From: Promethearchaeia archaeon
GTDB lineage: Archaea; Asgardarchaeota; Lokiarchaeia; Sigyniarchaeales; SOKP01
Assembly: GCA_046497275.1 (NCBI GenBank)
Contig: JAWOFX010000084.1
Span: 32,941-64,940 of the forward strand
DNA: 32,000 bases
Reading direction: 5' to 3'
In this document: positions 1 to 32,000 of the stretch, piece after piece
Layout of the letters: each line of letters starts with the position of its first letter
How positions within the stretch are numbered: position 1 is the stretch's first letter
Program-made: the position numbers and the translations under genes
The notes under the pieces: model-generated
The model's input: the letters and a program-made list of their open reading frames with translations, nothing else
The model's database searches: none
Told to the model about the DNA's origin: nothing

Positions 1-664
1 TAAGGTCCCCTTGATGATATCTAACTCTAAGCTGAGTAAAATCATATTCATTTTTTAGAAATTCCTCTGCTATTCGTATTTTGCTTAATAAATCTTTATT
101 TAATTCAACCCCATATGCTACTCTCGTAGCAAAGCATGCATTTGCAGGTTTAGAGTGGACTGATAAATTGAAATGCTTACTCAGAACCCTAATTTCATTT
201 TTTGAGATATTAAAATCTATATAGGGAACAGAAATTCCTAACTCTTTTAGAGCTTTGAATCCCGGTCTATAATCTTGAAGTTCGGACTCATTAGTTCCAT
301 CAACAATCACATCAAAGTCATTTTGTTCTTTTATATTTAGTATTTCTGAATATAATACTGTTTTACAGAGATAACATCTATTTGGGGAATTAGCGACAAA
401 TAATTCGTCTTCCAATGGATCAAATTCCATTATGAGATAAGGGATTTCATAGTTTTCTGCAAATTGAGTAGCTTCACGTAATTCTTTCTCTGAAAAAAGA
501 CTTGAGGAGGCAATTAATAAAAGAGTTTTAGCAGCATACTTGTTTGAAAGATAAGCTAATAAGGAACTATCAACTCCTCCTGAAAAGGCAACAATAACTT
601 TTTTTTCCTTAAAAAACTCGACTAAACTTTCTAATTTCTTTTTAAGTTCTTCTGATAATCCCAT
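1..664 (-). CDS. larE: LarE-like ATP-dependent sacrificial sulfur transferase (PP-loop family), 3' end runs off the window
   Basis: Not in the ORF track; translated by hand from ATG at 664: MGLSEELKKKLESLVEFFKEKKVIVAFSGGVDSSLLAYLS...NRCYLCKK...DGTNESELQDYRPGFKALKE...KPANACFATRVAYG. It carries the PP-loop SGGVDS, RCYxCK, DGTN, RPG and C-terminal AC motifs of the LarE family. Confidence 0.85.
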   Translation of the reverse strand, partial: MGLSEELKKKLESLVEFFKEKKVIVAFSGGVDSSLLAYLSNKYAAKTLLLIASSSLFSEKELREATQFAENYEIPYLIMEFDPLEDELFVANSPNRCYLCKTVLYSEILNIKEQNDFDVIVDGTNESELQDYRPGFKALKELGISVPYIDFNISKNEIRVLSKHFNLSVHSKPANACFATRVAYGVELNKDLLSKIRIAEEFLKNEYDFTQLRVRYHQGDL

Positions 665-730
665 ATATACTTGCAAATAGGTTTAATAAATTATAAAAAT
701 AACTCAAATAAATATTAAAAAAATAAGAGA

Positions 731-1882
731 TTAATCTATTGGGTCTCCAAGTCTAGCTGCTTTATAAATATTGAAGAATACAGTAAGTACAAGTATAATT
801 GCCAGTGCTGCACCAACCCAGTGGTAAATATCGAGAACTAATCCTGGAGTAATGGCACTTATTTGAAATCCACTAAATAAATATATGGGAAAGATGTCTG
901 GTCTATTGATGAGATATATTAATAAGGGAAAATAAGCGATATTAAATAATCCATTAATAACCAACATAACTTTTTGCCCACCAATATTATTTGCTCCAAT
1001 CGCTAATCTAATCACTTCGATGAGGGCTCCTATTAATACCACCAAACCAAAAAATCTTAACCATTCAAGAAATTCTAGTTCAAAATAAGGTTCTAAGATA
1101 TAAAATGGCTGGATTATGCATACTAACCCAAAAATAATTCCGAGGATTGATCTTGCGATCAAATCTCCCGTGGAGACCGTTCGGATTTTCTTTTTTGCTT
1201 TTTTATGTGCCTCCGAAACCTTTTCTTTTGCTTCAATTATATTTTCTTTTGCCTGGGTTATAGTTTCTTTTGTTTTCGTTTTTGTCTCTCTTATCTTCTC
1301 CTTTGTTTCAATAGTGATAAACTCTCTTCTTTCTCTTTCAGATATCATATCTGCTGTTTTGCTTTGTATAATAAGGCCTAAGTATCTTGGTAATTCTCCA
1401 AAGTCTTCCGGTAAATATCCCTCCATTGATAAAAAGACGAAAAGACCAGATACAATAACAATAACTATTAAAAATCCTATGTATACTCCGCTAAAAAAAT
1501 CTAGAATTAATAAATACCATACTTTGAAGAAAAATTGAACGACGATTCGAATAAAATTTACCACAACCACTATTGCTAGAGAAAAGAGTAGAGCTCTTAA
1601 ATAAAAGTCCCATAATTCTTCAGTAATATAAAATTTAGGGGTTCCACGTTTCTTATAGATCTTTGCGATTGATTCAGGTGGACCTATTGCATATATTGCT
1701 TTTTCAATAACGGATTGAGTAAGTTCCTCTAACCCAGAAAATTCGATAGCTTTTTCTCGAATTTGTTGTTCTAAATCAAATAATATTTCGTTAACTTGAT
1801 CTGGTTTATCTTTAAGCCACTCAGGTAATTTATTCTTTACTTCTTCTAAAAAATCATCAATAAGATTATTTTTTTCACTCAT
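731..1882 (-). CDS. Multi-pass membrane protein with an N-terminal HAAS/DUF1700-like helical domain
   Basis: The N-terminus (DDFLEEVKNKLP...ILFDLEQQI...AIYAIGPPESIAKIY) fits the 'L..L..LP...I..E....lG.P..iA' pattern. It is followed by about 6 hydrophobic segments and a Lys/Glu-rich coiled-coil-like loop. Confidence 0.55.
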   Translation of the reverse strand: MSEKNNLIDDFLEEVKNKLPEWLKDKPDQVNEILFDLEQQIREKAIEFSGLEELTQSVIEKAIYAIGPPESIAKIYKKRGTPKFYITEELWDFYLRALLFSLAIVVVVNFIRIVVQFFFKVWYLLILDFFSGVYIGFLIVIVIVSGLFVFLSMEGYLPEDFGELPRYLGLIIQSKTADMISERERREFITIETKEKIRETKTKTKETITQAKENIIEAKEKVSEAHKKAKKKIRTVSTGDLIARSILGIIFGLVCIIQPFYILEPYFELEFLEWLRFFGLVVLIGALIEVIRLAIGANNIGGQKVMLVINGLFNIAYFPLLIYLINRPDIFPIYLFSGFQISAITPGLVLDIYHWVGAALAIILVLTVFFNIYKAARLGDPID

Positions 1883-1983
1883 AATCTTTTTCTCATTAAT
1901 TATTATTCGTTTAATTCTATTAAAACTCAGTAATTATTATTATTTACAGAGTCCAATTTTTTAAAAGGATGAAGATTCGGAAT

Positions 1984-2697
1984 TTAGGTTTTAAGTGTTT
2001 TATGAATGATAATGTATATTGGGATTATCCATATCATTATAGAGAACAAAATCATCCATTCCAGAAAAGGTTGAGATAAAGAGGTGGGGTTTATAATGAA
2101 TAGAATCCCCGTTGCTGGAGTAGCAAAAAACATGAATAATCCTATAGCTTTATAAAACATAGTGTCTTTTAACATTATCACGACTCCATTATATAATGAT
2201 GCAAGTCCAAAAGCTCCAAATACAAGCACAGAAAACTTCAAATGAAGCCCTAACTCAGTTGTTCTATCCTCTGAAAACAACCCAATTCCGAAAAATCCTA
2301 TAATCGCTAAAAACAGAAAAAATAAACCGATAATCGAAATAATCTTGGTTATTATTGAAAACACTTTTCCGAACACCCCTGGATATTCCTCGTAGTCTTT
2401 AAATAAAAGAGAGGCAAAATAAATAAAAATCGGGATAAATAAAATCGATGTTATCATGGCGCTGAAATCGAGAAGAAAGGGAGCAGGAGTATAATTAAAA
2501 GACCCAAGATCTGAAATATAATTGTCCCAAATTGTATAACCTTCGGGACCAAAGAAAAAAGCAATTATCACACCAAGTGTTAAAGAAGGAAGAAAAATTA
2601 AAAGTGAGGCATACATACAAGCTTTTATTAACTTAGGATTTGTGATATATGAATATATGTTTATGAATGATTTAATGATGGAATTATCTCGTTTCAT
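1984..2697 (-). CDS. DUF998-like integral membrane protein
   Basis: GYTIWDNYISDLG motif after the first TM helix, plus 5-6 TM segments with LHLKFS and LEW motifs typical of DUF998-type proteins. Confidence 0.65.
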   Translation of the reverse strand: MKRDNSIIKSFINIYSYITNPKLIKACMYASLLIFLPSLTLGVIIAFFFGPEGYTIWDNYISDLGSFNYTPAPFLLDFSAMITSILFIPIFIYFASLLFKDYEEYPGVFGKVFSIITKIISIIGLFFLFLAIIGFFGIGLFSEDRTTELGLHLKFSVLVFGAFGLASLYNGVVIMLKDTMFYKAIGLFMFFATPATGILFIINPTSLSQPFLEWMILFSIMIWIIPIYIIIHKTLKT

Positions 2698-2815
2698 TTT
2701 TTATTAGTTCTTAGTTTTCTTCTATTTATTAATCCTAAATAATTAAATGCTTAAAAATGTAGAGAAAAGTTTGATATTTATATATTATACCCTTTGCCCC
2801 AAAATTTTTCATGAC

Positions 2816-3724
2816 CTAAATACTTGCAAAAACAAAAGATAAGAGTCCTAAAAAAGCTCCAACCTTGAGAAATAAACTAATTTTTCCAAAACTCTTTTTT
2901 GAAAGATCACTCACCACAGAAAGAATGAATGCTATAATGACAACCGCAAGACCAAAAAACATCGAAAAAAGGTAAGCCCAAAAGTTAATGATATTAGTAA
3001 ATATAGGTAAGATAAAGAAACCTATTGCTAGTAAATCAAAAGCCATTGAGAAATATAATGCATTCTGAACTCCAAGAATTATAGCTAATGTCTTGACCCC
3101 TCCTTCTCTTTTATCTCCTTCAATATCCTCACAACCTTTCACAACTTCTCTAGCAAATAATAAAAAGAATGCTGTTAAAAAGAAGAAATAAATGTAAAGA
3201 GGGATATTATAACCGTTTAAGATTGCTCCATATAATAATCCGATTGAAAATGAAATACTCACAATAATATTACCAAATATTCCACTCTTTTTTCCATAAG
3301 CTGCATAGAGCCATCCTATAAATCCAAAAAAAACGGCAACAATAATATTAACATAACCTAAGTTCAATAATAAACTATGGATAATAGCCAATAATATACC
3401 AATTGTTAATATGATAATGTAGTAATATTTTGCTTCTTTTAAGGAAATTTCTCCCATGGGGATCGGTCTTTCAGGGCGATTAATTCTAGACACTAACAGA
3501 ATCTATCTGTTAATTTTATCTATTTCGACATCATAAATGTCGTTAACTATCATCCCTGACCCAGCAATTAATATATAAGTCGCCACTCCTATTATGAAAT
3601 TTAAGATAAGATCTAATAGAGGGACGCCGGTTCTTGTATTCAGAACACCTATGATAACTGTTAAAGCTCCCATCAAACAATTGATCGGGCGTATTATTTC
3701 AATATAAGCTTTCTTTAATGTCAT
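2816..3724 (-). CDS. Digeranylgeranylglyceryl-phosphate (DGGGP) synthase, UbiA prenyltransferase family; predicted join(3724..3516, 3485..2816), 292 aa after intron removal
   Basis: Track ORFs 3503..3736 and 2816..3493 are the same reading frame, separated by an in-frame TAG (3505-3503). Motifs: IIRPINC, NDIYDVEID[K]INRPERPIP and REVVKGCEDIEGD...KTLA, which are the two acidic motifs of archaeal DGGGP synthases. ATG at 3724 is the preferred start; TTG at 3736 is the alternative. Confidence 0.9.
3486..3515 (-). other. Putative 30-nt archaeal bulge-helix-bulge (BHB) intron within the DGGGP synthase mRNA
   Basis: mRNA reads CGAAAU-AGAU-AAA-AUUAACAGA-UAGAU-UCUGUUAGU-GUCU-AGA-AUU(AA)UCG. This gives a 4-bp central helix AGAU/GUCU, two 3-nt bulges (AAA, AGA) and a 9-bp inner stem with a 5-nt loop containing the UAG. 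Cuts after the second nt of each bulge excise 30 nt and give GAU AA|A AUU AAU CGC CCU = D-K-I-N-R-P. Confidence 0.8.
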
Positions 3725-3811
3725 GTGTTTTAGCAAAATTGATTTTTTTATTAATTATTAATAAAAAAGTAATTACTAAATACTTTACGAAATATATTTG
3801 ACAAAATTAGA

Positions 3812-6800
3812 TTAAAAGTTATCTAATTTAATAAAGGTAGAAGAATTTTTTACAATTCTAGCTCTTTTTACCGATTTGATATATCTATTGGAGGGAATTT
3901 TGATACCTTTTTGAATCGCCAATCTTCTCCAGCTAACCTTCCAACTTTCGGGGACAAGACCATTCTTAATTTTTTGAATGTTTTCAGTTAGAATATTAGA
4001 AAAAAATTTCAAGAGATCTTTATCATAGCGATCTGCTGCGTTTATAAATCCATGATTATCTCTAAAAAGATAGACTAAATTATTGGGATCTAAATTATAT
4101 TTCTCAAAATCAATATGATGCAAAATAATATCTCCATTGTTAAAATCCTGAAGATTGAATACTTCCCCTGTCAACATATCAACGAATTTCCACTGTTTAT
4201 GATTTGTGAGATATCTAAATAAACTCTTGAGTGTCTTGAATTCTTTAGAAACATTAAAAATTATTAGTTTTTCCTTATTTAATAGAGTGAATATCTGAGA
4301 TTCCGCATTGAAAATGCGTAATTTCCTATTCTTGAATTGTGCGGGATACCCATGGCATTGAACATCATAACCAAGATCTTCATAAGATGGATCTAAATCC
4401 TTTATTAAATGATTCATCGAAACCTCTAACCTATCTTTAAACCAACGAGCTCTAACTTTATTTAATATCGTTAATTTATCTATATCTAATCCGATTATAT
4501 CTTTTTCTTTTCTAAGATTTTTGATAGTCGGAAAATAACGCCCTTTTCTAATTTCAGATAATTTAGAATCGAGGTAATCTTCTAATCGCCGAGTATCACT
4601 CATAATTCCATTATTATAAAGATATTCAGTAAGATTAGGAGCAATGTTGTTTTTATCTAACCAACGAGATATGTATATTGATAGCCATTGAAAATCAGTA
4701 AATTCATCTGTAATATTCATTATATTTTCGGGTGTAGGAAGAAAAGTATAATTTGTAATTTGTTCCTTTAATGGATTTAATAAATCACGTAACTTTTTTT
4801 TATAAGTTGCCAAACCAGCCTTTTCTTGAAGTTCTGTTATTAGAGGCAAGTTATTTTGATTTAACCAAGAATTTACTAATGAAGGTAAAGTATCAAAATT
4901 CAAATCTGGTCGCTCTTGAATAATATTTTCAACAGTAGGAATGAAATTATAGGATTTTATTTCAATCAACTTCTCATCTAAAAATTCATAAACCGGGACA
5001 CTCTTTATTAGTCCAGCGTCTTTTTTCAAATCTGTCAAATACTCATATGAAATTTTTCCGTCTGAAAACCTAGCCTTAAACCAAACTGCAATTTGGTCAG
5101 AAGTTACATCCTCATAACCTGTATCTTTAATTACGCGATCCAATGTGGGTATATATCTCAAATTATTAATATCATCTAATTTAGAATCTAAAAATTGATT
5201 TAGCTTATGTTGCAAAGGTACATAAAATCGATTACTAAAATCTAAATTTAGTTTTTTCTCTAAATATTCAAGAAAACGATAAATGACAGGCTCAGAAAGT
5301 CCGACTTTTTCAATTAAATCTTTTTTATAAAGCTCATCACCCTCTTTATTAAATAAATAATATATAAACTTATAACATTTAATTACCAAATCTTTACGAG
5401 CTTCATTATATTTATATTTAAAAGTATCTGTAATAATCCCTTTAATTAAACTATCATTGCTTTTAAAACGCGAAATAGATTTAATCCCTTTACAGAATAG
5501 TTTATAACAAATTTCCATAATAGAATCTAAATCATCAGCTAAAAAAGTACTAGAAATAGAAAATTTATCATCTAAGTTAAGTCCGCATGACTCTAAAACG
5601 TTAGTTATCCTTCTTAAAACCTTTCGAGAAAGACTGAATTTTTTAGCAAGATGTTTTTTGGGTAATAATCTATCATGGAAAAGTAAATGAGAAATTACTT
5701 GAAAGTATTTCTTGATGACGCCAATACGCGATTCTGTGAATAAATAACCAAATTCCTTAATTATATTAGATAAAATACTTTCTTTGTTGGATTCTATGTC
5801 TTTAAGAGTATATTTACCACTTTCTAAAATCTTGTAGCATTTCTTTATGATTTCTATAGAATCTTCAACTGCGAAAAGTACATATACACGCGAAAAACCC
5901 TTCTCAATATACTTGCCTTCAACCTTAGAATTTGATTCTTTATCCATATTTTCCATGATATTGGATAATTGTTTAGATGGTGGAATAATAAGATCTTTTT
6001 CTTGTCTAATTTTCTCAAATAAAGGATAAAAAGGTAACCCATAATTTCTCATTAGGATTTTATTTATCGCATCCAAACCTAACATGATATCAGTTTTAAA
6101 AGTCTCTTTCATATTGTTTTTAAGCAAGAAATTATCAGTATAGGTCTGATCATATACGCAAAACTCCACATCCGAAATGAAATCACCTTGCTCTGAAATA
6201 TTCAATACACCCGAAATGGTGATCTTTTTTCTTTTCTTCTCGGGAAAAAATTGATCAGCGAACTTACGGGGCATAATCGATATAAAGGAACCAGAATCAA
6301 GAAAAGCGGTAAGGGATTGACCTTTAATTGTGATTTTAAATGGTTTATCAGTTCTAAGAGATTTTCCTATAGGAGAGGCATAAAAACATTTAATAGCTGT
6401 GTTAATATTAGGTCTAGAATATATCCAAAGGGAAGGTTGTGTGAGGAATCTACTCTTTTTTCTATTATCTATAGTAAAATAATTCCGCAATTGTCTCTCA
6501 GGCATGAAAATATCTCCACAGGATAACAAAGATTTTTTCATATCTTTTATTGAGTGTTTGGTATTATGAGAAGTTAAAAGGAAACATCTCAACGCTCCAA
6601 AATTTGAATCTTTTGGCTTGAATAGATTCCCATTTTGAAAAAGTAAATAGATAAAAACCTCGACTTGAGTGAGATTGAGATTAAATAGAGATGCAATATC
6701 TTCAAATAATAATTTTTTTTGTTCATTCACATAATAATTGCGTACGAAATGCATATAGTCCTTCCATTTATTCAAGTAATAAAATCCAAACATTTCACTA

Positions 6801-9067
6801 TATCCCACGTATTTAGGGATTAACTCCTGCAAATATTCCTCAAATTGAGTATAAGAGAGATTTTCAGATATTTTACGAAAGCGTGTATCAATTTTTAAGA
6901 ACGCCTTAAATTCCGTATATGCTGATTTTATATCCGCTTTTGAGAAAACATAATGGGAAATGAAGAATGTTTTTAGTAGTTCTTTTAGGATAGAAGGGTG
7001 TTCGATATAATTTGGAATTATTTGGGTTGTATTTTTCCTTTTATTTTGTATTTTAATAGGAAATCTCTCTTTTGTTTTCTCATAGATTGCTAAAAATTCT
7101 ATAAGATTTTGAAGTTCTTCTTTAGCATCTTGATTCGTATTAAATATCTTTTGTAAATGATTGATTAAACTGCTAGATTGTTTCCGCAGATAATTTCCCA
7201 TAAGCAATTTAAAAGTACCAATAATCCAATACAAATTTCTGCTGTTCATAATTCTGGTTTGATTGGTCATATATTTCACTTGTTCGAAATAAGAGAGCAT
7301 TTTATCAAGATATTCGCTTTTATCTGATACCAGAATTTTTACTTTATTAAGATTATTAAGTTCTTGATGAAGATTTACTCCATCACTCATCAATTGCTCA
7401 TTTAATTTAATTTGCATAATATAATGGGAAAGGTGAGTTTTTAAGTTAATCTTATTTGCTAAGCTCCAAAATGATTTAAAAATCTCTATGGATTTTTGCT
7501 CGATTTCTGGGTAAATCTCAAATAGTGTGCGAGGAATAGATGGAGTATTAAAATTATAATCTAATGAGAATAATTCCTTCCACCTTGGATAATCAGATTC
7601 AGAATCATATTCGTGCGATTTTATCCCAAACCGTTTCGTATAAGAAGATGTTCCTATTATCTTTATCTTGCTGCTGAGATTCCCATTCACATCTAAAAGA
7701 AAAGGATATTCTTCCATCCTCTGCTTGAATATTATTTTTTTTAGTCCCTTTGACAAGATAAGAGAATCTGCGTTTAAATAATGCGCTAAACTAAGATGAT
7801 ATTGTATGTAAAATTTCCAATAATCTTCCTCAGAGAGGCTTAAAGGATCATAAATGGCTAATTTTTTAGGCGTGCATTCCTCATAATAAATCCTTGAAAA
7901 CGCAAGTGTCTTAATAATATTACTAATGGAAGCAATATGCAATAGAAACTCTTTGATAAAATCTGTAAACCCTTTTTCGCTTAAGAACGTGATAATGCTT
8001 GGGGCACATGTATAATTGACAGATCTTTCCTTAACTGAAGCATATAATTCTGGAGGTAATGTATTTTCGTGTTCTTTATAATACTTTAAAAGTGTTAGAA
8101 TAAAGTCTGCGCCTAATACAATCACTTTATTTTTTTCTTTTTCAAGGGTATTTAGATGAATCAATATCTTATCTATATTTTTAAAATCGTGATAATAAAT
8201 ATAGGAATCATCCGAGTTGATCTTAGCAAGATCAAGTACTCTGGTGGGAAACTCTGTTAACAGACTTTTATAAATCTTTTTCATCTTAGGTTTTTTCTTG
8301 CCAAACTTGGATAAATCAAGGTATTTAATTAATTGCTTTGGAGAGATTTTACCAATATAAAGAGATTCCGCTATTTTTTCTAAGGACACAGGAATGATCG
8401 AATCTACATTATTTGATTCACTTTCTGATGTATATATATAAAACTCATACGTATCCGAATCATAGGCCATATCATTCAATCGTATCGGAACAAATTCATC
8501 AAATATTTCTTGAAATGTTTTTATCTTTAAGTCTGGAAATGAATTTCTGTCATTTTTAGTATCATTTTCATTTAGCCCTCTTGTAAGCGAACTCTTCCGT
8601 AACTTACGATAATTTGTTTTAGTAACCTTTTTATACTGTTTTGAAGTAATATACATACCACAATCATGTGAGATTGATAAGATTAAGTGGGAGAGAATAC
8701 AATTTGTCAAGGATGAATCATACAATTTAGAGTGATATAAATTAAGAGAATTAATTTGAAAAGAAAATTGTAAATCCTCACTCTCTTTCCTGATACTCAC
8801 TTCTAAATTTTTTAAACGTGAAAGAAGAGGCATTTGATCTTTTTTATTTGTATTTTGAGCTTGAAGGAGACGTGAGATATAAGAAAATATTGGAGTTGAA
8901 AAAATTAAGGTGACATCATACTTTTTGATAAGATAAGTGATACTTTTAGGAAGAGAATTCTCAATTAAATAAAATTTGATGAGTTTAGTTGTAATATGGG
9001 GTCCTAAGAATATTTTACTATTTCTTAGTGTTGGCTTATTAAAGTTTTGACCTATTTGAGAATACAT
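3812..9067 (-). CDS. 1751-aa multidomain protein: winged-helix segments, retropepsin-like aspartic protease domain, internal repeats, C-terminal HNH-like motif
   Basis: Single uninterrupted ORF. Protease motif: FKITIKGQSLTAFLDSGSFISIMPRKFA...DIMLGLDAI (clan AA D-S-G plus xLG, ~6060-6345). HNH-like motif: ILHHIDFEKYNLDPNNLVYLFRDNH (~4040-4135). HTH-like segments also present. Overall function unknown. Confidence 0.65.
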   Translation of the reverse strand: MYSQIGQNFNKPTLRNSKIFLGPHITTKLIKFYLIENSLPKSITYLIKKYDVTLIFSTPIFSYISRLLQAQNTNKKDQMPLLSRLKNLEVSIRKESEDLQFSFQINSLNLYHSKLYDSSLTNCILSHLILSISHDCGMYITSKQYKKVTKTNYRKLRKSSLTRGLNENDTKNDRNSFPDLKIKTFQEIFDEFVPIRLNDMAYDSDTYEFYIYTSESESNNVDSIIPVSLEKIAESLYIGKISPKQLIKYLDLSKFGKKKPKMKKIYKSLLTEFPTRVLDLAKINSDDSYIYYHDFKNIDKILIHLNTLEKEKNKVIVLGADFILTLLKYYKEHENTLPPELYASVKERSVNYTCAPSIITFLSEKGFTDFIKEFLLHIASISNIIKTLAFSRIYYEECTPKKLAIYDPLSLSEEDYWKFYIQYHLSLAHYLNADSLILSKGLKKIIFKQRMEEYPFLLDVNGNLSSKIKIIGTSSYTKRFGIKSHEYDSESDYPRWKELFSLDYNFNTPSIPRTLFEIYPEIEQKSIEIFKSFWSLANKINLKTHLSHYIMQIKLNEQLMSDGVNLHQELNNLNKVKILVSDKSEYLDKMLSYFEQVKYMTNQTRIMNSRNLYWIIGTFKLLMGNYLRKQSSSLINHLQKIFNTNQDAKEELQNLIEFLAIYEKTKERFPIKIQNKRKNTTQIIPNYIEHPSILKELLKTFFISHYVFSKADIKSAYTEFKAFLKIDTRFRKISENLSYTQFEEYLQELIPKYVGYSEMFGFYYLNKWKDYMHFVRNYYVNEQKKLLFEDIASLFNLNLTQVEVFIYLLFQNGNLFKPKDSNFGALRCFLLTSHNTKHSIKDMKKSLLSCGDIFMPERQLRNYFTIDNRKKSRFLTQPSLWIYSRPNINTAIKCFYASPIGKSLRTDKPFKITIKGQSLTAFLDSGSFISIMPRKFADQFFPEKKRKKITISGVLNISEQGDFISDVEFCVYDQTYTDNFLLKNNMKETFKTDIMLGLDAINKILMRNYGLPFYPLFEKIRQEKDLIIPPSKQLSNIMENMDKESNSKVEGKYIEKGFSRVYVLFAVEDSIEIIKKCYKILESGKYTLKDIESNKESILSNIIKEFGYLFTESRIGVIKKYFQVISHLLFHDRLLPKKHLAKKFSLSRKVLRRITNVLESCGLNLDDKFSISSTFLADDLDSIMEICYKLFCKGIKSISRFKSNDSLIKGIITDTFKYKYNEARKDLVIKCYKFIYYLFNKEGDELYKKDLIEKVGLSEPVIYRFLEYLEKKLNLDFSNRFYVPLQHKLNQFLDSKLDDINNLRYIPTLDRVIKDTGYEDVTSDQIAVWFKARFSDGKISYEYLTDLKKDAGLIKSVPVYEFLDEKLIEIKSYNFIPTVENIIQERPDLNFDTLPSLVNSWLNQNNLPLITELQEKAGLATYKKKLRDLLNPLKEQITNYTFLPTPENIMNITDEFTDFQWLSIYISRWLDKNNIAPNLTEYLYNNGIMSDTRRLEDYLDSKLSEIRKGRYFPTIKNLRKEKDIIGLDIDKLTILNKVRARWFKDRLEVSMNHLIKDLDPSYEDLGYDVQCHGYPAQFKNRKLRIFNAESQIFTLLNKEKLIIFNVSKEFKTLKSLFRYLTNHKQWKFVDMLTGEVFNLQDFNNGDIILHHIDFEKYNLDPNNLVYLFRDNHGFINAADRYDKDLLKFFSNILTENIQKIKNGLVPESWKVSWRRLAIQKGIKIPSNRYIKSVKRARIVKNSSTFIKLDNF
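4400..5200 (-). repeat. Four degenerate ~66-70-aa tandem repeats inside the 1751-aa ORF
   Basis: Aligned cores: FLDSKLDDINNLRYIPTLDRVI / FLDEKLIEIKSYNFIPTVENII / LLNPLKEQITNYTFLPTPENIM / YLDSKLSEIRKGRYFPTIKNLR. Each is followed by a conserved Trp (VWF, SWL, RWL, RWF). Spacing is about 200-210 nt. Confidence 0.75.
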
Positions 9068-9160
9068 TTCTAATTCCTTTTTATGTTTTTAACTATCCAA
9101 AAAATCCAGATCTTTATAAATAAAAAAAATCGCGAAGGGTGCAAAAATATTTTTTATAAT

Positions 9161-9830
9161 ATGAGGCAAGATACATAATAAGTAAGGAACGTCAATTAAA
9201 GGAAATTGGATTGATGGCGGTGGGATTAGGCATATTAAGTTTTATGGTGATCTCGCTTACGGCTCTTTTAATCTCTGTGGGTATAGTTAAAATTCATAAG
9301 TTTTCTCTCGGAAATAATAAAGGGATATCAATAAAAAGTGTAATCGCAATGGATGATACCCTTGGAAAAGATTATGCCCGTTGGTTTATCATTGGGATTC
9401 TCATACAAATTATTATAAGTTATGTGTATGGGAGTTATTTAGGATTTCAATTCAGTATTGGGAATGAATGGTCTTTAAATCTACTCTTTTTGACATTAAA
9501 TGCCGGAATTGCTGAGGAATTATACTTCTCGCTCTTTTTAGGAAGTATACTATTAAGTTTTGGAATAAATAAAGTTCGGGTCCTTTTATCGGGTATTGCG
9601 ATTACGATTAGTTTCGGACTTCTCCGTAATGCGGTCTATGACACTGATCAGAAAAGCGCTTCTGTTTATGATAATATTGAGGATTCTCTATTTTCTTATA
9701 TAATACACAACAAGAAGGGTCTCAGTTCCGATGATGCTACACTCTCTTAATAATTTCCTATTTTTACAAACTATGTTTTTTATATGAAGAAGCAAAAATT
9801 TTTAGATGCAAATTATTGCAAAGGTAGAAG
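9161..9830 (+). pseudogene. Degraded CPBP/Abi (CAAX protease-like) intramembrane metalloprotease
   Basis: GIAEELYF (EExxF motif) lies in track ORF 9211..9750. The expected FGLLH reads FGLLR. After a frameshift near 9650 another frame gives ALLFMIILRILYFLI*YTTRRVSVPMMLHSLNN, which has an in-frame stop followed by the HxxxN motif. The upstream ATG at 9161 is also out of frame. Confidence 0.65.
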
Positions 9831-9947
9831 CAACTATAGAAATTTGTTCTGAGTGTTTGGAAAAAAATATATTACGAACCGAGAAAACCTTCCTTGTTTA
9901 AATTAGATTTTTTTCCTTTAATTAGTTATTTTTAAATAATAAACTAT

Positions 9948-10763
9948 TTATATTGGACAATAATTCTTGTTCTGTTCTTTTCCAGCATCTTTTATCTCGT
10001 CGATTATTGGCTTAAGAGACGCTCCATTATCCTTCAAAATATTTTTTTCTATAAATGTCCCCATTACAACTATATCGGCGCCTGCTTCTACAAATGCTCT
10101 CGCATCCTCTTTATTTTCTATTCCCCCGCCAGTAATAAGTGGTATACATAAAACACGAGATGTAAGTGAAATATGTTCTAAAGGTATTCGATTTCCACCG
10201 GAACCGGCTTCCAGATATACTAATTTGAACCCAAACATTTCTGCGGCTAAAGCATAGGCTGCGCTAATTTTTGGTTTATTTCTAGGAATTAATTTTGCAT
10301 CCCCTATCCATCCAGCACTAGCACCAGGTTCCACAATTAAATATGCCATAGAAATATATTCCAAACCAGACATTTTCACTGTATAACATGCCATTGCCTG
10401 TTGTCCGATAATAAAATAAGGATTCTTCGAATTTAGCAATGACATAAATAATATTGCGTCTGCATTCGCAGAGACACATGAAACACCTCCAGGGAAAATG
10501 ATTAAGGGGATGTCCACTTTTTCCCTAATTGTACAAATAGTTTTATCAACAAAACCTTGATCAAATGCAGTACTTCCACCAATTAAGATAGCATCTGTGC
10601 CCGATTCTTCCGCCAAATATGCCATTTTCGCAGCTTTTTTCGGACTCTGGTTTATCGGATCAGGGTCTATCAGAGAAAAATGCAGGGCACCCTCTTTATT
10701 AATTTTTTCTATTAAATAGTTATAAGTTGAAGTCTCTTTTCCATTTAGTACAGAATTAACCAT
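9948..10763 (-). CDS. Geranylgeranylglyceryl-phosphate (GGGP) synthase
   Basis: LHFSLIDPD, DAILIGGS, IIFPG, FMSLLNS.NPYFIIG, YLEAGSG and GGGI motifs of the archaeal GGGP synthase TIM barrel. ATG 10763 is preferred over the track start 10814, which overlaps the upstream gene. Confidence 0.93.
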   Translation of the reverse strand: MVNSVLNGKETSTYNYLIEKINKEGALHFSLIDPDPINQSPKKAAKMAYLAEESGTDAILIGGSTAFDQGFVDKTICTIREKVDIPLIIFPGGVSCVSANADAILFMSLLNSKNPYFIIGQQAMACYTVKMSGLEYISMAYLIVEPGASAGWIGDAKLIPRNKPKISAAYALAAEMFGFKLVYLEAGSGGNRIPLEHISLTSRVLCIPLITGGGIENKEDARAFVEAGADIVVMGTFIEKNILKDNGASLKPIIDEIKDAGKEQNKNYCPI

Positions 10764-10794
10764 ATTATCACTTGTTAATGATTCTTTTTTATTT

Positions 10795-12186
10795 TTATTT
10801 TTCTTTTGCTTCAATAACCATTCTTTGGATTTTATTATAAATTTCTTTTACTCTATCTTTCCAATCTTCAAAATATGTAACCTTTTTTGGAAATGCTTTG
10901 TAAAGATTGCTAATTTCATTCATGCGTATTCTTAAATAATTCAGATCCAATAAGAGATTTGGTCTTGAAATTCCTTTAAACGCCTTAAACGCCATATCCC
11001 ATAGAGAAAGACTAACTTCTCCTGTTTCTGCGATTTCTAATATTTCTGACGCTGTAAGAATTTCTTTTTCAAGGCCAAAATTCAAATCTGTATTATTTAA
11101 ACTTTGGAGAACCCTCCGAAGTAGATCTAATGCGGCATATTCAGCCCCAAATCCATTCATCACCTTTATATTATAATCCCATAATTTATGAAGAGAAAAG
11201 TCTCCCGCTTCCACAGCTTCAACTGCCGTTTGGGCGGCAAAATATCCTCCTCTCATCGAAGTATCGATTCCCCCTCCATGGAGTGGACTCACTTGACAAG
11301 CTGCATCTCCCACGAACATAATCCCATCATCAGCACAGGACCATATTGGTCGCCGAACAGGTACAACCCCTCCACCGGAGGAAAGTACTTCTACATTAGT
11401 AGTATTGACAAATTCTTTAAATACATGTTCTTTGTAAAAGTCTTTAACTTTTCCCCCATATTTAGGATGAACTCCTAATCCAATGTTTAAGGAATATTTA
11501 CCTTTTGGAAAATACCAAATATATCCACCTGGTGCTTTCTCTTGGTCTAAAATGATTGTAATATACTCTTCATCTTCGACTTCTTGACTACCTCCTGGAA
11601 AATGAATTATTTCTCTATAACATAAGATAGCATCCTCATCGGAAATTTCCTTTTCAATAAGTGGGCTCTCAATCTTTTTGCGCAAGGGAGAATAATAACC
11701 ACTTGCATCGATTGTGATTTTTGCCTTTAAATCCTTTTTTTCTCCATCTTTCGTTTTAATTTTTACTCCTGAAACAAAATCTTTGTCGTAAATCAAGTCT
11801 AAGGCCATTGTATGATCCATAAAGGTATCCACGCCTTCATAAAGCGCTTCTTTAAGTAAACGCTGTCCAAACTCTAAGCGATCTACAATATAACCCGTTT
11901 GCTTGGGATCGATCATTATAACAGATTTTTTGCGATTTGGGGAATATAGTTTCGCTCCCTTAATATCGCACGATTTTTCTTTACCAGAAGGAGGAGAGAT
12001 TTGGAGGAGATCGAAGATTTCTTTTCCAATAGCATCACCGCATATCTTTTTACCTATATCATATCTATCTTTACTATCGATAAGACAAACCTTCAGTCCG
12101 TTTTTCGCAGCAAACCTCGCGGCGGTTGTCCCACCGGTCCCAGCACCAACAACAACAACATCAAATTCAGTTTTTTTAGTTTCCAT
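10795..12186 (-). CDS. Geranylgeranyl reductase / digeranylgeranylglycerophospholipid reductase (FAD-dependent)
   Basis: VVVGAGTGG dinucleotide fold, GKKICGDA, GGYIWYFPKG, VGDAACQVSPLHGGGI; co-oriented with GGGP synthase. Confidence 0.88.
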   Translation of the reverse strand: METKKTEFDVVVVGAGTGGTTAARFAAKNGLKVCLIDSKDRYDIGKKICGDAIGKEIFDLLQISPPSGKEKSCDIKGAKLYSPNRKKSVIMIDPKQTGYIVDRLEFGQRLLKEALYEGVDTFMDHTMALDLIYDKDFVSGVKIKTKDGEKKDLKAKITIDASGYYSPLRKKIESPLIEKEISDEDAILCYREIIHFPGGSQEVEDEEYITIILDQEKAPGGYIWYFPKGKYSLNIGLGVHPKYGGKVKDFYKEHVFKEFVNTTNVEVLSSGGGVVPVRRPIWSCADDGIMFVGDAACQVSPLHGGGIDTSMRGGYFAAQTAVEAVEAGDFSLHKLWDYNIKVMNGFGAEYAALDLLRRVLQSLNNTDLNFGLEKEILTASEILEIAETGEVSLSLWDMAFKAFKGISRPNLLLDLNYLRIRMNEISNLYKAFPKKVTYFEDWKDRVKEIYNKIQRMVIEAKEK

Positions 12187-12252
12187 TTGAATAATCCTAG
12201 GTTTTACATTTATTTATGTAAAGTATCATCTGAAATAAAATTTAAAATTTCT

Positions 12253-13008
12253 CTAAAGTAATGTAGGAACATATGCTAATAACCAAATTATTAAAGTCGT
12301 AGATATTGGTACAGTAAGATCATCATAAGTTGATGGCGATATAAGTTCGATCAGAGTTGCGAGTACACTGGTTATTATTGAATACAGAAATACTAAATCT
12401 AATCTTAAGGTTATTTGTGTATCACACGGAAGATACCCAAATATGAAAAACGTTCCAAAGCAGAGAATGAACGCGGAAACAAAAAAGACGAGAGAGCCTT
12501 CAAGCGTCCTTATCGTGCCCGTATATTTTAAATTGATGTTATGTTTTCCATATTTCTTTCCGAATATGGACGCGAGTGTATCAGAAATAATCATAATTAG
12601 AATGCCCGCAATTGGAAAATATAAGCGAGTTGAATCGATTAACACAAATAGAGTAATTAAAAACGTTATTGACAAACAATAATGAAATGGTCCCTCTAAG
12701 AATCCAACTTTGCTCTCTGCTTCTTCTCCTATTGAATCATAAAGTTCCTTCAATTTCTTTACTTTACTATCTTTTGAGCTAAAAAGGGTAACTACTGTGA
12801 GCGTCCCCGCGATAAATACCGCAAACCAAGGCCAATTGAAATATGGAGTAGTAAGAACTGATAAACCGGCAAATAAATGAACTATTTTTCTTGCTTGAAA
12901 TTTCGTGATTTTATCTCGTTTCTTCAATTGGATTGGTATAATAATTGTCATTCCTACATATAAGAAAGCTATTAATACCAACAATAAATCGAATAATATT
13001 AAATCCAT
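12253..13008 (-). CDS. Dolichol/phytol kinase-like CTP-dependent membrane kinase
   Basis: ARKIVHLFAG, ISDTLASIFGKKYG, RTLEGSLVFF and TYDDLTVP motifs with about 7 TM segments. Confidence 0.8.
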   Translation of the reverse strand: MDLILFDLLLVLIAFLYVGMTIIIPIQLKKRDKITKFQARKIVHLFAGLSVLTTPYFNWPWFAVFIAGTLTVVTLFSSKDSKVKKLKELYDSIGEEAESKVGFLEGPFHYCLSITFLITLFVLIDSTRLYFPIAGILIMIISDTLASIFGKKYGKHNINLKYTGTIRTLEGSLVFFVSAFILCFGTFFIFGYLPCDTQITLRLDLVFLYSIITSVLATLIELISPSTYDDLTVPISTTLIIWLLAYVPTLL

Positions 13009-13188
13009 GATATTGGGTAAAGAATTCTTTTTTAAAAAAAATAAATCCTACTAATTATAAGATGAAACATAATTTTATTTGTTATATTAGATCTGACTTT
13101 TGCTAACTTTCAAAATATTAATTATATGGAGGATTAATATGACACAATTTGAAAGTTTATTGAGCGAAACTGAGCGAAACTATATAAA

Positions 13189-14424
13189 TTATTGCATATA
13201 ATTATATTTGTTAAATCCCCGTTTTTTCAATTTTTTTATAGACTCTGGAAGTGTCAAAAATTGATTACCATTTAAAAATAACTCTCTGAGTGATTTTAGA
13301 TTTTCGATTGATTCTGGAAGTTTAGTAAGATTATTATATCTTAAGTCTAGAGATTCTAATGATTCTAAATTACCAATCGATTCTGGAAGTGAAGTAAGAT
13401 TATTTGAACTTAGATACAACTCTTTGAGAGCTTTTAGGTTTCCAATTGAATCTGGAAGTTTAGTAAGATCATTTTTATCCAAATCTAACCATTCAAGAGA
13501 GATAAGATTTCATATGGATTTTGGAAGAGTAGTGAGCTTATTAGCCATTAAATCCAATCTTTCAAGAGCGCTAAGATTTCCAATTGAGTCTGGGAGTGTT
13601 TTAAGATTCATAAATCTTAAATTTAATACTAAGAGTGATTCTAACTTGCCAATTGAATCTGGAAGAAGCATTGATTTATTAAACATTAAATTTAAAATTC
13701 TTAACTTGTGAAGTTTACTGATCGTCTCTGGAAGTGTGGTTAATTTATTAGCTGCTAAATTTAAATAATCGAGGGAATTAAGATTACCTATTGATTCTGG
13801 AACTTCTCTTAATATATTGCCCTGTAAATACAACTCAAGTAGCGAGGTAAGATTTCCAATCGATTTTGGAAGTTTATTAAGATTATTTGAATTTAGATAT
13901 AACTCTGTGAGAGACTTTAGATTTCCAACTGATTCTGGCAAATGGGTAAGATTGTTTTGACCTACATGAAGATTTTCAAGGGAGGGGAGATTGCCTATTG
14001 ATTCTGGAACTTCTCTTAATAAATTGCCTTGTAAATACAAATCAAGCAGCGAAGTAAGATTACCTACTGATTCTGGGATGAAGATAAGCTTATTAGAATT
14101 TAAACTTAATCTCTCCAATGAGTTTAGATTTCCAATTGATTCGGGCAGATGGGTAAGATTGTTTTGACTTACATGAAGATTTTCAAGGGAAGTGAGATTG
14201 CTTATGGATTCCGGCAGATCTGATAACCCGCATTCATTAAGATTGAGTCCCGAAACCCTATTATTTGATACGCTGAATCCATAGGTAAAAAACATAGATT
14301 CCCAATCTCCACACACATGAACAAGTTTTTTACCGATGAGAGATTCAATCTCTCTGAGTACATCCATCTCTTTTTTAATAAGGTCTACTTCTCGAAGTTC
14401 TATAATCTCAGAGTGCTTATTCAT
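13189..14424 (-). pseudogene. Leucine-rich repeat protein (23-aa LxxLxLxxNxLxxLPxSIGNL repeats), interrupted by one in-frame TGA
   Basis: Track ORFs 13510..14424 and 13189..13482 are in the same frame: ...LPKSI-TGA-NLISLEWLDLDKNDL... The TGA (13512-13510) sits at the conserved Gly of SIGNL. A full read-through product would be 411 aa. Confidence 0.85.
13774..14187 (-). repeat. Tandem duplication of a 3-LRR (207-nt) block
   Basis: aa 80-148 (LENLHVSQNNLTHLPESIGNL...LYLQGNLLREVPESIGNLPS) and aa 149-217 (LENLHVGQNNLTHLPESVGNL...LYLQGNILREVPESIGNLNS) are near-identical at repeats 1 and 3, also at the DNA level. Confidence 0.85.
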
Positions 14425-14532
14425 TCCATCATTCCCGATTTTCTTTGAATTGATTAATTTAATTCCATCTTATGGTAGAATATTTAAAAAAAAGATAAAG
14501 GTTTATTTAAATATAAGCCCTCACCCTCTTTT

Positions 14533-15234
14533 TTAAATAGCGCCTGCAAATACCTTGGTACTAGCAATAGCAGTTACATAGGAACCAAGCCATGGCTTAC
14601 ATCACAACAATAGCAAGCCCAATGGATAACCAATTTGCTAGTAAATCACCAGTTTTAGGAGGACATGGTTCTAAAAGTTTTTCGATGGTTTCGCCATCAT
14701 TACACTCAAGATCTTGAACCCTATCAATTACCCAATTCAAAGCAGCTGCGCAATAATCAATGGCAAAACTTGAAACATGCTCTAAAGTAGGAAAAGATTC
14801 TCTTTCTTCTTCGTAGATATTTTCTGGTGTCACAGGCCAATGAGTTCTCCAATCATCTTGAATAATAGCACCTAAATCTTCATTTAACCAGTTAGTGCCC
14901 TTATACATCTTTTTTCGCCGCCTAAAATATTACTCATTTCATAAGCATCATAATAACTTTCGCTTCCATAGTAAGCCTCTATCGCGAGCGGAATTGTTAA
15001 AGATTCTGGATTTCCATAATATAAAAGCTCTGGTCGAATGAATAATGGATTTGTATCTTTAAAAAACCAGTGACGATTCTCCTTAGCCCATTAAGTTTTT
15101 AATGTTGGATGAACATATTTTTTTCCATCCGTTCTTGAATTCACGGGGCCTTCCATAGCTTCGCCCCACATTTTAGCACCTTGGTAGACCTTTGAATTAA
15201 CAGTGTGACCAAATTGAGCTACATCTGAGCTATC
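14533..15234 (-). pseudogene. Decayed remnant of an unidentified gene
   Basis: Coding-like sequence upstream of track ORF 14597..14908: ...YVHPTLKT*WAKENRHWFFKDTNPLFIRPELLYYG... with a stop at 15093-15091. A frameshift in the A6 run at 14910-14915 joins it to MYKGTNW..., and a second shift leads to PWLGSYVTAIASTKVFAGAI* (stop 14535-14533). No start or family recognised. Confidence 0.5.
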
Positions 15235-15323
15235 TTAACCTAAATTGAACTTATCAACTTAAATGATAAAATAATATCATTTATATCTGGCAACCTTAAA
15301 ATATTAATTATCGAATTAAGTTT

Positions 15324-15644
15324 TTATTCTGGAAACGGAGGATGAGGTACAAAGATTTCATATCTAGCCCATTCTATAATATCGTCAAGTTTAGAGGAAA
15401 GTTTTTGATAGTCTTCATCTAACACTCCTTTGGTCATAACTTTTTCCATTTCTGCCAAGCTCTTCCATTCTCTATCTATTATAAGCGTGTCGATAGGGTT
15501 TCCTCCTAATAATGCTCTATAACGTTTTTTCGGAGGGTATCCCAATTTATTTTCGATTTCCGTGAATTGTTTATCTATTTTATCCAACTCGTCCCACATT
15601 CCAGGTCGTATTTTTTGAGTTAATCTAGCAATTACAATTACCAC
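15324..15644 (-). CDS. Small hypothetical protein, possibly NIPSNAP/dimeric alpha-beta barrel-like
   Basis: GTG at 15644 is preceded by GGTGA at 7 nt. The pattern VIARLTQKIRPG...DTLIIDREWKSLAEME resembles ferredoxin-like alpha-beta barrel proteins; fold call is tentative. Confidence 0.5.
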   Translation of the reverse strand: MVIVIARLTQKIRPGMWDELDKIDKQFTEIENKLGYPPKKRYRALLGGNPIDTLIIDREWKSLAEMEKVMTKGVLDEDYQKLSSKLDDIIEWARYEIFVPHPPFPE

Positions 15645-15748
15645 TTGAATTTCACCATTTAAATGTTTCAAAAAAGAAAAAAGCAAGTTTGCTATTTAAA
15701 CATTATACTACTTTTCAAATTTCAGAGGATTAATTATTTTGTTTTTTT

Positions 15749-16792
15749 CTAAAATAAATGCTGATCCACAGTTTTAGAGCCGTAATCAGCTTGTCGTACT
15801 TTCACGATATCTATTTTTGGAATACCTATATCCTCAATCATTTGCTGAGCATCATCAAGATCTTCAGTTCTGCATAAACAATGAATATTAGGACCCGCAT
15901 CAACCGTGAAATAAAACTCGATTCCTTCGTTCTTTCTTTTGCGTGTAATGGTTTTAATAACTTTTAATGTATTAGGATTCCAATAAAACAAGGGGGGACT
16001 GGAAGTCATCATTACACTATGCATATAAAGACAATTTTTCTCGGCGATTTGTCCGACTGTGCTAAAATCATTATCTTCTATGGCTTTTTTTATCTCTTCG
16101 CTTTGTTTTAGGGATTGTTCTATTCTTATTTGATTGAAAGCACTGGATTGTGCATAATTAATTCCCACATCAGAAGACACCTCCTTTTCTCCTCTATTAA
16201 TAACTGCGATGACAGCGGCGATATCAAATTCATTACATTGACATAATTGTTCAGCGTAGGAAGAATCATGAGAATTTCCTCGGTGCCACCATACAAATCC
16301 CCCATGAATTGAGCGAGATGCGGAGCCTGACCCTAATCGCGCATACTTCGACAGTTCTTTCTTGTCCAGATTGAGATTTAATGCTTTCGCAGCGCAAGTC
16401 GCGAGTGCGGCGAATGCTGATGCTGATGATGCTAACCCTGCTGCGGTAGGAAATTTATTTTCACTAACCATTTTAAAATTAAGGTCAATTCCCGCTAATT
16501 CTTTCAACGGATTAACTACTTTATTTATTCTTTCCATCTGGATACGATTGAATGGAATTAAGGTCTCTTGGTCCTTTAAGAACCCTGTGTCTTCAGAAAA
16601 TTCTTCAGAAAATTCAATTGTTGTATGAGTAAGGAGTCGGATTCCCGTGGCTTCGGTATCAATAGATTCTTTTGTCATGCTTATACTATCATTTGTAGGA
16701 ATATTAAGATGGGAAGGATGATTTGGATTACGCCCCCAATACTTTATGAGGGCAATATTAGGATGTGCTAAACTTGAGGCTTTAAATTTCAT
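15749..16792 (-). CDS. mvaD: Diphosphomevalonate/phosphomevalonate decarboxylase (GHMP family)
   Basis: AHPNIALIKYWG, FPTAAGLASSASAFAAL, RLGSGSASRS and FTVDAGPN motifs. Confidence 0.9.
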   Translation of the reverse strand: MKFKASSLAHPNIALIKYWGRNPNHPSHLNIPTNDSISMTKESIDTEATGIRLLTHTTIEFSEEFSEDTGFLKDQETLIPFNRIQMERINKVVNPLKELAGIDLNFKMVSENKFPTAAGLASSASAFAALATCAAKALNLNLDKKELSKYARLGSGSASRSIHGGFVWWHRGNSHDSSYAEQLCQCNEFDIAAVIAVINRGEKEVSSDVGINYAQSSAFNQIRIEQSLKQSEEIKKAIEDNDFSTVGQIAEKNCLYMHSVMMTSSPPLFYWNPNTLKVIKTITRKRKNEGIEFYFTVDAGPNIHCLCRTEDLDDAQQMIEDIGIPKIDIVKVRQADYGSKTVDQHLF

Positions 16793-16869
16793 AAAACATC
16801 TTGATTTTTTTTTATTAATAAATAACTACTTTCCTACTACAAAAAAAAGTTTTCCTTTATATACTACTA

Positions 16870-16920
16870 ATTTACGGAATTTTTAAGATAAGATCGTCGA
16901 AAAATCTAAATTCCGTTAAT
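16870..16920. promoter_or_regulatory. Inverted repeat in the divergent mvaD / HMG-CoA reductase intergenic region
   Basis: ACGGAATTT (16874-16882) and AAATTCCGT (16908-16916) are perfect reverse complements. They extend to ATT/AAT after one mismatch, and there is an inner AGAT/ATCT pair. Function not established. Confidence 0.5.
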
Positions 16921-17017
16921 GATAACTTTTCATGTATTAATCACATAGTATTTTATTAAATAGATTTTATAATTTATAAACTAAAGGTCTTAATACCGAA
17001 GAAGATGATTTAAGATT

Positions 17018-18181
17018 ATGAAAGAGTATTCTTCAGATATATCTGGTTTTTATAAACTTACTATTGAGGAAAGGTTAAATCTCATCAAGGAAAAAGTTGG
17101 ACTTACGAATGAGGAGACATCAGTTCTTAAAAATTTTGGATATTATAAACCAGAAGAGATGGATATTATAATCGAAAATGTAATTGGAAGTTATCAATTA
17201 CCGTATTCAATTGCCTGTAATTTTAAAATTAATGGGAGAGATTATCTTGTTCCGATGGTACTGGAAGAGCCCTCTGTGGTGGCTGCGGCATCCAATATTG
17301 CCCGAATGACTCGCGATACGGGAGGGTTTCATTGTGAAAAAATTGATCAAATTATGATAGGGCAAGTCCAGATTGTAGATATTGAAAATGTTCCAAAAGC
17401 AGTTAGTGAAATTGAAGCACATAAAGAAAAGATTATTAAAATGGCAAATGAACAGGATCCTATTCTTATTAAATTTGGGGGAGGTGTGGTAGATGTTAAA
17501 GTCAGACCCATTGAAACAAAAAAAGGTCCTATGATCATTGTTCATTTACTTGTCAATGTATTGGATGCGATGGGAGCTAACGCTGTAAACACTATGGCAG
17601 AAGCTGTAGCACCTTACTTGTCAGAATTAGCGAATGGAAACGTTTATCTTAGGATTATTTCTAATTTAGCAATCCATAGAATGGCACGGTGCAGAGCAAC
17701 TTTTGACAAAGAAATGTTAGGAGGAGAGGACGCTGTTGAGGGAATATTGTATGCTTATGCATTTGCAGAAGCTGATCCATATCGAGCAGCAACTCATAAC
17801 AAAGGAATTATGAATGGAATTATCGCATTAGCATTGGCAACGGGCAACGATACACGAGCCATTGAAGCGGGTGCCCATGTGTATGCTTCATTAGATGGAT
17901 ATTCTCCATTAAGTAAATTTGAGAAAGATGCAGATGGAAATTTAGTTGGTGAATTAGAACTCCCGCTTGCATTTGGAATTATAGGAGGATTAACTAAAAC
18001 CCATCCATTAGCACGAATTTCTTTGAAGATTCTTGGTGTGGAGAGCGCTGAAGAGTTAGCTCAGGTTGCTGTAGCGCTCGGCCTTTGTCAAAATGTAGCT
18101 GCCTTACGTGCTTTATCATCAGAAGGAATTCAAGCAGGTCATATGAAATTACATAAAAGAAAAGAACAAAAAATGAAATAA
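17018..18181 (+). CDS. mvaA: HMG-CoA reductase, class II
   Basis: ENVIG, EEPSVVAA, DAMGANAVN, THNKGIMNG and GIQAGHMKLH motifs. The protein ends 8 aa after the His motif. Confidence 0.93.
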   Translation: MKEYSSDISGFYKLTIEERLNLIKEKVGLTNEETSVLKNFGYYKPEEMDIIIENVIGSYQLPYSIACNFKINGRDYLVPMVLEEPSVVAAASNIARMTRDTGGFHCEKIDQIMIGQVQIVDIENVPKAVSEIEAHKEKIIKMANEQDPILIKFGGGVVDVKVRPIETKKGPMIIVHLLVNVLDAMGANAVNTMAEAVAPYLSELANGNVYLRIISNLAIHRMARCRATFDKEMLGGEDAVEGILYAYAFAEADPYRAATHNKGIMNGIIALALATGNDTRAIEAGAHVYASLDGYSPLSKFEKDADGNLVGELELPLAFGIIGGLTKTHPLARISLKILGVESAEELAQVAVALGLCQNVAALRALSSEGIQAGHMKLHKRKEQKMK

Positions 18182-18189
18182 AATTTTAT

Positions 18190-19692
18190 TTATACTTTAT
18201 TTTTTTCAGCATCTTCTAAAATCTTCTCGCAGGCGAGCTGCGCAGAGATGATTGAAACCGGAACACCTACACCTGGATGGGAATACATACCCGCATAGTA
18301 TAGGTTATTAACCTTTTCGCTTTTATGATGTGGGCGGAATATGGCAGTTTGAAACAAGGTATGTGCCAAACTAAGCGCGGTTCCTTTATAGGCGTTAAAT
18401 GTTTTCTTAAAATGTTCGTGAGCAACAATTCTTTTTACAACAATATGCTCTTTAATCGACTCACCACTGAGATTCTCTACCTTTTCGATAATTTTATCAA
18501 AATACTGTTCTCGGAAGGATTCTTCATCTTCCAGATCGGCAGAGACTAAAACAAGAATCGTCATGAGTTCGCCTCCTGGAGGTACAAGGGAGGGATCGGA
18601 TTGGCTGGGTACAGTAATATAAATACTTGGATCCTCAGGCCACTCCGGATTTTCAAAGAGCTGATCAAAATACTTATCCCAATCGGAGTTAAAATAGAAA
18701 TTATGATGGAGAAAATTATTTAATTTCTTATTAAGACCGAGATATACCAAATACGCAGCGGGTGCGATCATCTTCTTTTTCCAATATTTTTCTTTATACG
18801 TTCTATGATTTTTATCCAGTAATTCCATCTCTCCATGATGGTAATCTCCCGTATTTAATATAATGTCAGCGTCGAATTCCCCATTGTTTGTTATGATTTT
18901 TTTGGCGCGTTTATCATCCACTTCTATCTTAGTAACTTCAGTATTAAATTTTATTTCTACTCCTTGTTCTAATCCCATCTTCATAATAGCATCAACAATA
19001 GACCCGAATCCCCCCATAGGATACCAAATTCCTAAATTCATGTCAACATGGGCGAGCATTGAGTACACAGCTGGGCTAGTTGGTGGCGATGCTCCAACAA
19101 AGGCAACATGATATGAAACAATTTTTTTTGCTTTATCGCTGTCAAAAAATCTGTCAACGTATTTTTTTAATTTGGTAAATATTTTTAGTTTCAATCCATC
19201 CACAATAAGTTTTCTATCTAAAAGATCTCGAAAACTCCAATAATCTTTATAGATAAAGTTTTGAAAAGCGATATCATACATTTTTTGGGAACGTGCTAAA
19301 AAATTTTTTAATTTTTCTCCTCCATTTTCTTCAAATGTATCAAATAACTCGATGTTTTTATTTACATCATCCATTATATCATAAGATTCATTTTCGCTAA
19401 AGTAGACACGGTATGAGGGGTCTAATCGTATTGTTTCAAAATAATCTTCTGGTTTCTTACCAAACTCGGCAAATAAATCCTCAAATGCTTCAATCATCAT
19501 ATACCAAGAAGGTCCCATATCGAAAGTGTACCCTTTTTCTTTCCATACCATGGCCCGTCCTCCAGGCCTGTCATTCTTTTCTAGAATAGTTACATCAAAA
19601 CCATCTTTTGCCAACAAGGCAGCAGCAGATAAACCTGAAAATCCAGCGCCTATTACAAAAACCTTTCTTTCTTTATTTTCGGTCATTATCAC
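18190..19692 (-). CDS. crtI: Phytoene desaturase (CrtI family)
   Basis: IGAGFSGL, GYTFDMGPSW, GIWYPMGG and LYYAGMYSHPGVGVPVSIISA motifs; 4-nt overlap with crtB. Confidence 0.88.
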   Translation of the reverse strand: MIMTENKERKVFVIGAGFSGLSAAALLAKDGFDVTILEKNDRPGGRAMVWKEKGYTFDMGPSWYMMIEAFEDLFAEFGKKPEDYFETIRLDPSYRVYFSENESYDIMDDVNKNIELFDTFEENGGEKLKNFLARSQKMYDIAFQNFIYKDYWSFRDLLDRKLIVDGLKLKIFTKLKKYVDRFFDSDKAKKIVSYHVAFVGASPPTSPAVYSMLAHVDMNLGIWYPMGGFGSIVDAIMKMGLEQGVEIKFNTEVTKIEVDDKRAKKIITNNGEFDADIILNTGDYHHGEMELLDKNHRTYKEKYWKKKMIAPAAYLVYLGLNKKLNNFLHHNFYFNSDWDKYFDQLFENPEWPEDPSIYITVPSQSDPSLVPPGGELMTILVLVSADLEDEESFREQYFDKIIEKVENLSGESIKEHIVVKRIVAHEHFKKTFNAYKGTALSLAHTLFQTAIFRPHHKSEKVNNLYYAGMYSHPGVGVPVSIISAQLACEKILEDAEKNKV

Positions 19693-20522
19693 TTCAACCT
19701 AAATTTAAATGTATTTTTTAAAATGGTGGAAATTATCTTAAATTTAGAAGGCTTGACTTTCTCTTCATATATAATGAATGGATTATCCTTGATCTTTAAT
19801 GCCGTCCAATTATACATATCTGAAGCAGTTTTTATTGGGATTAAATATCTTCTTGGTATATATTTAAATCCCTGTTCAGCCTCCGTTTGCCACTTAAAGT
19901 AATAGTCAATTTGAGTATCAATGAATTTTTTGAATTCTTCTTTATTTCTCATCGTCTCTTCTTTCTTTAATGATTCAAGATTAAAATCAAATAATGGAAG
20001 ATAGCGCCTTCCGTATTTAATATCTTCCTTAACATCTCGAATAAAATTAATATACTGCATTGCCCTCCCTAATCTTTCAGCGGCAAAATAAGATGTCTCT
20101 GGCAAATCAAGAATTTTCGCCATAAATAACCCAATAACTTCTGCAGATCCATGTATATATTCAAGAGTTTCTTCTAATGTGTCATAATTCTTTTTAGTAA
20201 GGTCTAATTCCATTGCATAAAGAAAATCATCAACCCACTCGGGTTTAAAATTTTTCCTTCGCATTAAATCCACGAATGAATCTATAACTATATCATCAAC
20301 TTTCTCTCCTGAAAGTGCTTTTCTATATCTTTCGCAGAAATCTAAAAATTCTTCTTTTTTTTGTGGAACAGTATCTACAAAATCGTCAGCAACTCTTACA
20401 AATCCATATAAAATGAAAACATCTTTCCTTACAGCTCTAGGAAAGAAAATGCTACTATTGAAATAAGTCCTACTTCCTTTTTTAAAAATTTCCTTAAAAA
20501 CTTCATCCTCGTCTTTACTCAT
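19689..20522 (-). CDS. crtB: Phytoene synthase
   Basis: GSRTYFNSS, YGFVRVADDFVD, AMELDL, GSAEVIG, MQYINFIRDVKED and GRRYLP motifs. Confidence 0.92.
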   Translation of the reverse strand: MSKDEDEVFKEIFKKGSRTYFNSSIFFPRAVRKDVFILYGFVRVADDFVDTVPQKKEEFLDFCERYRKALSGEKVDDIVIDSFVDLMRRKNFKPEWVDDFLYAMELDLTKKNYDTLEETLEYIHGSAEVIGLFMAKILDLPETSYFAAERLGRAMQYINFIRDVKEDIKYGRRYLPLFDFNLESLKKEETMRNKEEFKKFIDTQIDYYFKWQTEAEQGFKYIPRRYLIPIKTASDMYNWTALKIKDNPFIIYEEKVKPSKFKIISTILKNTFKFRLK

Positions 20523-20755
20523 AATTCAACTCACTGAAAGCAAATTTTAGATTTATCATGGATTAAGAAATTTTGATAAATTTCCATTTTAATGTAGCAT
20601 TTACTTTAAAATTATTATAATTTATGTTTAGTAAATATAAATATTTTTAGCGAAATAAAAAGAAATTTCATGCTCACTGAAATACGATAAGGGATCCATC
20701 GTATATTTTATAAAGTAAAATTTTATTTTTTTGCCAATTCTATAATTTAAATAAT

Positions 20756-21268
20756 ATGGGAAATCCAATCGGTTTTTTGCCACTTCCGTTTGCAATAATA
20801 ACTTCCATAAGCCTCGTTGTCTTTTTCTCCGTATTTATGGAAGGATTTGCATGGTTTCTGCACAGATTTGTCATGCATAAATGGGGCTGGTATCTCCATG
20901 AAGATCATCACCGATATACAAAAGGTAAGTTCCAAAAAAATGATAGTTTTGCTTTATTTTTCAGTATATTATCATTTCTTTTTATCGTTTCTGGTTTTAT
21001 GTTTTATGATGTACTTCTCTGGATTGGCGTAGGAGTTACGTTGTATGGAATGGGTTACTTTATCTTCCATGATGTTTTATTTCATAAGAGAATTAGAAAT
21101 CATTATAGGCCTAAAAATCGATATATGAAAAGGATATTTAACGCTCATTCATTTCACCACCAAACAACAAATAGAAAAGGTTCGGATGGATATTCATATG
21201 GATTTCTTTATTCAAGCAAAAAATATATTAAAATGGCAAATGAATTAAAAAATAAGAAAAATAAATAA
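20756..21268 (+). CDS. crtZ: Beta-carotene hydroxylase (fatty acid hydroxylase superfamily)
   Basis: His boxes HRFVMH, LHEDHH, HDVLFH and AHSFHH, plus FQKNDSF and SYGFL, all characteristic of CrtZ. Confidence 0.85.
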   Translation: MGNPIGFLPLPFAIITSISLVVFFSVFMEGFAWFLHRFVMHKWGWYLHEDHHRYTKGKFQKNDSFALFFSILSFLFIVSGFMFYDVLLWIGVGVTLYGMGYFIFHDVLFHKRIRNHYRPKNRYMKRIFNAHSFHHQTTNRKGSDGYSYGFLYSSKKYIKMANELKNKKNK

Positions 21269-21292
21269 TAAAAAAAAATAATTGATTGTATT

Positions 21293-22912
21293 ATGAGCGA
21301 ATCGAACAATGATTTTTTCTTTAATGTAGGTATTGATTCAATGGGTTTTTACACTACAAAGCATTATGTTGATCTCACAGAATTAGCAGAAATTAGAGGT
21401 GTAGATCCAAACAAATATCTAATAGGCTTATTAACGAAACAAATGCGTATACCGGGACCAGGAGAAGATATTGTAAGCATGGCGGTAAAAGCGAGCCAGC
21501 ACGCCTTGATGAAAGGGAACATTGATCCGAACGAGATCGATGCAGTTTTTCTTGGGACAGAAACCATGACCTATGCTGTAAAATCTGTTTCGAATATACT
21601 TTCTGAAATTTTAGACAGTTCAGTAAATTGTGTAACACAAGATGTCTACAATGCATGTGCGGGTGCAACACTAGCAGTTCTAAATGCGGTAGGATTAATC
21701 AATGATGGAATAATAAATAAAGCGATGGTTATTGGGGCAGATATTTGTAGTTATGAACTTGAAAGTCCCGGAGAACCAACTCAAGGAGCGGCTGCTGCTG
21801 CATTAGTTATTAGTAAAAATCCTCGGATCGCAGCTTTCGGAAAAAAATTTGGTAAATTATCTGCAAATGTGTTTGATTTTTATAGATTACCTAAGGAGGA
21901 ATATCCAGTAGTTTTTGGCAAATTTTCGATAGATTCATATGTTAGATTTCAAATGGGAGCGTTAGACGACTTTTACCAATACGCAGGAAATATCATCCCT
22001 GATTATTTAGTATTTCACTCTCCTTTTGCTAAATTACCTTTAAAAAACATAGAAAATCTTTTATTAAATAGATGGACCTTGATGAAGAAAATTCTACTTA
22101 ATAAATCAGTGGATACCGAGAGCCCTGTTAAAATTCAGGAAGAAGCTTCTATAAATTTAGAGAAACTAGTTAACAATGTCTTGGATGATATAAAGAGAGA
22201 GGAAAATTTATCAAATACTGAGGACCTTAAAAATGATTTGATTAAAAGCCTTACCAACAAGGTGCTTCCAGCACTCAATGTCCCGATGTCAATTGGAAAT
22301 ATGTATTCTGCGTCTGTGTGGGGACAATTAATTTACATGTTAGAGAGCGTTGTAGAAGAGAATGATTTGATCTATTTTGGATCTTATGGATCGGGAGCAA
22401 CGTGTATTTCAGGATTACTAAAAGTTATGCCAGAATTCAAAAAGATAGTAGAACAAACACCTAAAGTAGAAAATTATATAGAGAAGAAAAAACAGATATC
22501 AATTGAAGAATATGAACGGTTAAGAAAAGAGAGTGATACTAGAAAATATGCATATGCTGAGATTGAACCTCATCCTTCGAATAAAAATTTCTTTATCAAA
22601 ATGAACATCTGTGAAGGGGGTTGTTTGATATCAAAATTGGATGGAGTTGATTTTTGTCCAGATGGAAAAAACGATACTTATGTACTACGCTTACCTATGT
22701 ATGCGATGGTTAAATCTGATCCTGTAGATACTATAGATGAGAAAGATTTATTAAATGAAACTATTGTAAGGGTAACTCCTAAAACGAAAAAAGGGCAAAT
22801 TGTCGAATATACTTTGCTTAGGGCTGGAAAAAACGAATCATTAGTTTGCGTTCAAAGCGGATATATTAATTGGATTCCTACATATAAACCAGTGCCTTAT
22901 CCACTCATATAG
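21293..22912 (+). CDS. mvaS: HMG-CoA synthase with a ~125-aa C-terminal extension (DUF35-like, tentative)
   Basis: GTET, NACAGAT (catalytic Cys), GEPTQGA, FHSPF, GNMYSAS and SYGSG motifs. At 539 aa it is much longer than typical HMG-CoA synthases. Confidence 0.88.
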   Translation: MSESNNDFFFNVGIDSMGFYTTKHYVDLTELAEIRGVDPNKYLIGLLTKQMRIPGPGEDIVSMAVKASQHALMKGNIDPNEIDAVFLGTETMTYAVKSVSNILSEILDSSVNCVTQDVYNACAGATLAVLNAVGLINDGIINKAMVIGADICSYELESPGEPTQGAAAAALVISKNPRIAAFGKKFGKLSANVFDFYRLPKEEYPVVFGKFSIDSYVRFQMGALDDFYQYAGNIIPDYLVFHSPFAKLPLKNIENLLLNRWTLMKKILLNKSVDTESPVKIQEEASINLEKLVNNVLDDIKREENLSNTEDLKNDLIKSLTNKVLPALNVPMSIGNMYSASVWGQLIYMLESVVEENDLIYFGSYGSGATCISGLLKVMPEFKKIVEQTPKVENYIEKKKQISIEEYERLRKESDTRKYAYAEIEPHPSNKNFFIKMNICEGGCLISKLDGVDFCPDGKNDTYVLRLPMYAMVKSDPVDTIDEKDLLNETIVRVTPKTKKGQIVEYTLLRAGKNESLVCVQSGYINWIPTYKPVPYPLI

Positions 22913-22955
22913 GTGAGTAGATAATAGAAATTTGGGATTAATCCTTTAATAATTA

Positions 22956-24050
22956 CTATATTTCTAATTTTCTTTCTTTTATCCACTCTTTTAGAGAAGA
23001 ACTAATTACAATAGGAGCATTTTTTAGTTCAACAGGATTTCTACTACTTGTTAATAGCATAGTGATTTTTAATTCTGTTAAAGTTTTTTCTATGAAATTT
23101 TCAATTGAAGTTGAACCTTCTAGAGCAACCATTAGGAATGGTCGAGCCATAGCAGCGTAATGTGCTCCAATTCTTAACGCTTTTGCTACATCAATTCCGT
23201 TTCTAATTCCACCACTCCCAATTATTTTAGTTAGTGAAGATTGATTTACCACTGAACTTACCTCAAGAATGCTTGCAGCGGTTGGAATCCCCCAGTCCCA
23301 ATATAACTTCCCTAAATCCATTTTGGATTGAATTTTTTCTTTTTTTGCTCTATAATATTCAACCGCGACCCAACTAGTCCCTCCCACACCAGAAACATCA
23401 ATGACTTCTACTCCGATTTCAACTAATTTCTGTGCAATTTCTTTAGAAATTCCACATCCACACTCTTTAACTACAATTGGGATTTTATATTGATTCTTAA
23501 TCGTTTTTATTTTTTCAATTGTTCCAGAAAATACTTTATCACCTTCTGGTTGAATCAATTCTTGAATCACATTGAGATGTATTGCTAACGCATCCGCTTT
23601 AATGTTATCAATAATAGTTGCAATGTAATCAAAGTTTTCAGAAGCTGCCACTTGAGCTATTCCTATATTTCCAACTATAGGAATATCTGGGGCATTTTCT
23701 CTCACGGCAGAAAATGTTTCTTTGGTTTCTGGATGTCTAACAATAACTCTTTGACTCCCAACCATCATTGGGATATTATATTTTTGAGCAGCTTTAGCTA
23801 AAGACACATTGATTTTTTTTGTTAATTCTGTTCCACCAGTCATCGCTCCAACGATTATTGGAGCAGAGATTGATTTTCCTAGAAATTCGCTGGATAAATT
23901 GATATCGTCTAGATTTAATTCTGGTAATGCACTCTGCACAAATCTTATATGCTCCATCCATGTGGTCTCATTACTCTCGACATCCTCTTCGCTTACGAGT
24001 AAAATATGCTCATCTTTTCTATTGGTTATGGGAATTTTAGATATATCCAT
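22956..24050 (-). CDS. fni: Type 2 isopentenyl-diphosphate delta-isomerase (FMN-dependent)
   Basis: NRKDEHI, GAMTGG, VGSQR, HLNVIQELIQPEGD, VKECGCG, SGVGGTSW and WGIPT motifs; GGTGA SD-like element upstream. Confidence 0.95.
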   Translation of the reverse strand: MDISKIPITNRKDEHILLVSEEDVESNETTWMEHIRFVQSALPELNLDDINLSSEFLGKSISAPIIVGAMTGGTELTKKINVSLAKAAQKYNIPMMVGSQRVIVRHPETKETFSAVRENAPDIPIVGNIGIAQVAASENFDYIATIIDNIKADALAIHLNVIQELIQPEGDKVFSGTIEKIKTIKNQYKIPIVVKECGCGISKEIAQKLVEIGVEVIDVSGVGGTSWVAVEYYRAKKEKIQSKMDLGKLYWDWGIPTAASILEVSSVVNQSSLTKIIGSGGIRNGIDVAKALRIGAHYAAMARPFLMVALEGSTSIENFIEKTLTELKITMLLTSSRNPVELKNAPIVISSSLKEWIKERKLEI

Positions 24051-24216
24051 ATTTTCACCTTATCAAATTATTATTTATAATTTCTGTGAATTTTTAAGAT
24101 TTCTTTATAATATAATCTTTTTCTGTTTTAATTCTAGATTTATATGACACACAATAAGTTTTAAAAAATTATTCTTTATTTTTACATAGTATTATTAAGA
24201 ATTAAAATTAGGAAAT

Positions 24217-25485
24217 TTGAAAATGCTTCAAGTGGGAATAATTGGTGCTGGAGTTATCTCAAAATTGAATGCTTTAGGATATATTTATTCTAAAGATGCG
24301 GAAATAGTTGCCATAGCAGATAAAGATAAGGATAATGCTATTGAAAAACTGGAACGCTGGGGAATTAGAACAGCAAAAGTCTATGAGGATTATAAGCAAA
24401 TGGTCGATAAGGAGGATTTAGATATTATAGAGATCCTAACACCTCATCACCTACACGCGCCCATGACAGAATATTGTGCTCAAGCGGGAGTTCCAGCTGT
24501 ATCTGTTCAGAAACCAATGGCACATAACATTACAGACTGTCAGAAAATGATTGATACTTGCAAGGAAAATGATGTCAAATTGAAAGTATTTGAAAACTTT
24601 ATATTTGCTCCCCATATATTAAAAGCAAAAGAGCTATTAGATCAAGGGATTATTGGAGAACGACTTAATTTTCGTATTAACACAGTTCTGACTGGGGGAC
24701 CTCATATGCATTATAGTTTGATTGAATCATATCTATGGCGGATTCAGGTTGACAAATGTGGCGGCGGACCTTTAATTTACGATGATGGCATTCATAAATT
24801 TTCACTAGCCTTATGGTTGATGAATCAAGAGAGAGTGGAGAAAGTTTATGCATGGATAGATTATTTCTCGGGTATTATGGACGGTCCAAGTAATATTTTT
24901 TGGAAATATCCTTGTGAGGAAAATGAAGCACCAAAATATGGTTCTATGGAATTCAGTTTAGCTCCTAACTTTTATTTCCCAAGTAATTATTATGCCTGCG
25001 AAGAATTTATTGAGATTTCTGGAACGAAAGGTATAATGTGGATTAACCAATGTACATCAGGTGGGAATTTCCTCTCAAATACTTCCCAATATCCTCCCAT
25101 TGTAGTATATTCTGAAGGAAAGGTAAAAAATTATGGAGAGGATTTGCCATTGGATTGGAAATATTCCTTCATAAATTCAACAGAAAACTTCATTGATGCA
25201 ATAAAAAATGACAAACGATATTTATACAAAGGTGAGGTGGGCATGAACCTTTCTATCTTTGCAAAAATGCCATATATTTCAAATCAAGAACAGAGAGAGG
25301 TATTTTGGGATGAAATTACTCCAAAAAATGAAGCAAATAATTCATGTGTAGTGGAAAAATTCTTTACTAAACGAAAATCCATTTTTCAGATGCTTAAATA
25401 TAATTGGCGCGTAAGAAAAGATTTGAAAAAAGGAGAAAAACAAGGATTAAATTATACTGATTTTAAATACCAGTATGAGAAATAA
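24217..25485 (+). CDS. Gfo/Idh/MocA family oxidoreductase
   Basis: GIIGAG Rossmann start, TPHHLH, QKP (EKP-equivalent), GGGPLIYDDGIH. Start is TTG 24217 or ATG 24223. Confidence 0.85.
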   Translation: MKMLQVGIIGAGVISKLNALGYIYSKDAEIVAIADKDKDNAIEKLERWGIRTAKVYEDYKQMVDKEDLDIIEILTPHHLHAPMTEYCAQAGVPAVSVQKPMAHNITDCQKMIDTCKENDVKLKVFENFIFAPHILKAKELLDQGIIGERLNFRINTVLTGGPHMHYSLIESYLWRIQVDKCGGGPLIYDDGIHKFSLALWLMNQERVEKVYAWIDYFSGIMDGPSNIFWKYPCEENEAPKYGSMEFSLAPNFYFPSNYYACEEFIEISGTKGIMWINQCTSGGNFLSNTSQYPPIVVYSEGKVKNYGEDLPLDWKYSFINSTENFIDAIKNDKRYLYKGEVGMNLSIFAKMPYISNQEQREVFWDEITPKNEANNSCVVEKFFTKRKSIFQMLKYNWRVRKDLKKGEKQGLNYTDFKYQYEK

Positions 25486-25532
25486 ATCCTTATTCATTCT
25501 ATTCCGTTTATTAAATAATGGGAAAATCCGAT

Positions 25533-26639
25533 TTAATTATCCTTTATTCTCACTTCATACCCCTTAGAAGCAGATTCAATGGCAGCTAAATTATATTGTA
25601 AGATTTCTCGAGCTTGCTGGCCACTCAATATTGGATCCACATTTCCTTTTGCAGCTTCTATAAAATGATGAGTCGCGTTAATGAAACTATATTTCCAATC
25701 TTTTTGAAAATCATTATAGGATTCGACTTTTCCATCTCTCACTATTATAATAGGAGTAAATGCTTCGGAATTCGACATTGAATTTCCTAGTGATGTTGCT
25801 TGGTTTATTTTCATCAAACCTCTTGTTCCAATAATCTCAATAAATTCATCTGTGGAGTAATAGTTGGACGGGATGCTCATTTCTGGTAAGTAAATAAATT
25901 CCATATTTCCATATTGTGGGACTACATGCTTCTCTTTTTGTTGATATTTAAACATAACATATGCTGGAACATCTAATCCTTGATATATATCATTCCATGC
26001 AAATATTTTCTCAATTTTTTCTTTAAAAAATAATTTCGCTAGCGCAAATGAATGCCAAGCATTATCAAATAAAATTGGTGAACCTTTTTCTGTATCTCCG
26101 CCTACTTTTTGCGGATCGCTTCTCCAATCCTTTGATTTACCTTCTTGCTTCCATCCTCCCTTTCCCGCCATTACAGTTTTAATTCTTATTGAAGTAGGTT
26201 CTCCAATATAATCATCATCAATAAGTTCTTTAGCTTTTAGAATATGTTCATCAAAGTAAAAATTCTCATATATTGAGAGAACAATTCCATTCTCTTCACA
26301 TATTTTAATCATTTTATCCGCTTCTTCTAAGCTCAATGCCATTGGCTTCTGAACTGAAATAGCCTTTACACCTGAATTTATTGAATCTATACACACTTGT
26401 GAATGTAAATAATTTGGAAGAAGAATTTCAACCATATCCAAATCTTCGTTTTTTAGCATATTTTTATAATCAGAATAAAAAGTAACTTCCTCATTTAAAT
26501 TAAATTTTTTGGCTTTATTTTTTGCTTTTTCAATAGTTCTATTACATAATGCGGTAATTTTTATATCTTTGTTATCCAAATATCCAAGAATGTTAAGATC
26601 GAAAATTCTTCCAGTTCCAATAAATCCTAAATTCATCAT
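25533..26639 (-). CDS. Gfo/Idh/MocA family oxidoreductase (paralog of 24217..25485)
   Basis: GFIGTG, LPNYLH, QKPMA and GSPILFDNAWH motifs. Confidence 0.85.
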   Translation of the reverse strand: MMNLGFIGTGRIFDLNILGYLDNKDIKITALCNRTIEKAKNKAKKFNLNEEVTFYSDYKNMLKNEDLDMVEILLPNYLHSQVCIDSINSGVKAISVQKPMALSLEEADKMIKICEENGIVLSIYENFYFDEHILKAKELIDDDYIGEPTSIRIKTVMAGKGGWKQEGKSKDWRSDPQKVGGDTEKGSPILFDNAWHSFALAKLFFKEKIEKIFAWNDIYQGLDVPAYVMFKYQQKEKHVVPQYGNMEFIYLPEMSIPSNYYSTDEFIEIIGTRGLMKINQATSLGNSMSNSEAFTPIIIVRDGKVESYNDFQKDWKYSFINATHHFIEAAKGNVDPILSGQQAREILQYNLAAIESASKGYEVRIKDN

Positions 26640-26811
26640 TTCAAATATAAAAATTATTAATTAAATATATACTACGCTATTTTTAAAACAGGTTTATATT
26701 AAATATCCTAAAATGAATTATAGTTGGTAAAAAAAAATGAATTTTTTACAATAACCTTATGGATTGATTTCCTATGTGTGGTTTTTTTCTACATAATAAA
26801 ATAATCAAATT

Positions 26812-27618
26812 TTAATCTAGAAATTCTTCCATTTCTTTAATGTAATCATCTTTTGCTTCATAATTTACCATATGACCAATTTTAGGAGAAAATACAACTA
26901 ATTTAGAATTGGGTATTTTTTTATGCATCTTTTCAGATTCACTCGGTAGTATGAAGACATCTTTATCTCCAGTAAGAATTAACGTTGGAACATCTATTTT
27001 GGTTAGGTTATCCTCAACATTATAATTATTTACAATAGAATTCATTGTTCTAAGTCCCACATATTCCTTATTCTCAAGAGTTTTTTCTACAAATTCTTTA
27101 ATTAATTCTTGATTTTTTCTTTGGTATTTACGATTGAAACAGAGATTTATAAATATGGTTTCAATAATCTCTTCATCTATGATCTTCATTCTTCCAGCAT
27201 TTAAATCTTCAATATATTGAATCAATCCGGGATTTTGAAGCTTCTGTGCTGTTCCCATTAAAACTAATTTTTTTAATCTTTTCGAAAAAGATGGATTAGT
27301 TGCATAAAGTAATGCTATAAAACCTCCCATACTATGACCATGCAAAATTATCTCTTCATCACCGAGGATTTTTGACAGAGTTTCTTCGAGATATTGAGTT
27401 AAATCAGTCAGTTCATAAGCTTCTGATTCTGGTTTATCGCTTTTTCCATGACCAAGATGATCTATTGCGATAACATGGTAATTATTAGAGAAATACTTTA
27501 CGAGATCTTCATAAATCCAAGAACTTCCTAAAAATCCATGAATAAATACGAGATTTTCTCCCTTTCCTTCTTCTAAATAATGAATATTATATCCTTTGTC
27601 AAGTTTTATATACGGCAT
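26812..27618 (-). CDS. Alpha/beta hydrolase
   Basis: FIHGFLG, DHLGHGKS, nucleophile elbow GHSMGG, GDKD acid and GHM base. Confidence 0.9.
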   Translation of the reverse strand: MPYIKLDKGYNIHYLEEGKGENLVFIHGFLGSSWIYEDLVKYFSNNYHVIAIDHLGHGKSDKPESEAYELTDLTQYLEETLSKILGDEEIILHGHSMGGFIALLYATNPSFSKRLKKLVLMGTAQKLQNPGLIQYIEDLNAGRMKIIDEEIIETIFINLCFNRKYQRKNQELIKEFVEKTLENKEYVGLRTMNSIVNNYNVEDNLTKIDVPTLILTGDKDVFILPSESEKMHKKIPNSKLVVFSPKIGHMVNYEAKDDYIKEMEEFLD

Positions 27619-27753
27619 TTAGATTCACAAGTTTTTGAAATAATTTTTAATTGAGTTAGAATTTAGTTTAAAATCTATATAAATATTAAGATATTTTTGT
27701 TAAATTATAATTCTATAGCAAATTTCATTAATCAAATAAATTTATAGAACGTG

Positions 27754-29415
27754 ATGTCATTAAATAGAGATGAATTAGATCAAAGGAAAGCATATGAACG
27801 AGCTTTATATCATGCGTGCGGATATTCCTATGAAGATTTAAAAAAACCAAAAATTGCGATTGTGAATTCTTGGAATGATATAAATCCGGGGCATATCCAT
27901 CTCAGAAAACTCAGTAAATTAGTAAGAAAGGGGATAAATGAAGCTGGAGGGACTCCTATGGAGTTTAATACTATTGCTATTTGCGATGGGATTGCCAATT
28001 CAGAAGACTTCTCGAAATATGTCCTTCCCACACGTGAAATCATTGCGAATTCAATAGAATCTGTTGTGAAAGCTTACTGTTTTGATGGAATGGTTATGCT
28101 CTGTTCTTGTGACAAAATTATTCCTGGTATGTTACTCGCAGCGGCAAGATGTGATATTCCAACTGTTTTTCTTACTGGAGGTATTATGGATCCAAAAACA
28201 TTTGATGAGGGTCTTTTAAAGGGCAAGACCTTCGTTACTTGTGATATAAAAGAAGCTATAGGTCAGTATAATCGGGGAAAATTATCCAAAAAAGAATTTT
28301 TTCTAATCGAATCTCAAACTTGTAATGTTGGAGCATGTAATATGATGGGAACCGCAAATACTATGGCATGTATCGTAGAAGCCATGGGTTTATCTCTTCC
28401 AAATTGTGCTACAGCTAGCTCGCATGGATTAGAAAGAGATAATATAAGTGTGGAGACTGGAAAAATAATAATTGAATTGGTAAAGCAAAATCTCACAGCC
28501 TTAGATTTTATCACATATGAATCAATTGAAAATGCTATTAAGGTAGCATTAGCTTTTGGAGGATCTACTAATATGGTTTTGCACATGTGTGCCCTATCTT
28601 ATGAAATAGGACAAGAACTGGATCATTTTGATTTTGAAACATTTAGTAAAAAGATTCCCCTATTGGCAAAATTTAAGCCTGCTTCGGAGATCAATCTAAC
28701 TGAATTTCATAAAGTTGGAGGTGTAAAAGTATTGATGAAAAAGCTTAGCTCATTATTGAATTTGGAGACAGAAATGGTAATTGGAAAATCATTAAAAGAC
28801 TATCTCCAAGAAATTGATTATGAGGACCATGAAATTATAAGAGAATTAAATAATCCCATAGAATCACAAGGAGGGATTGCAGTTCTAAAAGGTAATTTAG
28901 CCCCAGAAGGAGCAATAGTCAAACAAAGTGCCATTAGTAAAAAGATGAGACATCATAAAGGTCCAGCAAAAGTATTTGAATCAGAAGAAGAAGTGAAAGA
29001 TGCATTAATGAATAATAAAGTAAAAGAAGGAGATGTTTTAGTTATTAGATATGAAGGACCTAAAGGTTCGCCGGGGATGAGAGAATTATCAATACCAGCC
29101 GCTATTCTAGTTGGTATGGGACTAGGGGATTCGGTTGCTATGATAACGGATGGAAGATACTCTGGAGCAACAAGAGGTCCATGTATTGGCCATGTGTGTC
29201 CCGAAGCAATTGATGGAGGGCCCATTGCAATTGTGAAAGAGGGAGATTTAATCGAAATAGATATTGATAAACGATCATTAGACGTATTAATTCCTCAATC
29301 TGAAATAAATGAGAGATTATATGATTGGAAGCCTCCAGACGCAAAAACAACTTCGGGATATCTTAATATATATAGGAAAATTGTTAGTTCTTCAAAATAT
29401 GGAGCTCATCTCTAA
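27754..29415 (+). CDS. ilvD: Dihydroxy-acid dehydratase (IlvD/Edd family)
   Basis: [50 protein letters not shown] and GHVCPEA motifs. Confidence 0.93.
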
Positions 29416-29431
29416 AAGAGGGAGAAATTTA

Positions 29432-30601
29432 ATGCCGAATGAAAAATATATTCAAAATATTCTTCAAGATATCACCTTTCCCCGACTTTCAGGAACGCGA
29501 AATGAACAAGTGGCTGCGAATTATATTAAAAGAAAAATAAAAAATCTAAATTTAACTCCAGAAACTCAATCTTTTATTTTCACTTCATTTTATCCTCGAA
29601 TTTATAAAAAAATAGCATTTATATTGATTTTTTGGGTGATTGTTGTATTTTTTTTGAATATTAATGTATTTTTTACAATATTAAATGTTCTTATAGTTAT
29701 TCTCATATTTATTCCATTAATTCTAATTACCAGAAAACCTGAAAATTTACGGATTGGAAAGAATTATTCATCTGAAAATGTTTATGTAAATCTTAATTCT
29801 GAAAAGAAGATCAAACTAAATGAAAATCCCAATCATAAAAAGGTCCAAGTATTATTTCTCTGCCATATTGATTCTAAATCTCAGAGACTCTCCATTAGAT
29901 TAAGGGTTATTAGTGTAAAATTATGGATTTATTCCCTTTTGATAATAATAGGATCTTTAGTGCTTAAATATCTCTATTTCAATCAAAATATTGTTTTTAA
30001 CATTATTGTTTCATTTCTAATAGCACTTAATTTTATTGCAACAGTCCTACAAATCTCTAACACAACTCATAATAAATCTCCTGGAGCGATAGATAATGCT
30101 TCTGGGATCTGTTTAGTGTTAGATTTATTATCTTTTTACGGAAATTTAGCCAACCGTCCGATAAATATGGATCTCTGGTTTGTATTTACAGGAGCAGAAG
30201 AGACGGGAACCATGGGAATAAGACATTTTTCTAAGATTATTAAAAATTACGATGGATTAAGGATAAGATATTTTAATCTTGATTCCGTAGCAAAGGAATT
30301 GGATATTTTTGGACCATTGAAGAGCGATGTTAAAAAAGACAAGTTCTTAACTAAATTTTTTGAATTCTCAAAAGAACTTGATCCTACATTCCATTTAAAA
30401 AGATATTTAATTGCCTTAAATCGTAGTGACGGATACTATTTAAAGAAATTAGGGTTGACTGGTTTGGGATTTGGGGATAAAACGTCATATAAATATATTC
30501 ATTCATCTCAAGATACGCCCGATAAAGTGTCAGCCAAGTTTCTGTCAGATATTTCTGAAGTAATTATAAAATTCTTAAAGGAGTTTGATAATACTCTATA
30601 A
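29432..30601 (+). CDS. Membrane-embedded M28 family zinc peptidase
   Basis: PRLSGT, CHIDS, PGAIDNASG, GAEE, NLDSV and IHSSQD Zn-ligand motifs, with two pairs of hydrophobic segments. ATG 29432 after GGGAG is preferred over the track start 29309, which overlaps ilvD. Confidence 0.82.
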   Translation: MPNEKYIQNILQDITFPRLSGTRNEQVAANYIKRKIKNLNLTPETQSFIFTSFYPRIYKKIAFILIFWVIVVFFLNINVFFTILNVLIVILIFIPLILITRKPENLRIGKNYSSENVYVNLNSEKKIKLNENPNHKKVQVLFLCHIDSKSQRLSIRLRVISVKLWIYSLLIIIGSLVLKYLYFNQNIVFNIIVSFLIALNFIATVLQISNTTHNKSPGAIDNASGICLVLDLLSFYGNLANRPINMDLWFVFTGAEETGTMGIRHFSKIIKNYDGLRIRYFNLDSVAKELDIFGPLKSDVKKDKFLTKFFEFSKELDPTFHLKRYLIALNRSDGYYLKKLGLTGLGFGDKTSYKYIHSSQDTPDKVSAKFLSDISEVIIKFLKEFDNTL

Positions 30602-30658
30602 TAAGAAATTTTAAGATATTCCACCAATTAAAATAAAATTGTTCTCTATATCAATAAT

Positions 30659-32000
30659 ATGGAATTAAATGAAAAAGAATTAGGCTTAATAATAACACCT
30701 GAGAAGACTGCCAATTATATAATTTCTAAACTGGGACAAATTAATAAAAGTGATAAAATCTTGGATCCATGTGTCGGACCAGGGAGATTTATAAATTTAC
30801 TCTTAGAAAAAAATATAAATCCTTCTCAAATATATGCGTTTGATATCAATGAGAAATATAAGAAATCCCTTGAAAACTTAGGTATCAATTTTGAGATTAA
30901 GGACTCTCTGCTTAATATTAGTGAGAATGATTTTGACAAATTCGATTTTATCGTGGGAAACCCCCCTTATCTAAACAAATCTAGTACATACATAAAGAAA
31001 AATAAGAAAAAATTAAAAAGAATTTATGGAAATATTAACGCTCATGAAACCTATTCTATGTTTATAGTAAATAGTATTTGGAGATTAAAAGAAGGTGGTA
31101 TTTTGAGCTTTATTACGAGTGATTCTTTCTTGACCTTAAAGACTCATAAAAAACTAAGAAAATTCATTTTAGACAATTGCATTATAAAAGAAATATTATC
31201 AGCTCCTTCTGATTTATTCCTTAATCAAGGAGTAAACACTTCTCCCGTAATTATTGTGTTAGAAAAGCGAATAGGTAAAGAGAACAAATCTAAAAGATTA
31301 GAAAATGTTATGAGGATAATTCCAAGAATTAACGAGGAGAAAGATTATCTAAATCCTCAGAAAGTTATCTCAGTTAAACAGAAAAAGTATCAATTATTAC
31401 CTTTTTATGTATTTTTTACAGATATAGAAGAAGAGATAATTCATCTATTTGAACAGGCTCCATCATTGAAAAAGTATATCCAAGGTTATATAGGTATGCA
31501 TACACATAATAATCGTAAATATATCGCAGCTATAGAAGCATCAGAATTAGAAGAGATTTTTAAAAAAAGAAACGAAAAATTACATGATCCTTTAAAAAAA
31601 TATAAAATAATTTCCAGAAATCAATTAAATTCAGAGGAATGGAAACCGTATTTGAAAAGAGGAGGATCAGATCAATATTATCGCCCTATTATGGAAGCAT
31701 TAGATTGGAGGGAGGAATCTAAAAATATTTATGATATTCCTAAAAATGCTCCTTTTGAAGAAGAAGGGATCGTTATAAGTGGAGTTAGCTCAAGATTAGC
31801 TGCCCGATATATGCCCCCCGGATGTTATTGGGATTCCAACAAGGCAATGGGTTTCATTATTAAAGACAAACATTTTTCCATAGAATATATTTTAGGTTTA
31901 TTAAATAGCTCATTATACAATTATTTAGCCAAGGGCATCATAAATAATACCAACAGTATTCAATTAACTGGAATTCATTCACTCCCGATTATTTTACCCG
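30659..32000 (+). CDS. N6-adenine DNA methyltransferase (Eco57I/TaqI-like gamma class), 3' end runs off the window
   Basis: Not in the ORF track; from ATG 30659: MELNEKELGLIITPEKTANYI...KILDPCVGPG...FDFIVGNPPY...TYSMFI...LKEGGILSFITSDSFL. SAM-binding motif I precedes the catalytic NPPY motif IV. Confidence 0.88.
   Translation, partial: MELNEKELGLIITPEKTANYIISKLGQINKSDKILDPCVGPGRFINLLLEKNINPSQIYAFDINEKYKKSLENLGINFEIKDSLLNISENDFDKFDFIVGNPPYLNKSSTYIKKNKKKLKRIYGNINAHETYSMFIVNSIWRLKEGGILSFITSDSFLTLKTHKKLRKFILDNCIIKEILSAPSDLFLNQGVNTSPVIIVLEKRIGKENKSKRLENVMRIIPRINEEKDYLNPQKVISVKQKKYQLLPFYVFFTDIEEEIIHLFEQAPSLKKYIQGYIGMHTHNNRKYIAAIEASELEEIFKKRNEKLHDPLKKYKIISRNQLNSEEWKPYLKRGGSDQYYRPIMEALDWREESKNIYDIPKNAPFEEEGIVISGVSSRLAARYMPPGCYWDSNKAMGFIIKDKHFSIEYILGLLNSSLYNYLAKGIINNTNSIQLTGIHSLPIILP

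Follow-up and report, generated by a model that had tools for sequence, protein, structure and literature searches.

The window, by which we mean the whole 32,000-nt stretch of Lokiarchaeal (Asgard) DNA analysed here, carries on its minus strand an open reading frame (3812..9067, stop codon included) for a protein of 1751 amino acids, P0001. The first-pass annotation had described a giant protein of this size, and the frame indeed runs through without an internal stop. The neighbourhood of the gene contains lipid-synthesis genes and is not a defence island, with UbiA following ~50-110 nt downstream. This UbiA is the essential DGGGP synthase gene of lipid synthesis. The features of the locus, with residue numbers of P0001, are as follows.

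3713..9945, no strand assigned: ~6.2-kb block absent between PcrB and UbiA in same-genus genomes
8468..9031, minus strand: PIN-like domain 1, residues 13-200 (AF2 pLDDT 75-87; VIA; alignment A2)
7628..8131, minus strand: second alpha/beta domain, PIN-like by motif, residues 313-480 (AF2 pLDDT 75-86; alignment A2)
7058..7570, minus strand: helical region of low model confidence, residues 500-670 (AF2 model)
6767..7018, minus strand: winged-helix domain, residues 684-767 (VIA Z 7-7.9 to cullin WHB and MutY-type winged helices)
6563..6706, minus strand: HTH-like segment holding the FEDIASLF stretch, residues 788-835 (conserved in A2; low pLDDT; pattern only)
5996..6391, minus strand: retropepsin-like aspartic protease domain, residues 893-1024 (motifs, Foldseek, VIA, sub-threshold Pfam RVP)
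5882..5995, minus strand: weakly conserved linker, mosaic junction and candidate cleavage region, residues 1025-1062
5216..5881, minus strand: HTH-rich region of the C-terminal module, residues 1063-1284 (weak Pfam and VIA matches)
4403..5215, minus strand: four ~68-aa helical repeats, possibly winged-helix-like DNA-binding units, residues 1285-1555
3968..4300, minus strand: HNH_3-like nuclease domain, residues 1590-1700
3482..3511, minus strand: 30-nt in-frame, stop-containing hairpin insertion in the UbiA catalytic motif

The same fusion is intact in a second genome, where it encodes P0002 (67% identity), and all parts of P0001 are under purifying selection (dN/dS 0.12-0.38). By part, dN/dS was 0.25 for the N-module, 0.12 for the protease and 0.25 for the C-terminus. 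The whole ORF is covered by DNA contigs of an independent study, which bridge the junction between protease and C-terminus with at most one difference. Contigs from metatranscriptome libraries, which may contain DNA, matched both ends of the gene at 100%; the UbiA insertion lies outside their coverage. P0001 could nevertheless be an accidental read-through fusion or an assembly chimera, a functionless selfish-gene remnant en route to decay. Deletion forms in a related population (run X4), lacking either residues 1-740 or nearly the whole gene, would agree with such an origin, as would the tiny size of the family and an in-frame TAA in a long-form relative, but the intact second copy, the dN/dS values and the contigs across the junction make it very unlikely. 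Equally, the features of P0001 (protease motif, repeats, HNH-like motif, HTH- and PIN-like segments) are not chance.

The aspartic protease motif noticed at the outset is present as LDSGSF at residues 923-928 (nt 6284-6301; D924-S925-G926 at nt 6290-6298), followed by the psi-psi-Gly motif IMLGLD at residues 994-999 (nt 6071-6088; I-M-L-G at 994-997). All 10 relatives that cover the first position keep D-S/T-G, at 26-31% identity outside the close group, and all 10 covering relatives keep psi-psi-Gly, G997 being invariant in 11 sequences. The Pfam RVP model matched P0001 below its cut-off (18.5 bits, E=0.0026; cut-off 20.7) and the relative P0012 above it (22.6 bits). A search of the P0001 sequence against solved structures gave nothing meaningful. 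The first-pass annotation had named the lack of a retropepsin fold as evidence against its reading, and the fold was found: in Foldseek the protease model (AF2, pLDDT ~85) aligned with SFV protease at TM 0.75 and with HIV protease at TM 0.69, and VIA gave Z 9.5-10.4 with rmsd 2.6-3.6 over 89-105 residues. Residues 893-1024 are thus, as modelled, a retropepsin fold with its catalytic motif intact. The domain also has the lowest dN/dS of P0001 (0.12-0.26) and is putatively active.

Prediction of a protease homodimer gave an ipSAE of 0.57 against 0.00 for the best control, a score mark that was reached by 20/30 proteins solved as same-chain pairs and by 1/23 solved as single chains; solved retropepsin dimers known to the predictor may have shaped this result. 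In the predicted dimer the two copies contact each other at residues 924-926, the runs agreed in at least 42% of contacts, and the partner pLDDT was 71.

To place P0001 among its relatives, we compared four close homologues: their N-modules fall into two clades, the protease segment is common to all, and the C-termini are of three kinds. The N-modules of clade A (P0001, P0003) and clade B (P0002, P0004) are 55-59% identical, and all four share the protease segment at 76-83% identity. The C-terminus common to P0001 and P0002 is 79% identical, with a dS of 0.40 against 1.2 in the N-module; homology of P0001 to P0003 and P0004 stops at the linker. Because the four homologues mix N-module clades and C-termini around a single protease segment, the comparison identifies the gene as a mosaic that recombined at the protease. 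Behind the same protease stand TnpB in P0004, P0009, L055 and P0014, LAGLIDADG in P0006 and the HNH-like C-terminus in P0001 and P0002, P0003 also having an HH..N..H motif; the relatives thus show that this nuclease is exchangeable. RuvC and TNB domains were found in P0004, P0009, P0013 and P0014; P0001 had no RuvC/TNB (TnpB) domain matches. In most of the carrier-protease family the C-terminal part is a large TnpB, and in the short forms P0006 and P0014 the protease directly precedes the nuclease with little else. The family is tiny; the carrier occurs in 0/6 same-genus genomes, and in genome contigs two scans with protease alignments picked up the G017 locus alone. Two candidates were rejected: P0008, taken for a carrier without nuclease, runs off the end of its contig, and P0013, taken for a short form, proved to be the 3' portion of a long form that a single in-frame TAA interrupts. 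No description of the combination of carrier, retropepsin and exchangeable selfish-element nucleases was found in the literature.

Exchange of this kind recalls polymorphic toxins (Zhang et al. 2012, PMC3482391), in which a peptidase segment likewise lies directly upstream of a variable nuclease, recombination exchanges the latter and cassettes of partial homology occur. On this view P0001 would be an archaeal polymorphic toxin, a secreted multidomain protein whose releasing peptidase frees a variable C-terminal nuclease toxin swapped with orphan cassettes. The C-terminus does vary behind a conserved pre-toxin-like segment, stand-alone cassettes (the C108 and C25 copies) carry the 3' half of that segment, and such systems are defined in part by their releasing peptidases (PMC3482391). 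However, P0001 shows neither a signal peptide nor a membrane segment (the highest 19-residue hydropathy is 1.42) and hence no secretion signal, it lacks toxin-type domains, TnpB and LAGLIDADG are not toxin domains, and, as UbiA follows directly, there is no downstream immunity gene. Aspartyl peptidases are also absent from the releasing peptidases listed in PMC3482391 ('aspartyl' and 'retroviral' each occur 0 times). A toxin of this type is scarcely probable.

The C-terminal module of P0001 also exists on its own, as a 600-690-aa gene in three other Lokiarchaeal contigs (P0020, P0021, P0022; 66-46% identity to the module). These free-standing genes begin just past the linker, the start of P0020 corresponding to about residues 1052-1063 of P0001. 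The gene is thus not a single invention: recombination fused a carrier-protease unit to an endonuclease gene that already existed and is linked to UbiA. Its linker, with a dN/dS of 0.6 against 0.12-0.25 in the flanks, is the least constrained part of the protein, and since the free-standing form begins just after it, the linker would be the expected site of a release by cleavage.

Within the module, residues 1063-1284 gave weak Pfam matches to HTH_11, Mga and HTH_24. The repeat arrays proposed in the first-pass annotation resolved into four ~68-aa repeats that start near residues 1285, 1355, 1422 and 1491, with an in-register similarity of z=8.4 against random windows of P0001; repeats 1 and 4 had weak winged-helix matches in VIA. 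The AF2 model of residues 1025-1751, built from a 2-sequence alignment, was too poor for use (mean pLDDT 44; ~25 in the HNH region), and a VIA search with it returned weak HTH/winged-helix matches with Z up to 5.5. The C-terminal HH..NL..H motif, also seen at first reading, was recovered as HH..N..NL..H at residues 1649-1676 (nt 4040-4123) and is conserved in 11 family members: H1650, H1651, N1663 and H1672 are invariant or near-invariant in 11 relatives, and the spacing is conserved over residues 1650-1672. Homologues lacking the catalytic Asp or the His/Asn, which had been named as evidence against a protease-nuclease, did not occur.

Pfam HNH_3 had sub-threshold matches at the same motif in 8 family members and none to P0001, the best scores, with the cut-off at 24.8 bits, being 19.9 for the G015 relative and 15.2 for P0002, and PHROG HNH families matched the region at E 0.02-0.9. 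With hhalign, the 11-sequence family profile aligned to 15 Lokiarchaeal HNH_3 domains at 86.8% (P=4.3e-6) with the motif in register. An HMM built from Lokiarchaeal HNH_3 domains ranked P0001 11th of 10,119 ORFs, which was not significant (E=1.8). The profile of the HNH region found nothing meaningful among solved structures, and a word-based search with residues 1575-1751 found only a fragment of P0001 itself. The architecture first proposed, a retropepsin domain upstream of an HNH-like nuclease, is borne out; the first-pass interpretation as a whole is supported in part, its self-processing being predicted.

We then analysed the locus in other genomes. The ~6.2-kb block is absent in three same-genus genomes: the site is empty in G002 and G005, where the PcrB-UbiA gap is ~230 bp and homology ends at ~9945-9960 and resumes at ~3712, and is occupied by another gene in G006. 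Neither direct nor inverted terminal repeats could be made out convincingly at the flanks of the block, the matches in Rfam were snoRNA-like and all below threshold, and neither the upstream region (9068-9947) nor the downstream spacer recurs elsewhere in the genome. All five close members of the HNH-module family, fused or free-standing, lie directly upstream of UbiA; more distant members are not adjacent to it, and degenerate remnants of the family occur in 4 genomes. The 30-nt UbiA insertion was found at 4/5 HNH-bearing loci, L072 being the one without it, and in 0/134 other genomes of the family. It was rejected as a canonical bulge-helix-bulge, as it has one 3-nt bulge, a 9-bp helix and a 5-nt loop. 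By these distributions, the HNH module behaves as a homing-type endonuclease gene would, tied to one site and sporadic in occurrence, and it appears coupled to the UbiA insertion.

In phage 'collaborative homing', a free-standing endonuclease gene stands beside a gene with an intervening sequence. The locus resembles this in that an essential gene, UbiA, is adjacent and has a highly conserved motif interrupted by a short insertion only if the endonuclease gene is there too; it differs in lying on a cellular archaeal chromosome and in an intervening sequence of only 30 nt of no recognised intron type. Similarly, the module shares with free-standing HNH homing endonucleases (HNH_3/I-HmuI type) the HH..N..NL..H motif after a long HTH-like array, the sporadic presence at a fixed locus and the degenerate copies elsewhere, but in P0001 a protease-bearing carrier of ~1000 aa precedes the endonuclease in the same chain, and the cutting and target of the latter are predicted.

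Alternatively, P0001 may be a defence or conflict system, the fused nuclease being an inactive pro-nuclease. The N-module would sense foreign nucleic acid and gather molecules, and the protease would dimerise and free a toxic nuclease that stops infection; as retropepsins need dimerisation, this would be a natural switch. Conflict systems typically swap their effectors in modular fashion at a conserved hinge, the distribution is patchy, an OLD-like ATPase/TOPRIM gene lies within ~4 kb at the P0014 locus, and a restriction-modification gene of MmeI type is present at that of P0009. Protease-activated pro-nucleases moreover recur in bacterial defence (Tuck et al. 2025, PMC12799240), where trypsin-like or caspase proteases and MBL-fold nucleases are encoded by separate genes in known defence systems. 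The logic is the same, a protease coupled to a nuclease with repeated acquisition and exchangeable partners, but here a retropepsin shares one chain with HNH, TnpB or LAGLIDADG and the known defence context is absent. None of the PADLOC models matched P0001, P0003 or P0006 (0 families at E<=0.01), and P0001 lies among lipid genes. TnpB, LAGLIDADG and HNH_3 with long DNA-binding arrays are, furthermore, sequence-specific selfish-element nucleases and not indiscriminate effectors, and the HNH module is bound to one locus and to the UbiA insertion. We consider a defence role unlikely; the known-defence and polymorphic-toxin readings both rank low.

In the N-terminal module, two segments had been described as PIN-like without catalytic Asp. 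This is supported for residues 13-200, which VIA placed at Z 8.9 to 1y82 and at 7-8.2 to VapC toxins, a level that VIA terms common, and in which the first catalytic Asp is replaced (G22 of G22-P23-H24; only P0009 has Asp there). Residues 313-480 are PIN-like by motif, D321, E362 and D415 being conserved in the family, with G at the fourth position in P0001; the fold assignment here is a by-eye reading of alignment A2, and none of the top 50 VIA matches fell on this segment. Neither domain of P0001 has all four conserved acidic active-site residues of PIN domains (by eye). The PCI/winged-helix-like segment suggested around FEDIASLF was located (residues 788-815, nt 6623-6706) and is conserved in A2, but its likeness to an HTH is one of pattern only, at low pLDDT. 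The winged-helix piece at residues 684-767 recurs in P0016 with an NYN RNase domain. An Atlas feature search with residues 1-900 gave no usable match, and an Atlas fold search with the N-terminal model returned aspartyl-protease clusters only.

Our leading explanation, a tentative one, is that P0001 joins a carrier-protease to an HNH endonuclease of homing type, and that the protease would release this endonuclease by cutting the weakly conserved linker. Unit 1 (residues 1-1024) would be a rare Lokiarchaeal carrier of PIN-like domains, helical region and winged helix, followed by the retropepsin-type protease, that precedes a TnpB nuclease in other genomes; unit 2 (residues ~1063-1751) would be the endonuclease of HNH_3 type with multiple HTH units and four repeats. 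The protease domains of two molecules may dimerise via their D-S-G loops and cut within residues 1025-1062, yielding a ~690-aa endonuclease equal to the free-standing form. With its HTH units and repeats the released enzyme would recognise and cut a DNA site of some length, the most likely target being the UbiA allele without the insertion.

Alternatively, the fusion may stay uncleaved, the retropepsin-like domain mainly dimerising or regulating so that nuclease units or DNA-binding arrays are paired and one giant polypeptide does the work. The predicted homodimer fits this, as do the short forms with the protease right before the nuclease, and double-strand cleavage by HNH or LAGLIDADG enzymes commonly requires two active sites. 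Retention of the active-site triad is not expected of a scaffold, which disfavours a pure scaffold, as D-S/T-G is invariant at 26-31% identity in the domain of lowest dN/dS; the weak constraint on the linker also argues for cleavage. An uncleaved fusion is, in our estimate, improbable. Beyond the release of the HNH module from P0001 itself, it is possible, if doubtful, that these proteins form an undescribed Asgard class of single-chain protease-nucleases, in which the retropepsin dimerises, cuts its polyprotein and releases or activates an exchangeable TnpB, HNH or LAGLIDADG endonuclease, here a homing-type one policing the 30-nt intervening sequence of UbiA.

Retropepsins are best known from retroviruses and retrotransposons. 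P0001 shares with the A2 family and its relatives (retroviral PR, the Ddi1 RVP domain, Rickettsia APRc, Pseudomonas RloA2) the fold, at Z 9-10.4, and the D-S/T-G and psi-psi-Gly motifs, and their two-fold dimer with touching catalytic loops is predicted for it; it differs in being too distant for the Pfam cut-off and in its Asgard host. As in retroelement polyproteins, the protease is embedded among other functional units, but these are PIN-like and winged-helix domains upstream and HNH downstream (TnpB or LAGLIDADG in relatives), with no Gag, RT or integrase. If true, retropepsin processing of a polyprotein ahead of selfish-element nucleases from three unrelated families would be new for prokaryotic mobile or conflict genes, and a prokaryotic counterpart of retroelement polyprotein processing. 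The link of the HNH module to the UbiA insertion suggests a homing-type system in a cellular archaeal chromosome, and a stop-containing insertion of 30 nt in a DGGGP synthase gene raises the question of how it is removed or bypassed. In addition, the mosaic clearly illustrates how domain cassettes are exchanged in nature at a hinge that is conserved.

The TnpB parts of the carrier-protease relatives belong with the IS200-IS605 OMEGA nucleases (RuvC-II-rearranged archaeal clades; Altae-Tran et al. 2023, PMC10691335), a paper on TnpB clades that reports no protease association ('protease' and 'peptidase' occur 0 times). P0001, in contrast, has no TnpB part because the HNH module replaced it. The oversized TnpBs of this lineage have their natural context in the long protease-TnpB forms, and the source genome of P0001 itself holds at least nine copies of the family's TnpB element, two of which begin with the 3' half of the protease domain.

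The giant protein P0001 is best explained as a recombinant fusion of a carrier-protease unit (an N-module of PIN-like, helical and winged-helix parts followed by a retropepsin-type protease) with a pre-existing HNH endonuclease gene linked to UbiA. Its ORF of 1751 codons runs without interruption, and all the motifs that the first-pass annotation had named in it were found in place. The neighbouring genes are those of archaeal lipid and mevalonate metabolism (PcrB/GGGP synthase, geranylgeranyl reductase, UbiA-type DGGGP synthase and HMG-CoA reductase), together with an LRR protein, in DNA of ~30% G+C. The features of this region are:

About 3713-9945: block of ~6.2 kb filling the gap between PcrB and UbiA
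3812-9067, minus strand: P0001 gene
9211-9750, plus strand, within the block: divergent hydrophobic 179-aa ORF with a Glu-Glu motif and a faint likeness to CPBP/Rce1 intramembrane proteases
About 2816-3760, minus strand: UbiA gene
3482-3511: 30-nt in-frame hairpin insertion with a stop codon, in UbiA

In two genomes of the same genus (G002 and G005) the PcrB-UbiA gap is only ~230 bp. In a third, G006, the spacer is occupied by an unrelated 400-aa gene (L019:8949-10151), and it is therefore a variable spot. Among genomes of the same genus the carrier was matched in 0/6, and among family genomes in 1/36.

A retropepsin-like protease had been proposed from the motifs, and this was confirmed. The Pfam RVP match at residues 911-1004 of P0001 is sub-threshold (E=0.0026); the relative P0012 scores above the cut-off. 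When 1.84 billion representatives were scanned exhaustively by HMMER with residues 1-1030, only 12 proteins were returned, and the D-S/T-G and second psi-psi-Gly motifs are kept in 10/10 relatives covering the site. In an AF2 model from 15 sequences the protease domain reached a pLDDT of about 85; its best Foldseek matches in the PDB were foamy-virus and HIV proteases (TM 0.69-0.75), and VIA-align gave Z of 9.5-10.4 against retroviral proteases, Ddi1, Rickettsia APRc and RloA2. A two-copy complex of the protease was also predicted (0.57 vs 0.00 in controls, at least 42% of contacts common to runs, pLDDT 71), in which D924-S925-G926 of both copies touch. Since retropepsin dimers have already been solved, this prediction speaks for likeness to retropepsins and is not proof. 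That P0001 acts as an uncleaved, dimerising fusion is a live alternative.

The nuclease downstream of the protease is exchangeable. P0004, P0009 and a gene on a JGI metagenome contig (L055:3068) share the order N-module, protease, TnpB, P0014 carries the protease and a TnpB-like part of ~1200 aa without the N-module, and P0006 from family genome G017 joins the protease to a LAGLIDADG endonuclease. Identity between P0009 and the P0004 type is ~25-29% for N-module and TnpB alike, which would fit an old, co-diverging fusion. The C-terminus of P0003 is of a third type, without BLAST similarity to the HNH module of P0001, and contains an HH-I-D ... D-P-N-x-L ... H motif at residues 1529-1559; its Atlas features lean to HNH with scores <0.9. 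In the open-access papers searched, we did not meet with any account of a fusion between a retropepsin and TnpB, HNH or LAGLIDADG. The L055 gene is called as two ORFs owing to one in-frame TAA, which lies in a low-confidence linker ahead of the winged-helix domain and could reflect a pseudogene, an error or read-through. At the P0014 locus, unrelated to that of the 179-aa ORF with the faint CPBP/Rce1 likeness, a true Rce1-like gene (L057:5230-5982) is found directly upstream of the protease-TnpB gene.

In the window's genome a large TnpB element is also present in nine or more copies (contigs C108:7866-10529, C25:16241-18872, C30, C128, C118, C92, C71, C134 and C133; loci L004, L005), all with one sharp right end, ending AAAAATGCA. 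Two of these (C108:7866 and C25) begin at codon 956 of P0001, in the protease domain, and have a linker of ~110 aa in common with the P0004 fusion; in the remaining copies a different 5' region is conserved over >420 nt.

Searching with residues 1025-1751 recovered free-standing forms of the C-terminal module, namely P0020 (689 aa, 66% identity, from a Candidatus Lokiarchaeota MAG), P0021 (670 aa) and P0022 (601 aa). The P0020 alignment starts at about residues 1052-1063 of P0001, directly past the linker, and the upstream DNA of P0020 is AT-rich and non-coding, with no protease remnant. In all three cases, as with P0001 and P0002, UbiA is the next gene downstream and has the same orientation. 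Remoter relatives, with 33-47% identity, were detected at other loci in 8/134 family genomes, several of them stop-interrupted or mere remnants. Eight family members have a sub-threshold Pfam HNH_3 match, each at the same motif, and a profile of 11 family sequences, compared with aligned HNH_3 domains of Lokiarchaea, gave a match probability of 86.8% (P=4.3e-6), with the HH, N, NL and H positions lining up. By this profile evidence the predicted C-terminal HNH-like nuclease of the first-pass annotation is a solid assignment at the family level. A 652-aa ORF in which an HNH_3 motif of the same HH-I-N-F-D type occurs twice is present elsewhere in the window's genome (G000:C28:19970-20803; L021, L022), and ORFs of ~1250 aa with a single HNH_3 domain recur throughout the class.

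Comparison of the four close homologues P0001-P0004 revealed a mosaic. Their N-modules form clade A (P0001 and P0003, 77% identity) and clade B (P0002 and P0004, 79%), with 55-59% identity between clades; in every pair the protease segment reaches 76-83% identity, and the HNH-type C-terminus is common to P0001 and P0002 (79%). The four thus represent four different combinations (A+HNH, B+HNH, A+other and B+TnpB), which implies recombination on either side of the protease segment. Synonymous divergence between P0001 and P0002 is 1.2 for the N-module, 0.70 for the protease and 0.40 for the C-terminus, and dN/dS is 0.25, 0.12 and 0.25, respectively, and 0.6 for the linker (residues 1025-1062). 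Because purifying selection is seen in two genomes, it is unlikely that P0001 is a decaying accident.

Under the recombinant-fusion reading, the protease probably cuts the unconstrained linker, which would set the endonuclease free; we infer this cleavage, as well as the nuclease activity and its target. A defence-type pro-nuclease, comparable to the protease-activated pro-nucleases of PMC12799240, is another live rival reading. Interpretation as a polymorphic toxin fails on secretion and immunity features.

The insertion in UbiA lies inside a conserved catalytic motif, between Asn-Asp..Asp...Asp-x-Ile and Asn-Arg-Pro-Glu-Arg-Pro, and contains a 9-bp hairpin; an imperfect direct repeat of 9 nt flanks the insertion. 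Besides the window's genome (G000), L008, L059 and L060 carry it, there with one compensatory base-pair change. L072, G002, G005 and G006 lack it, and a pattern search detected it in no other of the 134 family genomes. It is present in 4/5 HNH-bearing UbiA loci and in no locus without the HNH gene. This arrangement is as expected of a homing-type endonuclease gene next to its protected, putative target. Taking out the 30 nt regains the consensus motif. Translational bypass would be possible as well, given the matching Ile codons at a distance of 30 nt. A canonical bulge-helix-bulge intron was rejected, as the hairpin is not of that form.

Contigs from an independent freshwater-sediment study cover the stretch in full and run across the junction between protease and C-terminus. 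In a related sediment population (run X4, 90-95% identity), deletion contigs join 6847 to 9588 and 3897 to 9404, removing either residues 1-740 and the upstream region or almost all of the P0001 gene; these deletions do not end where the 6.2-kb block does. Contigs of salt-lake metatranscriptome libraries matched at 100% (3708-3927, 4343-4585, 4739-4889, 5146-5342 and 8736-8980), which is compatible with, and no proof of, transcription.

Two N-terminal PIN-like segments lacking catalytic Asp residues had also been suggested. This is supported for residues 13-200, which resemble PIN domains (Z 7-8.9) and lack the first catalytic Asp. Residues 313-480 form a second alpha/beta domain in which PIN-like acidic positions are kept, as judged by eye in the family alignment A2. 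Residues 684-767 form a winged helix (Z 7-7.9). Other large Asgard proteins contain pieces of the N-module: that of residues 343-630 is found in P0011 (1966 aa) beside a TFIIB zinc ribbon, cyclin repeats and LRRs, and that of residues 661-841 in P0016 (749 aa) beside an NYN RNase domain.
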